64,000 nt of DNA from NCBI RefSeq assembly GCF_030699305.1, contig NZ_JAUYNB010000031.1, forward strand, positions 6,492 through 70,491, written 5' to 3'. This document shows positions 1-64,000 of the stretch, one piece after another (within the stretch, counting starts at the first letter, position 1; each line of letters opens with the position of its first letter). The notes beneath the pieces are model-generated. The model did not search any database, had not been told where the DNA came from, and saw only the letters and a list, made by a program, of their open reading frames with translations. Both the position numbers and the translations under genes were made by a program. The DNA comes from Novosphingobium sp. Lineage in GTDB: Bacteria; Pseudomonadota; Alphaproteobacteria; Sphingomonadales; Sphingomonadaceae.

Positions 1-514
1 TCAGGCTGTCCACCGCCTGCCCGAAAAAGGTGGACCCGATGGTCCGCGCCCACAGCTTGCTGCCGCCGGTCCAGATCTTCATCTTGGCCATGACAAAGCT
101 GTTGACGAATTCCCCCGCCCAGAACGCCAGGATCGATGCGGCGACGATCCGCCAGGTGCTGCCGAACACGCTTTCATAGGCCGCTTGCCCGCCCCAGTCG
201 GCGGCAGGCGGCATCGCCACGACGACATAGCTCATCAGCGCCATGAAGATCATCGCGGCAAAACCCATCCACACGCAGCGCCGGGCGTTGGCATAGCCGT
301 AAACCTCGGTCAGCACGTCGCCCAGCACATAGGACAGCGGGAAGAACAGGATGCCCGCGCCAAAGGTGAAGCCCTCGATCGTGGCCAGCTTGCTCGCCCC
401 GATCAGGTTCGACAGCAGCAGGATCGCGACGAACGCCGCCATCAGATAGTCGAAATAGCGGAAATGGCGGCGTGCGCCGGTGGTGCCGTCGATGCGGGAA
501 AGCTGGGTGCTCAT
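1..514 (-). CDS. Queuosine precursor transporter (VUT/YhhQ family), 3' end outside window
   Basis: Manual translation from ATG at 514: MSTQLSRIDG...YLMAAFVAILLLSNLIGASK...GILFFPLSYVLGDVLTEVYGYANARR, typical of YhhQ/VUT; not in the ORF track because it is truncated. Confidence 0.85.
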   Translation of the reverse strand, partial: MSTQLSRIDGTTGARRHFRYFDYLMAAFVAILLLSNLIGASKLATIEGFTFGAGILFFPLSYVLGDVLTEVYGYANARRCVWMGFAAMIFMALMSYVVVAMPPAADWGGQAAYESVFGSTWRIVAASILAFWAGEFVNSFVMAKMKIWTGGSKLWARTIGSTFFGQAVDSL

Positions 515-575
515 CGTGCGAACGCTAGCGCCGTTTGCACGGCGCGCAAAGCCCGACTATGAGCACCCCCGGCGC

Positions 576-652
576 GCGCCCGTAGCTCAGCTGGATAGAG
601 CGCGAGACTTCTAATCTTGAGGCCGCAGGTTCGACCCCTGCCGGGCGCGCCA
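576..652 (+). tRNA. tRNA-Arg(UCU)
   Basis: GCGCCCG/CGGGCGC acceptor stem, D-arm TAGCTCAGCTGGATAGAGC, anticodon loop CTTCTAA, T-loop GGTTCGA, encoded CCA; 77 nt. Confidence 0.97.
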
Positions 653-666
653 AAGTTTTGTTGCCC

Positions 667-1986
667 TCAGACCTGTTCCACTTTCGTCAGCCTTGGCGAC
701 AGCAGGTGGATCGCCAGCACCGCGATGAAATAGACCGTGGTGCAGGCCATGAAGATCACGGTGTAGTTGCCGCCGGTCGCATCCAGCACCAGCCCGGTCG
801 ACTTGGCCATGATCATGCCGCCGATACCGCCCGCAAAGCCGCCCAGGCCGATCACCGATCCGACCGCGCGCTTGGGAAACATGTCGGGCGGGATCGACAG
901 CAGGTTGGATGAGAACGACTGGTGCCCGGCCAGCGCGATCCCGATCAGCACCACTGCCAGCCACATGTTTTCCAGCCCCGATACAAACAGCAGCGGCAGC
1001 ACGCAGAAGCCCGACACCAGCAGCGCCACCTTGCGCGCGTAATTGGCGGTGCGCCCGCGCTGGATCAGCTTGGACGACAGCCACCCGCCCGCGATGCTGC
1101 CGACGTCCGACAGCAGATACATGATGATCATCGGCAGCAGCACGATCTTGAGATCGACGTTGTAGGTCGCGGCGAAATACTTCGGCAGCCAGAACAGCAT
1201 CAGGAACCAGACCGGATCGGTCAGGAACTTGGCCGTCGCAAAGGCCCAGGCCTCGCGCTTGGTGACGATCCGGCTCCAGCCGATCTGCTGGATCTTTTCG
1301 GGCGGATCATGCTCGATCCAGGCAAGCTCGGCCTCGCTGACGTTGCCGCTCTGGCGCGGGTTGGAATAGAACCACCACCACAGGCCCAGCAGCACGACCC
1401 CGAACAGGCCCGACCAGATAAACGTCTCACGCCAGCCCAGCCCCAGCGTGTTGAGGAACAGCGCCAGCGTCGGCGCGGTCAGGATCACGCCGATGGTGGT
1501 GCCGGAATTGACCCAGCCGATCGCCAGCGCGCGTTCCTTTTGCGGGAACCATTCGCTGCTGGCGCGCACGACTGCGGGGAAATGCCCGGCCTCGCCCACC
1601 CCCAGCACCACCCGCGCGGCCATGAACGAGGCGACCGACGAGGCGAACCCGTGGGCGACGTGGCCGATGGTCCAGATCGTGATCGCGATGGCATAGCCGA
1701 CTTTCGGCCCGAACCGGTCGATCAGCCAGCCCATCAGCAGGAACCCCAGCGCATAAGCCGCCTGAAATGCCGTGACGATGTTGCCGTAATCGTCCTCGGT
1801 CCAACCCAGTTCCTTGCCCAGCGACGGGGCGAGCAGGCCCAGCATGGTCCGGTCGATGTAATTGACCGTGGTGGCGAAGAACAGCAGCGCGATGATCGCC
1901 CAGCGGTAGCGGCCGGATGGCATGACCGGTGTGGCTGGTATGACTGGTGTGGACGGGGCGGGGGGGGCAGCAGTCGGTTCGGTCAT
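667..1986 (-). CDS. exuT: MFS hexuronate transporter (ExuT-like)
   Basis: RYRWAIIALLFFATTVNYIDR, WLIDRFGPK MFS motif, KFLTDPVWF; start moved to MTEPT (RBS GGGAGAG). Confidence 0.85.
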   Translation of the reverse strand: MTEPTAAPPAPSTPVIPATPVMPSGRYRWAIIALLFFATTVNYIDRTMLGLLAPSLGKELGWTEDDYGNIVTAFQAAYALGFLLMGWLIDRFGPKVGYAIAITIWTIGHVAHGFASSVASFMAARVVLGVGEAGHFPAVVRASSEWFPQKERALAIGWVNSGTTIGVILTAPTLALFLNTLGLGWRETFIWSGLFGVVLLGLWWWFYSNPRQSGNVSEAELAWIEHDPPEKIQQIGWSRIVTKREAWAFATAKFLTDPVWFLMLFWLPKYFAATYNVDLKIVLLPMIIMYLLSDVGSIAGGWLSSKLIQRGRTANYARKVALLVSGFCVLPLLFVSGLENMWLAVVLIGIALAGHQSFSSNLLSIPPDMFPKRAVGSVIGLGGFAGGIGGMIMAKSTGLVLDATGGNYTVIFMACTTVYFIAVLAIHLLSPRLTKVEQV

Positions 1987-2038
1987 ATCGCTCTCCCTGG
2001 GCGCCCGGTTGTGCCGGTCCGCCGAAACTGGATGGTGG

Positions 2039-2857
2039 TCAGACGCCGCGGGCGACGCCGATGGTGCAATGGACCGCGCCGTGCGGGCCGAACGTGGCGG
2101 CAACGTGCTGGCCAGTGGTCACCTGATGGACGCCGGTGATGGCCCCGGTGGAGACCCACAGCCCGGCGGATAGGTCAAACCCGCGCGCGGTCAGGTTGGC
2201 CAGCAGGAACCGCACCGCGCCATACGGCCCGTCGAGCATGGTTGCCGCGGTGGCTTCGCCCGCCAGCTGGCCGTCAACCTCGGTCCGCACGACAATCGTG
2301 CAGAGGTCCAGATCGGCCCAGTTTGGCAGTTCCCCGCCGATCACCAGCCCGGCGTTGTTGCCGAAATCGGATGCGGTCACGGTCGGGCCATCGGCGTTGA
2401 TGCCGCCATAGGGGGAACTGGCGATCTCGATCCCCAGCCGCACGTCGTCGATCAGCGCGCGGGTGGCGGCGTCACCTGTGGGCAGGGTGCCATCCCAGCC
2501 CGGGGCAAGGTGCAGCAGCAATTCGGCTTCGGCAGCGGCAAACCCGCCCGCGAAGACCGGCATGGCGGGAACGTCACCGGCGGCCGCGCGGACGACGCTG
2601 TCCGCAAAGATCGGCCCGGCCAGCCGGTCGGCCCCCAGCCGCGCATCGTCCGGCGGGTTGATCCGGCCGACTTTCCACCCGGCCACCGCGCGGCCATCAA
2701 GCACAATTGCGCGGTCCTGGATGCGATAGGCCTGCGCCAGATCGGCGGGCCGATCCCCCGGATAGCTGTCCAGCACCCGCGCGCCGCGCCGGGCGGCCAC
2801 GAATGCGGTTGCCACTGCCATGGCCTGTTCGGTCAAATCCATTCCCATCGTCGCCAT
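2039..2857 (-). CDS. 2-keto-4-pentenoate hydratase-like protein (FAH superfamily)
   Basis: AYRIQD, GWKVG, EAEL, IEIASS, SDFGNN, WVSTGAITG motifs of MhpD-type hydratases; start uncertain (2857 or 2848). Confidence 0.8.
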   Translation of the reverse strand: MATMGMDLTEQAMAVATAFVAARRGARVLDSYPGDRPADLAQAYRIQDRAIVLDGRAVAGWKVGRINPPDDARLGADRLAGPIFADSVVRAAAGDVPAMPVFAGGFAAAEAELLLHLAPGWDGTLPTGDAATRALIDDVRLGIEIASSPYGGINADGPTVTASDFGNNAGLVIGGELPNWADLDLCTIVVRTEVDGQLAGEATAATMLDGPYGAVRFLLANLTARGFDLSAGLWVSTGAITGVHQVTTGQHVAATFGPHGAVHCTIGVARGV

Positions 2858-2884
2858 CTGATTCCTGTTTGTGCGGTGACTAGA

Positions 2885-2898
2885 GGAAACCGGTGTCA
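2885..2898 (-). promoter_or_regulatory. LacI-type operator copy 1 (TGACACCGGTTTCC)
   Basis: Pseudo-palindrome with central CG upstream of the hydratase/MFS unit; one of five copies. Confidence 0.75.
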
Positions 2899-2906
2899 TT
2901 GGCAAT

Positions 2907-2954
2907 CCTGCGCGATTTGTCGTGCGCGATTTAGCCTGCGCGATTTGTCCTGCG
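2907..2954. repeat. 14-bp tandem repeat CCTGCGCGATTTGT x3.4
   Basis: Copies start at 2907, 2921, 2935 and 2949 (partial). Confidence 0.85.
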
Positions 2955-3067
2955 AGCAGCACGCCGTTTCCTTTTTGGCCAGCGGACGCAGCGCCGCCAC
3001 CACTGTATCGCTCGGATCAAGGCGCAAAGTTGGCGGACGCTTGCCGTGCATCGCCGGGCCGTCTATC

Positions 3068-3081
3068 GGTAACCGGTGTCA
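3068..3081 (-). promoter_or_regulatory. LacI-type operator copy 2 (TGACACCGGTTACC)
   Basis: ~90 bp upstream of the lacI-family start; probable autoregulation. Confidence 0.75.
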
Positions 3082-3171
3082 GCAATTGCCTTCATGGGCG
3101 CAAGAAGGCAAAGCTGATGCGTTGGGCTGAAGTGCTGGAGCACATTGCATCAGCCGATTTAAGGGACGGGC

Positions 3172-4200
3172 ATGGCCGGTAAGGCAAAACGCGACGCAAA
3201 GCCGACGATCAACGATGTCGCGCGGCTGTCGGGCGTATCCAAAAAAACGGTCAGCCGCGTGATCAACCGTTCGCCCCTGCTCAACCAGATGACCCGTGAA
3301 AAGGTTGAAGCGGTGATTGCCGATCTGGGTTACGTCCCCAATCCGCAGGCCCGTGCGCTGGCGCTGCGGCGCAATTTCCTGCTGGGGCTGATCCACGACA
3401 ACCCGAACGCCCAGATGGTGCTGAACTTTCAGGAAGGCGTGCTGGACGCGATCAAAGACACCGAATTCGCGCTGGTCGTGCGCCCGGTGGACCGAAAATC
3501 GCCGCGCCTGCTGGACGATATCCGCGCCTTCATCGAAGTGCAGCGGCCCTACGGCGTGCTGATCCTGCCGCCGGTGTCGGAAAACGATGCGATTGCCGAT
3601 TTGTGCCGTGAACTGGGCTGCAACTATGTCCGGATGGGGTCCGCCCGGCTGGACGACGCGGCGCATCTGGTCGAATCCAACGATCGGCAGGCGGTGGGCC
3701 TGGCAATCGACTATCTGGCGGACATGGGCCATCGCCGGATCGGGTTCGTGGCCGGTCCGGCAGGGTTCCGTTCGGCCAGCGAGCGTGAGGCCGGGTTTGA
3801 CGAGGCGATGGCCCGGCTGGGGCTGGATGGCTCGGCCGGGCTGAAATCGGCGGGCAACTACACGTTCGAATCCGGCCATGCCGCCGCCGTCCGGTTGCTG
3901 GACAACAGCCCGCGCCCGACCGCGATTTTCGCCAGCAACGATGAAATGGCCGCCGGGGTGCTGCACGCCGCGCGTGAACGCGGGATCACCGTGCCGGATG
4001 AACTGTCGATCGTCGGGTTCGACGATACCTCGATCGCGGCCCATATCTGGCCGCCGCTGAGCACAGTGCGCTGGCCGATTGCCAGCATGGCGCGGTCCGC
4101 CGCGCTGAAGCTGGTCGATCCTGCGGCGGCGGACGATCAGCCCTCGCTGTTCCTGTCCGACCTGATCCCGCGCGCTTCCGCCGCGCCTCCGCCAGCCTGA
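3172..4200 (+). CDS. LacI-family transcriptional regulator (hexuronate/pectin locus)
   Basis: PTINDVARLSGVSKKTVSRVIN HTH, YVPNPQARAL hinge, IVGFDD, PLSTV. Confidence 0.95.
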   Translation: MAGKAKRDAKPTINDVARLSGVSKKTVSRVINRSPLLNQMTREKVEAVIADLGYVPNPQARALALRRNFLLGLIHDNPNAQMVLNFQEGVLDAIKDTEFALVVRPVDRKSPRLLDDIRAFIEVQRPYGVLILPPVSENDAIADLCRELGCNYVRMGSARLDDAAHLVESNDRQAVGLAIDYLADMGHRRIGFVAGPAGFRSASEREAGFDEAMARLGLDGSAGLKSAGNYTFESGHAAAVRLLDNSPRPTAIFASNDEMAAGVLHAARERGITVPDELSIVGFDDTSIAAHIWPPLSTVRWPIASMARSAALKLVDPAAADDQPSLFLSDLIPRASAAPPPA

Positions 4201-4244
4201 ATCCCCTTTGCGGGAGTTTGCGGGAGCCGCGTCGGGCCAGTCAT

Positions 4245-4258
4245 TGACACCGGTTACC
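4245..4258 (+). promoter_or_regulatory. LacI-type operator copy 3 (TGACACCGGTTACC)
   Basis: Upstream of the kduI operon. Confidence 0.8.
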
Positions 4259-4309
4259 ATGGCAAGGTAAGACTGGCTCAAACGAACGCCCAAACGGGGA
4301 GAGACCAGC

Positions 4310-5146
4310 GTGTTTGCCAAGACCTACCATGCCACCCATCCGGACATGATGGACTGTGTTTCGAACGATGAACTGCGCGACCGCTATCTGGTCACAGACA
4401 TGTTCCAGCCGGGCCAGGTGACGCTGAACTACAGCCACAACGAACGCTTCGTGATCGGCGGCGCGGTCCCGGGGACCGAGCCGCTGAAGCTGCCGCTCCA
4501 GACCGCACCGGCCAGCGCGGCGGGCCACACCTTCCTGGAACGCCGCGAACTGGCGGCGGTGAATATCGGCACGGCGGGCGCGATCACGGTCGATGGTCAG
4601 CGCTTCGAAATGGGCAACAAGGAATGCCTCTATATCCCGATGGGATCGCAGGACGTGACCTTCGAAGGGGCCGGCGCGCGGTTCTACCTCGCCTCGGTTC
4701 CGGCGCACAAGGCGTGCCCGGTCAGGCATATCACGCTGGCGCAGGCGAACCCGCTGGCGCGCGGCGATCTGGCCAATTCGAACCAGCGCACGATCTATCA
4801 GCTGGTCATCCCCGGCGTGTGCGAAAGCGCGCAACTGCTGCTGGGGTTGACCGTGCTGGAAGAAGGCAGCGTGTGGAACACGATGCCGCCGCACCTGCAT
4901 GACCGCCGCAGCGAGATCTACCTCTACTTCGACATGGCCGAACCGACCGACCGGGTGTTCCATTACATGGGCGAACCGGATTCGATGCGGCACCTGGTAA
5001 TCGGGAACGAGGAAGCCGTGATCAGCCCGCCGTGGTCGATCCACATGGGTTCGGGCACCAGGAAGTATGCGTTCATCTGGGCGATGGGCGGGGAAAACCT
5101 CGACTACACCGACATGAACGTCCTCGACATCTGCCAGCTGAAGTAA
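4310..5146 (+). CDS. kduI: 5-dehydro-4-deoxy-D-glucuronate isomerase
   Basis: [51 protein letters not shown]. Confidence 0.95.
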
Positions 5147-5152
5147 GCGGCC

Positions 5153-5908
5153 ATGGCAATCTCGTTTGATCTGACGGGCAAGGTGGCGCTGGTCACCGGG
5201 GCCAACACCGGCATCGGGCAGGCAATTGCGGTCGCGCTCGCCGGGGCCGGGGCAGATGTCGCGCTGGCTGGCCGGTCAGAGCCAGCGGAAACACTCGATC
5301 TGATTGCAGGAACTGGCCGTAAAGCATTGAATATCAGGGCTGATCTTTCCTCGATCGAACCGGTCGGGCGAATCGTCGCTGAAGTCGTTTCCGGGCTGGG
5401 CCGGATCGACATTCTGGTCAACAACGCCGGTATCATCCGCCGCAACGACCTTGCCGAATTTACCGAGGAAGACTGGGATGCGGTGATCGACACCAATCTC
5501 AAATCGCTGTTCTTCCTCAGTCAGGCCGCAGCCCGTCCGATGGCCGCGCAAGGCAGCGGCAAGATCATCAACATCGCCTCGCTGCTCAGCTTCCAGGGCG
5601 GCATCCGCGTCCCCAGCTATGCCGCCGCCAAATCGGGCGTTGCAGGCGTGACCAAGGCGATGGCGAACGAACTCGCGGCGCGGGGCGTGCAGGTCAACGC
5701 CATCGCGCCGGGCTATATCGCCACCAACAACACCGCCGCGCTGCAAGCGGACGAAACCCGCAATCGCCAGATCGTGGAGCGCATCCCGACCGGTCGCTGG
5801 GGCAGCCCGGATGACATCGCGGGGGCAGCCGTGTTCCTCGCCTCTGCGGCAGCGGACTATGTCACCGGCCACGTTCTGGCGGTCGACGGCGGCTGGCTGG
5901 CGCGGTAA
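5153..5908 (+). CDS. kduD: 2-dehydro-3-deoxy-D-gluconate 5-dehydrogenase
   Basis: SDR GANTGIG, NNAGIIRR, FQGGIRVPSYAAAKSG; follows kduI. Confidence 0.95.
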   Translation: MAISFDLTGKVALVTGANTGIGQAIAVALAGAGADVALAGRSEPAETLDLIAGTGRKALNIRADLSSIEPVGRIVAEVVSGLGRIDILVNNAGIIRRNDLAEFTEEDWDAVIDTNLKSLFFLSQAAARPMAAQGSGKIINIASLLSFQGGIRVPSYAAAKSGVAGVTKAMANELAARGVQVNAIAPGYIATNNTAALQADETRNRQIVERIPTGRWGSPDDIAGAAVFLASAAADYVTGHVLAVDGGWLAR

Positions 5909-5917
5909 CGTCAGGCC

Positions 5918-6922
5918 ATGACCGTTACCTGCTTTGGCGAACTGCTGCTGCGCCTGACCCCGCCCGGATCGCAGCTGATGGTGCAGGCCGGCAGCCTTGA
6001 CATGGTGGTCGGCGGGGCAGAGGCCAACGTCGCCGCCGCGCTGGCAGCGCTGGGGCATGACGTGCGCTTCGCCGGGCTGGTCACCGACAACCCGCTGGGC
6101 GACCGCGCAGTTGCCGCGCTGCGGTCGGCCGGGGTGGACACCCGCCATCTGGCCCGCGCGGCCGGGCGGATGGGGCTGTATTTCATGGAAGCAGGGGCGG
6201 GACCGCGCCCGTCCGCGATCACCTATGACCGCGCGGGCAGCGCCTTTGCGCTGAGCGATCCGGCCGCGATCGACTTTACCGGGGCGCTCAGCGGGACCAG
6301 CCTGCTGCACACTGGCGGGATTACCCCGGCGCTGGGGCCGAATGGTGTCATTCTGGCCCGCGCCGCGCAGGCCGCAGCGGCGGCGGCGGGCGTGCCGGTG
6401 TGTTTCGACGGCAACTACCGCGCGCAATTGTGGGACAGCTGGGCCAGTGATCCGCGCACCATCCTGCACGAACTGGTCAGCGGGGCGACAATCCTGATCG
6501 GCAATCACCGCGATATTTCGCTGCTGCTGGGCCGGACCTTTTCGGGCGACGGACCGGACCGGCGGCGTGAGGCGGCGGAAGCGGCCTTTGCGGCATTCCC
6601 GAACCTGCGTCTGATCGCCTCGACCGCGCGGCATCTGGTTACCAGCGATCACCACCGGATCACGGCGCGGGTCGATGCCCGGGACGGCGCTTACCAGACC
6701 GATGAGATCGACGTGACCGGGATTGTCGAGCGGATCGGCACCGGCGATGCCTTTGCCGCCGGGGTGCTGCACGGCTGGCTGAACGGCGGCGACGTGCGGA
6801 CGATGGCCGAAACCGGGCTGGCGCTGACCGCGCTCAAGCACACCATCCCCGGCGACATGTGCCTGATCGGCCGCGCGGCGCTCGATGGCTTTTCGGCCCA
6901 CGGCGGCGATGTCCGCCGCTGA
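5918..6922 (+). CDS. kdgK: 2-keto-3-deoxygluconate kinase (PfkB family)
   Basis: FGELLLRL, GGAEANVA, FDGNYRAQLW, ERIGTGDAFAAG. Confidence 0.85.
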   Translation: MTVTCFGELLLRLTPPGSQLMVQAGSLDMVVGGAEANVAAALAALGHDVRFAGLVTDNPLGDRAVAALRSAGVDTRHLARAAGRMGLYFMEAGAGPRPSAITYDRAGSAFALSDPAAIDFTGALSGTSLLHTGGITPALGPNGVILARAAQAAAAAAGVPVCFDGNYRAQLWDSWASDPRTILHELVSGATILIGNHRDISLLLGRTFSGDGPDRRREAAEAAFAAFPNLRLIASTARHLVTSDHHRITARVDARDGAYQTDEIDVTGIVERIGTGDAFAAGVLHGWLNGGDVRTMAETGLALTALKHTIPGDMCLIGRAALDGFSAHGGDVRR

Positions 6923-8429
6923 GGGCTTTGGCCGCCGCGCTGTGCTGGCGGGCGGGCTGGCGGGAGCGCTGCTGACGTTATCCGGCCGGGCCGGAGCCGA
7001 ATCGCCGCTGGCCGTGCAATGCGTCGGACCGGTCCGCGCACCCGACGGGCACTTTCAGCCGGACCGCTGCGAACCGATGGGTGGACGCCCGGTCTGGTCC
7101 TATCCGGGTATCCGCTATGCCCGCGCCGATCGGTTCTGCGCGCCGCAGCCGGTGCGGAGCGCGCAGCAGGTCGGCCGCTGGTTCCCGGTCAGCCCGCAGC
7201 CGGGGGATCGTTATGGCGAGCAGTCGGAGGACTGCCTGTTCCTCAACGTCTGGAAGCCCGGCAATGCGCATCCGCGCCGCCCGGTGATGGTCTATTTCCA
7301 TGGCGGGGCCTATTCGACTGGTTCGGTCAGCGATCCGCTGAACGATGGCGCGGCGCTGGCCGCGCGCGGGGATGTGGTCGTGGTGACGGTCAACCACCGG
7401 CTGAACGCGCTGGGATACCTTTATCTTGCGCGGCTGGACCCGCGCTTTCCCGATAGCGGCAATGCGGGCCAGCTCGACCTGATCTGCGCGCTGGAATGGA
7501 TTCGCCGCAATATCGCGGCGTTCGGCGGCGATCCGGATAACGTCACGGTGTTCGGCCAGTCTGGCGGCGGCGCGAAAATCGCGACGCTGATGGCGATGCC
7601 CGCCGCCAAAGGCCTGTTCCACAAGGCGATCACGATGAGCGGCCAGCAGGTTACCGCCAGCGGGCCGCTCAACGCCACCCGGCGCGCAGCAGCGGTGCTG
7701 GCCAGGCTGGGCGGGGCGGATCCGGCGGCGGTGCCGGTCGGGCAGCTGCTCGCGGCGCTGTCTGCCACCGACCCGGTGCTGGGCGGGGGCGTTTACATGG
7801 GGCCGGTGCTGGATATGCGCCACCTTCACCGCCACCCGTTCTGGCCCGATGCTGCGCCGCAGGGGAACGCGATTCCCCTGTTGCTGGGCAACACCGTCGC
7901 TGAAACCCGCGCGTTCTATCCGGCGGATGGCCGGGTGCTGGGCGGGTTGGACTTTGGCAATCTGGCGGCGCGGATTGCGCCGGAAATGCGGATTGATGCC
8001 CACCCGGAATGGGTCGCGGCGCAGTTTCGCGCGCGCTATCCGGCGGATACGGCAGAGCAGCTGTTCCACCGCATCGTCACCGCCGCGCGCAGCTGGCGCG
8101 GGCAAGTGATCGAGGCGGAATTGCGCGCGCGGGCCGGGGCTGCGGCCCACGTCTATCAGCTCGATTTCGAAGATGCGGCACATACCGACGATATCGCCCT
8201 GGCATTCGGGACCGCGCCCAGCCCGACGCCGGCCCAGGCCGCGATGAGCGCGCGGGTGATGGACGCCTTCGTCCGGTTCGCCCGCACCGGCAATCCGGGT
8301 TGGCCAGCGTATGACCTCAAGGCGCGCAAGACGATGGTGTTTGACCGCGCATCGCGCGTGGTCAGCGATCCGCGCCAGTGGGAGCGCGAGCTGTTCGCGC
8401 CGGTGCCCTATATCCAGCCGGGCAGCTGA
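6909..8429 (+). CDS. Type-B carboxylesterase, Tat-exported
   Basis: GRRAVLAGG twin-arginine leader, SEDCLFLNVW, HGGAY, FGQSGG nucleophile motif. Confidence 0.88.
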   Translation: MSAAEGFGRRAVLAGGLAGALLTLSGRAGAESPLAVQCVGPVRAPDGHFQPDRCEPMGGRPVWSYPGIRYARADRFCAPQPVRSAQQVGRWFPVSPQPGDRYGEQSEDCLFLNVWKPGNAHPRRPVMVYFHGGAYSTGSVSDPLNDGAALAARGDVVVVTVNHRLNALGYLYLARLDPRFPDSGNAGQLDLICALEWIRRNIAAFGGDPDNVTVFGQSGGGAKIATLMAMPAAKGLFHKAITMSGQQVTASGPLNATRRAAAVLARLGGADPAAVPVGQLLAALSATDPVLGGGVYMGPVLDMRHLHRHPFWPDAAPQGNAIPLLLGNTVAETRAFYPADGRVLGGLDFGNLAARIAPEMRIDAHPEWVAAQFRARYPADTAEQLFHRIVTAARSWRGQVIEAELRARAGAAAHVYQLDFEDAAHTDDIALAFGTAPSPTPAQAAMSARVMDAFVRFARTGNPGWPAYDLKARKTMVFDRASRVVSDPRQWERELFAPVPYIQPGS

Positions 8430-8485
8430 GGCGCGGGTGCTTCCCCTTCGTCAGTCCGGGACCAGCCCGGGATGACCACAGGATG

Positions 8486-8872
8486 TCAGGGGTTGGGATA
8501 GCTGATGATCAACGACAGCGGCTTGTTGCGCAGCTGCCGGATGCCCACGACCGCACCCTTGTAGAGGTAGGCCGCCATGCCGGGTTTCAGCACCGCCCGC
8601 TGCCCGTCGGAGATCACTTCACCGGTACCGGACAGCACGTAATAGACCTCGTCATGCGCAATCGGGTGTTCGCCAATCGCCGCGCCCTTGTGCAGCACGC
8701 GGCGGCGGAACTCCATCGCGCGGGGCTGGGGGACGGCATCGGATATCCGGAACGCGGTGGACATGCCGATGGCGCCGTGGGGCGGGGCTTCCCGCCGCAT
8801 CGTGTCGCGCTCATCGATGACGGCCATCGGCGGCGCGGCAGAGAGCAGCAGCAGGGCGGCGGCGATGCTCAT
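8486..8872 (-). CDS. Secreted cupin-domain protein
   Basis: Short hydrophobic leader, H-x4-HDEVYYVLSGTG cupin motif; ATGA-coupled to the pectate lyase. Confidence 0.8.
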   Translation of the reverse strand: MSIAAALLLLSAAPPMAVIDERDTMRREAPPHGAIGMSTAFRISDAVPQPRAMEFRRRVLHKGAAIGEHPIAHDEVYYVLSGTGEVISDGQRAVLKPGMAAYLYKGAVVGIRQLRNKPLSLIISYPNP

Positions 8873-10212
8873 TGGCCGCGCATCTGGGTGTCGCGGGGTG
8901 ACAGGTGCTCTTGCGCGCCGGGCTTCTGGCCGGGATAGAGTCCGGATTTGGGCGTCAGGGTATCAAGGTTCCAGTCTGCTGCCACAAACGCGGCGCGCGT
9001 GGGGGCGGGGCGGGGGTAGCCAGTGCCGACTTCGTGTTCGTCGTCGATGATGTCACCGCGTCCTTCGGCAACGAAGAACAGCACGCGAATATCGTCCGGC
9101 GCACGGTCCCACGGGCGCGCGCCGCCGGTGCGCAGCAGGCTCGTTTCCACTTCACCGGCGGGCAGGATGTCATAGCCCGTGATGCTCGCCAGCGGCCTTT
9201 TGGCACGGATCAGCTTGGCACGGGTTTCGCCATAGCGGCCAAATTCCGGAAGCGGCCGACCATGCCGATCGACCGTGCGGTTGTCCCGCCCGTAATAGGC
9301 CAGGTCACCATCGCCGCCCAGCATCAGGAACGGCAGGTCGGGGTTGGTATCGTTCCCGCCGCGCATCACGTTGCCGACCGCCGTGATTTCTCCGGTGACA
9401 TAGGGCTGGCCCAGCCATTCCAGATTCATCAGGTTGTAATGCACCGCGCGGTGGCCGGGGTTGTAGATCAGGTTGTTGATCATCAGCACTTGCGCGCCGC
9501 CCTTGACCAGCGGTGACCGTTCGACGTTGTGCGCCCAGATATTGCGGTAGAACACGATGCCCGTGGCGTTGTCATGCACCAGCGAGCCCTTGGAATGTTC
9601 GCCCTTGGGGTGGCTGGCAAACGCCAGACCTTCCGCGGCCAGGTTGCCCCGGAACAGGATGTTGTGGCTGGTGCCCTTGCGCCATTCGGCCACTGTCCTG
9701 CCGGTAAAGCGCGGGCCGGACGCGGACATGTTCTCGTCGATTCCCCACAGGAAGCTGCAGTTTTCGACGATTACGTTGTGCGCGGCGACGGTGGACAGCG
9801 CATCGGCTTCCCAGCCGGACCACGCCGCTTGCCCATCGCGCCCGGTCATCACCCGCAAGTGGCTGAGGATGACATCATGCGCCTTGAGGTCGATCCCGCC
9901 GCGAATGATTGTTATGCCGGGGGATGGCGCGGTTTGTCCCGCGACGGTCAGGAACGGTTCGGTGATGGTGAGTGAGGCGCGTTCCAGATCGATCACCCCG
10001 CCAACTTCGAACACGACAATGCGCGGACCTTGTGCGTTGAGCGCAGCTTGCAGCGATCCGGGACCGTCCTTTGCCAGTGTGGTGACGCGGATGATTCGCC
10101 CGCCCGCACCGCCGCTGGTCGGCTCCACTGGCGCGGTCGATGCCGCTGCGGGGACTGCAAAAGTTTGCAGGATCAGCAGGAAAGCTGCCGTTAAATGCTG
10201 CCATGCACGCAT
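8869..10212 (-). CDS. Pectate lyase (PL1-like beta-helix)
   Basis: Signal peptide, VTTLAKDGPGSLQAAL, GPRIVVFEVGGVI, AGQTAPSPGI, DENMS, ERSP; start at MRAWQ with RBS GGAGAAG. Confidence 0.88.
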   Translation of the reverse strand: MRAWQHLTAAFLLILQTFAVPAAASTAPVEPTSGGAGGRIIRVTTLAKDGPGSLQAALNAQGPRIVVFEVGGVIDLERASLTITEPFLTVAGQTAPSPGITIIRGGIDLKAHDVILSHLRVMTGRDGQAAWSGWEADALSTVAAHNVIVENCSFLWGIDENMSASGPRFTGRTVAEWRKGTSHNILFRGNLAAEGLAFASHPKGEHSKGSLVHDNATGIVFYRNIWAHNVERSPLVKGGAQVLMINNLIYNPGHRAVHYNLMNLEWLGQPYVTGEITAVGNVMRGGNDTNPDLPFLMLGGDGDLAYYGRDNRTVDRHGRPLPEFGRYGETRAKLIRAKRPLASITGYDILPAGEVETSLLRTGGARPWDRAPDDIRVLFFVAEGRGDIIDDEHEVGTGYPRPAPTRAAFVAADWNLDTLTPKSGLYPGQKPGAQEHLSPRDTQMRGQ

Positions 10213-10270
10213 CAGTTCTTCTCCCTTGCGCAGCTTCTTGACATGGCGGGCAGGACAGGGCAATAAAAAA

Positions 10271-10284
10271 TGACACCGGTTACC
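10271..10284 (+). promoter_or_regulatory. LacI-type operator copy 4 (TGACACCGGTTACC)
   Basis: In the divergent pectate lyase/TonB receptor promoter. Confidence 0.8.
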
Positions 10285-10380
10285 ATACCGGGACAAGCGC
10301 GGCGAAAGTCGCAGCGTCCAACGCGGCGCAATGGGAGCAGAGGTGCCAGAGGTCATGCGCGCAGCCCGCGCAACTTCCTT

Positions 10381-10394
10381 TGACACCGGTATCA
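10381..10394 (+). promoter_or_regulatory. LacI-type operator copy 5 (TGACACCGGTATCA)
   Basis: Near-perfect palindrome 35 bp upstream of the TonB receptor start. Confidence 0.8.
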
Positions 10395-10428
10395 TTTGGG
10401 GGCGCCACGGGGCGTCGAGGGAGTAGAG

Positions 10429-13263
10429 ATGCGCAAGATCAATTCCAGCCGGACGCTGCTCAAGATCGCACTGATTGCCGGGAGCGCGCTGGTCGCCCCT
10501 GCTGGTGCCTGGGCGCAGAATGCCGATGCCGCTGCCGCAGCTAATGCTCCGGCCGATGAAATCATCGTCACGGGCTTTCGCCAGTCGCTCCAGGCGGCGC
10601 TCAACGTCAAGAAGAACTCGGTTGGCGCGGTCGATGCAATCGTCGCCGAAGACATCGCCAAGTTCCCTGATCAGAACCTGGCCGAATCGCTCCAGCGCAT
10701 TCCCGGCATCTCGATTTCACGCGATGCGGGCGAGGGCCGCTCGATCACCGTGCGCGGGCTGTCCAGCCAGTTCACCCGCGTGCGGGTGAACGGCATGGAA
10801 ACGGTCGCCACATCGACTGACGGGGCCAGCGCGAACCGTGATCGCGCGTTCGATTTCAACGTGTTCGCGTCCGAACTGTTCAGCAGCCTGGTGGTCCACA
10901 AGACCGCCGAGGCATCGCTGGACGAAGGGTCGCTGGGTGCCGTGGTCGATCTCAACACCGGCAATCCGCTGGCGGGCAAGGCGGGCCTGTCGGGCGCGCT
11001 GTCGCTGATCGGTTCGTATAACGACCTGTCGAAGGATCTTGGCCCGCGTGCCGCTGGCCTGCTCAGCTGGCGCAACGATGCCGGAACGTTCGGCGTGGCG
11101 GTTTCGGCGGCCTACTCGAAGACCAGGACGCTGGAACTGGGCAACAACACCGTGCGCTGGGCGCAGGCCCGGTTTGACGGGGTGGATGGCACCAACTGCT
11201 ACACCACGCCGAATGCTGGCGGATCCTATGTCGCCAGCGCCGCGTGCGACAAGGCCGCGCTGGCATTTCACCCGCGCATTCCGCGTTACGGCGAAGTCGC
11301 GCATGAGCGTGAACGCCTGGGCCTGACCGGATCGGTCCAGTTCTCGCCCACGGATGCCACCAGGATCTCGCTCGACGGGCTCTATTCCAAGTTTGACGCG
11401 GTGCGCGCCGAAAAGTGGGGCGAAGTCCTGCTGCGCTCGAACGAACGGTCGATCAACGTCGTCAGCCCGGTCTATGACGCCAACAACAACATGATTTCCG
11501 CCACGCTGAACGATGCGTGGGTGCGCACCGAGGCCTATCGCCGCGAAAGCAGCACCGAGTTTTACCAGATCGGAGCGAACTGGGATCAGGATGTGACCGA
11601 TACCCTGCGGTTCACCCTGATGGGCGGCGTATCGAAATCGAACGCGGATATCCCGGTTGAGACCACGATCATTTTCGATGACCGCGACGCGCAGGGCTAT
11701 TCCTACGACTACACCGACATGAAGCACCCCAAGCTGACGTTCGGCACCAGCGTGACCGATCCGGCCAACTTCCAGCTGGCCGAAATCCGCGACCGTCCGT
11801 CCAACGTCACCAACCGCTTCAAGACCGTGCAATTCCGGACCGAATGGGACGCGACCGAGAACCTGACGCTGAAGGCGGGCGCGGTCTGGCGCCGGTTCAG
11901 CTTCGATGCCGTCGCCTACACCCGCGATACGGCGGTGTGCGGCAACGGCGGGGTGGACCGCGTGCTCGGCACGCTGACCTGCTCACCCAGCAGCTTGTTC
12001 GGGCCGACGGCGGTGTATGGCTTCCCGGTGACCGCCGCGCTGGCGCAAAGCTTCACGATGGGCAACGCCGGTCAGCCGGCTGGCAACACCAACACCTGGC
12101 TGGTGCCCGACCTGGCCGCGACGACGGCCTTCACCAAGCTTTACAGCCGCACGGCGGCGATTGATGCGGGCAACATTCGCGGGGTCCAGGAAACCACCAA
12201 GGGCGGCTATGTGCAGGCCGACCTCAAGGGCGATCTGGGCAGCGTCGGGTTCGCGCTGAACGCGGGCGTGCGCTATGCCAAGACCGAGCAAAGCTCTTAC
12301 GGGCTGGTCAGCGGCACCCAGGCGACCGTGACGCGCAGCTATGACGATTGGCTGCCGTCGGCCAACCTGGCGATCTATCCGGTCGAGAGCGTGATCCTGC
12401 GCGCGGCGGTGGCGAAGGTGATGAACCGCCCCTCGCTCGGCTCGCTGACGCCGGGCGGCTCGGCCGACGGGTTCAACTACCGCGTCACCAGCGGCAACCC
12501 GTTCCTCAAGCCGTTCCGCGCGACCAACTATGACCTGGCGGTCGAATGGTATTTCGCTCCGCAGGCGGTGCTGTCCGCCGCGTGGTTCAAGAAGGACGTC
12601 AGCAGCTTTACCCAGTCGGCCTCGATCACCGGGGCGACCTTTACCCAGACGGGCCTGCCCGCCTCGGTGCTCAACCCCAGCTCGCCTGCCGCGCTCAACC
12701 CGGCGCAGCAGTCACAGCCGATCTGGACGCTGTCCACGACGGTGAATGGTTCGGGTGCGACGCTGTCTGGTATCGAACTGGCCGCGCAGGTGCCGTTCAA
12801 GGCCTTTACCGAAGGGTTCCTGGGCAACTTCGGGATCATCGCCAACGCCACGTTCATCAGCTCGGATGCGACCTTCAACCTGCAGGGGCCGGCGATTGCG
12901 CCGGGCGGCGCGCTCCAGCCGGCGACGCTGACCAACACCCTCAGCAACGTGTCGAAGCGGGCATGGAACGGCACCCTTTACTATGACGACGGCAAACTGA
13001 GCGCGCGCGCGATGGTCAGCTATCGCGGGCGTTATCACGAAGGGGCAAGCGGCACCGGCAACCTGCTGGAAGGGTATGGCGCAACCACCAATCTCGATGC
13101 CTCGCTGCGCTACAAGCTGACCGACTGGATCGAACTGTCGGTCGAAGGCACCAACCTGCTGGATACCTATCGCTATCGCTTCACCGATTTCGATACGGAC
13201 CGGAACTATGAAAACAACCACTTTGGCCGCACCATCATGTTCGGTGCGCGTCTGAAGCTGTAA
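10429..13263 (+). CDS. TonB-dependent receptor (carbohydrate)
   Basis: Signal peptide, DEIIVTGFR TonB box, NLAESLQRIPG plug motif, C-terminal GRTIMFGARLKL. Confidence 0.95.
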   Translation: MRKINSSRTLLKIALIAGSALVAPAGAWAQNADAAAAANAPADEIIVTGFRQSLQAALNVKKNSVGAVDAIVAEDIAKFPDQNLAESLQRIPGISISRDAGEGRSITVRGLSSQFTRVRVNGMETVATSTDGASANRDRAFDFNVFASELFSSLVVHKTAEASLDEGSLGAVVDLNTGNPLAGKAGLSGALSLIGSYNDLSKDLGPRAAGLLSWRNDAGTFGVAVSAAYSKTRTLELGNNTVRWAQARFDGVDGTNCYTTPNAGGSYVASAACDKAALAFHPRIPRYGEVAHERERLGLTGSVQFSPTDATRISLDGLYSKFDAVRAEKWGEVLLRSNERSINVVSPVYDANNNMISATLNDAWVRTEAYRRESSTEFYQIGANWDQDVTDTLRFTLMGGVSKSNADIPVETTIIFDDRDAQGYSYDYTDMKHPKLTFGTSVTDPANFQLAEIRDRPSNVTNRFKTVQFRTEWDATENLTLKAGAVWRRFSFDAVAYTRDTAVCGNGGVDRVLGTLTCSPSSLFGPTAVYGFPVTAALAQSFTMGNAGQPAGNTNTWLVPDLAATTAFTKLYSRTAAIDAGNIRGVQETTKGGYVQADLKGDLGSVGFALNAGVRYAKTEQSSYGLVSGTQATVTRSYDDWLPSANLAIYPVESVILRAAVAKVMNRPSLGSLTPGGSADGFNYRVTSGNPFLKPFRATNYDLAVEWYFAPQAVLSAAWFKKDVSSFTQSASITGATFTQTGLPASVLNPSSPAALNPAQQSQPIWTLSTTVNGSGATLSGIELAAQVPFKAFTEGFLGNFGIIANATFISSDATFNLQGPAIAPGGALQPATLTNTLSNVSKRAWNGTLYYDDGKLSARAMVSYRGRYHEGASGTGNLLEGYGATTNLDASLRYKLTDWIELSVEGTNLLDTYRYRFTDFDTDRNYENNHFGRTIMFGARLKL

Positions 13264-13298
13264 CCTGCCCATACCTGCCAGAACGGGAGCCGGACGCC

Positions 13299-14315
13299 AT
13301 GAAGATGGACCGCAGGTCGTTGATTGTCGCGGCATCGCTCACCGGACTGGCAGCGGGTCGCACCGGGCGGGCGGGGGCACAAACGCCTCCGCCCGTTGTG
13401 GTTCAAGGCCAATCGCGTGGTGGGCCGCCGGGCCTGCCGCAACCAGCCGAAACGGTCGATCTGTGGCCCAATGGGGCACCCGGCGTTCCGGCGGGGCTCT
13501 CCGAAATCGTGCAGGAACGCTCGACCGACGGTCTGGTCAGCGACCGGGCGGTGTGGGGGATAACCCGCCCGCGCATGGCCGTGTTCCGGCCTGACCGGCC
13601 CAATGGCGCGGCGGTGCTGCTGACGCCGGGCGGCGGCTACAAATGGGTGGTGGTGGACAAGGAGGGCTATGAACTGGGCCGCTGGCTGGCAGCGCGCGGG
13701 TTCACGGCCTTTGTCCTGTTCTATCGCCTGCCGGGTGAGGGCTGGGCGTCTGGCCCGGATACGCCGCTGGTCGATGCGCAGCGCGCGATGCGGCTGATCC
13801 GCCACCGCGCGGGCGAATACCGGATTGATCCCGAGCGCGTCGCGGCGATGGGCTTTTCCGCCGGGGGGCATGTCTGCGCCAGCCTGTCGACGCGGTTCGC
13901 GGCGCGGGTTTACGATCCGGTCGATGCGGCGGACCGGCTGTCGGCGCGCCCGCTCTGCGCCGCGCCGATCTATCCGGTGGTCAGCATGGACCCGGCCATC
14001 GCGCACATGGGATCGCGTGAAAAGCTGCTGGGCACCGCGCCCACCCCGGCCGCAGAGGCAGCCAACTCCCCGGATCGCACCGTGCCCGCCGATGCCCCGC
14101 CGCATTTCCTGCTGCATGCCGAGGATGACGATGTGGTCCCGGTCGACAACGCCCTGCGGCTCCACACCGCGCTACGGGCGCAAAAGGTGCCGGTCGAACT
14201 GCATCTGTTCGCGAACGGCGGCCACGGCTTTGGCCTGCGCAAGGCAACGGGCAAGCCGGTGGAAGTCTGGCCGGACTTGTGGCGCGGCTGGGCGCGGACC
14301 GTGGGGCTGGGCTGA
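13299..14315 (+). CDS. Alpha/beta hydrolase esterase (pectin acetylesterase-like), Tat-exported
   Basis: DRRSLIV leader, PGGGY, GFSAGG, D and HGF catalytic motifs. Confidence 0.85.
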   Translation: MKMDRRSLIVAASLTGLAAGRTGRAGAQTPPPVVVQGQSRGGPPGLPQPAETVDLWPNGAPGVPAGLSEIVQERSTDGLVSDRAVWGITRPRMAVFRPDRPNGAAVLLTPGGGYKWVVVDKEGYELGRWLAARGFTAFVLFYRLPGEGWASGPDTPLVDAQRAMRLIRHRAGEYRIDPERVAAMGFSAGGHVCASLSTRFAARVYDPVDAADRLSARPLCAAPIYPVVSMDPAIAHMGSREKLLGTAPTPAAEAANSPDRTVPADAPPHFLLHAEDDDVVPVDNALRLHTALRAQKVPVELHLFANGGHGFGLRKATGKPVEVWPDLWRGWARTVGLG

Positions 14316-15895
14316 TGGAGCGGCGCGACCTGCTGAAGCTGGCGGGGGCCGCTCCGGTGGTGCTGGGGACCGCTCCCGCATTGACCCACCCAGCGTCTCG
14401 CGCCGCACGCGGGACCGAGCGGCAACGCCAGCCGGACCTTGGCAATGGCACGTTCCTCAACCCCGTGCTGTCCGGCGACCGGCCCGATCCGGCGATCCTG
14501 AAGGACGGGGACAACTATTACCTGACCTTTTCCAGCTTCGATGCCTATCCGGGGCTGACGATCTGGCATTCGCGCGATCTGGTGAACTGGCAGCCGCGCG
14601 GGCCGGCGCTGACCCGCAACATCGGCTCGGTCTGGGCGGTCAGCCTGGAAAAGCATCGCGGGCGCTACTTCCTCTACATTCCGGTCAAGGCGGAACGCAA
14701 CGATACCTTCGTGATCTGGGCCGATCAGATCGACGGGCCGTGGAGCGATCCGGTGCCGCTGGGCCTGCCGCGCCATATCGATCCGTGCCATGCCGTGGGT
14801 GAGGATGGCTCGCGCTGGCTGTTCCTGTCGGGCGGAGATCGGGTGCGGCTGGCAGTTGATGGCCTGAGCCTCGCAGGGCCGGTCGAGCATGTCTATGATC
14901 CATGGCGTTATCCCGACACGTGGGATGTCGAAGGGTTCGCGCCGGAGGGGCCGAAGATCCATCGCCGGGGCGGCTGGTTCTATCTGGTCACAGCCGTTGG
15001 CGGCACGGCGGGACCGCCGACCGGGCATATGGTGATCGCGGCGCGCTCCCGCTCCATCCACGGGCCGTGGCAGCAACATCCCGGCAACCCGCTGGTGCGG
15101 ACGCAATCGGCGGGCGAGGCGTGGTGGTCACGCGGGCACGCGTCGCTGGTTGAAGCACCGGATGGCAGCTGGTGGTCGCTCTATCACGGCTATGAGGCGG
15201 GGTTCTGGACGCTGGGGCGGCAGTGCCTGCTTGATCCGGTGGAATGGACCGCCGACGGCTGGTTCCGGATGAAGGGCGGCGATCTGTCGCGGCCCTTGCG
15301 CAAGCCGCGCGGCGGACAGGCGTTGGCGCACGGAATGGCGCTGTCGGATGATTTTTCAGCGCCGCTGCGCCTCGGCAGCAAGTGGTGCTTTTTCCGGCCT
15401 GCTGCGGATGAGACCCGGCGGGTGCGGGTGGAAGGCGGCGCGCTGCACCTTGCGGGCAAGGGGCTGGCCCCGTCGAGCGGATCGCCCTTGCTGCTCACAG
15501 CGGGTGATACTTCTTACCGGTTTGAATGCGATATCGAACTGGCACCGGGCGGAACAGCGGGGCTGGTGCTGTTTTACGACGACAAGCTTTACGCCGGGCT
15601 GGGGTTTGATGAACAGCGCTTCGTCACGCATCAATACGGGATTGAGCGGGCGCGTCCGGTCAATCCGCACGGGCGGCGGATGAAGCTGCGCATCACCAAC
15701 CGGCGGCATATCGTGGCGATCCATACCAGCGGTGATGGCGGCTTGACGTGGCAGCGATTCGACCGGGGGATGGAAGTATCCGGTTATCACCACAACGTGC
15801 GCGGCGGGTTCCTGGCGCTGCGACCGGGGCTATACGCCGCCGGACCCGGCCAAGCGACGTTCCGTGACTTCCGCTACAGCGCTCTGGACGATTGA
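14315..15895 (+). CDS. Glycoside hydrolase family 43 with C-terminal beta-sandwich, Tat-exported
   Basis: ERRDLLKL leader, NPVLSGDRPDPAI, HSRDLVNW, IDP, PEGP, GHASLV; TGATG coupling. Confidence 0.92.
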   Translation: MERRDLLKLAGAAPVVLGTAPALTHPASRAARGTERQRQPDLGNGTFLNPVLSGDRPDPAILKDGDNYYLTFSSFDAYPGLTIWHSRDLVNWQPRGPALTRNIGSVWAVSLEKHRGRYFLYIPVKAERNDTFVIWADQIDGPWSDPVPLGLPRHIDPCHAVGEDGSRWLFLSGGDRVRLAVDGLSLAGPVEHVYDPWRYPDTWDVEGFAPEGPKIHRRGGWFYLVTAVGGTAGPPTGHMVIAARSRSIHGPWQQHPGNPLVRTQSAGEAWWSRGHASLVEAPDGSWWSLYHGYEAGFWTLGRQCLLDPVEWTADGWFRMKGGDLSRPLRKPRGGQALAHGMALSDDFSAPLRLGSKWCFFRPAADETRRVRVEGGALHLAGKGLAPSSGSPLLLTAGDTSYRFECDIELAPGGTAGLVLFYDDKLYAGLGFDEQRFVTHQYGIERARPVNPHGRRMKLRITNRRHIVAIHTSGDGGLTWQRFDRGMEVSGYHHNVRGGFLALRPGLYAAGPGQATFRDFRYSALDD

Positions 15896-16015
15896 TCCGG
15901 CCGGGTAATTATCCGGAATCGTCGGCGGCGTGATGGCCGTCACGGCGCTGTCTTCGATTGACCGTTATTTAATCAATGCGACCCGACCGATGGTTCTTCT
16001 GTCCATCGGCACCTG

Positions 16016-16050
16016 ACCCCCGTGCAAATCTTGCGCGGGGGTTCCTTTTT
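16016..16050 (+). terminator. Rho-independent terminator
   Basis: ACCCCCGTGCAA-ATC-TTGCGCGGGGGT stem then TCCTTTTT. Confidence 0.75.
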
Positions 16051-16850
16051 CAGCCCCGTGCGGCTGTTTCCAGCTTTTCGCCGGTGATTGGATAGCCTGC
16101 ATCGGCGTCGATCTTGAGCCACGGCTCGCCGTTTTCCAGTTCCATGAACGGGGTAATCATCCGCACCGGATGATCGGCCACATGTGTCACCGCGTCATCG
16201 AAAGTGCCGAACAGCGCCAGCCGTTCCAGATTGCGGCGGGTGGGGAAGATCACCTTGATCTGGCCCTGTTCAGCCAGATCCAGCGCCCCGGCTGCACTGG
16301 CCCAGAACAAGTGCGTGTTTTCGGTATCGTCGACCAGCAGTTCGACCGCCCCGGTGCCCAGATCGGCCAGATAGAAGCGGGTGTCGAATACGCGCACTTC
16401 GCGGTGCTTGGGGCGCCAGCGGGCAAACGGCACCAACCGCTCAAGATCCAGGGTCCAGCCCATCGCGTCCAGCACCGGGGCGAGTTCGCCCTGTTCGAGC
16501 AGCAGCGCGCGGGCGCGCAGGGCGTCTTCCAGACTGGGGCGTTGGTGAACGCCGACGGCCAGGCCGGTTTCCTCCAGCGTTTCGCGCACGGCGGCAATCC
16601 GCGCGGCGAGTTCATCGCGGGAATCGTCACCCGCCGCGCCAAGGGCATCCGCCAGCGCAAAGTCGGCATCGTCCACGCGCCCGCCGGGGAACACTGCCGC
16701 GCCGCCGGCAAAGCGCATCTGCTTCGAGCGCTGGACCATCAGGAGTTCAGGCGGACCGCCATCGGGCGCGTTGCGGAAAATGACCAGCGTGGCGGCCGGG
16801 GTGGCTGGCGGCGGTTCGCCGCTCGTGTCGAAAATATCTGCAATGTCCAT
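16050..16850 (-). CDS. NUDIX hydrolase
   Basis: PAATLVI, FPGGRVD, AAVRETLEETG Nudix box, FDTRFY. Confidence 0.9.
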   Translation of the reverse strand: MDIADIFDTSGEPPPATPAATLVIFRNAPDGGPPELLMVQRSKQMRFAGGAAVFPGGRVDDADFALADALGAAGDDSRDELAARIAAVRETLEETGLAVGVHQRPSLEDALRARALLLEQGELAPVLDAMGWTLDLERLVPFARWRPKHREVRVFDTRFYLADLGTGAVELLVDDTENTHLFWASAAGALDLAEQGQIKVIFPTRRNLERLALFGTFDDAVTHVADHPVRMITPFMELENGEPWLKIDADAGYPITGEKLETAARG

Positions 16851-16999
16851 CTTGCGCCGCACCGTGCAGGGGGGAAGCGGCTTTGCCAAGGGGCTTTCCC
16901 ATCATTTTATCGCATTGCCTGTCGGCCAGTTTTACAATCGCCGATTGCGGTATCCGGGCTGCCTTGGCCAAAGTGCTGAAAAATAAGCGGCTGATGGAT

Positions 17000-17016
17000 T
17001 TGGCACGGTCAATGCA
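17000..17016 (+). promoter_or_regulatory. Sigma54 (-24/-12) promoter
   Basis: TTGGCACGGTCAATGCA with exact GG-N10-GC spacing; upstream palindrome CAATCG-C-CGATTG (16935-16947) and AT-rich tract. Confidence 0.7.
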
Positions 17017-17026
17017 TATAAGTTTG

Positions 17027-17230
17027 CACCCAAGCAGTCTCGACTGAGGCGGGGCCGCTTCTGGTCTCCGCAGCCCCGCCTCCCCGAGAACTTTGGTTCC
17101 CCACATCCGCAAGCTGGAACGCAGCCGCCCTCAAAGCAGCCGCCTCAACGCAGCCATTCGTGTCAGCCGCGTGGCCGATTCATGTCAGCGCATACGAAAA
17201 AGGCCCCCCGCGCGGCGGGAGGCCTTGTTG
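17027..17230 (+). ncRNA. Candidate sigma54-dependent small RNA
   Basis: Downstream of the -24/-12 promoter; 10-bp stem 17046-17082, repeated CAGCC units, ends in a hairpin; no credible ORF/RBS. Confidence 0.45.
17197..17230. terminator. Terminator hairpin (clear U-tract on - strand for grxD; weak on +)
   Basis: AAAAAGGCCCCCCGC-GCG-GCGGGAGGCCTTGTT. Confidence 0.75.
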
Positions 17231-17249
17231 TCGGGTCGGCGGGGCCGGA

Positions 17250-17579
17250 TCAGTTGGCGGAAGCCACGCCCGCGTCAGTGACCAGCTGCTGCAATTCGCC
17301 CGCTTCGAACATTTCCATCATGATGTCGCTGCCGCCCACGAACTCACCCTTCACGTAAAGCTGGGGGATGGTCGGCCAGTCGGAGAATGACTTGATGCCC
17401 TGACGGATTTCCATGTCCTGCAACACGTCCACGCTTTCATAGCTGACGCCAAGGTGATCGAGGATCGCGATTGCCTTGCTGGAAAAACCGCACTGCGGGA
17501 ACAGCGGGGTTCCCTTCATGAACAGCACCACATCGTTGGTGCCCACGATATCGGCGATGCGCTGGTTGGAATCGGACAT
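17250..17579 (-). CDS. grxD: Monothiol glutaredoxin Grx4
   Basis: [33 protein letters not shown]. Confidence 0.96.
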
Positions 17580-17599
17580 GGGGTAAGCTCCTTCGCCGC

Positions 17600-17833
17600 T
17601 CAATTGGGAACGGCGGTGGTCAGTTGCAAGGCGTGCAGTTCACCGCCCATGCGCCCGCCGAGCGCGGCATAGACCAGTTTGTGCTGGGCAATGCGCGGTT
17701 TGCCGGTGAAAGCGGCGGACACGACATGGGCGGCATAATGATCGCCATCGCCGCGCAAGTCGGTGATTGTGACGTCCGCATCGGGCAGCGCCGCCTTGAT
17801 CAGCGCCTCGATCTGCGCGGCGGCCATGGCCAT
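17600..17833 (-). CDS. BolA family protein
   Basis: [21 protein letters not shown]; adjacent to grxD. Confidence 0.93.
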
Positions 17834-17836
17834 GGC

Positions 17837-18160
17837 TCAGGCCTCGCCCATCAGCGCGCGTTTGGCTTCCACGGTTTTGGCTTCCAGCGCGGCGCGGACA
17901 TCGGCATCGCTGATGTCGACCCCGGCCGAAACCAGATCGCCCAGCAGCTTGCGGATTACGTCTTCATCGCCCGATTCCTCAAAATCAGCCTGAACGACGG
18001 CCTTGGCATAGCCTTCGGTTTCGACGGCGGAGAGGCCCATCTTTTCGGCAGCCCACTGGCCGAGCAGACGGTTGCGGCGGGCGGTGATGCGGAAATGCAT
18101 TTCGCCGTCGTGGGCAAACTTGGCTTCTTCAGCGCGTTCACGGTCGTTGAAATTGGTCAT
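17837..18160 (-). CDS. DUF1476-type protein
   Basis: FNDRERAEEAKFAHD, ARRNRLLGQWAAEKMG. Confidence 0.85.
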   Translation of the reverse strand: MTNFNDRERAEEAKFAHDGEMHFRITARRNRLLGQWAAEKMGLSAVETEGYAKAVVQADFEESGDEDVIRKLLGDLVSAGVDISDADVRAALEAKTVEAKRALMGEA

Positions 18161-18311
18161 GCTGGCTCCTGCTCGCAAATCTGGGCGGCGCTTGCCCGGC
18201 GCAAGGCGCAGGGATTGGCACCTGATCGAAATCGAGGCCCGCCTTACACGCCGCCGATACAGAGGCAAGCGTCATTGGCTGTGGCCAAGGTCAACTGACT
18301 TGTCCGACGGT

Positions 18312-19310
18312 TCAGTTCATCGTCACCACGACTTTGCCGATGGCCTTGCGGTCGGCCAGCAACTGGATCGCCTCTCCGCCGCGCTCCAGCGGGAAGGTGG
18401 CCGATACCTTGGGCTTGATCTTGCCGGTCTTCAGCAGGTCGAACAAAGTCGCGATGTGCGCGGCATTGGCCTGCGGATCGCGCGCGGCGAACGCGCCCCA
18501 GAACACGCCGCACACGTCGCAGCTTTTCAGCAGGGTCAGGTTGAGCGGCAACTTGGCGATCCCGGCGGTGAAGCCGACCACGCAGAAGCGGCCTTCCCAT
18601 GCGATGGAGCGCACCGCCGGTTCGGAATAGTCGCCGCCGATGATGTCATAGATAACGTCCGCCCCGTTGGGGCCGCACGCGGCCTTGAACGCTTCGGCCA
18701 GTGCCTTCGACTGGTCCTTGTCGAGCGGGGCGCGGGGATAGACCACCACTTCGTCGGCCCCGTGTTCGCGCACGACAGCGGCCTTTTCCTCGCTGGAAAC
18801 GGCGGCGACAACCTTCGCGCCATACGCCTTGCCCAGCTCAACCGCAGCCAGACCCACACCGCCCGCAGCACCCAGCACCAGCAGGGTTTCGCCCGCTTTG
18901 AGGTGCCCGCGATCGAGCAGCCCGTGCATGTTGGTGCCATAAGTCATCAGCAGCGATGCGCCGGTTTCAAAGCTGGCGTCATCGGGCAGGGGCCACATCC
19001 GCGCGGCATCGGCCAGCACTTGTTCGGCCAGACCGCCATTGCCCATCATCGCGATTACGCGGTCGCCCGCTTTCCACTGGGTCACGCCTTCGCCGACGGC
19101 ATCGACGATCCCCGCCACTTCGCCGCCGGGCGAATATGGACGCTGCGGTTTGAACTGATAGAGGTCCTGAATCATCAGCACGTCGGGGTAGTTGATCGAA
19201 CAGGCTTTGACCTTGATCCGCACCTGACCGGCACCGGGGACGGGGCTGTCCAGCGTGTCCAGAACCAGCGTGTCCGGTCCACCGACCGCGTGTGTCCTCA
19301 GGGCCTTCAT
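18312..19310 (-). CDS. NADPH:quinone oxidoreductase (zinc-independent MDR)
   Basis: INYPDVL, PGGEVAG, GAAGGVG, IGKVVV. Confidence 0.92.
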
Positions 19311-19903
19311 GCAGCTACTCCCGTTGCCAGCCAGGGTGTTTCCCCTGCGCTCTTGTTTTCATACTGGGCGATCTGATCGCCGCGCGCCAGTGTCAGGCCG
19401 ACCTCGTCGAGGCCATTGAGCAGGCAGTGTTTGCGGAACGCGTCGATTTCGAAGGTGAAGCGGTCCTGAAACGGGGTGGTCACGGTCTGGCTGTCCAGAT
19501 CAATGGTGACCGGATCGGTCTGCGCCACTTCCATCAGCCGGTCGATCGCCTCCTGCGGCAGGGCGACGGTCAGGATGCCGTTCTTGAAGGCATTGCCCGA
19601 AAAGATATCGGAAAAGCTGGGCGCAATCACGGCGGTGATGCCCAGATCGAGCAATGCCCAGGCGGCGTGTTCGCGGCTGGAACCGCAGCCGAAGTTGTCG
19701 CCCGCGATCAGGATCGGGGAGCCTTTGAATTCTGCCGAATCGAACAGGTTGGCCGGATCCTGACGGATCGTCTCAAACGCGCCGCGCCCCAGCCCATCAC
19801 GGGTGATGGTTTTGAGCCAGTGCGCCGGAATGATCACATCGGTATCGACGTTCTTGCGGCCAAACGGGATCGCGCGTCCCGATACTTGCTGAACCGACTC
19901 CAT
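19307..19903 (-). CDS. leuD: 3-isopropylmalate dehydratase small subunit
   Basis: [37 protein letters not shown]. Confidence 0.96.
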
Positions 19904-20082
19904 CAATCGGTCTCCGGCAGGTCTTCGTGGATCGGCTTTGACGCGGGCTTGTCAGCGCGTTCCCGGCGGCGCGAAGCATAGAGCAGTGCGGCGGCGAGGG
20001 CGGCGGAACCAATCGCAGCCCCGGCGAGGGCGGCTTTTCCGGTCCAGCCGGGCTTGTCGGACTTTTCAGAATTGTCGGTCAT
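19903..20082 (-). CDS. Small single-pass membrane protein (59 aa) between leuC and leuD
   Basis: Manual translation [59 protein letters not shown]; TGATG coupling to leuD. Confidence 0.75.
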
Positions 20083-20154
20083 GACTTATCCTATGGTAAC
20101 CGCCGGCGCGGCGTTCAAGCATCAGCCGGTAATTTCGTCGCGTTCGGACGGTCG

Positions 20155-21591
20155 TCAGGCGCTGGTCAGTTTCCGCACGTCGGTCAGTTTACCCGTCACC
20201 GCCGCCGCCGCCGCCATCGCGGGCGAGACGAGGTGGGTGCGCGCGCCCGGACCCTGCCGACCGACGAAGTTGCGGTTGCTGGTGGAAGCGCAGCGTTCCC
20301 CGGCGGGGACCTTGTCGGGGTTCATCGCCAGGCAGGCCGAGCAGCCCGGCTCGCGCCATTCGATCCCCGCGTCGATGAAGATGCGGTCCAGCCCTTCGGC
20401 CTCGGCCTGGCGTTTGACGAGGCCGGAACCGGGCACGACGATCGCCCAGCGGACGCCCGCGGCCTTCTTGCGGCCCTTCACCACGGCAGCGGCGGCGCGG
20501 ATATCCTCGATCCGGCTGTTGGTGCATGAGCCGATGAACACGTTCTGCACCTCGACATCTTCCATCCGCTGGCCCGGCGTCAGCCCCATGTAGTCGAGCG
20601 ACTTCTGCGCGGCTTCCTGCTTGGACGGATCGGTGAAGCTGGCGGGGGCAGGGACGACACCGGTAATCGGCACCACGTCTTCGGGCGATGTGCCCCAGGT
20701 GACGCTGGGGACAATGTCGGCGGCGTCGATCACCACGACCTTGTCGAACTTTGCGCCCGCATCGGTGGCGAGGCTGCGCCACCAGGCAACCGCCTTGTCC
20801 CAGTCTACGCCCTTCGGCGCGAACGGTCGGCCTTTCAGGTAGGCGAAAGTGGTATCGTCCGGTGCGATCAGGCCAGCGCGGGCGCCGTGCTCGATCGCCA
20901 TGTTGGACACGGTCAGGCGTCCCTCCAGCGACAGGCTGCGGATGGCGGAGCCGGTGTATTCGATGACATAGCCAGTGCCGCCCGATGCGCCCAGCACGCC
21001 GCAGATGTGCAGGACAACGTCCTTCGCGGTCACGCCCGCGCCCAGTTCGCCTTCGACCCGGACTTCCATGTTCTTTGACTGCTTGAGCAGCAGGGTCTGC
21101 GTGGCGAGCACGTGCTCCACCTCGCTGGTGCCGATACCGAACGCCAGCGCGCCCAGCCCGCCGTGGCAGGCGGTGTGGCTATCGCCGCAGACGATGGTCG
21201 CGCCGGGCAGGGAGAAGCCCTGTTCCGGGCCGACTACGTGGACAATACCCTGTTCCGCATCAGCGTCGCCGATCAGGCGGATGCCGAATTCGGGCGCGTT
21301 GCGTTCCAGTGCGGCGAGCTGCTGCGCGCTTTCCGGATCGGCAATCGGGATGCGCTGCCCGGCGGCGTCGCGGCGCGCGGTGGTGGGCAGGTTGTGATCG
21401 GGCACGGCCAGCGTCAGGTCCGGGCGGCGCACCTTGCGCCCTGCCGCGCGGAGCGATTCGAACGCCTGCGGGCTGGTAACTTCATGGACGAGGTGGCGGT
21501 CGATATAGATCAGGCAGGTGCCATCGTCGCGGCGTTCCACCACATGGGCGTCCCAGATCTTGTCATAGAGCGTGCGTAAAGTGTGTGCCAT
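20155..21591 (-). CDS. leuC: 3-isopropylmalate dehydratase large subunit
   Basis: [46 protein letters not shown]. Confidence 0.97.
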
Positions 21592-21701
21592 GAGCGCCGA
21601 TAGCCACAGCGCTGCGCAATTGGCAAGTCACTGGCCGATTTCCGCCCTTGCTTGCACTGTTGTTAATAGCAATGTCACAATGAACCGGCTATGGATGGGG
21701 C

Positions 21702-22115
21702 ATGACTGCACCGACGTATTATTTCCCGATCAAGATCCTTCCCGGCGACATTGATTTCATGGGGCATGTGAACAATGCCCGCTATCTGGGCTGGGTCCAG
21801 GACGCGGTGCTGTCGCACTGGCACAAGCTGGCCCCCGCCGACGCGGTGGCGGAGCGGGCGTGGGTCGCGCTGAAGCATGAGATTACCTATCGCAAGCCCG
21901 CTTTCATCGAGGATGAAGTGATCGCGCAAGTCGTGCTGGAAAGCATCCACGGCGCGCGCGCGTTCTATCAGACCATCGTCAAGCGCGGCGAGGAAGTGCT
22001 GGCCGAAGTGAAATCCAGCTGGTGCTGCATCGATACCGCCACGCTGCGCCCCGCCCGGATCGGCGCGGATGTGGCCGCGTTCTTCTTCCCGCGCACCCCG
22101 GCGGCAGAGGGCTGA
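21702..22115 (+). CDS. Acyl-CoA thioesterase (4HBT/YbgC-like hotdog fold)
   Basis: DIDFMGHVNNARY. Confidence 0.9.
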   Translation: MTAPTYYFPIKILPGDIDFMGHVNNARYLGWVQDAVLSHWHKLAPADAVAERAWVALKHEITYRKPAFIEDEVIAQVVLESIHGARAFYQTIVKRGEEVLAEVKSSWCCIDTATLRPARIGADVAAFFFPRTPAAEG

Positions 22116-22119
22116 GCAG

Positions 22120-22638
22120 ATGTCGGTGCTGGCCGCCTCTGCAATCGTGATCGCCACGGTGCTGGCGATGGAATGGGTGGCCTGGGCCAGCCACAAGTAC
22201 ATCATGCACGGCTGGGGCTGGGGCTGGCACCGCGACCATCACGAACCGCACGACAATTTCTTCGAAAAGAACGACCAATACGCCATCGTCGGTGCGGCGC
22301 TGAGCGTCACGATGTTCGCGATCGGCAGCCCGATGATCCGGGGTGACGCGGCATGGGCGCCGGGCACGTGGATCGGCCTTGGCATCCTGTTCTACGGGAT
22401 CATCTATACGCTGGTGCATGACGGGCTGGTCCATCAGCGCTGGTTCCGCTGGGTGCCCAAGCGCGGCTACGCCAAGCGCCTGGTTCAGGCGCACAAGCTG
22501 CACCATGCGACCATCGGCAAAGAAGGCGGGGTCAGCTTTGGCTTTGTGTTCGCGCGCGATCCGGCGGCGCTCAAGCAGGATCTGAAAGCCCAGCGTGCCG
22601 CAGGGATTGCGGTGCTGCGCGAAGCGATTGAGGACTGA
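22120..22638 (+). CDS. crtZ: Beta-carotene hydroxylase
   Basis: MEWVAWASHKYIMHG, WHRDHH, FEKND, HDGLVHQRW, QAHKLHH His boxes, VSFGF. Confidence 0.9.
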   Translation: MSVLAASAIVIATVLAMEWVAWASHKYIMHGWGWGWHRDHHEPHDNFFEKNDQYAIVGAALSVTMFAIGSPMIRGDAAWAPGTWIGLGILFYGIIYTLVHDGLVHQRWFRWVPKRGYAKRLVQAHKLHHATIGKEGGVSFGFVFARDPAALKQDLKAQRAAGIAVLREAIED

Positions 22639-22643
22639 TCGCG

Positions 22644-23000
22644 TTACTCGGCGCGGGTCCAGATCCATGGGCCGACGGTAACCAGCACGGCCACCGAGAT
22701 CAGCACCCACGGCCAGCCGACCGTGAACCACGTAAAGCCCACGCCCGCGCTCATCGCCAGCACGGCGGACACTTTGGCGCGGCGCGGGATCGCGCGGCGA
22801 TCCCGCCATTCGATCATCGCCGGGCCGTATTGCGGGTGATCATACAGCCGCTGCGCCCATTCCGGTTTGCCCCGAGCAAAGCAGAACGCGGCCAGCAGCA
22901 GGAACGGCACGGTTGGCAGGATCGGCAGGAACGCGCCGACCACAGCCAGCCCCAGCGCGGTCAGCCCCGCGCCCAGCCAGAGCGGCTTAGCCAGCGGCAT
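22644..23000 (-). CDS. YbaN (DUF454) membrane protein
   Basis: LPILPTVPFLLLAAFCFARG, HPQYGP. Confidence 0.9.
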   Translation of the reverse strand: MPLAKPLWLGAGLTALGLAVVGAFLPILPTVPFLLLAAFCFARGKPEWAQRLYDHPQYGPAMIEWRDRRAIPRRAKVSAVLAMSAGVGFTWFTVGWPWVLISVAVLVTVGPWIWTRAE

Positions 23001-23397
23001 AGCGGGCAGCCGTTTCGCGGATCAGCGCGATCATGTTCGGCACGCCCTGGGTGCGGTTGGAGGACAGCTGGTTCTTGAGGTCGAACGGGGTGAGCAGGGC
23101 GGCAATGTCGGTATCGGCCACGCTCGCGGCGGGCTGATCCTGCACGGCGGACACCACCAGCGCGACGATCCCCTTGGTGATCGCGGCGTTGCTGTCGGCC
23201 AGGAAGTGCAGCGATCCATCGTCGCGGCGCATCGGATAGACCCAGACGCTGGCCGAACAGCCGCGCACCAGCGTGGCGTCGGTCTTCAGCGGATCGGGCA
23301 TCGGCTCCAGCTCGCGCCCCAGCTCGATCAGCAGGCGATAGCGTTCATCGCTGTCGAGGAAATCGTATTCTTCGTGAATCTCGGTCAGGCTGCGCAT
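22987..23397 (-). CDS. sufE: SufE family Fe-S metabolism protein
   Basis: RYRLLIELG, VRGCSASVW, ADSNAAITKG, LSSNRTQG. Confidence 0.92.
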   Translation of the reverse strand: MRSLTEIHEEYDFLDSDERYRLLIELGRELEPMPDPLKTDATLVRGCSASVWVYPMRRDDGSLHFLADSNAAITKGIVALVVSAVQDQPAASVADTDIAALLTPFDLKNQLSSNRTQGVPNMIALIRETAARYAAG

Positions 23398-23422
23398 GGC
23401 TGGGCCGTTAGCGCGCGCGGCG

Positions 23423-23650
23423 CTAAAGGTCCACTCCGGCCGCAATCGCTTCGAGCTTGCGGATGCGTTCTTTCAGGTCCGCGATCTCGATCCGGGCCAT
23501 GCCCGACCCGGATTCGGGTTCGGGGCGCCGGATATCGAGTTCGCGCACTTTCAGGGTCAGCCACCCCTGCCAGCCTTTCAGCATGGCAGCGGCGACGATG
23601 GCAATCGCGGCAAGGGTTGCGGCGGAGATGACGAGGTATTCGCTGATCAT
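23423..23650 (-). CDS. Small membrane/coiled-coil protein, psp operon (PspB/C-like paralogue 4)
   Basis: N-terminal TM, LKERIRKLEAIA coiled coil. Confidence 0.8.
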   Translation of the reverse strand: MISEYLVISAATLAAIAIVAAAMLKGWQGWLTLKVRELDIRRPEPESGSGMARIEIADLKERIRKLEAIAAGVDL

Positions 23651-23683
23651 GGCGGTTACTCCCGTTGCTGGGGAGCCTGCGAT

Positions 23684-23935
23684 TTATTTGTCGCGCAGGC
23701 TTTCGATTTCGGCGGCGATAGAGCGGGACTGGCGATCATCGGTGGCAATGCGTTCCAGCACTTTCAGCCGTTCGCGCAACTCGTGCAGTTCGCGCTCCAG
23801 TTCCAGTTCCCGTGCTGGCGTCACCGGTTGATTCGGCGGTTCCGCGCCGTTGTCCCGCTGGCGATGCCTGGACATCCGGATGCTGGCGAAGGCGATAATC
23901 GCGACGATGATGACCAATGCAGTCCAAGAATTCAT
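23684..23935 (-). CDS. Small membrane/coiled-coil protein, psp operon (paralogue 3)
   Basis: MNSWTALVIIVAII TM, LRERLKVLERIATD...IAAEIESLR; RBS GAGGGGAAC. Confidence 0.8.
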   Translation of the reverse strand: MNSWTALVIIVAIIAFASIRMSRHRQRDNGAEPPNQPVTPARELELERELHELRERLKVLERIATDDRQSRSIAAEIESLRDK

Positions 23936-23955
23936 GTTCCCCTCCCTCAGCCCGG

Positions 23956-24276
23956 TCAGTTGCGCGGCAATTGGCGCAGGGCTTCGATCTGGCTGGTCAG
24001 GCCATAGCCGCTGTCTGTGACAATTCGTTCGACATTGCCCAGCCGGTCCTTGATCGAACCGATTTCGGCGCGCAGCTGGGCATTTTCCTGGCTGAGCAGC
24101 TTGATCCGTTCCAATTCCTCGGAACTCGTCCTGGGATAGATTGCCTTGCCCCACGAACTTTCCAGCGGATAGCCGTGCTTGACGCGCAGCCAGGTGGTGA
24201 TGACCCAGCCGATCATGCCGACCACGCCAAAGATTGCCGCGGCGGGGGCGAGGGCTTCGAGGACTTCGGGGCTCAC
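23956..24276 (-). CDS. Small membrane/coiled-coil protein, psp operon (paralogue 2)
   Basis: TM, WLRVKHGYPLE, IKDRLGNVERIVTD...LTSQIEALR; GTGA coupling. Confidence 0.82.
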   Translation of the reverse strand: MSPEVLEALAPAAAIFGVVGMIGWVITTWLRVKHGYPLESSWGKAIYPRTSSEELERIKLLSQENAQLRAEIGSIKDRLGNVERIVTDSGYGLTSQIEALRQLPRN

Positions 24277-24551
24277 GGCCGCACCTCCGGCTCGCGGGCA
24301 TCGAGCAGCGCTTCGACCTTGCGGGCATCGCGCAGCGCCTCGATCTGGGTGGCGACATCATAGCCGCGGTCGGTGACGATGCGCTCCAGCACGCGCACGC
24401 GCTCTTCCAGTTCGGTGTTCTGGACGGCGTATTGCGCGGCCTTTTCGGCGGCAGCCTGCACTTCCAGTTCGGCGATCTTCTGGCGGTGCTTGGTCCAGAT
24501 CGCGATGATCGGGATCGACAGCGCCAGGATCGGGATCAGAATCGGGTCCAT
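24273..24551 (-). CDS. Small membrane/coiled-coil protein, psp operon (paralogue 1)
   Basis: TM, LEERVRVLERIVTD...VATQIEALR. Confidence 0.82.
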   Translation of the reverse strand: MDPILIPILALSIPIIAIWTKHRQKIAELEVQAAAEKAAQYAVQNTELEERVRVLERIVTDRGYDVATQIEALRDARKVEALLDAREPEVRP

Positions 24552-24578
24552 CGTGGTATTCCCCCTCTTGCGCCGCGC

Positions 24579-24956
24579 TTAGCGCAGGCGCTCGATTTCT
24601 TCGGACAGGCGCGGGTTCGCGCTGACGTAATAGTGTTCGACGTCGGCCAGGCGGCGGTCGATATCACGGAAGCTGGCGCGGACGTCGCGGGCGGTGCGGG
24701 CCGGTGACTGGCGCACGCGTTGCCAGAACTTCTGCTCCTGGCTGTCGACATACAGGTGCGCGGGCTTCTTGTTGGCCAGGAACCCGGCGATGAAATAGAA
24801 CGGGATGATCCCGCCGCCGGTCATGAAGACCAGGCCGACAAAGCCCAGCCGGACCCAGATCGCGTTGACCCCGGTATAGTCGGCAATGCCGGAGCAGATC
24901 CCCATCAGCTTGGCGTTCTGCTTGTCGCGGTAAAAGCTGGTGCGCGGACCGTTCAT
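24579..24956 (-). CDS. pspC: Phage shock protein C
   Basis: FYRDKQNAKLMGICSGIADYTG PspC domain. Confidence 0.93.
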   Translation of the reverse strand: MNGPRTSFYRDKQNAKLMGICSGIADYTGVNAIWVRLGFVGLVFMTGGGIIPFYFIAGFLANKKPAHLYVDSQEQKFWQRVRQSPARTARDVRASFRDIDRRLADVEHYYVSANPRLSEEIERLR

Positions 24957-24957
24957 C

Positions 24958-25248
24958 TTACTTCCCCCCTTTGCGAGCAATCATGCGGTCCAGTTCCCGC
25001 AGCGGCTGGTTGTCGACTTCGCGGTCATGGACCAGGCGGGTCGGGCTGAAATCCGGGTTGTCGGCGGCGACCAGGCGCTCCACCGTGTCCATCCGGTCAT
25101 CCAGGCGGCGGGCCAGCTGGTAGAGTTCTTCCAGCATCGCTTCATCACCCACCGTCAGCGTCGCGGCGGTCTTCCACTTGGTCACATAGTGCAGGATGAT
25201 CCACGGAAGGCCGATAAACAGCGTTCCGAACAGGGCAACTTCTTCCAT
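24958..25248 (-). CDS. pspB: Phage shock protein B
   Basis: GLPWIILHYVTKW, LYQLARRLDDRMDTVERLV. Confidence 0.92.
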   Translation of the reverse strand: MEEVALFGTLFIGLPWIILHYVTKWKTAATLTVGDEAMLEELYQLARRLDDRMDTVERLVAADNPDFSPTRLVHDREVDNQPLRELDRMIARKGGK

Positions 25249-25252
25249 TGGC

Positions 25253-25945
25253 TCAGCCCTCCTTGGTGGTGTCGGCGGCGCCCGACAGGGCGCGCTTCAT
25301 GGCTTCGAGTTCTTCGTCGATCTTGTCCTGCCCGGCGAGCGCGGAGATCTGGTCGGCCAGACTGGGCTGGCTGGTGCCGTCCGCCAGGCTCAGCGCGTCG
25401 GCGCGGCCTTCGGCGTAATCGACGCGGCGTTCCAGCTGGTCGAATCGGGCCATCGCCTCGTCCACCCGCTCGCTGGCCAGCAGCGTGCGCAGCTTGACGC
25501 GGTTTTCGGCGCTTTCCAGGCGGGCGGCAATCGCGGTCTGGCGGCTGCGGGCTTCGCGCAGGCGGGTCTGGAGCTTGTCGATGTCCAGTTCATAGGCGCG
25601 CAGGGCATCGTCCAGCACGGCGATTTCCGCCTTCAACTGGTCGGCCATGTCGGCGGCCTTCTTCTTTTCGACCAGCGCCGCGCGGGCCAGGTCTTCGCGG
25701 TCCTTGCTCAGCGCCAGCTGGGCCTTTTCCGCCCAGTCGGCCTGCAGCCGGTCCAGCTTCACGGTGTGGCGGTGCATTTCCTTCTGGTCGGCGATGGTGC
25801 GGGCCGCGCTGGCACGCACTTCGACCAGCGTTTCCTCCATCTCCAGGATGATCATGCGGATCATCTTCGACGGGTCGTCCGCCTTGTCGAGCAACTCGTT
25901 GAAGTTGGCGGCGATAATGTCACGGGTGCGGCTGAAAATGCCCAT
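25253..25945 (-). CDS. pspA: Phage shock protein A (canonical start; in-frame 77-codon upstream extension to 26176)
   Basis: MGIFSRTRDIIAAN, DKADDPSKMIRMIILEMEETL. Confidence 0.95.
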   Translation of the reverse strand: MGIFSRTRDIIAANFNELLDKADDPSKMIRMIILEMEETLVEVRASAARTIADQKEMHRHTVKLDRLQADWAEKAQLALSKDREDLARAALVEKKKAADMADQLKAEIAVLDDALRAYELDIDKLQTRLREARSRQTAIAARLESAENRVKLRTLLASERVDEAMARFDQLERRVDYAEGRADALSLADGTSQPSLADQISALAGQDKIDEELEAMKRALSGAADTTKEG

Positions 25946-26175
25946 CAAGGGTACTCCGATACTGGAAAGCGAAGAGGCGGCGGGGGTGGGCGACTTGCGC
26001 AGGCGTTCCACTTCGTCGTCGAAGCGGGAAGCCTTGCGCGCGGAGCCGGTGCTCCCGCTCGAAAGGGTCTGGGCCGGAACGTCGCTGTGGCGGGGGGACT
26101 GGGTCCCGCCAGCGGGGGGCTCGTCGCGTTCCGGCCCAAGGGGGTTGAAGGGGTCGTTGACCATAACCGCGCCCA

Positions 26176-26337
26176 TCAGGCCTGCTGCGCCGCAGCGACC
26201 TGCTGCGACTGGGCGACCGTCGGGGCGGCGTCCAGCTGGTTGGCCAGCACGAGGACGTTCATCGCCAGCATCGCGGTGACCGACAGCATGATCGCCTTGT
26301 CGAGCTTCGAAGCGGCGGAGAGAGGCTTGGTGAACAT
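26176..26337 (-). CDS. Small hydrophobic protein (53 aa), first ORF of the psp operon
   Basis: MFTKPLSAASKLDKAIMLSVTAMLAMNVLVLANQLDAAPTVAQSQQVAAAQQA; RBS GAGGAAC; directly after the sigma54 promoter. Confidence 0.75.
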   Translation of the reverse strand: MFTKPLSAASKLDKAIMLSVTAMLAMNVLVLANQLDAAPTVAQSQQVAAAQQA

Positions 26338-26372
26338 GGCGTTCCTCGTTGGATTGCGTTTGTCCGGTACTT

Positions 26373-26389
26373 CGCAAAGGGCGTGCCAA
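26373..26389 (-). promoter_or_regulatory. Sigma54 promoter of the psp operon
   Basis: Minus strand TTGGCACGCCCTTTGCG, consensus -24/-12; divergent from pspF. Confidence 0.9.
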
Positions 26390-26488
26390 ATTGCGGCCGG
26401 GCCAATTTTCCGGGGGTTTCGGCAAAAATCGACGAACGACGTGTTGGCCCCTGTTCCCAATGTTGGGGTATTTCGCTATATTTTGGGA

Positions 26489-27523
26489 ATGGAGCGTGAT
26501 GTTCAGTTCATTGGCCAGTCCACGGCCTTCCTCGATGCGGTGGAGCGGGCCAGCCGCGCTGCGCCGATGCGCCGCCCGGTGCTGGTGATCGGGGAGCGTG
26601 GAACCGGCAAGGAACTGATCGCCGAACGCCTGCACCGCCTGTCGCCGCGCTGGGGCGAGCCGCTCGTCACGCTGAATTGCGCGGCGCTGCCGGAAACGCT
26701 GATCGAGGCGGAGCTGTTCGGTCATGAGCAAGGGGCCTTTACCGGCGCTACCAGAGCACGGGCCGGGCGGTTCGAGGAAGCCGACAAAGGCACGTTGTTC
26801 CTCGACGAACTGGCGACGCTGTCGATGGGCGCGCAGGAACGCCTGCTGCGCGCGGTCGAATATGGCGAAGTAACGCGGATCGGATCGTCGCGCGCGATCC
26901 GGGTTGACGTGCGGATCGTGGCTGCCACCAACGAAGACCTGCCCCGCATGGCCGATCAGGGCCGGTTCCGCGCCGACCTGCTCGACCGGCTGAGTTTCGA
27001 GGTCATCACGCTGCCGCCGCTGCGGGTGCGCGAAGGGGATATTCACGTGCTGGCCGAGTACTTTGGCCGCCGCATGGCAACCGAGCTGGACTGGGAACGC
27101 TGGCCCGGCTTTTCCGACCATGCCTTGCACGCGCTGGAGGATTATCAGTGGCCGGGCAACGTGCGCGAACTGCGCAACGTGGTGGAACGCGCGGTCTATC
27201 GCTGGGGCGATGCGGAAACGCCGATCGCGCATATCCAGTTCAACCCGTTCGAAAGCCCGTGGAAACCGGAGTCGTTCGCAGTGGTGCGCAGCGAGGATCG
27301 GCCTACTTTTCATCCCGCGCCCGAACCGACGTCAAAACCGGCGCAGGACCTGGATTCGGTTTCAGACCTGCGCGCGGCAGTGGATGCCCACGAAAAGGCG
27401 ATCCTGGAACAGGCGCTGGGCCGCAACCGCTATAATCAGCGTCAGACGGCCAGGGCGCTGGGCGTCAGCTATGACCAGCTGCGCCATGCGATGAAGAAGC
27501 ATGGCCTGATGGATCGGAGCTGA
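26489..27523 (+). CDS. pspF: Phage shock operon sigma54 activator
   Basis: GERGTGKE Walker A, GAFTGA, FLDE, WPGNVRELRN, C-terminal HTH; no receiver domain. Confidence 0.94.
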   Translation: MERDVQFIGQSTAFLDAVERASRAAPMRRPVLVIGERGTGKELIAERLHRLSPRWGEPLVTLNCAALPETLIEAELFGHEQGAFTGATRARAGRFEEADKGTLFLDELATLSMGAQERLLRAVEYGEVTRIGSSRAIRVDVRIVAATNEDLPRMADQGRFRADLLDRLSFEVITLPPLRVREGDIHVLAEYFGRRMATELDWERWPGFSDHALHALEDYQWPGNVRELRNVVERAVYRWGDAETPIAHIQFNPFESPWKPESFAVVRSEDRPTFHPAPEPTSKPAQDLDSVSDLRAAVDAHEKAILEQALGRNRYNQRQTARALGVSYDQLRHAMKKHGLMDRS

Positions 27524-27692
27524 TGGATCGGGCCTGATGGAACGGGGATAACCGCCGCAGACTCCGCTTGCGTTTCGCCGGAAATGGGCCTAACGGACCG
27601 CTCATCCCGACATTGTGAAGCAAGGTCAGGGCTGGCGCCGAAAGGGGCCGGCGCAAAACGGCTTTTTGCGGTTCGGGCAAGACGGAGACGGC

Positions 27693-28289
27693 ATGGCGGA
27701 TATCGCGCGGATTATTGAGGTTGTTGAGCCAGAGGCGCAAGCGCTCGGCTTCGATCTCGTGCGCGTGATCGTGTTCGGCAAAAGCGAAGTGGGGGACGAG
27801 GAAGTCACCCTGCAGATCATGGCCGAACGCCCCGACACCGGCCAGCTGGTGATCGAGGATTGCGCCGAACTGTCGCGCCGGGTGTCCGATGCGATGGACG
27901 CGCTGGAAGAAGCCGGGGAAGTGCTGATCGAGGAGGCGTATCGTCTCGAAGTCAGCTCGCCGGGGATCGACCGCCCGCTGACCCGTCCGCAGGATTTCGC
28001 CAACTGGGCCGGGCATGAAGCGCGGGTTGCGCTCAAGGCTCCGGTCGCCGTTGAATCTGGGGCAAACCGCAAGGCCGTGCAGGGTGACCTGATCGGCATC
28101 GACGGCGATATCGTGACGCTGGAGGACAAGAAGTCCGGCCGCGTCACGTTCCCGCTGTCCGACATTCACTCCGCCAAGCTGGTCCTGACCGACCGGTTGA
28201 TTGCCGCGACCCGTCCGCTTGATACTTCAGGAGTTGAAGTAGAAGAGTTTGGCGGGGCCGACGAATTGCTTGAAGAACAGGAAGACTGA
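27693..28289 (+). CDS. rimP: Ribosome maturation factor RimP
   Basis: LQIMAER, DCAELSRRVS, YRLEVSSPGIDRPL. Confidence 0.96.
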   Translation: MADIARIIEVVEPEAQALGFDLVRVIVFGKSEVGDEEVTLQIMAERPDTGQLVIEDCAELSRRVSDAMDALEEAGEVLIEEAYRLEVSSPGIDRPLTRPQDFANWAGHEARVALKAPVAVESGANRKAVQGDLIGIDGDIVTLEDKKSGRVTFPLSDIHSAKLVLTDRLIAATRPLDTSGVEVEEFGGADELLEEQED

Positions 28290-28291
28290 TT

Positions 28292-29932
28292 ATGGCCAGT
28301 CCGATTTCTGCCAACCGTGCCGAACTGCTTGCCATCGCGACCTCCGTCGCGACGGAGAAGATGATCGACAAGTCGATCGTGATCGAAGCGATGGAAGAAG
28401 CGATCCAGAAGTCCGCGCGCAACCGGTATGGCGCGGAAAACGATATTCGCGCCAAGCTGGACCCGCGCACCGGCGATCTGCGCCTGTGGCGCGTGGTCGA
28501 AGTGGTCGAAGAGGTTGAGGATTACTTCAAGCAGGTTGACCTGAAGGCCGCGCAGAAGCTCGACCCGAATGCCGCGCTGGGTGACTTCATCGTCGATCCG
28601 CTGCCGCCGGTCGATCTGGGCCGGATCGACGCACAGTCGGCCAAGCAGGTGATCTTCCAGAAGGTCCGCGATGCCGAGCGTGACCGCCAGTTTGACGAAT
28701 TCAAGGACCGCGCCGGCGAAGTCGTCACCGGCGTGATCAAGTCGGTCGAATTCGGCCACGTGATCGTGAACCTGGGCCGCGCCGAAGGCGTGATCCGCCG
28801 CGACCAGCAGATCCCGCGCGAAGTCGCCCGCGTCGGCGAACGCGTCCGTGCGCTGATCCTGAAGGTGGAGCGCCAGAACCGCGGTCCGCAGATCTTCCTG
28901 AGCCGGGCGCACCCGGAATTCATGAAGAAGCTGTTCGCGCAGGAAGTGCCCGAAATCTACGACAACATCATCGAGATCAAGGCCGCCGCCCGCGATCCGG
29001 GCAGCCGCGCCAAGATCGGCGTGATCAGCCGCGATTCGAGCATTGATCCGGTCGGCGCCTGCGTCGGCATGAAGGGCAGCCGCGTGCAGGCCGTCGTGCA
29101 GGAACTGCAGGGCGAAAAGATCGACATCATCCCGTGGAGCGAAGACACCGCAACGTTCGTGGTCAACGCGCTCCAGCCGGCGACCGTCAGCCGCGTGGTG
29201 ATCGACGAGGAAGAAAGCCGGATCGAAGTGGTCGTCCCCGATGACCAGCTGAGCCTCGCCATCGGTCGCCGCGGCCAGAACGTGCGGTTGGCCAGCCAGC
29301 TGACCGGCTCGCAGATCGACATCATGACCGAGGCGGAAGCTTCGGAAAAGCGCCAGAAGGAATTCGCCGAGCGTTCGAAGATGTTCGAGGAAGAACTCGA
29401 CGTCGACGAAACCCTGTCGCAGCTGCTGGTCGCCGAAGGCTTCAGCGAGCTGGAAGAAGTCGCCTATATCGAACTGGCTGAACTCGCTACGATCGAAGGC
29501 TTCGACGAGGAACTGGCCGAAGAACTGCAAAGCCGTGCCACCGAAGCGCTGGAGCGCCGCGAGGAAGCCAGCCGTGAGGAACGCCGCGGTCTGGGCGTCG
29601 AAGATGCGCTGGCCGAAATCCCGCACCTGACCGAAGCGATGCTGGTCACGCTGGGCAAGGCCGGGATCAAGACGCTGGACGATCTGGCCGATCTCGCCAC
29701 CGACGAACTGATTGCCAAGAAGCGCATCGAACAGCGCCGCCGCGACAATTCGCCCAAGGCACCGACTGCCGCGCCACGCCGCAGCGAACGCGCTGAGGAC
29801 AAGGGCGGCGTGCTGGGCGAATATGGCCTGAACGAAGAGCAGGGCAACGAGATCATCATGGCCGCGCGCGCCCACTGGTTCGATGACGAACCGGCTACTG
29901 AGGAGGCCGCCGATGCGGATTCCTCACAATGA
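28292..29932 (+). CDS. nusA: Transcription termination/antitermination factor NusA
   Basis: S1/KH motifs ARDPGSRAKI, DPVGACVGMKGSRV, AIGRRGQNVRLA. Confidence 0.98.
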   Translation: MASPISANRAELLAIATSVATEKMIDKSIVIEAMEEAIQKSARNRYGAENDIRAKLDPRTGDLRLWRVVEVVEEVEDYFKQVDLKAAQKLDPNAALGDFIVDPLPPVDLGRIDAQSAKQVIFQKVRDAERDRQFDEFKDRAGEVVTGVIKSVEFGHVIVNLGRAEGVIRRDQQIPREVARVGERVRALILKVERQNRGPQIFLSRAHPEFMKKLFAQEVPEIYDNIIEIKAAARDPGSRAKIGVISRDSSIDPVGACVGMKGSRVQAVVQELQGEKIDIIPWSEDTATFVVNALQPATVSRVVIDEEESRIEVVVPDDQLSLAIGRRGQNVRLASQLTGSQIDIMTEAEASEKRQKEFAERSKMFEEELDVDETLSQLLVAEGFSELEEVAYIELAELATIEGFDEELAEELQSRATEALERREEASREERRGLGVEDALAEIPHLTEAMLVTLGKAGIKTLDDLADLATDELIAKKRIEQRRRDNSPKAPTAAPRRSERAEDKGGVLGEYGLNEEQGNEIIMAARAHWFDDEPATEEAADADSSQ

Positions 29933-30644
29933 CGCGCTAGGTTTCGACAGCCTGGAAGCGCCCGAGCGGCGCTGCATCCTCACCGGGAACCATGGTTCCC
30001 GGGATGAGCTGATCCGTCTTGCCATTTCGCCTGATGGCGATGTGCTGCCCGATGCGCTGGCGCGTGCGCCGGGGCGCGGGGCGTGGATCGGCGTGTCGCG
30101 CGGCGAACTGGAAACAGCACTCACCAAGGGCAGGCTGAAAGGCGCTCTGGCGCGGGCCTACAAGGGCGCTGCGCTGACCATTCCTGCTGACCTGCCCGAA
30201 CGGATCGCAGCCGCGCTGACGCGCGCCTTTACCGACCGGCTGGGGCTCGAAATGAAAAGCGGCAAGCTGCTGGTCGGGTCCGACCGGATCGCGGAAAACG
30301 CGCGGATGGGCAAAGTCCGCTGGCTGGCCCATGCCGCCGATGCTGGTACCGATGGCTCGCGCAAGCTCGACCAGGCGTGGCGCGTGGGGCAAGACGAAGA
30401 AGGTTCGGGCCGGCAGGGGATCACCTTGCCACTGGACCGGGCAACGCTGTCTGTGGCATTGGGCCGCGATAACGTTGTCCATCTGGCGCTGACCGATCCG
30501 GCAGCGGCCAAACGGCTGGCCGTCCCGTTGCAGCGCTTGCTGCGCTTCATGGGACAGGCACCGGCACCGCTTGGTGAGACCGAACAGAATGAAGGTGTGC
30601 ATGTGGCAGATCCTGCCGCACCGCGCATCGTGACGACGAATTGA
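29913..30644 (+). CDS. YlxR/DUF448 domain RNA-binding protein
   Basis: PERRCILT, ELIRL, PGRGAWI; between nusA and infB. Confidence 0.9.
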   Translation: MRIPHNDALGFDSLEAPERRCILTGNHGSRDELIRLAISPDGDVLPDALARAPGRGAWIGVSRGELETALTKGRLKGALARAYKGAALTIPADLPERIAAALTRAFTDRLGLEMKSGKLLVGSDRIAENARMGKVRWLAHAADAGTDGSRKLDQAWRVGQDEEGSGRQGITLPLDRATLSVALGRDNVVHLALTDPAAAKRLAVPLQRLLRFMGQAPAPLGETEQNEGVHVADPAAPRIVTTN

Positions 30645-30666
30645 GACGTGAAGGGCCTATTTGAGC

Positions 30667-33225
30667 ATGACCGACAGCAACGATAAACCGACTCTGGGCC
30701 GCAAGCCGCTTGGGCTTAAGCGCTCGGTCGAAGCGGGCGAGGTCAAGCAGACCTTCAGCCACGGCCGCACCAACAAGGTGGTGGTCGAGGTGAAGCGCCG
30801 CAAGCTGATCGGCAAGCCCGGCGAAGCCCCGGTTGCCGCTCCGGCCGCGCCCGAACCGGCCCCCGCGCCCGCGCCTGCACCGGTCGTGGCCGCGCCGCCG
30901 CCCGCGCCGCGCCCGGCTGCCTCGAACGAGACCCCGCAGGAGCGTGTCGCCCGCCTCCAGCGTGAGGCCGAGGAAGCGCGCCAGGCAGTGCTGCAGGAGC
31001 AGGCCCGCCGCGAGACCGAATCCCGCCAGCGCGCGATCGAGGAAGAACGCCGCCGGGCCGAGGAAAGCCGCAAGGTTGAAGCGGCCGCTGCGCCCGAAGT
31101 CGCCGCGCCGCCGCCGGAACCCGAAGCCCCCGTGGCCGCCGCGCCCGCGCCAGCCGCGCCGGAACCGGTCGTCGAGGCCGCACCCGCTGCGCCTGCCGAA
31201 CCGGAAGCCAAGCCCGCCGCCGCGCCCGCGCCGCGCCGGTTTACCCCGGTTGCCTCGGTCAAGCGCCCCGAACCGGCTGCCAAGAAGCCGACCAACAACC
31301 CGCGCGACAAGGCTGGCGACAACCGTCGTCAGGCCGGCAAGCTGACCGTGACCAAGGCGCTGAACGAGGACGAAGGCGCCCGTGCCCGCAGCCTGGCCGC
31401 GCTGAAGCGCGCCCGCGAAAAGGAACGCCGCGCGCATTTCGGCGGCCAGCATCAGCAGCGTGAAAAGCAGGTCCGCGATGTGATCGTGCCCGAAGCGATC
31501 ACGGTGCAGGAACTGGGCAACCGCATGGCCGAAAAGGGCGCGGACCTGGTCAAGGCGCTGTTCAAGATGGGCATGATGGTGACCGTCAACCAGACGATCG
31601 ACCAGGATACTGCCGAATTGCTGGTCACCGAGTTTGGCCACAACATCCAGCGCGTGTCGGAAGATGATGTCGATATCGACACCGCCGCCGACGTCGATTC
31701 GGACGAAACGCTGAAGGCGCGCCCGCCGGTCGTGACGATCATGGGCCACGTCGATCACGGCAAGACCAGCCTGCTGGACGCGCTGCGCGGCACCGATGTG
31801 GTGCGCGGCGAAGCGGGCGGGATCACGCAGCATATCGGCGCGTATCAGATCAAGACCAAGGGCGGCGATCTGGTCACCTTCCTTGATACGCCGGGCCACG
31901 AAGCGTTCACCGAAATGCGGATGCGCGGCGCAAACGTGACGGATATCGTCATTCTGGTGGTTGCCGCCGATGACGGGATCATGCCGCAGACGATCGAGGC
32001 GATCAATCACACCAAGGCGGCTGGCGTGCCGATGATCGTGGCGATCACCAAGTCGGACAAGCATGAAGCCAATCCCAAGAAAATCCGCGAACGCCTGCTG
32101 GAACACGAAGTCGTGGTCGAAGCGATGTCGGGCGATGTCCAGGACGTCGAAGTTTCAGCCCATACCGGGGCGGGCCTTGATCAGCTGATCGAGAAGATCC
32201 TGCTCCAGGCCGAACTGCTGGAACTGACGGCCAACCCCGATCGCGCCGCGGAAGCGACCGTGATCGAGGCCAAGCTCGACAAGGGCAAGGGGCCGCTGGC
32301 GACTGTGCTGATTACGCGCGGAACGCTGAAAGTGGGCGATATTCTGGTGGTCGGCACCCATTCGGGCCGCGTCCGCGCGATGCTCGATGACAAGGGCCGT
32401 CAGATCAAGGCCGCCCCGCCGTCGCTGCCGGTCGAAGTGCTGGGGATCGGCGGCGTTCCGATGGCCGGCGATACGCTGACCGTGGTCGAAAGCGAAGCCC
32501 GCGCCCGCGAAGTGGCCGCATTCCGCGCCGAGCGGGCGACGGCGAAGCGCACCACGACTGCCCCGACCAGCCTGGAAAACATGTTCTCGGCGCTGTCGGC
32601 CAAGCAGTCGGTCATCGAATACCCGGTGGTCATCAAGGCCGACGTGCAGGGTTCGACCGAGGCCATCGTCAATGCGCTCAACCGCATTTCGAACGACGAG
32701 ATCAAGGTCCGCATCCTGCAATCGGGCGTCGGTGCGATTACCGAAAGCGACGTCAGCCTGGCGCAGGCATCGGGTGCGCCGATCATCGGCTTCAATGTGC
32801 GCCCCAACGCCAAGGCGCGCGAGCTGATCGAGCGCCAGAAGGTCCGCCTGAAGTACTTCGATGTGATCTATCACCTGACCGAGGATGTCGCCAAGGAGAT
32901 GGCCGGTCAGTGGGGTCCGGAAATCATCGAGCACGTCGTCGGCCGCGCCGAGGTCAAGGAAGTGTTCCCGGCCGGCAAGAAGGACAAGGCAGCCGGTCTG
33001 CTGGTGCTGGAAGGCTATATCAAGAAGGGTATCTTCGCGCGCCTTACCCGCAACGATGTCATCGTTTCGAAGACGGTCATCGCGTCGCTGCGGCGCTTCA
33101 AGGACGATGTGGCCGAAGTCCGCACCGGCCTGGAATGCGGCGTGGTGTTGCAGGACACCAACGACATCAAACCGGGCGACATGCTCGAAGTGTTTGAGGT
33201 CGAGGAACGCGAACGCACCCTGTGA
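30667..33225 (+). CDS. infB: Translation initiation factor IF-2
   Basis: [37 protein letters not shown]. Confidence 0.98.
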
Positions 33226-33626
33226 GCGGGATCACGACCACCCAGGGCGCGCATGTGGAGTTGATGGGGGCGAAGTTCGTGGACTTCGACCCGGTCACCG
33301 AGACGATCACCATGCACTTCCACGCGCCGGACAGTTTCATTACGCCGCGCGGCGGGGTGCAGGGCGGGCTGGTGGCGGGTTTCCTGGACGAGGCGATGGG
33401 CTGGGCGCATGTGCACGCCACCAACGGCGCGGAAGCCCCGCTGAATCTGGAAATCAGCATGACGCTGCTCAACCTGATCCCGCCCGGTCCGCTGATGGGC
33501 ACGGGCCGGGTCGTGCGGCGCGGGCGGCGCGTGATTTTCCTGGAAGCGGAACTGTTCAGCATGGATGGAAAATCCCTGGCGCGCGCTACCTCCACCGCGA
33601 TTCCCACGCCCAAGCCCTCGGCATGA
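33222..33626 (+). CDS. PaaI-family thioesterase
   Basis: GGVQGGLVAGFLDEAMG hotdog motif. Confidence 0.85.
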   Translation: MSGITTTQGAHVELMGAKFVDFDPVTETITMHFHAPDSFITPRGGVQGGLVAGFLDEAMGWAHVHATNGAEAPLNLEISMTLLNLIPPGPLMGTGRVVRRGRRVIFLEAELFSMDGKSLARATSTAIPTPKPSA

Positions 33627-33647
33627 GCATGGGAACGCGGCGCTGAC

Positions 33648-34199
33648 ATGGCCCGCTATGTCGCCCTGTTCGGCAGCATCAACGTGGGCGGCAATCGCCT
33701 GACGATGGCGGAACTGCGCGCCGCGTTCGAGGTGGAGGGGCTGACCAATGTCGAAACCGTGGTCGCCAGCGGCAACGTGCTGTTCGATCATGATGACCGC
33801 CCGACCGTGGGCCTTGAAGAAAAGCTGGAACGGATGATGCGCCAGCGTTTTGGCATGCGCAGCATCGCTGCCGTGCGCAGCCGTGACGAGCTGGCCGCCG
33901 CGATTGCGGACAACCCGTTTGCCGCCGATGGCGCGGCCAATCTGGTCCACACGCTGTTTCTGGATGGCGATCCCGATCCGGATCAGTTCGCGGTGCTGGT
34001 GGCCGATCACGCGGGACGGGGGCCGGAACGGCTCGCCATCGGGCCGCGCGCGCTGTATGTCGATTACGCAGGCGGAGCCGGAAACAGCCGGTTGACGATG
34101 CCGTTTATCGAGCGGCGGCTGCAATGCCGGGGCACCGCCCGAAACATGCGGTCGCTGGCCCGGATCGTCGCCAAGCTTGATGCAACCCAGCAGGATTGA
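33648..34199 (+). CDS. DUF1697 family protein
   Basis: [35 protein letters not shown]. Confidence 0.88.
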
Positions 34200-34213
34200 G
34201 AGTAGATAGCGGC

Positions 34214-34621
34214 ATGGTTAAGCCCAATGCAACCCCGGAAACCCGCTCGGTCCGCCTGCTCAAGGTGGGTGAACAGGTGCGCCACCTGATCAGTGAACTG
34301 CTGACCCGGCAGATGGTGCATGATGAAGTGCTCACCGCGCGCACGATCAGCATCACCGAAGTGCGGATGTCACCCGACCTGCGCCACGCGACCGTGTTCG
34401 TAAAGCCGCTGCTGGGCGCGGATGAGGACGTCGTGCTGAAAGCGCTGCGCACCCACACCGCCTATTTCCAGAAGGAAGTGGCCGGCAAGCTGCGCCGGAA
34501 ATATGCCGCAAAAATCAAGTTCCTGGCGGATGAAAGCTTTGACGAGGCGAGCCGGATCGAGGCGCTGCTATCCAGCCCGCAAGTCCGCCGCGACCTGGAA
34601 AGCGAACCGGACGAGGCGTAA
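34214..34621 (+). CDS. rbfA: Ribosome-binding factor A
   Basis: [34 protein letters not shown]. Confidence 0.95.
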
Positions 34622-34663
34622 GCCCGCCGCCTGACCCGGCACGATTCCAGTGCAGATGGTGCC

Positions 34664-35272
34664 TCAGCCCGGCACCATCCGGGCGTTGATCGTGATCGTC
34701 ACTTTCCGGCCCACCACCACGCTATAGGCGGTCATCCCGAAATCATGGCGGTTGATGGTCGTCCGGGCGCTCAGCTGGATCGGTTCCTTGCCGGTGGCGC
34801 CCACCGGGGGCTGGGCGAAAGTGACTGCCAGCGTGGCCGGTCGGGTAATTCCGCGCGCTGTGATCTGGCCATCGACGCGGGCCGTGGACTGCCCGGTCAT
34901 CATCATGCGATTGCCGCTGAAACGGATTGCGGGATAGCGCTCCACATCGAAGAAGTCCTTGCCCCGCAGTCGTTCCAGCGTGGTTTTGTCTCCCGCGGTC
35001 AGCGCGCGGGCATTCAGCGTGACGTCGAGGTCAATCGTATCCAGCCGGTCGGGCGTCAGGTGGATGCCGCCGCTCATCTGCGGAAACCGGGCGGATTTGC
35101 TGGCCAGCCCCATAAACGCGACTTTGGCATCCACCGAACTGCGCGGTGCGTCGATCTGATAGCGATAAGTCGGCGTCGCGGCGGCGGTCAGCAGCAGCAA
35201 CACTGCGGCCGCCATTGCGAAACGGACTGGCCTCACACGGACGGCCTCAAACGGACTGAGGCTTGCCTTCAC
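34664..35272 (-). CDS. YceI-family lipid/polyisoprenoid-binding protein
   Basis: YQIDAPRSSV, DFFDVERYP-IRF, GQITARG-TRP, INRHDFG; start uncertain (35272 GTGA-coupled, 35236 or 35215). Confidence 0.85.
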   Translation of the reverse strand: MKASLSPFEAVRVRPVRFAMAAAVLLLLTAAATPTYRYQIDAPRSSVDAKVAFMGLASKSARFPQMSGGIHLTPDRLDTIDLDVTLNARALTAGDKTTLERLRGKDFFDVERYPAIRFSGNRMMMTGQSTARVDGQITARGITRPATLAVTFAQPPVGATGKEPIQLSARTTINRHDFGMTAYSVVVGRKVTITINARMVPG

Positions 35273-36867
35273 GGGGCGGTCGCTCCCGCCACGCTGGCGG
35301 CAGGCGGCGGGGCGAATACGCTGGCGCCCGGTCCCAGCGGCAGATCCAGCATCACCCACGCACCGACCAGCACCATGCCCGACAGCAGCAGCCCGATCGA
35401 GAACGGCAGCATCGTTGCGGCCAGGCTGCCCAGCCCGAAATCCTTTTGCCAGCGCTGGCAGAAGATCAGGATCAGCGGGAAATAGACCATCAGCGGGGTG
35501 ATGATGTTGGTCGCGCCATCGCCAACGCGGTAAGCGGCGGTGGTCATTTCCGGGGTGATCCCCAGCAGCATCAGCATCGGCACCAGCACCGGGGCCAGCA
35601 ATGCCCACTTGGCGCTGGCCGAGCCGATGAACAGGTTGAGCAGGGCTGTAAATGCCACGATCAGCATCAGCAGCGCCCAGGCCGGCAGGCCCGACGCCTT
35701 GAGCAGTTCCGCCCCTTCAACCGCCAGAATCAACCCCAGGTTGGACCATGCGAACATCGCCACGAAGTGGGCGGCCACGAACGCCAGCACCAGATAGTAG
35801 GCCATGTCGGCCATCGAATCGCTCATCATCTTGACCAGACTGCGATGGTCGCTGACGGTTCCGGCGGCCTTGCCATAGGCCCAGCCCGCCAGCAGGAACA
35901 ACAGGAAGAACCCGCCCACCAGGCTTTGATACAGCGGGGTCAGGCGCGCTTCGGCGCTGGCTTCTTCGTTGATCAGCGGGGTGCCGGGGCCGAATGTGAA
36001 CAGCAGCCAAAGGCCGACGACGAACAGCGTGGCCAGCCCGGCATGGCGCAGGCCCTTGCGCTCGGCAGCGTTCAGATTGCGCGATTCCTGCTCGGTTGCA
36101 CCGACCGATCCGGCCCGCGCCGGATCCCACTGGCCCAGCCGCGGTTCGATCACACGATCGGTGACATACCAGATCACCGGCATGAAGATGACCAGCATGA
36201 TTGCGATGAAATACCAGTTGCCCGCGATATTGGCGGTAAAGTCACTGAACACGGTTTCGACCGCTGCCTCGGTAATCCCGAACAGCAGCGCGTCGAGCTG
36301 GCCCGGCAGCAGGTTGGCGGAGAACCCCCCCGAAACCCCGGCAAAAGCCGCTGCGATGCCGGCGATGGGGTGGCGTCCGGCGGCGTGGAAGATGATGCCC
36401 GCCAGCGGGATCAGCACGACATAGGCCGCGTCCGCTGCCAGGTTGCCCATCATCGCCACGAACGCGACAATCGGGGTCAGCAGGAAAGTCGGTGCATTGC
36501 TGACGCTTGCGCGCATCGCGGTTCCGAACAGGCCGGACCGTTCGGCCACGCCCGCACCCAGCATCACCACCAGCACATAGCCAAGCGGATGAAAGTGCGT
36601 GAACGTCTTGGGCATATCGACCCACAGCGTGCGGATATTGTCGGCCGACAGCAGACTGGTCGCCGCGATCACCTTGGCCTGCCCGGTCGCCTCGTCGATC
36701 TCGGTCGGGTGCAGGGCGGACCAGCCAGCTGCCGCCGCGATCAGCGAGATCACGATCAATCCGGCAATCAGCCCCAGGAACAGAAACACCGGATCAGGCA
36801 GGCGATTGCCCGTCCGCTCGATCCACGCCAGCACGCCGGTCTGCTTCGATGCGGTCAATTCGCTCAT
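35269..36867 (-). CDS. AbgT-family transporter
   Basis: IERTGNRLPDP, GRHPIAG, GVSGGFSAN, YRVGDGATNIITP. Confidence 0.93.
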   Translation of the reverse strand: MSELTASKQTGVLAWIERTGNRLPDPVFLFLGLIAGLIVISLIAAAAGWSALHPTEIDEATGQAKVIAATSLLSADNIRTLWVDMPKTFTHFHPLGYVLVVMLGAGVAERSGLFGTAMRASVSNAPTFLLTPIVAFVAMMGNLAADAAYVVLIPLAGIIFHAAGRHPIAGIAAAFAGVSGGFSANLLPGQLDALLFGITEAAVETVFSDFTANIAGNWYFIAIMLVIFMPVIWYVTDRVIEPRLGQWDPARAGSVGATEQESRNLNAAERKGLRHAGLATLFVVGLWLLFTFGPGTPLINEEASAEARLTPLYQSLVGGFFLLFLLAGWAYGKAAGTVSDHRSLVKMMSDSMADMAYYLVLAFVAAHFVAMFAWSNLGLILAVEGAELLKASGLPAWALLMLIVAFTALLNLFIGSASAKWALLAPVLVPMLMLLGITPEMTTAAYRVGDGATNIITPLMVYFPLILIFCQRWQKDFGLGSLAATMLPFSIGLLLSGMVLVGAWVMLDLPLGPGASVFAPPPAASVAGATAP

Positions 36868-36942
36868 CGCCCGTTCTTTCCCCAAATCCCGCTGTATGGC
36901 GAGTTGTCCTAAGCCTGCCATCACAGGTAGATGCTGTCCACC

Positions 36943-37521
36943 ATGGCCAAGCTCTATTTCTACTACGCCAGCATGAACGCAGGCAAATCGACCACGCTGT
37001 TGCAGGCTGATTTCAACTATCGCGAGCGGGGGATGCAGACGATGCTGTGGACCGCCAATCTCGACGATCGCGGCGGAGGCCGGGGAATCGACAGCCGGAT
37101 CGGGCTGCACGCCGAAGCGCACCGGTTCAGGGCCGACACCGATATGTGGGCGCGGGTGACCGGCGCGCACCGGGTGGAACCGCTGGCCTGCGTGCTGGTG
37201 GACGAAGCGCAGTTCCTCACCGAACAGCAGGTCTGGCAACTGGCGCGGGTCGCCGATGAAGGCGGCATTCCGGTGCTGTGTTATGGCCTGCGCACCGATT
37301 TTCAGGGGGAACTGTTCCCCGGCGCGAAAGTGCTGCTGGGGATCGCGGATTCGCTGGTCGAACTGAAGGCGGTATGCCACTGCGGCCGCAAGTCGACGAT
37401 GAACCTGCGGGTCGATGCCAGCGGCGCCGCCGTCAAGCAGGGCGCGCAGACCGAAATTGGCGGGAACGACCGATACGTGGCCTTGTGCCGCAGGCATTTT
37501 ACCGAGGCGCTGGGCCGATGA
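36943..37521 (+). CDS. tdk: Thymidine kinase
   Basis: YASMNAGKST, VDEAQF, YGLRTDF, CHCGRK, IGGNDRYVALCR. Confidence 0.96.
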   Translation: MAKLYFYYASMNAGKSTTLLQADFNYRERGMQTMLWTANLDDRGGGRGIDSRIGLHAEAHRFRADTDMWARVTGAHRVEPLACVLVDEAQFLTEQQVWQLARVADEGGIPVLCYGLRTDFQGELFPGAKVLLGIADSLVELKAVCHCGRKSTMNLRVDASGAAVKQGAQTEIGGNDRYVALCRRHFTEALGR

Positions 37522-38207
37522 TTGATACCATTTATCAGGCCGCCGCGCTGATCATCCCGCTGGTGCTGGCGATCGTGTTCCACGAAGTCGCGCACGGCTG
37601 GACCGCGCGGGCGCTGGGCGATCCGACGGCGGCGGAACTCAACCGGCTCAGCCTCAACCCGTTGCGCCATGTCGATCCGGTGGGCACGATCCTGGTGCCG
37701 GGGATGCTCAAGCTGGCGGGCCTGCCGGTGTTCGGCTGGGCCAAACCGGTGCCGGTGGTGGCGGAACGGCTGCGTAATCCGCGCGTCGGCATGATGCTGG
37801 TTGCCGTCGCGGGGCCGGGAATGAACCTGCTGATGGCACTGGCGGGCGCGGTGGTGCTGGGCCTGCTGGTCGCGCCCTACCGCGATGCCGAGCCGACCGG
37901 GGTGACGGCGTTCCTGATCCTGAACCTGTTCAACTTCCTGGCGATCAACGTGTTCCTGGCGCTGTTCAATCTGCTGCCGATCCCGCCGTTCGATGGCTCG
38001 CACGTGGTCGAGGGCCTGCTCCCGCGCGGCGCGGCGGCGGCTTATGCGGCGACGCGGCCTTATGCGTTTTTCCTGATGATCGGCCTGTTGGTGGTGCTGC
38101 CGACGATTGCGCCGGAGCTCGATCTGGTGCGCCGGTTCCTGCTGCCGCCGGTGGATTGGGCGATGGATCAGTATCTGGCCGTGGTGAAGGCGGTGGCGGG
38201 TGCCTGA
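37518..38207 (+). CDS. Site-2 protease (M50) family protein
   Basis: HEVAH, AGPGMN, NLLPIPPFDG. Confidence 0.93.
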   Translation: MIDTIYQAAALIIPLVLAIVFHEVAHGWTARALGDPTAAELNRLSLNPLRHVDPVGTILVPGMLKLAGLPVFGWAKPVPVVAERLRNPRVGMMLVAVAGPGMNLLMALAGAVVLGLLVAPYRDAEPTGVTAFLILNLFNFLAINVFLALFNLLPIPPFDGSHVVEGLLPRGAAAAYAATRPYAFFLMIGLLVVLPTIAPELDLVRRFLLPPVDWAMDQYLAVVKAVAGA

Positions 38208-39116
38208 TCCGGCGCGGGTGAACGGGTGGATCGTGCTCGACAAGCCGCTGGAGCTGGGTTCGACCCAGGCGGTGGCAGCGGTGAAGCGCAACTTGCGGGC
38301 AGGCGGCTTTGGCAAGGTCAAGGTCGGGCACGGCGGCACGCTTGATCCGCTGGCGACCGGGGTGCTGCCGATCGCTGTGGGCGAGGCGACCAAGCTGTGC
38401 GGGCGAATGCTGGATGCAAGCAAGGAATATGCCTTCACCGTCGCGTTCGGGCGCGAGACGGATACGCTCGATCTGGAAGGCAAGGTCATTGCGGAAAGCG
38501 CCGTGCGGCCCACGCGCGCGCAGCTGGAGGCGGTGCTGCCGCGCTTCACCGGCCCGATCGAGCAAGTCCCGCCGGCCTATTCCGCGCTGATGATCGACGG
38601 CCAGCGCGCCTATGACCTCGCGCGCAAGGGCGAGGCGGTGGAACTGAAAAGCCGCAGCGTTACGGTCTATGCGCTGGAAATCCTCCCCGTGCCGGGGAGG
38701 CAGAAGTTACCCTGATCGCCCACGTGTCCAAGGGCACCTATATCCGCAGCATGGCGCGTGACATCGCGCGGGCGCTGGGGACAGTCGGCCATGTCACCAT
38801 GTTGCGGCGGCTGAAGGCCGGGCCGTTCGCGCTGGACCGGGCGATTTCGCTGGACAAGTTGAACGAAGTGGGTAAGGGCGCAGGGCTTGAGAACGTACTC
38901 TTGCCGCTGGAGGCAGGGCTGGTCGACATCCCGGCTCTTGACCTCGACCCGGAACAGGCAAGGGCGGTCCGACAGGGCCGTGTTCTGACCGGGTTGCCCC
39001 AAGGCGACGGCGTCTACTGGGCGCGAACGGAGATTGCTCCGCTCGCACTGGTTGAGCTTTCCGGCGGAAACGTCCGGGTGCTGCGGGGGTTCAATCTTTT
39101 GGATGTCGCGGAGTAA
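38200..39116 (+). pseudogene. truB: tRNA pseudouridine-55 synthase, split by a frameshift near 38680-38703
   Basis: N-part (GHGGTLDPLA, QVPPAYSA) stops at 38715; C-part (EVTLIAHVSKGTYIRS, LRRLKAGPF) is in the -1 frame; could be an assembly error. Confidence 0.85.
38683..38699. repeat. Palindromic hairpin remnant CTCCCC-GTGCC-GGGGAG at the truB break
   Basis: 6-bp inverted repeat resembling the CCCCTCCCC..GGGGAGGGG palindromes at 61811-61898. Confidence 0.55.
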
Positions 39117-39121
39117 GTGAT

Positions 39122-39391
39122 ATGTCGATCTCGGCAGAAAAGAAGCAGGAAGTCATCAGCAGCAACGCCCGTGCATCGGGTGATACGGGGTCGCCGGAAG
39201 TTCAGGTAGCCATCCTGACCAGCCGCATCCTGACGCTGACGGAGCACTTCAAGGCTCACCACAAGGACAACCATTCGCGCCGCGGCCTGTTGATGATGGT
39301 CAACAAGCGCCGTTCGCTGCTCGATTACCTGAAGCGCAAGGATGTCGATCGCTATAATGCGCTCATCGCAAAGCTCGGCCTGCGCAAGTAA
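39122..39391 (+). CDS. rpsO: 30S ribosomal protein S15
   Basis: [23 protein letters not shown]. Confidence 0.98.
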
Positions 39392-39400
39392 GGTAAAGCG

Positions 39401-39433
39401 GAAGCGGCCCCAAGTGGGCCGCTTCTTGCATTT
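39401..39433 (+). terminator. Hairpin after rpsO (terminator/attenuator)
   Basis: GAAGCGGCCC-CAAGT-GGGCCGCTTC then TTGCATTT. Confidence 0.6.
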
Positions 39434-39555
39434 GGGTACCTCGCAATTCGGCGGGGGCCCAAGCGGGGCCAAAAGTGCCTCATACCGGACCGGGACGGAT
39501 TTACCCCGGCAGCAAAACCCGCGCGCAATAGGGCGCATGGGCTGAAGGAAACGAA

Positions 39556-41856
39556 ATGTTCGACGTCAAAACCGTATCCATGGAGTGGGGCGGAAAGACC
39601 CTCACGCTGGAAACCGGCCGCATTGCCCGTCAGGCTGACGGCGCGGTCCTCGCCACGTATGGCGAAACTGTCGTGCTGTGCGCTGTCACAGCCGCCAAGT
39701 CGGTGAAGGAAGGGCAGGATTTCTTCCCGCTCACCGTTCACTACCAGGAAAAGTTCTTCGCCGCCGGGCGTATCCCGGGCGGCTTCTTCAAGCGTGAACG
39801 CGGCGCGACGGAAAAGGAAACGCTGGTTTCCCGCCTGATCGACCGTCCGGTCCGCCCGCTGTTCCCCGAAGGTTTCTACAACGAAATCAACGTTATCGCC
39901 CAGGTTCTGAGCTATGACGGTGAAATCGAGCCCGACGTGCTGGCGATGATCGCCGCATCGGCTGCGCTGACCATTTCGGGCGTTCCGTTCATGGGCCCGA
40001 TCGGCGGTTGCCGCGTCGGCTATGTCGATGGCGAATACACCCTCAACCCGCGTCAGGACGTCGCCGCCGCCGGCGCGCTCGATCTGGTCGTTGCCGCCAC
40101 CGGTAATGCCGTGATGATGGTGGAATCGCAGGCCCGCGAACTGTCGGAAGAAATCATGCTCGGCGCCGTGATGTTCGCGCATGACGAATGCCGCAAGGTC
40201 GTGAACCTGATCATCGACCTGGCCGAAAAGGCTGCGAAGGAACCGTGGGACGTTGCCATTTCGGACAACACCGCGATCAAGGACAAGCTCAAGAAGCTGA
40301 TCGGCAAGGATATTGCCGCCGCTTACAAGCTGACCGACAAGTCCGAACGTTCGAACGCGCTCAACGCTGCCCGCGCCAAGGCCAAGGAAGCCTTCGCCAG
40401 CGAAGACGCCCAGACCCAGATGGTCGCGATGAAGTCGGTCAAGAAGGTCGAAGGCGACATCGTGCGCGGCGCGATCCTGAAGGACGGCACCCGCATCGAC
40501 GGGCGCAAGGTCAACCAGGTCCGCCCGATCGAAGCGATGGTCGGTCTGCTGCCGCGGACCCACGGTTCGTCGCTGTTCACCCGCGGTGAAACGCAGGCGA
40601 TCTGCACCACCACGCTGGGCACCAAGGACAGTGAACAGATGATCGACGGGTTGGAAGGTCTGTCGTATTCGAACTTCATGCTGCACTATAACTTCCCGCC
40701 GTACTCGGTTGGTGAAGTTGGCCGGTTCGGCGCTCCCAGCCGCCGCGACACCGGTCACGGCAAGCTGGCATGGCGCGCGCTGCAGGCGGTGCTGCCCAGC
40801 AAGGAAGAGTTCCCTTATACGATCCGCGTTGTTTCTGACATTACCGAGTCCAACGGTTCGTCCTCGATGGCGACCGTCTGCGGCGGCGCGCTGTCGATGA
40901 TGGACGCCGGTGTGCCGCTGGCGCGTCCGGTTTCGGGCATCGCGATGGGCCTGATCCTGGAAGGTGACAAGTTCACCGTGCTGTCCGACATTCTGGGTGA
41001 CGAAGACCACCTGGGCGACATGGACTTCAAGGTCGCCGGCACGTCCGAAGGCATCACCACGATGCAGATGGACATTAAGGTTGCCGGGATCACCAAGGAA
41101 ATCTTCTCGGCCGCGCTCAATCAGGCCAAGGAAGGCCGCGCGCACATCCTGGGTGAAATGACCAAGGCGCTGGGTTCGGCCCGCACCGAACTGTCGGCTC
41201 ATGCTCCGCGCATCGAGACGTTGCAGATCGACAAGTCGAAGATCCGTGACATCATCGGCACCGGCGGCAAGGTGATCCGCGAAATCGTGGCCACCACCGG
41301 CGCGAAGGTCGATATCGACGATGAAGGTCTGATCAAGATCAGCTCGTCCGACCTGACCCAGATCGAAGCGGCGCGTCAGTGGATCCTCGGCATTGTCGAG
41401 GAAGCCGAAGTGGGCAAGGTCTATGACGGCAAGGTCGTGACCATCGTCGATTTCGGTGCGTTCGTGAACTTCATGGGCGGCAAGGACGGCCTCGTCCACG
41501 TCTCTGAAATGCGCAACGAACGTGTTGAAAAGCCGACCGACGTCGTGTCCGAAGGCCAGGCCGTGAAGGTCAAGGTTCTCGAAATCGATCCGCGCGGCAA
41601 GGTTCGCCTGTCGATGCGCGTTGTCGATCAGGAAACCGGCGCTGAACTGGAAGACACCCGTCCGGCCCGCGAACCGCGTGAACCGCGCGGTGATCGTGGT
41701 GATCGCGGCGATCGGGGCGGTGATCGCCGTCCGCGCCGTGACGGCGACCGTGGCGGTCGCGGTGGGGACCGTGGTCCGCGCCGTGACGGTGGCCCGCGTC
41801 GTGAAGAGGGCGGCAACCCGGATCACATTCCGGCGTTCCTCAAGTCGGACGACTGA
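39556..41856 (+). CDS. pnp: Polyribonucleotide nucleotidyltransferase
   Basis: [42 protein letters not shown]1 domains. Confidence 0.98.
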
Positions 41857-41884
41857 GCTTCAGTCTAACCGGTTGAAAAACAGG

Positions 41885-41912
41885 AAGGGGGTCGCGCTGC
41901 GGCCCCCTTTTT
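41885..41912 (+). terminator. Rho-independent terminator
   Basis: AAGGGGGTCGC-GCT-GCGGCCCCCTT TTT. Confidence 0.85.
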
Positions 41913-41981
41913 GCTTGCGCTTTGCCGCCGCGCTCTGGAAACTGGCCGCAGTTCGCGCGCGTCTGGTTCCGGAGTATTCGA

Positions 41982-44093
41982 ATGAAGCGGAAAGTCATGT
42001 GGTCGGCAGCCGGGGCAGGGTTGCTGGCAGCTTCGGGCGTGGCATGGGCCTGCGCGGATTTCAGCTGCTCGCCCAGCTGGAAACTGGGTTCGACCAGCCA
42101 TGATTGCGCCAGCAATGCGGTGCTGTCCCCCGGCAACGACAGCCGCGTCAACCTGCTGTTCCTGCTGCGCGGCAAGGCTGGTCTGGGCGTCGATGCGGCC
42201 AAATATCCGGCGCTGGAATACGAATCCGGCGGGTATGGCCGCAACTTTGTCGACTGGCAGCTGCTGAACGAAAGCCTCTATCCCAAACCGCCCCGCGCCG
42301 AGGATGATGAGGGCTCCGACTTCGCCGGTTCGCGCTGCATCAGTCTGAACACCGGGACGCCCGCGTTCCTTTCCGCGCTGAACGCCAACCCGGCGCTGGC
42401 GGCCAGAGAACGCAGCGCGCTGGGCACGGCCCGTCAACGGCTGGAGCAGACCTGCCGCAGCGATGACACGGCCGGGGCCACCTGGCCCGCCGACCTGTCC
42501 AGCCCCGCCGCCAAGGCGTTCCTTGGGTACCTTCAGGCCTCCGACGCGTTCTATGCGGAGCGGTGGGCTGAGGCGGAGCAGGGCTTTGCCGCGCTGGCGC
42601 AGGCACCCGATCCGTGGGTGCGAGAAACCGCTGCCTATATGCTCGGTCGGGTCAACCTGAACGCCGCGCAGGCCAAGTCGTTTGACGAATACGGCTGGTA
42701 TGAAGGCCTCAAAACCATCGAACAGACCGCTGTGACGCGCGCCAAGGCGCAGCTGGCGGCCTATCTCAAGGCGTGGCCGAACGGCCGCTATGCCGTCTCG
42801 GCCACCGGCTTGCAGCGCCGTGCGCTGTGGCTGGAAGGGAACACCACGGGGCTGGCGGCGGAATATGCCCGCCTGTTGGGCAGCGTTCCGGCGGGGAGCG
42901 CGGAAGCGGCCCGGTTGGTCGAGGAAATTGACAACAAGCTGCTGTTTGCGGGGGACCGCCCGGCTGCGGCCAGCGGGCCGTTGCTGCTGGCCGCGCTCGA
43001 TCTGGTGCAGATGCGTGATCCGGTGACGGAAGAGGGTGCGGCGGCACCCGGCGGGTTGACCGAGGCGGACCTCGCCGCGCAGGCCCCCGCCTTTGCCGGA
43101 GAGCCGGAACTGTACGGCTTCGTCCAGGCCAGCCACGCGTTTTATGTCCAGAAGGACTATCGCAAGGTGCTGACCCTGATCCCGGACGATGCGCGGCGCA
43201 GCGACTATGCGCCGGTTGCGTTCAGCCGCCAGGTGCTGCGCGGGATGGCGCTTTCGGCGCTGGGTGATCGCAACACCGGCGGGTTCTGGCGCGAGTTGCT
43301 GGGCGGCGCGAATGCGTTGTGGCAGCGGCCGACGGTGGAACTGGGGCTGGCGCTGCACATGGAACGCGGCGGACAGATCGCGCAGGTCTTTGCCAAGGAT
43401 TCGCCGGTGCAGGACACCACGATCCGCAAGATCCTGCTGACCCATTCCGCCGGTCCCGCCGTGCTGCGCAGCGCTGCGCAAGATGGCGCGCACCCGCAGG
43501 CGGAACGCGATGCGGCGCTGTTCACGCTGCTGTATAAGCAGCTGACGCGCGGCGATTACGCCGGGTTTGTCGCCAATCGCCCGCTGGTTCCGGTAAGCGC
43601 CAGCAAGGACGCCGGACTGTGGAACTTTACCGAGCAGGAAACGATCCCCGTCGGCCTGTTTGCCAAGGGCCGCTGGTCTGACGGCTATCCCTGCCAGTCG
43701 ATCACCGTCACCGCGCAGAAGCTGGCGGAGAACTCGCAGGACACCGCCGCGCAGCTGTGCCTGGGTGATTTCCTGCGGCTTAACGCGTTCGACGGCTGGA
43801 ACGAGCTCGACGACAGCCCGGACAAGGATGAACTGGGCGGGGCGGCGCGCGATTTTGCGGGTAAGCCGCTGACGCGTGAGGCGATCTATTCGGGCATCAT
43901 CGCCAACCGCGCCGCGCCCGCGAACGACCGCGCCTATGCGCTCTACCGGATGGTCAATTGCTATGCCCCGTCGGGCTATAACGGCTGTGGCGGCACGGAC
44001 GCGGAAGTCAGCCAGCGCAAGGCGTGGTTCACCCAGCTGAAGCGGGAATACCCGTCCAGTCCGTGGGCCAAGAAGCTGCGCGTCTATTGGTAA
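41982..44093 (+). CDS. Large secreted Cys-containing alpha-helical (TPR-like) hypothetical protein
   Basis: Signal peptide ending AWA-C, LSPGNDSRVNL, repeated helical units, C-terminal CYAPSGYNGCGG...WAKKLRVYW; overlaps the next gene. Confidence 0.75.
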   Translation: MKRKVMWSAAGAGLLAASGVAWACADFSCSPSWKLGSTSHDCASNAVLSPGNDSRVNLLFLLRGKAGLGVDAAKYPALEYESGGYGRNFVDWQLLNESLYPKPPRAEDDEGSDFAGSRCISLNTGTPAFLSALNANPALAARERSALGTARQRLEQTCRSDDTAGATWPADLSSPAAKAFLGYLQASDAFYAERWAEAEQGFAALAQAPDPWVRETAAYMLGRVNLNAAQAKSFDEYGWYEGLKTIEQTAVTRAKAQLAAYLKAWPNGRYAVSATGLQRRALWLEGNTTGLAAEYARLLGSVPAGSAEAARLVEEIDNKLLFAGDRPAAASGPLLLAALDLVQMRDPVTEEGAAAPGGLTEADLAAQAPAFAGEPELYGFVQASHAFYVQKDYRKVLTLIPDDARRSDYAPVAFSRQVLRGMALSALGDRNTGGFWRELLGGANALWQRPTVELGLALHMERGGQIAQVFAKDSPVQDTTIRKILLTHSAGPAVLRSAAQDGAHPQAERDAALFTLLYKQLTRGDYAGFVANRPLVPVSASKDAGLWNFTEQETIPVGLFAKGRWSDGYPCQSITVTAQKLAENSQDTAAQLCLGDFLRLNAFDGWNELDDSPDKDELGGAARDFAGKPLTREAIYSGIIANRAAPANDRAYALYRMVNCYAPSGYNGCGGTDAEVSQRKAWFTQLKREYPSSPWAKKLRVYW

Positions 44094-44824
44094 GCGGGCG
44101 CTGGAACATCGCCTTGCTGGCGGCGCTGGCGCTGCTGGCGGGGTGCGGGGACCGGTCCGGTGCGCCGGGGGCAGAGCGCCGGGTCGATCCGGCGGACTAC
44201 ACGTCGTTCTTCCTGTGGGCCGGGGTAAAGCCGCCGCCGGAGCTGGCCCGCGCGGCGGAAATCTATATCCTGAACGGCGAGGTGAAGGCGGATGATCCTG
44301 ATCGCTTCGTGCCGATGCGCGCCGGGGTGCCGCGGCTGCCCGGCAAGCAGGTCTGGCTGGTGGTCCGCGCGGCGCGGCTCGACTGGGGCGAGGGGGTGCA
44401 CCGCGCGCTGCTGACCGATCTGGCGCGCTGGGACGGCGCGGGCAATGCGGTGGCAGGACTACAGGTTGATTTCGATGCGGCGACGCGCGGACTGGATGGC
44501 TATGCCGATTTCCTGACGGCGCTGCGCCAGCGCCTGCCCGCACGCTACAAGCTGTCGGTCACCGGGCTGATGGACTGGAGCGCGCATGGCGATCCCGCCG
44601 CGCTCGCCCGGCTGGCGGGGATCGTCGATGAAGTGGTGGTGCAATCCTATCAGGGGCGCAGCACGATCCCCGGCTATGCGGCTTACCTGAACCGGCTGGC
44701 GCGCGTGCCAATCCCGCACAAGGTCGCGCTGGTGCAGGGCGGGGAATGGCAGGAACCGGCGGCGCTGCGCAGCGATCCGGGCTTTCGGGGCTATGTCGTG
44801 TTTCTGGTCAACCCGGCGGATTGA
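44087..44824 (+). CDS. DUF3142-like lipoprotein (TIM-barrel, GH18-like)
   Basis: Lipobox LLAGC, GLQVDFDAAT, LSVTGLMDWS, VDEVVVQSYQG; TTG start inferred. Confidence 0.75.
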   Translation: MVSGRWNIALLAALALLAGCGDRSGAPGAERRVDPADYTSFFLWAGVKPPPELARAAEIYILNGEVKADDPDRFVPMRAGVPRLPGKQVWLVVRAARLDWGEGVHRALLTDLARWDGAGNAVAGLQVDFDAATRGLDGYADFLTALRQRLPARYKLSVTGLMDWSAHGDPAALARLAGIVDEVVVQSYQGRSTIPGYAAYLNRLARVPIPHKVALVQGGEWQEPAALRSDPGFRGYVVFLVNPAD

Positions 44825-45959
44825 CGTCATCGGGCTGCGCGACCTCGATCCGGTTGCGGCCGGACTGCTTGGCCCGGTAGAGCGCGGCATCGGCCGCTTT
44901 GAGCGCCGCGCGGCGATCGGGAAAGGCGAACACGTCCGCAATCCCGGCTGAAAAGGTGATCTGGCCGAACGGCACGTCCGTTGCCCGGTTGACCAGCCGC
45001 CGTTCGGCCAGTTGTACGCGCAGGGCATCCAGCTTGGCAAAGGCATCGGCCAGCGGAGTATCGCGGAACAGCACGACGAATTCCTCGCCCCCGTGACGGG
45101 CCACATGGCAGCGTTCATCGGAAATCCGGCTGAGGCTTTCGGCCACCAGTTGCAGCACGAAGTCGCCCGCATCGTGACCGTGCGAATCGTTGATCCGCTT
45201 GAAATTGTCGATGTCGAAAAAGGCTACGCAGAGCGGTTCGGCGGCAGCGAGGGCCTGACGGTATTCTTCGTCAAATCGTGTTTCGAACGCGCGGCGGTTG
45301 GGCAAGCCGGTCAGGTGGTCTTCCTCGCACTTGCGGCGGGTTTCGGCCAGCCGCCGCTTGAGAACGCGAGTCTGCGCTTTGCTGCGGACCATCTGCCGTT
45401 CAATGTCGCGGGTGCGTTTCAGCATGACCTTGGCGATTGTCGCCAGCTCTGAAATCACCGCTCCGGCAGCGGTAACCTGTTCCAGCTCGGTCACGTGCTC
45501 TTCCAGCGCGGTGTTGTAATCGTTGGTGGTCTGCTGGGCGTCGTGGCTGGTCTTGCTGAAATCCTCGATGCTGACTTCCAGCCGCCGCATCAGCTGGGTC
45601 AGAACGGCCAGTTCATCGCTGCGTTCGCTGCGCGAGAGGACATCCTCGATCCAGTCGAGCGTTACCGGCTGGCGCGCCTGCATCTGCCGGTCGATCGATC
45701 GGGCCAGCTGCGGATCGGCACCGGACAGATAGTTGAAGGCGATGGTCAGCGTCTGCGCGGTGACTTCGAGGTGGTGATAGGACAGGAACGAGCCAATCTC
45801 ATCCAGCATGCGCTGGCGCTGGGCATCGCGGCGCTCCCGGCGGTCTTGCCCGGCGGGGACATCGACCAGCGGGGTCGCGGGTTCGGGGCGATGGCCAAGG
45901 CCCAGCCAGCTGAGAAGATCGCTGACGGGGCGGTGGAGTGATGGATCATGGGCGGTCAT
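44808..45959 (-). CDS. Diguanylate cyclase (GGDEF)
   Basis: DHLTGLPNRR, FDIDNFKRINDSHGHDAGD, RHGGEEF, ALYRAKQSGRN. Confidence 0.93.
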   Translation of the reverse strand: MTAHDPSLHRPVSDLLSWLGLGHRPEPATPLVDVPAGQDRRERRDAQRQRMLDEIGSFLSYHHLEVTAQTLTIAFNYLSGADPQLARSIDRQMQARQPVTLDWIEDVLSRSERSDELAVLTQLMRRLEVSIEDFSKTSHDAQQTTNDYNTALEEHVTELEQVTAAGAVISELATIAKVMLKRTRDIERQMVRSKAQTRVLKRRLAETRRKCEEDHLTGLPNRRAFETRFDEEYRQALAAAEPLCVAFFDIDNFKRINDSHGHDAGDFVLQLVAESLSRISDERCHVARHGGEEFVVLFRDTPLADAFAKLDALRVQLAERRLVNRATDVPFGQITFSAGIADVFAFPDRRAALKAADAALYRAKQSGRNRIEVAQPDDVNPPG

Positions 45960-46029
45960 GCCTTGGTTAACGGCGGCTTGCCGGGATTTTTAAGCCCGGC
46001 AAGGCCGAAAGACCGCTGATCGGGCCGGC

Positions 46030-46752
46030 TTAGCGGACGCGCGGACCGCCAAACGGCAGCGGCGGCGGCGGGCGGCGATGTCCGCGCGGCAACTGGGCCT
46101 GGAACGCGCGGCCGCAGTGTTCGACGCAATAGGGGAAGCCGGGGTTCACCTTTTCGCCGCAAAAGTGAAAGTCCGCTTCACCCGGATGGCCCATCGGCCA
46201 GCGGCAGATCCGGTCGTTCAGGTCGAGCAGGCCGGTCTTGTCGGCGATTTCCGGGCTGGGCTTGGCCGGGACCAGGCGGCGCGGCGGGGCGGGCGGGATC
46301 GGGGCCTGCTGATCGCCAGGGCCCTGGCGCAGAAAGCCGCCGGGGCCGACCGAAACGATGCGCGGCTGCGGCGCGGCGGGCGGGGCGTCGCCCGCTGCGG
46401 GGGCCGCAGCGGCAGCAGCAGCGGGGGCTGCGGCCGCACGCGGGGCTGCCGCCGCCGGGAACACTGCCGGAGATGGTGCAGCAGCGCGCGGCGGCGCGGC
46501 TGCAACGCGCGGCGCAACCGGTTCCGCCGCAGGTTTTACGGCTTTGGCCGGGGCCGGGGTGGCGGCCGACTTGTCGCCGGGCTTTTCATTCGCCTTTACG
46601 GGCGAGGGGCGCGCTTTCAGCCCCAGACGATGCGCCTTGCCGATCACGGCATTGCGGCTGACGCCGCCAAGCTCCTCCGCGATCTGGCTGGCGGTGGAGC
46701 CGCCTTCCCACATCTTGGTCAGCTTTTCGATCCGTTCGTCGGTCCAGCTCAT
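46030..46752 (-). CDS. gcrA: Cell-cycle regulator GcrA
   Basis: MSWTDERIEKL, SRNAVIGKAHRLGL, CRWPMGHP, FCG, YCVEH. Confidence 0.95.
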   Translation of the reverse strand: MSWTDERIEKLTKMWEGGSTASQIAEELGGVSRNAVIGKAHRLGLKARPSPVKANEKPGDKSAATPAPAKAVKPAAEPVAPRVAAAPPRAAAPSPAVFPAAAAPRAAAAPAAAAAAAPAAGDAPPAAPQPRIVSVGPGGFLRQGPGDQQAPIPPAPPRRLVPAKPSPEIADKTGLLDLNDRICRWPMGHPGEADFHFCGEKVNPGFPYCVEHCGRAFQAQLPRGHRRPPPPLPFGGPRVR

Positions 46753-46830
46753 TCCCTGTCCACTTCCTTGCGGGGCCGATACCGTGTGTCCCGCTTGCCA
46801 CATTGAAGGCAAGGCGATAGTCGCCACAGC

Positions 46831-47721
46831 ATGGCCGATCAACCTGTTCCTGCACCCGCAGCTTCGTCTGCCCATCTTCCCGAACCGGGTGTGGGACAAC
46901 GCAACTTTCCGGCGCAGGGAGTGCCCGTGATCCACCGGATCAACCGGTTGGGGCTCTGGACCCTCTATATGAAGGAAGTGCGCCGATTTTTCAAGGTGCA
47001 GACCCAGACGATCTGGGCACCGGCCGTTACCACCCTGCTGTTTCTGGTGATCTTCACGGTCGCGCTGGGACGTGAAGGGCGGATGGTGCTGGGTGTGAAC
47101 TTCGCCACGTTCGTCGCGCCGGGGCTGATCGTGATGGGGATGATGCAGAATGCCTTTGCCAATGCCAGCTTCAGTTTTCTGGCGGGCAAGATCCAGGGCA
47201 CGATCATCGATTACCTGATGCCGCCGCTGTCCGAGGGCGAACTGATGCTGGCAATGACCGGCGCAGCGGTCACGCGCGCGGTGCTGGTGGGCCTCGCGCT
47301 GTATGGTGCAATGCTGCTGTGGCCGGATGTGCACCTGACGATGGCGCACCCTTGGGCGGTGGCGTGGTTTGGCCTGATGGGTTCGATCATGCTGGCGCTG
47401 GTCGGGCTGATGACGTCGCTCTGGGCCGAAAAGTTCGATCATAACGCTGCGGTCACCAACTTCGTGATCGCGCCGCTGTCGCTGCTGTCGGGCACGTTCT
47501 ATGTGATCGACAACCTGGCTCCGCTGTTTCAGACGATCAGCCGCCTGAACCCGTTTTTCTATGTCATTTCCGGCTTCCGCTTCGGCTTTCTGGGGCAGAG
47601 CGATATCGGCGATACCAACCTGGCGGTGCTGCACGGCGCGGTCGGGCTGGGCGTGCTGAACGTGGTGCTGGCGCTGGTGCTGTATCGCCTGCTTCGCAGC
47701 GGCTGGAAACTGAAGAGCTGA
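46831..47721 (+). CDS. ABC-2 type transporter permease
   Basis: LYMKEVRRF, FVAPGLIVM, PLSLLSGTFY, NPFFYVISGFR. Confidence 0.9.
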   Translation: MADQPVPAPAASSAHLPEPGVGQRNFPAQGVPVIHRINRLGLWTLYMKEVRRFFKVQTQTIWAPAVTTLLFLVIFTVALGREGRMVLGVNFATFVAPGLIVMGMMQNAFANASFSFLAGKIQGTIIDYLMPPLSEGELMLAMTGAAVTRAVLVGLALYGAMLLWPDVHLTMAHPWAVAWFGLMGSIMLALVGLMTSLWAEKFDHNAAVTNFVIAPLSLLSGTFYVIDNLAPLFQTISRLNPFFYVISGFRFGFLGQSDIGDTNLAVLHGAVGLGVLNVVLALVLYRLLRSGWKLKS

Positions 47722-47766
47722 TCCCCGCCGGTTTCGCATTCAGCCAGTTCCGCTTGCCAGTGTCCT

Positions 47767-47785
47767 GACAATCGATAAGATTGTC
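47767..47785. promoter_or_regulatory. Inverted repeat GACAATC-N5-GATTGTC, putative operator
   Basis: Perfect 7-bp arms ~30 bp upstream of the oxidoreductase start. Confidence 0.45.
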
Positions 47786-47816
47786 GGTGAAGCATACAAA
47801 TGCACTGGAGAGAGAC

Positions 47817-48740
47817 ATGGCAACCGGCACCGCCGCCAGCACGGACTATGCGGCGATTGAGGCGGATGCGCGCGTTGCGCCCGCGCTGATCCGCTATCTG
47901 GGGGACGGCGATTACATCACCCGGCGCTATGTCAGCTGCGGCGCGGAAATGAACACCGGGGATTACGTCGATCATCCGATGCCGGTGCGTGACGGGATGC
48001 CGATCCGCGATCACTTCACGCTGGATACCCATGGCTTCATGCTGGGCAAGTGGCCTGCCCCGGTGGCGGACTTCGCGGATACCGGCGCGATCAACCTGCT
48101 CTACAACGCCGATGTGGAGCGCGCGGTTGCGGCGCTCACCGGGGCGAGCTTTGTCGCGGCGCAAGGCTGGATGATCCGGACATCGGCGGACCTGACCGCA
48201 CGCGCGCAGGAAAAGGTGGAAAATTACCAGCACGTCGGCGGCCTCCAGCCCCCGGCGGGCGAGGCGCATGTCGATTACAACCCGCTGACCGGTGAACGCA
48301 CGGGCGCACGGATTTATGCGGAGCGGCGGCCGGACGGGCCGGGCTACCGGCGGCACTGCTGCTTTTCGTTCTGGCGCACGTTCTCTCCGGGGCCGCAGGA
48401 CTGGCCGCTGGCGGTGATGGACGGGCGGTCCGTGGTGGGCGATGAAACCGCCAACAACACGCTGTTCGTGGTGGACGAGTTCCCGACTGGCGATGATCTG
48501 ATCGCGCCGGTTGCGGGCGAGGACCAGCGGGTCGCCGCGTCGATCTTTCGGTACCGCGCTGCCCACCGGTGGTGGTATTTTTCGAACATGGCGGCAGATG
48601 ATGTGCTGTTGTTCAAGTTCTATGACAGTGACCACGAGGTGACGTGGCGCTGCCCGCACACCGCGTTTCACGATACCAGCCTGCCAGATACCCGGACGCG
48701 CAACTCGATCGAGGTGCGCTGCATCGCATATTGGGAATAG
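47817..48740 (+). CDS. CmcJ/NvfI-family oxidoreductase
   Basis: AHVDY, FWR...DWPLAVMDGRSV, RWWYFSNM...VLLFKFYDS, PHTAF, RNSIEVR. Confidence 0.8.
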   Translation: MATGTAASTDYAAIEADARVAPALIRYLGDGDYITRRYVSCGAEMNTGDYVDHPMPVRDGMPIRDHFTLDTHGFMLGKWPAPVADFADTGAINLLYNADVERAVAALTGASFVAAQGWMIRTSADLTARAQEKVENYQHVGGLQPPAGEAHVDYNPLTGERTGARIYAERRPDGPGYRRHCCFSFWRTFSPGPQDWPLAVMDGRSVVGDETANNTLFVVDEFPTGDDLIAPVAGEDQRVAASIFRYRAAHRWWYFSNMAADDVLLFKFYDSDHEVTWRCPHTAFHDTSLPDTRTRNSIEVRCIAYWE

Positions 48741-48817
48741 GCCGCGATGACGCGGGATCGGGCACAACACTGCAACTTCACTTGGCGTTCAGGCTGGGGG
48801 TGGTTATAGGCCGTCCC

Positions 48818-49615
48818 ATGCACGCTCGTTCTCCGCTGAAGCTCGCCATTCTTGCCGCCGCCACTGTGGCGATTTCGCTGACCGCCGGTTGTGGCGGACG
48901 AGGCGGAAAGCCGCGCGACACCGCGTTTGTCGCGCGCGACGTCGATACGCTGTATCGCGCCGCGAAAGACCGGCTGGACCGGGGTGATACCCGCGTCGCC
49001 GCTGCGCTGTTTGATGAGGTCGAGCGTCAGCACCCCTATTCGCCCTGGGCGCGCCGGGCCCAGCTGATGAGCTCGTTCTCCTATTACGTGGCCAAGGATT
49101 ACAACAAATCCACGCAGGCCGCGCAGCGCTTTCTGGAAATTCACCCCGGCAACCGCGATGCACCCTATGCCTATTACCTGATCGCACTGTGCTATTACGA
49201 ACAGATCAGCGACGTGTCGCGCGATCAGAAGAACACGCTGCTGGCACTCAACGCGCTGAACGAAGTGGTCCGGCGCTATCCGGGCACCCGCTATGCGTCG
49301 GATGCGCGGCTGAAGATCGATCTGGTGAACGATCACCTGGCGGGCAAGGAAATGGAAATCGGCCGGTTCTATGAACGGTCGGGCCGCTGGCTGGCCGCAT
49401 CGCTGCGGTTCCGCACCGTGGTTGATCAATATCAGACCACCAGCCACACGCCTGAGGCGCTGTTCCGGATCGTGGAAACCAATCTGGCGATGGGCATTCC
49501 GGAAGAAGCGCAAAAGGCTGCTGCCGTGCTGGGATCGAACTATCCCGGCAGTGAATGGTATCAAAAGGCGTTCGACCTGATGCAGAAGCACGCGGCCGGA
49601 ACGCAGGTTTCGTAA
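48818..49615 (+). CDS. bamD: Outer membrane protein assembly factor BamD
   Basis: Lipobox LTAGC, EVERQHPYSPWARRAQLM, HLAGKEMEIGRFY. Confidence 0.95.
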   Translation: MHARSPLKLAILAAATVAISLTAGCGGRGGKPRDTAFVARDVDTLYRAAKDRLDRGDTRVAAALFDEVERQHPYSPWARRAQLMSSFSYYVAKDYNKSTQAAQRFLEIHPGNRDAPYAYYLIALCYYEQISDVSRDQKNTLLALNALNEVVRRYPGTRYASDARLKIDLVNDHLAGKEMEIGRFYERSGRWLAASLRFRTVVDQYQTTSHTPEALFRIVETNLAMGIPEEAQKAAAVLGSNYPGSEWYQKAFDLMQKHAAGTQVS

Positions 49616-49653
49616 GCGCTGCCATGCGGCAATAACGCCACAGGCCAAAACTT

Positions 49654-49672
49654 TCTACCCAGCCGGTTGACA
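49654..49672 (+). promoter_or_regulatory. Putative Rrf2 operator A (TCTACC-N6-GTTGACA)
   Basis: Upstream of the rrf2 gene; matches site B at 52224-52242. Confidence 0.5.
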
Positions 49673-49705
49673 TTTGGCGTGGGCGGGCGCTGATAAGCCC
49701 CGCTT

Positions 49706-50167
49706 ATGCTATCGCAGAAAACCCGCTATACGATCCGCGCCTTGCAGCACCTTGCCGACACCTGGCGGCAGGGTCCGGTGCGGCTGGATACCATCGCGGA
49801 AACGCAGAACATCCCGCGCAAGTTCCTGACCGTTATTCTGGCGGAAATGGTGCGCGAGGGACTGGTTATCTCGCACCGCGGGCGGGACGGCGGCTATGAA
49901 CTGGGATTGGCCCCGGTCGATATCCGGTATGGCGACATCATCCGCCTGACGCGCGGCAGCCTGGCGCTGGTCCCGTGCGCCAGCCGCAACGCGCACGAAA
50001 CCTGCCAGAACTGCCTGCCCGAAGCCGATTGCCGCCTGCGCGGCTTGATGCTGACCCTGCGCGATGAGATGGCGGCGATGCTGGACCGGGTCAGCCTGGC
50101 CGATCAGATCACGCTGGAACCGCCATTTCCCGATGCGTCGGTGCAGGAACAGCAAGCGGCTGAGTAA
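49706..50167 (+). CDS. Rrf2-family transcriptional regulator
   Basis: KTRYTIRAL, IPRKFL, SHRGRDGGYEL, Cys cluster CASRNAHETCQNC...C. Confidence 0.93.
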   Translation: MLSQKTRYTIRALQHLADTWRQGPVRLDTIAETQNIPRKFLTVILAEMVREGLVISHRGRDGGYELGLAPVDIRYGDIIRLTRGSLALVPCASRNAHETCQNCLPEADCRLRGLMLTLRDEMAAMLDRVSLADQITLEPPFPDASVQEQQAAE

Positions 50168-51200
50168 GCGCTTCGGTCAGCGCGTCGGTGAACTGGTCGG
50201 TCGCCCGATCCCACCCGAAGCTGGCCCCATAGACCGCCGCTGCCAGCGGATCCAGGCGCAGTGCCCGCTGGATCGCGTAGGCCAGGTTTTCATTCAGCAC
50301 GCCGACCGTGGCGGGCATCGTGCCATCCGTGCCGCGCCCGTCCGGCCCCAGCACGTCCAGCGGACCGGGGACCGGGAATGCAGCAACGGGCAGCCCGCAG
50401 GCGAGCGCTTCGATCAGGACCAGCCCGAAGGTGTCGGTCCGGCTGGGGAACACGAACACATCGGCTGAACAATAGGCCCGCGCCAGATCCTCGCCGGTCA
50501 GCGCACCCATGAACCGGACTTCGGGATAGCGCAGCCGCAAGCGGTTCAGTTCCGGCCCTTCGCCGACCACCACCTTGGTGCCGGTGACGGGGGTGTCGAG
50601 GAACGCGGGCAGGTTCTTTTCGGCGGCAACCCGCCCGACATACAGCATGATCGGGCCGGGCAATGCGGCAAGTTCGGGCAGCGGAGCATGACCGGGGCGG
50701 AATACCTCGCGGTCGATCCCCCGGGACCACAGCCGCCACTGCGGCAGGCCGCGCGTGGCCAGTTCAACGCCCAGCGCCGGGGTCGATACCAGCACCGCGC
50801 GGCTGGCGGCGTGGAACCGGCGCATCAGCGGCCAGAACCGTTCCGCATCCAGCCCGGTGCGCAGCGCGGCATAATCGGGAAAGCGCGTGTGGAACGCGCT
50901 GGTAAACGGCACGGCGTTGGCCAGGCACCAGCGCCGCGCGCTCCAGCCGATCGGGCCTTCGGTCGCGATATGGACGATATCCGGCGCGAACGCCGTCAGC
51001 GTCCGCCGCGTGCCAAAGCGCGGGGCCAGCGCCAGCCGGATCTCGCTGTAACCGGGCAGGGGCAGGGTGTGAAACTGATCGGGCGTCACCAGTTCCACCG
51101 CGTGGCCGCGCTGAACCAGCTGATGAACGGTCATCGCCAGCGAACGGACCACGCCGTTGACTTGCGGGTGCCAGGCGTCGGTGCAGATCGCGATCCTCAT
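50109..51200 (-). CDS. GT4 glycosyltransferase (Agt-like glycolipid synthase)
   Basis: TDAWHPQVNGVV, HIATEGPIG, FHTRFP, YVGRVAAEKN, FPSRTDTFGLVLIEA. Confidence 0.88.
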   Translation of the reverse strand: MRIAICTDAWHPQVNGVVRSLAMTVHQLVQRGHAVELVTPDQFHTLPLPGYSEIRLALAPRFGTRRTLTAFAPDIVHIATEGPIGWSARRWCLANAVPFTSAFHTRFPDYAALRTGLDAERFWPLMRRFHAASRAVLVSTPALGVELATRGLPQWRLWSRGIDREVFRPGHAPLPELAALPGPIMLYVGRVAAEKNLPAFLDTPVTGTKVVVGEGPELNRLRLRYPEVRFMGALTGEDLARAYCSADVFVFPSRTDTFGLVLIEALACGLPVAAFPVPGPLDVLGPDGRGTDGTMPATVGVLNENLAYAIQRALRLDPLAAAVYGASFGWDRATDQFTDALTEALTQPLAVPAPTHREMAVPA

Positions 51201-52069
51201 GCGTATTCCTTCTCTTCCAAAACCGTGGTGACAGTGCCCTTGGCCGCGCGCAGGCGGCATTCCTCGGCCCAGTCGATCAGGCTGATCGTGCCGTCGCGCG
51301 CTTCGGCCAGCGCCGTGCAGCTTTCGACCCAGTCGCCGTCGTTGTAATAGGTGATGTCGCCAATCTGGCGGATTTCGGCACTGTGGATGTGGCCGCACAC
51401 CACCCCGTCGACGAACTGGTCACGCGCGGCATGGGCCACGGCTTCCTCATACGCGCCGATGAACTGGACCGCGTTCTTGACGCGCTTTTTCAGATAGGCG
51501 GACAGCGACCAGTACGGCAGCTTGAACCGCCGCCGGACCGCGTTCAGCACCACGTTCAGCCGCAGCAGCACGGAATAGGCCTGGTCCCCCAGAAACGCGA
51601 GCCAGCGGGCATAGAGCACCACGCTGTCGAAACTGTCGCCGTGCGTCACCAGCAGGCGGCGACCATCGGCGGTGACGTGGATCGCATCGAGCGCCACTTC
51701 GACCCCGCCAAAGCTCATCCCCGCATAGGGGCGCAGCATCTCGTCGTGGTTGCCCGCGATCAGGATCACGCGTGTGCCGCCGTGTGCCATCTTGAGCACG
51801 CGGCGGACCACTTCGTTGTGCGCATCGGGCCAGTACCAGCCCTTGCGCAGCCGCCAGCCATCCAGAATATCGCCGACCAGATAGAGCACATCGCATTCGA
51901 CCGAGCGCAGGAAATCCAGCAGCATGACCGCATTGCAGCCGCGCGTGCCCAGGTGGATGTCCGAAATCCAGATCGTGCGATAGCGCTGCTTGGGCCGGAA
52001 TGCTTGTGGTTCAGGCAGGTCCAGCCAGGCGGGCAGGTTACTGATCGTGGTGCGTATCCGACTTGCCAT
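51197..52069 (-). CDS. Metallophosphoesterase, PlcP-like (often labelled UDP-2,3-diacylglucosamine diphosphatase)
   Basis: ISDIHLG, YLVGDILDGW, GNHD, HGDSFD, CGHIH, YYNDGDWVES; ATGA-coupled to GT4. Confidence 0.85.
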   Translation of the reverse strand: MASRIRTTISNLPAWLDLPEPQAFRPKQRYRTIWISDIHLGTRGCNAVMLLDFLRSVECDVLYLVGDILDGWRLRKGWYWPDAHNEVVRRVLKMAHGGTRVILIAGNHDEMLRPYAGMSFGGVEVALDAIHVTADGRRLLVTHGDSFDSVVLYARWLAFLGDQAYSVLLRLNVVLNAVRRRFKLPYWSLSAYLKKRVKNAVQFIGAYEEAVAHAARDQFVDGVVCGHIHSAEIRQIGDITYYNDGDWVESCTALAEARDGTISLIDWAEECRLRAAKGTVTTVLEEKEYA

Positions 52070-52118
52070 GGCGCTCTCCGGAATGGGCCAACTCGGAACC
52101 CTCCACTGCGCCGCGAAA

Positions 52119-52158
52119 GTTGCGGTTGCGTGGCAGGGCGGTGACGGTTCGGTTACAC
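52119..52158 (-). promoter_or_regulatory. Putative Pho-box array (four heptamers at 11-bp period)
   Basis: Minus strand GTGTAAC/CCGTCAC/CTGCCAC/CCGCAAC spaced exactly 11 bp; degenerate versus CTGTCAT. Confidence 0.5.
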
Positions 52159-52223
52159 AAGCGGGCCTGCAGCGGTCCGGCGCACAAAAGTTGCGCTTCA
52201 TCGCGTGGAAGCGAATCTGCACT

Positions 52224-52242
52224 TGTCTATCTATAAGGTAGA
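52224..52242 (-). promoter_or_regulatory. Putative Rrf2 operator B (TCTACC-N6-ATAGACA)
   Basis: AT-rich site 30 bp upstream of the yezD-like ORF. Confidence 0.5.
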
Positions 52243-52271
52243 GTTAGTGTCGGCGGCGAAGGAGCCGACCG

Positions 52272-52454
52272 ATGGAGCACCCAGTCTTGCCGCCTGCCGC
52301 CAACCGCAACAGCCCGCCCGGCCGGATTCCAGAGTCCGTGCTCGATGCCGTTTCGCGGGCGGTCGGCAAGCTGCGATTCGGGGTGGTCCAGCTGACCGTC
52401 CATGAAGGCCGGGTCGTCCAGCTCGATGTTACGGAGCGGCAGCGCTTCGGCTGA
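52272..52454 (+). CDS. YezD/DUF2292 (OscA-like) small protein
   Basis: LRFGVVQLTVHEGRVVQLDVTERQR. Confidence 0.88.
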   Translation: MEHPVLPPAANRNSPPGRIPESVLDAVSRAVGKLRFGVVQLTVHEGRVVQLDVTERQRFG

Positions 52455-52586
52455 TGCCCTCCGCCGGGCAGGTCCGGCCGCGCATGACCGGACCTGCCCG
52501 AACCCGTTAACCCGATACCAAAGCCACCCACCACCGTTGCAGACCGGACCACCGGATGCGGCCAATACCCTTCAGAGGAATTGGAA

Positions 52587-55013
52587 ATGCATTCGTTCGT
52601 CCGCACCGCCCTTGTCACGTCCGCCGCGTTCATCGCGGTTCCCGCGCTGGCTGCCGGTTTACCCGCCGATGACCAGCAGATTTCCGCGGCCGGTACCGGC
52701 GCGACCGCTCCGGAACAGGAAATCCTTGTCACGGCCCGCCGCCGTCAGGAAACCTCGCAAGAGGTGCCGCTGGCGATCTCGGTAGTAGGCGGCGATCATA
52801 TCGACAACACCGGCAGCTTCAATGTCGGCCGTCTGACCCAGCTGACCCCGTCGGTGACGTTCTATTCCTCCAACCCGCGCAACAGCGCCGCGAACATTCG
52901 CGGGCTGGGCGCGCCGTTCGGCCTGACCAACGACGGGATCGAGCAGGGCGTAGGCATTTATGTCGACGACGTCTATTATTCGCGCGCGGCGTCATCGACG
53001 TTCGACTTTCTGGACGTCGCCCAGATCGAAGTGCTGCGCGGCCCGCAAGGCACGCTCTATGGCAAGAACACCACGGCCGGTGCGATCAACATCGCGACCC
53101 GCCAGCCGACGTTCGACTTCGAAGGCCGCGCCGAAGTAACCGTCGGCAACCTCGGCTTCAAGCAGGCCAAGGCGGCGGTTTCCGGTCCGCTGTCCGATCG
53201 GCTGGCCGCGCGCATCGCGCTGTCGTCCACCAGCCGCCGGGGCACGATCTTCAACGTTACCAGCGGCAACTGGATCAACGAACAGGACAACCTCGGCCTG
53301 CGCGCCCAACTGCTGCTGCGCGCCACCGATACTCTCGATATCACGCTGGCCGGGGACTACAGCGCGCAGAATCCGGAATGCTGCGGCACGGTCTATGTTC
53401 GCACCGGATCGACCCAGCGACCGCTGGCCCGTCAATACGCCGCGCTGGCCGCCGCGCAGAACTTTACCGTGGTCAGCACCAACGCGTTTGACCGGCTGAC
53501 CGACATCGACGCCAACCTTAACGCGGGCAACAAGATCGGCGGGGCATCGCTGCGGATCAAATGGGATCTGGGTGCGGGTGAGTTTACTTCCGTGACGGCG
53601 TGGCGGTTCTGGGACTGGAAGCCGGAAAACGACCGCGATTTCACCGGCCTGCCGATCGTCACGAAATCACAGAACCCATCGCAGCAGAATCAATACACGC
53701 AGGAGTTCCGCTATTCGCAGAGCGGGGACCAGCTGGATTTCGTGCTGGGTGCGTTCGCCTATCACCAGCGGATCGACACGCAGGGGACTGAACAGCACGG
53801 CCCCGCGTCGAGCCGCTGGAACATCAATCCGACCAATGCGCTGGCCGGTGATCCGGCGGTGCTGAACGGGCTGACGGCGCTGAACACGCAGTACCTCATC
53901 AACACCAGCGCGGCGCTGTTCGGGCAGGCCAGCTGGAAAGTTACCGATGCCCTGTCGATCCAGCCGGGCGTGCGGCTGAACTATGACAAGAAGAAGGGCT
54001 TCTACGACCGCAAGGTGTTCGATGGGCTGGGCAATCCGGTGCTGCTGGGCCAGTCCGGGGCGGTGAAGGCGGCGCAACTGGCGATCTTTGCACCGCAATC
54101 CTACGCGCCAGAAGGCAGCGACTGGAACTTCAGCTATGACCTGACGCTCAGTTACGAACTGGCGGCCGATGTGCTGGCCTATGCGACGTATGCCAAGACC
54201 TTCAAGTCGTTCGGGATCAACCAGAACGGCGTCCCCAATGATACCACCGGCGTTCCGGCGCTGGCGGCGCAGACCATCCTGCCGGAATCGCTGAACCACT
54301 ATGAGGCCGGGATCAAGGCGCAGTTCTGGAACCGCAAGGCGACATTCAATCTGTCGATCTTCCGCACCGACATCACGGACTATCAGGCACAAGTCACCAA
54401 TGGCAGCCTGGGGCTGGTGCGCGGCTATCTGGCCAATGCCCAGCAGGTTCGTTCGCAAGGGATCGAGGTCGACTTTTCACTGCGGCCGAGTGACCGGTTC
54501 AACGTCTACGTCAACGGCGCATACAACGATGCAAAGTACCGCAAGTTCGTCGACGCGCCGTGCCCGCCGGAACTGTCGGGCGGTGGCAGCGGCGCGGTGA
54601 TCGGCGCGCCGGGCGTCCCCGGCACCAACAGCCCGGCCAATTGCGACATATCCGGCCAGCGCCTGCCCGGCGTGTCGGAATGGACCTTCAGTTACGGTGC
54701 GGAATACAATGTTCCGGCGAAGTTCCTGGGGCAGGACGGGCAGGTCTATCTGGGGTTTGACGGCAATTATCGCTCCAGCTTCTCGTCCAATCCCTCGCCC
54801 TCGGCCTACACCTGGGTGGACGGCTATTCGCTGAACAACTTCCGCCTCGGTTTCCGCACCGATGCCGGGTTCGACATTTTCGGCTGGGTGCGCAACGCCT
54901 TCGACGTCCAATTCTTCGAAGCGCTCAACGTGCCCGGCGGCAACACCGGGCTGATCACCGGGCAGCCGGGCGATCCGCGTACCTTTGGTGCGACAATCAA
55001 GGCGACGTTCTGA
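52587..55013 (+). CDS. TonB-dependent receptor (possibly organosulfur uptake)
   Basis: Signal peptide, EILVTARRR, EVLRGPQGTLYGKN, terminal TFGATIKATF; downstream of yezD. Confidence 0.92.
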   Translation: MHSFVRTALVTSAAFIAVPALAAGLPADDQQISAAGTGATAPEQEILVTARRRQETSQEVPLAISVVGGDHIDNTGSFNVGRLTQLTPSVTFYSSNPRNSAANIRGLGAPFGLTNDGIEQGVGIYVDDVYYSRAASSTFDFLDVAQIEVLRGPQGTLYGKNTTAGAINIATRQPTFDFEGRAEVTVGNLGFKQAKAAVSGPLSDRLAARIALSSTSRRGTIFNVTSGNWINEQDNLGLRAQLLLRATDTLDITLAGDYSAQNPECCGTVYVRTGSTQRPLARQYAALAAAQNFTVVSTNAFDRLTDIDANLNAGNKIGGASLRIKWDLGAGEFTSVTAWRFWDWKPENDRDFTGLPIVTKSQNPSQQNQYTQEFRYSQSGDQLDFVLGAFAYHQRIDTQGTEQHGPASSRWNINPTNALAGDPAVLNGLTALNTQYLINTSAALFGQASWKVTDALSIQPGVRLNYDKKKGFYDRKVFDGLGNPVLLGQSGAVKAAQLAIFAPQSYAPEGSDWNFSYDLTLSYELAADVLAYATYAKTFKSFGINQNGVPNDTTGVPALAAQTILPESLNHYEAGIKAQFWNRKATFNLSIFRTDITDYQAQVTNGSLGLVRGYLANAQQVRSQGIEVDFSLRPSDRFNVYVNGAYNDAKYRKFVDAPCPPELSGGGSGAVIGAPGVPGTNSPANCDISGQRLPGVSEWTFSYGAEYNVPAKFLGQDGQVYLGFDGNYRSSFSSNPSPSAYTWVDGYSLNNFRLGFRTDAGFDIFGWVRNAFDVQFFEALNVPGGNTGLITGQPGDPRTFGATIKATF

Positions 55014-55090
55014 TTTCCGGATAATCCCCCTGCCAATCTCGGCAGGGGGATTTGCGCGCGCGTGCATGTTCGCTAGAACGAGTCGCGAAC

Positions 55091-56754
55091 ATGCTGACCA
55101 GATTATCCATCCGCAACATCGTGCTGATCGAGGCGCTGGACCTCGATTTCGGGCATGGGCTGGGCGTGCTGACCGGGGAAACCGGGGCGGGCAAGTCGAT
55201 CCTGCTCGACGCGCTGGGGCTGGTGCTGGGCAACCGGGCCGACAGCGGGCTGGTGCGCGGCGGGGAAGAGCAGGCCAGCGTGGTCGCCAGCTTTGAATTT
55301 GCCCAGCTGCCCGCCGGAGTGCGGGCCGTGCTGGCCGAAGCGGAAGTGGACGTCGAACCGGGCGAGCCGTTGCTGATCAAGCGCCGGTTGAAAGCGGACG
55401 GCGGGTCCAAGGCCTTCGTCAACGACCAGCCGGTCAGCGCGGCGCTGCTGCGCGAACTCGCGCCGTTTCTGGTGGAACTGCACGGCCAGCACGACGACCG
55501 TGGGCTGGTCAATCCGCGCGGGCATCGCCAGCTGCTGGACCGCTATGCCCGCGCCGACGGGGCGGGCATGGATGCGGCGTGGAAAGCGTGGCGCACTGCG
55601 GCGGGCGCGCTCGAAGAACGCCGCGCAGCGATTGCGCAGGCGGCGGCGGACCGCGATCTGCTGCTGGCGCATCTGGCTGAACTGACCGCGCTGGCCCCGG
55701 TGGAGGGCGAGGAGGAAGACCTCGCCGCCGCCCGCGCTGATATGCAGAAGGGGGAGCGGCTGTCCGGCGATCTGGCCGAATTGCAGCACCTCTGGACCGG
55801 CTCGGATTCGGCGCTGGCGGCCCTGCGCGGCGCGGCGCGGCGGCTGGACCGGATCGCGGCGGAGCATCCCCTGCTGACCGAGGCATTGGAAGCGCTGGAC
55901 CGCGCCGTGATCGAGGCGGGCGAGGCCGAGGACAAGATTTCCCGCGCGGTTGAAGTCCTGGCCCATGATCCCGCCGCGCTCGACCGGATCGAAACCCGCC
56001 TGTTCGATCTGCGCGCACTGGCCCGCAAGCATTCCTGCCAGGTCGATGACCTGCCAGCAAAAATGCGCAGCATGCGCGAGCAGCTGGATGCGATCGAGGG
56101 CGGGGAAGCGGCGCTGGCCGGGCTGGAAGCGGCGGCGCAGGCGGCGGGCGATACCTATCGCGCGCTGGCCGCCGAAGTCTCCGCGCTGCGCCGCGCCGGG
56201 GCGGAGCGGCTGGACGCGGCGGTGGCGGCGGAACTCGCCCCGCTCAAGCTGGACGCGGCCCGCTTCCGCACCAGCGTGACCGCCTTGCCGGAGGACCGCT
56301 GGGGGCCAAGCGGCAGCGACGGCGTGGAATTCCTGATCTCGACCAACCCCGGCGCGGATTTCGCCCCGCTGGGCAAGATTGCAAGCGGAGGCGAACTCTC
56401 GCGCTTTATCCTCGCGCTCAAGGTTGCGCTGGCGGAGCAGGGCGGCGCGGCGACAGTGATCTTCGACGAAATCGACCGCGGCGTTGGCGGTGCGGTAGCG
56501 TCGGCGATTGGTGAGCGCTTGGCGCGGCTGGCTAGCGGGGGCCAGTTGCTGGCCGTCACGCACAGCCCGCAAGTCGCCGCGCGCGGCAACCGCCACTACG
56601 TGATCGCGAAATCGAGCGAGGGGACGGTGACGCGCACCTCGGTCCACCTGCTCGACGCGGACGGTCGGAGGCAGGAAATCGCCCGGATGCTGTCCGGCGC
56701 GGAAGTGACGCCAGAGGCGCGGGCGCAAGCGGACCGGTTGCTGGAGCGGGTGTG

Positions 56755-56755
<1 letters not shown>
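55091..56755 (+). CDS. recN: DNA repair protein RecN
   Basis: LTGETGAGKSI, ASGGELSR, FDEIDRGVGG, VTHSPQVAA. Confidence 0.97.
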
Positions 56756-60120
<3,365 letters not shown>

Positions 60121-60121
60121 T

Positions 60122-60625
60122 GTGCTCAACGAATTTCACCCGATTGCGGCGCGGATCGCCGAAGCGCTGAAAGCGCGGGGCGAGAAAATCGCGGTGGCGG
60201 ACGGGTCAACCGGCGGGCTGATCGCCGCAGCGTTGCTGACCGTTCCGGGGGCGCTGCAATTCTATGTCGGCGGGGGGATCGTCTATTCGCTGCGCGCCCG
60301 CGATGTGCTGTTCGATCTGCCGCGTGATGCCTATGCCGGAATGCGGTCCGCCACGAGCGAATATGCCGTGCTTCAGGCCCGCGCGATCCGGGACCGGTTC
60401 GGGGCGGAGTGGGGCATTGCCGAAACCGGTTCCGCCGGGGGCAGCGCGCACCCGCTGGGCGTGGCATCGGGGATCAGCGCTTGTGCGGTCGTCGGTCCCG
60501 GCGTGGAACAGGTCCGCGTGACCGAGACCGCCAGCGATGACCGGATCGGCAACATGGTGACCTTTACCCGCGCCGCGCTGAGCCTGCTGGACGGGGTGCT
60601 GGCGCAAGCCGGGGGGCAGAAATGA
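60122..60625 (+). CDS. CinA/PncC family protein
   Basis: KIAVADGSTGGLIAAAL, GGIVYS, GIAETGSAG. Confidence 0.85.
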   Translation: MLNEFHPIAARIAEALKARGEKIAVADGSTGGLIAAALLTVPGALQFYVGGGIVYSLRARDVLFDLPRDAYAGMRSATSEYAVLQARAIRDRFGAEWGIAETGSAGGSAHPLGVASGISACAVVGPGVEQVRVTETASDDRIGNMVTFTRAALSLLDGVLAQAGGQK

Positions 60626-61791
60626 CGTTCGGTCCGGGTGTGCCCGTCCGCTGGTCCCGTCTGGCCGCTGCGCTGCTCGCGGGGGCGGCGTTGGTTGGTG
60701 CCGGGGCGGCCCATGCCAGTCCCGAAGCTGTGCTGAACCGTTATTACGCGCAGGCGCCGCAGGACCCGGCCACCGCCTTTGCAGCGCTGGCAGAGGCCGC
60801 GCCGGGCTATCCGGACGATCCGCGCATCCAGCTGGAAGCGGGCTATTACCTGCTCCGGCAGGACCGTCAGGCCGAAGCGCTGCCGTGGTTCGAACGCGCG
60901 GTCGCGATCCAGCCGGAGCGCGCGGACCTGTGGCGGCAGATCGGCTATATCCGCAAGGCGCTGGGCCAGCGGGCCGGGGCGCTGGCGGCGTTCACCCGCG
61001 CGGTCGAAGTGGACCCGGCGGATGACGCGGCACGGGGCGAACTCGCCTATCTCAGTGAGGCCGATAACGCAGCCGGCGCGGCGGGCAAGGGCGATGTCTT
61101 TGCCGAAACGTACGCAGCGCCTGAGTACAACTCGCATTGGGACATGGCGGTACTGCCGGTCCAGGCGCGGGTCGGCGTGGTGCTGGCCGGTAGTCCGATG
61201 GTCGAAGGCTATCTGGGCGTGCGGATCAATGCCGACAGCCGCTCTGGCAGCGGACCATTCGGGCCGCAGGTCTTTACCGACAACATGGCTGCGCTGGCGG
61301 TGGGCCTGCGGGTTCGCCCGCTGACCGGCCTGGCGCTGTTCGTCGAAGGCGGCGCGGCTTATGATCTGGCCGACCGGGGGCGAACGCGCTGGCGCGGCGA
61401 TCTGCGCGGCGGGTTTCTCTATTTCAATGACTGGAACATGGCCCCGCGCGACGGCGGTGGCATCCGCCCGGTCGCGGACGTCTATGCCGACGGGATCTAT
61501 TATTCCCGCTATGACGACAACGTGCTGTTCACCGCCCGCGTCCGCCCCGGCCTGCGACTGGCGGAAAGTGAGCGCTGGGCGTTTGACGCCTATCTCCACG
61601 GCGCGGCCGGGTTCGACACCAAGGGGCTGCGCGACAACCGGTTCGAGGAACTGGGCGGCGGCGCGGCGGGGCGGCTGTTCGGACCGGCCGGCCTGACGTT
61701 CCGGGCGGAAGGCGTGCGGGTCTACCGGCATGACGGGCTGGCATCCTATACCACTGCCCGCATCAGGCTGGAGCATTTCGCGCGGTTCTAG
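60622..61791 (+). CDS. TPR-containing outer-membrane beta-barrel protein (hypothetical)
   Basis: Signal peptide, ~3 TPR-like repeats (ALPWFERAV, ALAAFTRAV), amphipathic strands, terminal Phe. Confidence 0.7.
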   Translation: MTFGPGVPVRWSRLAAALLAGAALVGAGAAHASPEAVLNRYYAQAPQDPATAFAALAEAAPGYPDDPRIQLEAGYYLLRQDRQAEALPWFERAVAIQPERADLWRQIGYIRKALGQRAGALAAFTRAVEVDPADDAARGELAYLSEADNAAGAAGKGDVFAETYAAPEYNSHWDMAVLPVQARVGVVLAGSPMVEGYLGVRINADSRSGSGPFGPQVFTDNMAALAVGLRVRPLTGLALFVEGGAAYDLADRGRTRWRGDLRGGFLYFNDWNMAPRDGGGIRPVADVYADGIYYSRYDDNVLFTARVRPGLRLAESERWAFDAYLHGAAGFDTKGLRDNRFEELGGGAAGRLFGPAGLTFRAEGVRVYRHDGLASYTTARIRLEHFARF

Positions 61792-61810
61792 GGACTGTCC
61801 AATCGCAAAA

Positions 61811-61898
61811 GCCCTTTCCCGGTGGGGAAGGGGTGGGATGGGGGCCTATCCTGTCGAGGTATAAACCCCACCCCAACCCCTCCCCACCGGGGAGGGGC
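61811..61898. repeat. REP-like inverted doublet, second sequence family
   Basis: GCCCTTTCCC-GGT-GGGGAAGGGG TGGGATGGGG ... CCCCACCCCAA CCCCTCCCC-ACC-GGGGAGGGGC between convergent genes. Confidence 0.8.
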
Positions 61899-61946
61899 AA
61901 TTTGCGCAAGAGCTTCACAGACTCCGGGCGCTCACCTCCGGCGCGA

Positions 61947-62891
61947 CTATTCGGGCAGCGTGCCGGGGCGTGAGCCGTAGACCCGGCCGCCGCCGCGTTT
62001 GCGCAGCCACAGGATCGACCAGTCACCGTTCACCAGCCGTCCCGCCAGCCGCATCCCGGCGCGGCGGCAGGCGGCGCGCACTTGCGGTTCCTGCGTTTCG
62101 AGCAGTCCGGCCAGCAGCAAGTGCCCACCCGGCACCAGTGTGCGGGCAAAATCGGGGGCGAGTGAAATCAGTGGTCCGGCCAGAATATTGGCGATCACCA
62201 GATCATATGGCCCGCGTGCGGCCAGCAGCGGATGGTCCATCCCATCGGCCACCAGCATGATCAGTTCACCGGGCCGCGCACCTATTGCTATGCCGTTCAG
62301 CGCGGCGTTGTCTTCCACCACGCCGACGCAGACGTGATCGATATCGCTCGCCGTGGCCAGCGCACGCGGCCACAGGTCCAGCGCGGCGAAGGCCAGCAGG
62401 CCCGTGCCGGTGCCGATATCGGCGCAGTTCTTCACCGCCACGCCGCTGCGCTTCATCGCGTCCAGCATGGCGAGGCACCCGGCGGTCGTGGCGTGCTGGC
62501 CGGTGCCGAACGCCTGACTGGCCGGAATGCAGAAATCGCGCACCCCCGGCTCGTTCAGCGGCGGATGGTCTGGCGTGTGAACATGGAACCGTCCGGCGCG
62601 GATCGGCTCCAGCCCCTGCTGGCTGGCGGTCAGCCAATCGGTTTCGGGCAGTTGCTCCAGATCGAACCTGGGCGGCTTGCCCGCGAACAGGCCGGTCAGC
62701 GCGGCCTTGTCGGCGCGGGATGGCTTGCGCGGCAGCCACGCTTCCAGCCGCCAGTCGTCCGGCTTGTCCTCGGCGATTTCGCTGCCGGATATGACGATGT
62801 CTGCGTCCCAGTCGAGCGCGTCCTCATGCGCCAGCAGCGCGCCTTCGATCACGGCGCGGGGGGCGTAGGTGGTGAGTTTCCAGCTGGTCAT
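61947..62891 (-). CDS. prmA: Ribosomal protein L11 methyltransferase
   Basis: SQAFGTGQHATT, DIGTGTGLLA, ANILAGPL, LLLAGLL. Confidence 0.93.
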   Translation of the reverse strand: MTSWKLTTYAPRAVIEGALLAHEDALDWDADIVISGSEIAEDKPDDWRLEAWLPRKPSRADKAALTGLFAGKPPRFDLEQLPETDWLTASQQGLEPIRAGRFHVHTPDHPPLNEPGVRDFCIPASQAFGTGQHATTAGCLAMLDAMKRSGVAVKNCADIGTGTGLLAFAALDLWPRALATASDIDHVCVGVVEDNAALNGIAIGARPGELIMLVADGMDHPLLAARGPYDLVIANILAGPLISLAPDFARTLVPGGHLLLAGLLETQEPQVRAACRRAGMRLAGRLVNGDWSILWLRKRGGGRVYGSRPGTLPE

Positions 62892-63880
62892 TTGCTTTCC
62901 GCCTCCCTGGCCAGCCGCTTGGCGAGGCGATCGCTCCCCCCGGCGGCATAGGCGATGCAGGCGCGCGGCTGGGCGAGCGCTGCCCTGCCGGAAAGCCGTT
63001 CCAGCAGGGCGCTGCCACCCGGATGCGGGGTCAGCAGTACGTCGCACGGCAAGGCCTCGATCACACGCAGCCCGGCGCGGGCTGCCTCGATCCGGTCCGG
63101 GTGGGCGGTAAAATGGTAATCGTCGGCGGAAATCGTGTTCGTGGAATCCGCATAGGCCACCGTCAGGCACTGGTCCGCTGCGCAGCTTTGCCAGGTCCAG
63201 CTGGTCGATCCGGGCGAATGAGTGGGGTTGGCGTGGAGGGTGAAGCGTGTTCCGCCCACCACCAGCGCGCCGCCATGGCGCAGCGTGCGGTCGACCCGGA
63301 CGGGGGCCATCGGATATTTCGCCAGCCAAGTCGCTTGCGGGTCGTGTGCATCGGCCTGACCGTTGCGCATCGCAGCGGCCGCGTCCTCACCCACGGCCAG
63401 CCGCGCGCCGGTCGCCCGCTGGATCGCAGCCATGCCGCCGACATGGTCGAAATGTTCATGCGTCATCAGCAGCCATTTGACCTGCCGGGGCTCGAACCCC
63501 AGCGCCCGGATATTGGCGAGCACGTGCGGCGCGGCCTCTTCCGGGCCGGTATCGATCAGCACCAGCCCGGCAGCGGTTTCGACCAGCACCACGGTGATCC
63601 CGCACGTGCCGACATACCAGCTGCGGCCATGGATATGCGTCGGCGGAGCCGGATCGGACCAGCCGTCACGCCCCGCGCAGGCCCCCGCGATGTCCTTGCT
63701 GGCACCCGGCGGGCTCGCCAGCGGGGCGGGGGCGGCGCCGAGCAGCAGCGCAAGGGCAAGACCGCTCACCACCCCCCGGCCCCCTCCTCTGAAGAGGAGG
63801 GGGAGTCGAGAGCGCCGCCGTGAAGCCCCATCCTCTTCAGAGGAGGGGGTTTTGGGGTGGTGGGGGGCGTCAGCGAACAT
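62888..63880 (-). CDS. Subclass B3 metallo-beta-lactamase
   Basis: GWSDPAPP..WYVGTCGI, LIDTG, THEHFDHVGG (HxHxDH), THSPGS, LLTPHP; signal peptide; start uncertain (63880 or a GTG near 63769). Confidence 0.88.
   Translation of the reverse strand: MFADAPHHPKTPSSEEDGASRRRSRLPLLFRGGGRGVVSGLALALLLGAAPAPLASPPGASKDIAGACAGRDGWSDPAPPTHIHGRSWYVGTCGITVVLVETAAGLVLIDTGPEEAAPHVLANIRALGFEPRQVKWLLMTHEHFDHVGGMAAIQRATGARLAVGEDAAAAMRNGQADAHDPQATWLAKYPMAPVRVDRTLRHGGALVVGGTRFTLHANPTHSPGSTSWTWQSCAADQCLTVAYADSTNTISADDYHFTAHPDRIEAARAGLRVIEALPCDVLLTPHPGGSALLERLSGRAALAQPRACIAYAAGGSDRLAKRLAREAESK
63767..63863. repeat. Solo palindrome doublet of the DUF559-associated family (R6 63780-63803, R7 63826-63849)
   Basis: CACCACCCCCCGG-CCCCCTCCTCTGAAGAGGAGGGGG-22 bp-CCCCATCCTCTTCAGAGGAGGGGG-TTTTGGGGTGGTGG. 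Confidence 0.92.
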
Positions 63881-64000
63881 AGCTCGCCCCGTTGGCATCC
63901 AGCACTGCGCCGGTCATGCTTTCCGGCGCATCGAGGCCGCAGAACGTGGCGATGGCGGCAATCTCGTCCGGAGTCGCCACCCGGCCCAGCGGAATGTCGG
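63870..64000 (-). CDS. SDR oxidoreductase, C-terminal fragment
   Basis: Manual translation DIPLGRVATPDEIAAIATFCGLDAPESMTGAVLDANGASYVR*. Confidence 0.85.
   Translation of the reverse strand, partial: DIPLGRVATPDEIAAIATFCGLDAPESMTGAVLDANGASYVR

Follow-up and report, generated by a model that had tools for sequence, protein, structure and literature searches.

Sponge RNAs that depend on sigma-54 are known, for example CrcZ and GlmY. CrcZ and its partner CrcY in Pseudomonas are sigma-54 and CbrB sponges, with CbrB recognizing a dyad of the consensus TGTTAC-N12-GTAACA, and GlmY in Enterobacteria is driven by sigma-54 together with GlrR (QseF), the sites of which have the consensus TGTC-N10-GACA. 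Qrr1-5 of Vibrio (sigma-54 and LuxO) and NrsZ of Pseudomonas (sigma-54 and NtrC) are short trans-acting RNAs whose synthesis requires activation of sigma-54 by a phosphorylated enhancer-binding protein. In the alphaproteobacterium Sinorhizobium, the sRNA MmgR (alpha-r8) is influenced by NtrC. Sphingomonads play an important part in degrading aromatics and lignin-derived compounds and, to our knowledge, very little is known about their regulatory RNAs. For Sphingopyxis granuli TFA, a 2025 preprint (10.64898/2025.12.09.693200) names SuhB as the only sRNA characterized so far.

The locus analysed here lies in a 64-kb stretch of a Novosphingobium genome (hereafter, the window). Its most apt description is that of a new family within a type of regulator already known, the sigma-54-dependent sRNAs, conserved in Novosphingobium and in sphingomonads related to it. 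By comparison of NUDIX homologues, the nearest public loci belong to Novosphingobium metagenome-assembled genomes and to N. arvoryzae, and groundwater metagenomes contain the exact sequence. The putative RNA unit shares an intergenic region with the control elements of a NUDIX-domain gene on one side and converges on grxD on the other, beyond which lie bolA and then a gene for an ATPase-inhibitor zeta subunit:

16851-17249, 399 bp: intergenic region between the start of the NUDIX gene and the end of grxD

16050-16850, - strand: NUDIX-domain gene (Pfam NUDIX)

17250-17579, - strand: grxD, scoring 152 bits for the Grx4 family (cut-off 117)

16855-16892, - strand: probable promoter and leader of the NUDIX gene, with a conserved CTTGGCAAA that reads TTTGCCAAG on the + strand at 16882-16890

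Relatives conserve the TTTGCCAAG block about 35 nt ahead of the NUDIX ATG, with varying distances to the sigma-54 promoter, and it is absent in one distant locus (L158) in which the divergent gene is not NUDIX. Because the block keeps to the NUDIX gene rather than to the sigma-54 promoter, it is probably the NUDIX promoter, lying outside the RNA unit even though both share the intergenic region.

As with CrcZ and CrcY, the unit has no ORF and is preceded by a -24/-12 promoter and, further upstream, a candidate activator site. By contrast, it has neither an Rfam match nor repeated A-rich motifs, it carries a single conserved hairpin, the CAGCC units that lie 3' of this hairpin are not conserved, and the upstream site is unlike the CbrB dyad. 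Qrr1-5 and NrsZ would be similar in being short RNAs of the sigma-54 type that present a seed in a stem-loop, the conserved unpaired loop being the candidate seed here, but they consist of several stem-loops and a terminator, whereas here there is one long hairpin that matches none of their Rfam models. GlmY likewise is a sigma-54-driven small RNA with an upstream site beginning TGTC; however, the single site here, TGTC-N9-TACA, is one base shorter and asymmetric, and the element has no Rfam match to GlmY and no link to glmS. MmgR resembles it in being an sRNA of Alphaproteobacteria that is linked to the pathway of an enhancer-binding protein, but differs in structure and genomic context, again with no Rfam match. 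Finally, CcsR/alpha-r14 of Alphaproteobacteria (CCUCCUCCC) and RsaE/RoxS of Firmicutes have C-rich unpaired motifs that could mask G-rich ribosome-binding sites, and the element described here has C-rich motifs in its loop (CCUGGUCUCC) and in its tails (ACCCCC and CUUCCCC). Unlike those RNAs, it has a sigma-54 promoter; moreover, its motif differs, it occurs once per genome and the Rfam alpha-r models do not match it. The likeness to sRNAs with anti-Shine-Dalgarno loops would be a mechanistic one, and we offer it as conjecture only.

Searching Rfam 15 with the window and six related loci returned no family at gathering score except tRNAs and, at E ≤ 10, only chance matches to GC hairpins; the models for CrcZ, Qrr, GlmY/GlmZ, NrsZ and the alpha-r sRNAs gave no match. 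A literature search found no description of this element. An earlier note on this DNA, made from the sequence before any comparison with relatives, had taken the RNA to be an unannotated regulatory RNA.

Control of the unit is predicted to reside in three features upstream of the RNA:

17000-17016, + strand: promoter of the sigma-54 -24/-12 type, TTGGCACGGTCAATGCA, with GG at 17002-17003 and GC at 17014-17015

16920-16936, + strand: candidate upstream activator site TGTCGG-N5-TTTACA, a TGT-N11-ACA dyad, at a fixed distance to the promoter

16970-16999, no strand: A/T-rich stretch between the upstream site and the promoter, identified by base composition

The -24/-12 element had already been read at 17000-17016 in the earlier note. 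The sequence TGGCACGGTCAATGCA at 17001-17016 departs from TGGCAC-N5-TTGCW at one position, and GG and GC stand 10 nt apart. Matches of this quality (at most one mismatch) number 2 in the window against 2.6 expected. Chance statistics do not single out the locus, so that its significance would rest entirely on conservation in relatives. We compared 80 loci around NUDIX homologues (63-92% identity). In the orientation of the window, YTGGCACG-N4-NTGCA occurs in about 70 of the 75 loci with upstream DNA, at 136-167 bp from the NUDIX start and at 218 bp in one locus. The spacing GG-N10-GC is fixed in these loci and the spacer itself is free to vary, which, as far as alignments can tell, marks out a functional sigma-54 promoter.

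The upstream site TGTCGG-N5-TTTACA keeps its distance to this promoter and not to the NUDIX gene: it starts 81 bp upstream of TGGCAC in 57 loci, 82 bp in 17 and 83 bp in 1 (75 loci), and its distance to the NUDIX start is variable. Distant metagenomic members whose sequence has otherwise diverged retain it as well, and it is a candidate binding site of an enhancer-binding protein. A palindrome that the earlier note had picked out, CAATCG-C-CGATTG at 16935-16947, is present and adjoins the conserved site, but is not itself conserved. The A/T-rich tract at approximately 16970-16986, mentioned in the same note, is there as well. Across 81 promoter-anchored sequences, the 40 bp preceding the promoter have an A+T fraction of 0.56-0.66, compared with 0.25-0.46 further upstream; the composition is kept but the sequence is not conserved, and the stretch is possibly a bending or IHF-type region. 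Together, the upstream site, the -24/-12 element and the bendable stretch between them make up what appears to be the classical sigma-54 enhancer layout, which works by DNA looping.

Sigma-54 is probably in use in this organism, as the window contains pspF (490 bits against a curated cut-off of 443) and, divergently beside it, a second -24/-12 promoter before an ORF containing pspA. PspF is nevertheless unlikely to activate the hairpin promoter, because PspF-type promoters, in the window and in relatives alike, have another repeat upstream (TTCCCAA..TTGGGAA, AGTTGGGAAA..CCAACT). Neither rpoN nor the cognate activator is encoded within the 64-kb window, and in 1.25 Mb searched no promoter outside the element paired TGTCGG..TTTACA with a -24/-12 sequence.

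Downstream of the promoter, conservation is concentrated in a short segment that is predicted to form the RNA:

17028-17092, + strand: conserved RNA core (predicted), from comparative conservation and structure

within 17028-17092, + strand: 5' tail of the core, ACCC(CC)AAGCA

17037-17042 with 17085-17091, + strand: outer helix of 4-6 bp

17046-17058 with 17070-17082, + strand: inner helix of 13 bp, GC-rich

17059-17069, + strand: apical loop UUCUGGUCUCC, with a near-invariant GUCUCC

This conserved block of about 65 nt begins at the predicted +1, A17028, which lies 12-13 nt past the GC of the -12 element, and has the consensus tACCCCCAAGCAGUCUCGAAUGAGGCGGGGCCGC-aCCCUGGUCUCC-GCGGyCCCGCCUCCCCGAGaac. 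Conservation ends abruptly at approximately 17092, and its limits match the predicted +1 and the 3' end of the outer helix. Median identity to the window is 85% in the core and falls to 57%, the background level, in the next 65 nt; for coding DNA it is 81% in grxD and 76% in the NUDIX gene. A covariance model built from an alignment of the related loci (R1) finds one copy in the window, at 17020-17097, scoring 81.8 bits on the + strand versus 27.8 bits on the - strand. The element is present in 76 of 77 Novosphingobium loci with upstream DNA, L020 being the only locus from which it has been lost. Cultured carriers include N. arvoryzae KCTC 32422 (L002), N. kunmingense CGMCC 1.12274 (L061) and N. 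aquiterrae (L047). The ORF-less sigma-54-type unit that the earlier note had proposed for the + strand, with a start expected near 17027, fits these comparative data.

The distribution of the element is wider than this clade. Filtering a loose pattern scan of metagenomes with the covariance model identified at least seven true distant members among the 120 matches listed, scoring 34-53 bits. These keep the promoter, both helices and the GUCUCC loop (lengthened in some), and the upstream site is kept in every one with enough upstream sequence; L195 holds only about 60 nt upstream. In L158, where the gene order is leuD, zeta, bolA, grxD and the RNA unit is convergent on grxD, the divergent neighbour encodes a beta-etherase in place of NUDIX. 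Given such members, the family reaches beyond the NUDIX-linked Novosphingobium clade and stays with the 3' end of grxD.

The predicted fold of the core is a single long, interrupted hairpin (-31.9 kcal/mol, z = -3.3). Its GC stem at 17046-17082, which the earlier note had described as 10 bp, is a conserved 13-bp helix in relatives. Over the whole structure 97.9% of alignment cells are paired (99% in the inner helix and 93% in the outer helix, GUCUCG/CGAGA-C), compared with 44-53% in slid controls. Covariation across NUDIX-linked intergenic regions, a check that the earlier note had put forward, is found: both sides have changed at 6 pairs (14 cells) and none of 500 shuffles reaches the observed level, in an alignment of closely related sequences. 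Five inner-helix pairs have changed on both sides, with GGGGCC/GGCCCC replaced, for example, by GGAGCC/GGCUCC, GGCGCC/GGCGCC or GGGGAC/GUCCCC, and in distant members the outer helix co-varies as well (GUCUUCG/CGAAGAC versus AUCUUCG/CGAAGAU). In addition, 46 cells hold G-U pairs that would be A-C mismatches on the opposite strand; two positions vary between G-C and G-U, one of them in 34 sequences and the other in 12. On the basis of the compensatory changes and the 46 G-U cells, we assign the predicted RNA to the + strand. The lower 7 bp of the helix (GAGGCGG/CCGCCUC) are invariant and thus uninformative on structure; a constraint at the level of DNA or of protein recognition could explain them. 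In the copy of the window, 12 of 13 inner-helix positions are paired, the exception being C17056/A17072, a mismatch here but a G-U pair if read from the - strand. Among the relatives, no + strand ORF or start codon is conserved, consistent with the earlier statement that no ORF with an RBS fits; the only recurrent ATG, in CGAATGAGG, occurs in half of the sequences and is CTG, TAG or ACG in the others.

Relatives differ in what follows the hairpin. In 41 of 72 typed loci a GGDEF-EAL gene (750-810 aa) lies on the same strand between hairpin and grxD, starting 150-250 nt past the hairpin and equipped with a conserved upstream block of its own. The other 31 loci, including the window, are gene-less, and the median R1 scores are similar, at 87 bits in these versus 93 bits in gene-containing loci. 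Both arrangements are interleaved in clusters based on NUDIX, with 14 of 67 nearest neighbours being of the other type. This interleaving indicates that GGDEF-EAL has been lost repeatedly, with the promoter and hairpin spared each time; L048, which does not have the gene, retains the GGDEF-EAL upstream block as a scar. That the hairpin was spared at each loss argues that the hairpin RNA functions alone and is not merely a leader. Complementarity between the loop and the GGDEF-EAL leader was no better than with shuffled sequence.

Between the hairpin and grxD, the window contains the following:

17093-17199, + strand: non-conserved spacer, which holds the tandem repeat and four CAGCC units and is a possible 3' extension of the transcript

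17122, 17137, 17151 and 17164, + strand: CAGCC units, four within 47 nt

17121-17155, + strand: 14-nt tandem repeat in 2.4 copies (TRF)

17200-17226, - strand: intrinsic terminator of grxD, a 12-bp stem followed by TTTTCGT

No remnants of a GGDEF-EAL gene were found in 17093-17199. The one tblastn match proved to be an artefact of an over-extended ORF running through the hairpin. The hairpin at 17200-17226, which the earlier note had described as shared with grxD, is a textbook - strand terminator, and its + strand tail, TTGTTGTC, is U-poor and weak, as had been remarked. It may nevertheless work weakly in both directions and terminate the + strand RNA too, in which case this RNA would measure about 200 nt. 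No conserved intrinsic terminator follows the hairpin across loci: a crude scan detected an RNA-strand terminator in only 7 of 28 gene-less loci, with inconsistent places in others. Some gene-less loci (L008, L016, L059 and L064) have clean bidirectional terminators with good U-tracts 20-60 nt past the hairpin. In most species the tail past the hairpin is C-rich (..GAGAACUUCCCC), a composition that would be compatible with Rho loading and trimming to the helix.

Public sequencing runs that contain the core are metagenomic or metatranscriptomic contigs that either span the promoter or end at the edges of conservation. Because the former include promoter DNA and the latter stop as assembly graphs do where strains diverge, neither kind shows a start site or expression.

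The earlier note had placed function in the CAGCC units, proposing a CrcZ-like sponge in which the repeats titrate an RNA-binding protein. Its observations were accurate, since the four units and the two copies of GCAGCCGCC are present, and four CAGCC in 47 nt past a sigma-54 promoter with no ORF do recall the sigma-54-dependent sponges. However, the units amount to 2.4 copies of a 14-nt tandem repeat and one further copy, in a window where CAGCC occurs about 200 times per strand, comparable clusters of a 5-mer are found nine times and GCAGCCGCC is seen 5 times against 3.6 expected. The repeats are also private to this genome. Past the hairpin, the closest relatives (L001 and L002, 92% NUDIX identity) share only the grxD terminator with the window; the roughly 100 nt in between are unrelated, cannot be aligned and contain no CAGCC repeats, and the repeats were found in none of the relatives. 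Folding of 17028-17236 gives z = -1.4, with no structure beyond the two hairpins and nothing notable in the repeat region, and the Rfam models of the known RNAs do not match. We give the sponge reading hardly any credence. The earlier note had named conservation of promoter and repeats in relatives as a test; conservation extends to the promoter, to the upstream site and to ~65 nt from the predicted start, but not to the repeats or to anything past 17092, where the sequence is hypervariable. The functional part is probably the hairpin, which that note had mentioned only in passing, because it is the conserved part. Alternatively, promoter and hairpin could be the 5' leader of the GGDEF-EAL gene, which has a role in c-di-GMP turnover, and the window would hold a functionless relic of this leader after deletion of the gene. 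The gene's frequency, strand and position past the hairpin in 41 of the 72 typed loci are in keeping with such a leader, as are the lack of a consistent terminator between the two, the gene-less upstream block of L048, which shows that deletions happen, and the slightly lower R1 scores of gene-less loci. Yet the 31 gene-less loci, spread over several interleaved clades, have an intact promoter, upstream site and hairpin; compensatory changes have occurred inside the gene-less lineages L064, L068 and L037; distant members adjoining grxD (L096 and L158) are without GGDEF-EAL altogether; the element itself has been lost in a single locus; and the gene has its own upstream block. We therefore regard a relic leader as unlikely.

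Two further explanations dispense with a trans-acting product. The sigma-54 transcript could read past a weak + strand terminator into the convergent grxD-bolA genes and interfere with them as a cis antisense RNA. The unit is convergent on grxD in the window, as it is in every gene-less or distant locus, the shared hairpin has a U-poor tail on the + strand, and in L021, L067 and L074 only 30-40 nt separate the hairpin from the grxD stop codon. In 41 loci, however, a 2.3-kb gene stands between the unit and grxD, and the clean terminators of the gene-less loci L008, L016, L064 and L059 would stop the RNA short of it; the conservation of a specific 65-nt hairpin and of its loop sequence would also be left unexplained, making antisense interference a very improbable main function. 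It is similarly hard to maintain that the inverted repeat acts as DNA, as a dimer operator or cruciform, or as an RNA of the - strand (a far 5' leader of NUDIX or a 3' UTR of grxD), with the -24/-12 sequence being incidental. The invariant lower 7 bp of the helix and the window's C-A mismatch, a G-U pair on the - strand, could be taken in this sense. Against them stand an arm spacing that varies between 9 and about 26 nt, more in keeping with a loop than with a dimer site, a loop that is asymmetric yet conserved, and 46 G-U cells on the + strand versus a handful of C-A cells. Promoter and upstream site are co-conserved with the repeat at fixed distances and in + orientation, whereas either flank varies, with NUDIX or beta-etherase on one side and grxD or GGDEF-EAL on the other. 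We consider a DNA element or - strand RNA highly unlikely.

Our preferred reading is that of a sigma-54 small non-coding RNA gene with a hairpin product that acts in trans, and we hold it, taken as a whole, with moderate confidence. That the locus specifies a real sigma-54-dependent non-coding RNA with the hairpin as its functional unit is, on the comparative evidence, very likely. An enhancer-binding protein other than the PspF of the window would switch the promoter on upon a signal, and the functional product would be a 5' hairpin RNA of about 65 nt. Its 3' end may be generated by factor-dependent termination in the C-rich tail, followed by trimming to the stable helix; alternatively, in this genome, the weak bidirectional terminator at 17200-17226 may set it, at about 200 nt. 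The RNA would then act in trans, and the likeliest route would be for the loop GGUCUCC and the C-rich tails to pair with G-rich ribosome-binding regions of mRNAs. We favour base-pairing because the invariant loop and these tails resemble an anti-Shine-Dalgarno sequence, although as the mode of action, base-pairing through the loop is a tentative proposal; binding of a protein by the hairpin would be a less likely route. The CAGCC region would be a neutral, lineage-specific spacer without a role. In species with GGDEF-EAL directly downstream, the sigma-54 promoter may also read into that gene.

The predicted locus is a sharply defined RNA gene, with a promoter, an activator site and a 65-nt structured product. 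It also holds a caution for reading DNA from sequence alone: the striking repeats appear to be evolutionary noise, and the conserved part is a plain GC stem. The losses of GGDEF-EAL provide a natural series arguing that the RNA functions by itself, and the conserved upstream site offers a handle on a sigma-54 activator and the signal it senses. More speculatively, and with considerable doubt on our part, the RNA could be the dedicated output of an enhancer-binding-protein pathway common to Novosphingobium and other sphingomonads, working through sequence-specific recognition of its invariant helix and loop, whether as an anti-Shine-Dalgarno mimic or as the ligand of a protein, and with the signal coupled to c-di-GMP turnover or to grxD-bolA redox and iron-sulfur homeostasis. 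If this were true, the element would represent a new family of RNAs and, with it, a new pairing of regulator and RNA.

The genes leuD, the ATPase-inhibitor zeta subunit gene, bolA and grxD follow the same order in the window and in the distant metagenomic sphingomonad contig L158, and the RNA gene, comprising the sigma-54 promoter, its upstream site and the hairpin, always lies immediately beyond the grxD stop codon, except where the GGDEF-EAL gene for c-di-GMP turnover intervenes. The stretches noted for this shared order, together with a repeat on the NUDIX side of the RNA gene, are:

17837-18160 (window) and 9821-11394 (L158), shared gene order
16875-16901 (window), 13-nt tandem repeat, 2.1 copies, including TTTGCCAAG

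The TTTGCCAAG motif is kept in relatives approximately 35 nt upstream of the NUDIX ATG and is probably the promoter of this gene (TTGGCA on the minus strand), with a very short leader.

Ahead of the GGDEF-EAL gene, the related loci L030, L017, L007 and other type-B loci carry a conserved block 60-110 nt past the hairpin, with the sequence GGTCAAT-N7-CTAAC-N6-AAAGCGTTTCTTCA or a variant form containing GCTAAGCATTCCTTGAC; the block is also present in L048. Its spacing does not match that of a sigma-70 promoter, and a search of Rfam returned no match. The block may serve as an operator, or it may form a small RNA stem (AACGC..GCGTT).

Elsewhere in the window, the region 25253-27523 combines a regulator gene, a divergent promoter and a PspA-containing reading frame:

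26498-27523, plus strand, pspF, scoring above the NCBIfam cut-off
26373-26389, minus strand, predicted sigma-54 promoter TTGGCACGCCCTTTGCG, divergent from pspF
26335 to 25253, PspA/IM30-containing ORF behind this promoter

PspA/IM30 accounts for the C-terminal two thirds of the ORF and the N-terminal approximately 130 residues resemble a small membrane protein. The frame may represent either a gene fusion or two separate genes. The inverted repeat TTCCCAA..TTGGGAA, which separates pspF from the promoter, is a likely PspF site.

Another conserved sigma-54 promoter was observed at approximately 4850-5350 (minus strand) of the related locus L012 and at the same place in about 27 further loci. It has an upstream repeat, AGTTGGGAAAATTCACCAACT, and a leader with a small hairpin, followed by two genes, one for a small membrane protein and the other for a PspC-domain protein. 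NUDIX, a gene for a tRNA and one for a 252-aa multi-pass membrane protein lie upstream of this unit; a different gene, ORF 14279-15895, occupies the syntenic position in the window.

A further partial match to the hairpin covariance model in the window (56785-56830) was weak (11.6 bits, E = 0.33) and most likely reflects chance.

Two loci depart from the full arrangement. L020 has lost the entire element and has a grxD-NUDIX interval of just 148 bp, and L055 (approximately 700-800) retains the hairpin and a GG/GC promoter, CTGGCATAACGCCAGCA, and has lost the upstream site. Both are natural variants that would be of use in functional comparison.

Follow-up and report, generated by a model that had tools for sequence, protein, structure and literature searches.

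The window, a stretch of 64,000 nucleotides assigned to Novosphingobium sp., originates from a groundwater metagenome, and the sequencing runs that contain this sequence are of DNA only. Close to its right end, three minus-strand genes, SDR, MBL, and prmA, overlap one another. The middle gene (62888..63880) encodes a subclass B3 metallo-beta-lactamase, or MBL (Pfam Lactamase_B, 4.9e-22; NCBIfam NF033105). It scores 270.4 bits with NF033105, above the cut-off of 240 for a B3 MBL equivalog; the closest named family, MIM, gives 308 bits, under its own cut-off of 640. The translation contains THEHFDH, the reading frame is intact, and all zinc ligands are present. The ancestral start codon of the gene is the ATG at 63878..63880 (MFA...), the start used by 106 insert-free orthologue clusters. 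The stop codon of the SDR gene, TGA at 63870..63872 on the minus strand, lies inside the first 11 nt of the MBL reading frame, an overlap of the ATGTTCGCTAG type that is also found in orthologues. At the other end, prmA (61947..62891, minus strand) shares an ATGA overlap with the MBL stop, which indicates translational coupling.

Between the SDR stop and the signal peptide of the MBL lies a palindromic doublet, a 42-nt inverted repeat with arms at 63762-63803 and 63826-63867 that are 83% complementary and 22 nt apart, as found by an inverted-repeat search of the window. Each arm consists of a CACCACCCC leader and a 24-nt GC hairpin. Read along the plus strand, the doublet begins with a type-2 leader, CACCACCCCCCGG (63767..63779), which on the gene (minus) strand reads ..CCGGGGGGTGGTG and is the source of in-frame GTG GTG codons at 63772-63770 and 63769-63767. 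Hairpin 1, CCCCCTCCTCT-GA-AGAGGAGGGGG (63780..63803), folds alone at -21.4 kcal/mol. It is followed by the 22-nt spacer AGTCGAGAGCGCCGCCGTGAAG (63804..63825), delimited by the inverted-repeat search and by comparison among copies, between which it is weakly conserved as roughly CTT...GGCGC... on the gene strand. Hairpin 2, CCCCATCCTCT-TC-AGAGGAGGGGG (63826..63849), has a stem with one mismatch and folds alone at -15.4 kcal/mol. The doublet ends with a type-1 leader, TTTTGGGGTGGTG (63850-63862), plus GGGGG (together 63850..63867), which reads CCCCCCACCACCCCAAAA on the gene strand and adjoins the SDR stop. The order of leader, hairpin, 22-bp spacer, hairpin, and leader described in the first-pass annotation is therefore real, and the window contains 6 copies of the hairpin core, where 0.01 would be expected. 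Folded as one long hairpin, the doublet gives -74.6 and -87.1 kcal/mol (z = -6.4 and -8.6), the former values being those of the mRNA-sense strand. In a second sample of the same study, a contig covers 63684-63885 with zero differences, which rules out an assembly artefact. No Rfam entry matches the doublet region.

The position of the doublet follows from the gene overlap. The SDR stop (63872-63870) is 6 nt beyond the end coordinate first given for the doublet, in agreement with the spacing of about 6 nt reported with it, and 7 nt beyond CACCAC. Since the SDR and MBL genes overlap by 11 nt, an insertion about 7 nt past the SDR stop falls within codons 4-6 of the MBL, in its signal peptide. 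The element thus does lie at the 5' end of the beta-lactamase gene, as had been noted, but within its coding sequence and not in an intergenic 5' region. Translated on the minus strand from the ATG at 63880, the frame runs through [55 protein letters not shown] with no stop, which agrees with the open frame into the signal peptide claimed at first reading. Of the first 38 MBL codons, three encode MFA, 3 span the junction, and 32 come from the element; after these come the hydrophobic core and the mature enzyme.

The doublet belongs to a dispersed family. Other window copies of the hairpin core bracket a DUF559 gene between recN and ligA, and the doublet is the same repeat as these copies. On the plus strand, an array of three hairpins with outward leaders (56764..56890) starts 8 nt past the recN stop, thus just past it as first described, and ends just before the DUF559 reading frame. 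The gene itself (56908..57240; Pfam PF04480, 1.7e-30) encodes a Vsr-like nuclease of the PD-(D/E)XK type, and a second array, with leader-hairpin, spacer, and hairpin, yet no right leader, lies between it and the ligA start (57257..57339). A pattern scan of genome contigs found the family in at least 117 stretches, all from Sphingomonadales among the matches listed, with at least 193 arrays in the stretches listed, 22 of which are outward doublets (118 loci); copy numbers per genome are lower bounds. Family units end in CACCACCCC(N2-4) on one side and in CTTT or AG on the other. Gene contexts were assigned with a crude GC3-based gene finder, in which stop positions are exact and starts approximate. 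Among the matches listed, 17 arrays in tandem contexts lie 5-9 nt past a stop, compared with 4.0 expected (z = 6.8), and arrays are enriched in convergent and depleted in divergent contexts (chi2 = 30.6, p = 2e-7). The preference for gene junctions suggested earlier is thus confirmed and can be stated more precisely as a preference for gene 3' ends. There is no target-site duplication: flanking direct repeats have a mean of 1.92, compared with 2.07 +/- 0.21 in shuffled pairings. A literature search found no paper describing this Sphingomonadales repeat.

At the SDR-MBL-prmA junction, the doublet is a lineage-specific insertion. The nearest orthologous loci are without the insert; in them, the MBL start overlaps with the SDR stop, and the next codons are already those of the signal peptide. 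For example, the empty alleles L001/L002, L003, L124, L005/L006, L209, and L098 read ..TATGTTCGCTAG|GCTCGCACTGGCG.. with no repeat, and in 106 of the 120 MBL orthologue clusters a start of the form M[FSY]x[KR] leads directly to the hydrophobic core. L124 is the one further close orthologue found when metagenomes were scanned with an MBL alignment, peptide patterns being too general; no empty allele of the source population was found among the metagenome contigs examined. Alignment of orthologous loci thus upholds the view that the doublet is a lineage-specific derivative, and not an ancient conserved sequence present in all orthologues. Presence/absence polymorphism at orthologous sites, together with multiple dispersed copies, identifies it as a mobile element; read depth is 355-540 in the repeat and 73 in the flanks. 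Filled alleles fall into two groups: seven carry the doublet's family (family A), and five carry a second, unrelated palindrome family at the same spot (family B). Five of the seven family-A alleles are fully sequenced; the other two, L204 and L207, break inside the repeat.

The doublet's family has entered this junction on at least four independent occasions, and the other palindrome family on at least two. When 119 mature domains were placed in a maximum-likelihood (ML) tree, the filled alleles (7 of family A and 5 of family B) each stood alone among empties, giving 12 changes, and the window MBL sits in a clade with 99% support that contains three empties. AU tests reject monophyly of the filled alleles for family A (p = 6e-123) and for family B (p = 1.8e-5). 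The SDR-side flank likewise places filled alleles with empties: the last 120 nt of the SDR gene in the window are closest to the empties L003 (89%) and L001 (87%), with other filled alleles at 76-82%, and the corresponding flank of filled allele L206 is closest to empty L098 (93%). Tree, AU tests, and flank identities all speak against a single ancient insertion, which is rejected. It might still be argued that the filled alleles are not independent, one old insertion having been spread by recombination of the junction segment or precisely lost many times; some filled alleles do have similar residual signal peptides (VVLAL[TS].. and VVAACA[ST]L..), many tree forks are weakly supported, and elements without target-site duplication might excise precisely. 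Besides the rejected single clade and the flank placement, such a history has to accommodate insert positions that vary (4, 7, 7, 8, and 11 nt past the stop in five family-A alleles), one allele that is a triplet, and an unrelated palindrome family at the same spot, and it is very improbable. The weakly supported forks bear on the count of truly independent events, which ranges from 4 to 7 depending on the tree.

Although insert positions and lengths differ, the frame is preserved. In the five fully sequenced family-A alleles, the stretch that begins at the ATG and ends with GTGGTG measures 114, 114, 159, 114, and 117 nt, composed of offset and element length as 18+96, 19+95, 15+144, 18+96, and 22+95; the ancestral ATG is in frame and stop-free in all five, and all five family-B alleles are in frame as well. 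An element length that is inherently a multiple of three is rejected as the cause, because doublets elsewhere are 83-138 nt long and cover all residues modulo 3 (11:6:5). As the sample comprises intact MBL reading frames only, the constant frame reflects the survival of in-frame alleles and not the frequency of out-of-frame insertions.

Based on these comparisons, a rather probable account of the locus is that a palindromic element inserted past the SDR stop and is translated in frame as an extension of the signal peptide, most likely one of 32-48 residues across the filled alleles. The element would be a non-autonomous palindromic mobile element of about 96-105 bp with a REPIN-like build, two inverted units around a short spacer, and it would have inserted in the window's lineage alone, about 7 nt downstream of the SDR stop, in the usual landing zone of the family (5-10 nt). 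Only those insertions that left the ancestral, translationally coupled ATG (63880) in frame and stop-free would have survived. The element may then be read as about 35 extra n-region residues (MFA-[[35 protein letters not shown]]-SGLALALLLGAAPAPLA), the last of which (..FR GGGRGVV) could provide the positive charge as well as some of the hydrophobic core. Signal peptidase would cut away the entire extension, thus leaving the mature enzyme unchanged. The insertion seems to be tolerated because it is in frame and merely lengthens an export signal that is later cut off. Ribosomes that start at the ATG would have to melt the hairpin of -75 kcal/mol, and the yield is probably lowered or modulated as a result. 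From sequence comparison, we infer the start codon in use as well as working export and cleavage.

The first-pass annotation had left a choice between a longer signal peptide and a new GTG start; frame, charge, and fold favour the former, short of proof, and disfavour the latter. If the element had replaced the start, translation would begin at the GTG GTG of its terminal leader, and ribosomes would bind at GGAGG in a hairpin arm; the hairpin would throttle expression, and the frame of the old ATG would be irrelevant. In 7 of 7 filled alleles the GTG GTG codons indeed share the frame of the MBL body, GGAGG in the 3' arm of hairpin 1 (mRNA strand) precedes the two GTGs by 10 and 13 nt, and automatic gene calls start at the element's GTG in every filled allele (the window's own call, P0001, begins at the second GTG). 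It is to be considered that a right end of the element kept in the same frame (..GVV) in all seven alleles, with GGAGG 10 nt upstream, is also expected of a selected GTG start, and that a 38-residue n-region with EED is unusual for a Sec signal peptide. On the other hand, frame and stops relative to the old ATG would be free with a GTG start, yet that frame is maintained and open in the five family-A and five family-B alleles. The GTG-start peptides have K or R before the hydrophobic core in 0 of 5 cases, compared with 106 of 106 empties, and their core is weaker in 3 of 5. GGAGG is base-paired in the fold of the mRNA-sense strand, as are the GTG codons, and translational coupling would be lost because ribosomes terminate at the SDR stop about 100 nt upstream. 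A replaced start is therefore considered unlikely, albeit worth keeping in view.

Another alternative is that the insertion acts mainly on RNA: as a 3' stem-loop, it would stabilise the SDR transcript or bring it to an end, and would largely silence the MBL (and prmA), the open frame being a leftover of a recent event. Most family members lie 5-10 nt past stops, like REP-type 3' stabilisers, and the structure is very stable. However, there is no U-tract and no terminator-like site on either strand of 63400-64000, the hairpins on the mRNA strand being followed by CTTCAC.. and CCGGGG..; terminator or promoter function of the doublet is rejected, as no consensus site was found. Silencing also sits poorly with an intact MBL that retains all zinc ligands and passes the B3 equivalog cut-off, and with prmA coupled behind it, which gives an extra reason for keeping translation going through the MBL frame. 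Moreover, filled alleles differ from their nearest empties by at least 13% in protein sequence, and the frame has been kept through compensating changes of offset and length, which is unexpected in a silenced gene. A primarily RNA-level role is accordingly quite improbable.

Among the known systems closest to the family are REPIN/REP sequences and the REPtrons they form with RAYT genes. Shared features are short GC-rich palindromes, single or as inverted doublets forming one long hairpin; a location mostly downstream of genes, depletion between divergent genes, and lack of target-site duplication; and a single associated gene bracketed by inverted repeat copies, with a fixed chromosomal place and vertical inheritance (PMC3116915, PMC3337134, PMC3733652). 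The doublet has the two inverted units, short spacer, and single long hairpin of a REPIN. In contrast to REPs, the family carries no GTAG or CGTC tag, its conserved end being CACCACCCC; the CGTC at 63868-63871 is flank plus SDR stop and is absent from other family copies. The bracketed gene at the loci examined encodes a DUF559 PD-(D/E)XK (Vsr-like) nuclease and not the HUH tyrosine transposase of a RAYT. Miniature elements (MITEs) such as Correia/CREE and ERIC are likewise non-coding, occur in many copies, have terminal inverted repeats and a length of about 100 bp, and can fuse to or alter neighbouring reading frames (PMC10969869, PMC3184786); here, however, there is no target-site duplication, no parent IS encoding a DDE transposase is evident, and hairpin units, not plain inverted repeats, form the ends. 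Bru-RS1/Bru-RS2 of Brucella, which occupy intergenic regions in an alphaproteobacterium, are likewise palindromic repeats and measure about 103-106 bp (PMC10800456, where Halling and Bricker 1994 is cited); compared by description, they differ in that the account of them in PMC10800456 mentions no associated nuclease gene or in-frame insertions.

Rickettsia palindromic elements (RPEs) provide a close parallel for the reading frame, as they lie in frame within alphaproteobacterial coding genes and are tolerated as extra peptide (PMC10969869, PMC3733652). Likewise, the insertion here lies in a reading frame that stays open in 5 of 5 filled MBL alleles. By description, RPEs are set apart by their CGTC tag (PMC3733652), which is lacking here, and no nuclease or transposase gene bracketed by RPE/CGTC-type repeats is named in PMC10969869 or PMC3733652. 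In addition, the present insertion is in a cleaved signal peptide and not in a mature protein, and it recurs at one gene junction. REPs inside genes are reported mainly from replication and repair genes, and different REPs occur at about the same recB site (PMC10969869, PMC3733652); in-frame copies of the present family are found inside RecF, LigA (two loci), a DnaE2-like polymerase, and RNase R.

These observations bear on annotation. In all seven filled alleles, the B3 MBL as called from the element's GTG has a signal peptide that is truncated and uncharged, and resistome catalogues and expression constructs based on such calls may be wrong. The hairpin falls within the first 40 codons, where it probably modulates how much is made of a carbapenemase-type enzyme of environmental origin and of the product of prmA, which is coupled to it. 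With regard to evolution, the junction offers a clean natural series of many empties versus several independent gains by two families, and a cleaved signal peptide appears able to absorb 32-48 palindrome-encoded residues, only frame-preserving insertions persisting. That the spacing of 5-10 nt past a stop is held even inside the next gene points to targeting, beyond mere tolerance, and provides a concrete assay for the enzyme that moves the family.

DUF559 is a candidate for this mobilising enzyme. It is tentatively proposed that the doublet belongs, as its non-autonomous form, to a mobile system not described before, whose hairpin repeats would be spread by a Vsr-like DUF559 nuclease, and not by an HUH transposase, to sites 5-10 nt past stops, gene overlaps leading to repeated frame-preserving colonisation of signal peptides. 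If true, the n-region of signal peptides would offer selfish DNA a safe harbour and give rise to new N-terminal sequence. A literature search found no paper tying DUF559 to a repeat family. Local hopping from the nearby DUF559 locus is not supported as the cause of the recurrent hits, as 8-kb chunks with recN-DUF559-ligA have 0.1 extra arrays compared with 0.59 in others; in the window, the DUF559 gene is 6.5 kb from the doublet. Among the matches listed, repeats bracket DUF559 in 12 loci, and about 12% of arrays adjoin a DUF559 gene. The gene lies between recN and ligA in 11 of these 12 loci, and hairpin-derived peptides are found at the ends of 89 of 120 DUF559 homologue clusters.

The SDR, MBL and prmA genes lie in that order on the minus strand. 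MBL is a subclass B3 metallo-beta-lactamase (Pfam; NCBIfam NF033105, which scores 270 bits, above the cut-off of 240), prmA is joined to it by an ATGA overlap, and the SDR stop codon is a TGA at 63872-63870 (minus strand). The 5' end of the MBL gene carries a palindromic doublet, here called family A. Read on the plus strand, it consists of a left leader CACCACCCCCCGG (63767-63779), hairpin 1 CCCCCTCCTCT-GA-AGAGGAGGGGG (63780-63803), a 22-nt spacer (63804-63825), hairpin 2 CCCCATCCTCT-TC-AGAGGAGGGGG (63826-63849) and a right leader TTTTGGGGTGGTG (63850-63862). The doublet proposed in the first-pass annotation is confirmed: its halves are inverted arms of 42 nt with 83% complementarity, and the window contains six copies of the hairpin core versus 0.01 expected. 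The remaining copies flank the DUF559 gene between recN and ligA. An Rfam search of the doublet region matched no family.

Comparison of orthologous loci shows that the doublet is an insertion located within the MBL coding sequence. A protein search gave 1,522 MBL relatives, of which the best 120 clusters (68-100% identical to the window's MBL) were analysed. Nearly all of these begin with M-F/S/Y-x-K/R followed directly by a hydrophobic core. The SDR-MBL-prmA order is kept in orthologous loci, and the SDR stop falls inside the opening 11 nt of the MBL reading frame. The empty allele that the earlier annotation had suggested looking for exists: the junction reads ..TATGTTCGCTAG|GCTCGCACTGGCG.. 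in loci L001/L002, L003, L005/L006, L124, L209 and L098. The window instead has ..TATGTTCGCTGA-CGCCCCC-[CACCAC...GTGGTG]-AGCGGTCTTGCC.., with the ancestral ATG (63880) retained and the element placed 7 nt past the SDR stop, after MBL codon 6. A second sample from the same groundwater study yielded a contig across an identical doublet, and no empty allele was seen in that population. Reads cover the repeat at 5-7 times the depth of its flanks, which is what a multi-copy repeat should show.

The SDR|MBL junction has been colonised repeatedly. Family A occupies it in 7 of the best 120 MBL clusters: the window, P0089 (locus L004), P0029 (L205, a triplet), P0036 (L206), P0104 (L208), P0016 (L204) and P0051 (L207). 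An unrelated long palindrome, family B (GCCTTCGACAGGCTCAGGCTGAGCGGG...CCCGCTCAGGCTGAGCCTGTCGAAGCC, translated as ..FDRLRLSG..AQAEPVEA..), lies in frame at the junction in a further five (L210:299-460; P0007, P0030, P0049 and P0118), in at least two separate lineages. In a maximum-likelihood tree of 119 mature MBL domains each filled allele is a singleton amid empties, with 12 state changes. The window's clade (99% support) contains three empties, and P0036, P0089 and P0104 fall in clades of 99%, 96% and 98% support whose other members are all empty. A common clade is rejected in AU tests both for the family A alleles (p = 6e-123) and for those of family B (p = 1.8e-5). On the SDR side, the last 120 nt of the window's gene are nearest to the empties L003 (89%) and L001 (87%), and the flank of L206 to the empty L098 (93%). 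Moreover, the inserts begin at 4, 7, 7, 8 and 11 nt past the SDR stop. From the tree, the AU tests, these flanks and the differing positions, we conclude that family A was gained independently at least four times and family B at least twice. Having the family nearby is not enough to fill the junction: L098, a Sphingomonadales MAG, is empty there (L098:1-300) even though a DUF559 gene flanked on either side by doublets lies on the same 8-kb stretch (L098:5368-5929).

How the interrupted gene is translated can be described in two ways, both raised in the first-pass annotation. The start could stay at ATG 63880, in which case the element would add 35 residues to the signal peptide, or it could move to the GTG GTG of the terminal leader, where a GGAGG in the hairpin arm precedes the first GTG by 10 nt and the second by 13 nt. 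The distance from ATG to GTGGTG is a multiple of three in all five fully sequenced filled alleles (114, 114, 159, 114 and 117 nt). These arise from differing pairs of offset and length (18+96, 19+95, 15+144, 18+96, 22+95) and contain no stops; doublets at other sites are 83-138 nt long, represent all residues modulo three and are frequently closed when read in a given frame. The family B alleles are likewise in frame in 5/5. If a GTG start were sufficient, out-of-frame inserts would be expected in intact genes, but none was found among the best 120 clusters, where every cluster with a truncated N-terminus was assigned to family A, empty or fragment. The junction inserts provide clear evidence of selection for the reading frame.

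The peptides themselves also argue against the GTG start. None of the GTG-start peptides has a K/R before the hydrophobic core, versus 106/106 empties, and their cores are weaker in 3/5; the read-through form places ..LLFR-GGG(W/R)GVV immediately before the core. Both the GTG GTG and the GGAGG are paired within a predicted hairpin of -74.6 kcal/mol. The old ATG is still coupled to SDR termination, and no terminator- or promoter-like site was found at the junction. Given the frame, the N-terminal charge, the weaker cores, the pairing, the SDR coupling and the lack of such sites, MBL is probably translated by read-through from ATG 63880, and a start at the GTGs is unlikely; of the two effects in the earlier proposal, the longer signal peptide is the one favoured. 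In every filled allele (L204-L208; window 63767-63772) automatic gene callers choose the element's GTG as the MBL start, which yields proteins of 290-293 aa whose shortened signal peptide is uncharged. Contigs built from short reads often break within the repeat (L204, L207).

Family A is widespread in the order. When one genome per species was scanned for the exact pattern, at least 117 stretches matched, and all 117 among the matches listed are from Sphingomonadales (Novosphingobium, Sphingopyxis, Erythrobacter, Porphyrobacter, Sphingorhabdus, Sphingobium, Altererythrobacter, Croceibacterium and others). The matches listed and the window (882 kb) hold at least 248 hairpins in at least 193 arrays, including 106 single leader-hairpin units, 32 hairpins without a recognisable leader, 28 inward pairs and 22 outward doublets of the MBL type. 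The outward doublet is asymmetric, with CCACCACCCCCAA-hairpin-CTTT at one end and CACCACCCCCC(G/A)(G/A)-hairpin-AG at the other. A different palindrome family (CCCTTTCCCGGTGGGGAAGGGG..CCCCTCCCCACCGGGGAGGGG) lies at window 61811-61898, between a TPR/barrel gene and prmA; its hairpins face outward and its C-rich leaders inward, as in the inward pairs of family A.

The earlier suggestion that the repeat favours gene junctions was right and can be narrowed to sites just past stop codons. A simple GC3-based gene finder, whose contexts are approximate, placed 184 arrays from the matches listed and the window: 100 between tandem genes (428 background gene pairs), 47 between convergent genes (110), 11 between divergent genes (103), 6 inside ORFs and 20 where a flanking gene is absent on one or both sides, the last two classes having no background equivalent (chi2 = 30.6, p = 2e-7). 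The distance from array to facing stop peaks at 5-10 nt (mode 7-8), and distances below 5 nt are very rare. Between tandem genes, 17 arrays fall 5-9 nt past the stop, against an expectation of 4.0 under uniform placement in free intergenic space (z = 6.8; KS p = 6e-6), and no 5-10 nt peak was found on sides facing gene starts. The MBL copy follows this post-stop rule though its site lies within the next gene. Single units mostly read stop codon, 5-10 nt, TC-loop hairpin and then TTGGGGGTGGTG (L008, L049, L052, L084 and many others), with the hairpin side toward the gene end and the leader pointing away.

The family is also paired with the DUF559 gene. In 12 loci, a sample biased to repeats by its selection, a DUF559 gene (57-66% identical) sits directly between arrays whose leaders point toward it. 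In 11 of them, from several genera, it lies between recN and ligA (window 56764-57339; L012, L016, L017, L022, L035, L064, L069, L091, L093, L098); the exception, L048, has it beside a prmC-like gene. A sample of 120 clusters chosen by DUF559 homology alone (P0121-P0240) is free of this bias, and hairpin-derived peptides occur within the called ORFs of 89/120 clusters and of 69/76 clusters of at least 140 aa, both before the domain (N-terminal) and after it (C-terminal). Since the homology-only sample shows them too, the pairing is real. Because gene calls extend into the hairpins on either side, many database DUF559 proteins (150-195 aa) carry repeat-derived tails that inflate their length. 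Like RAYTs, the gene keeps its synteny and is probably inherited vertically. It is a candidate mover of the repeats, but it may instead have a housekeeping role with the repeats hitch-hiking, since VsrA, a DUF559 protein of Caulobacter, acts like a Vsr-type endonuclease induced by the SOS response (PMC12907096). Extra copies were not found to cluster around the DUF559 locus.

Family A resembles REPINs with their RAYTs (PMC3116915, PMC3337134) in its build and in how it behaves in genomes, but it lacks a GTAG or CGTC tag, and the gene it brackets encodes a PD-(D/E)XK DUF559 protein instead of an HUH transposase. No target-site duplication was detectable for family A copies, and a DDE-type MITE was therefore rejected. 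The earlier interpretation as a whole, that of a dispersed REPIN/MITE-like derivative, is supported in this sharper form. No account of the family A repeat or of any DUF559-repeat pairing was found in the literature searched. The presumed in-frame translation recalls RPEs. In-frame copies also occur within ORFs for RecF, NAD-dependent LigA (two loci from two genomes, each hit at its own position), a DnaE2-like polymerase and RNase R (L010:7275-7386, L016:3129-3222, L020:1952-2053, L026:4895-5009 and L043:6374-6461), and such tolerance has been reported for RPEs and intragenic REPs (PMC10969869, PMC3733652). What is unusual here is the insertion in a cleaved signal peptide, the recurrence at one overlapping-gene junction and the clear signs of selection for frame. 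The RecF, LigA, DnaE2-like polymerase and RNase R copies recall the reported preference of intragenic REPs for replication and repair genes.
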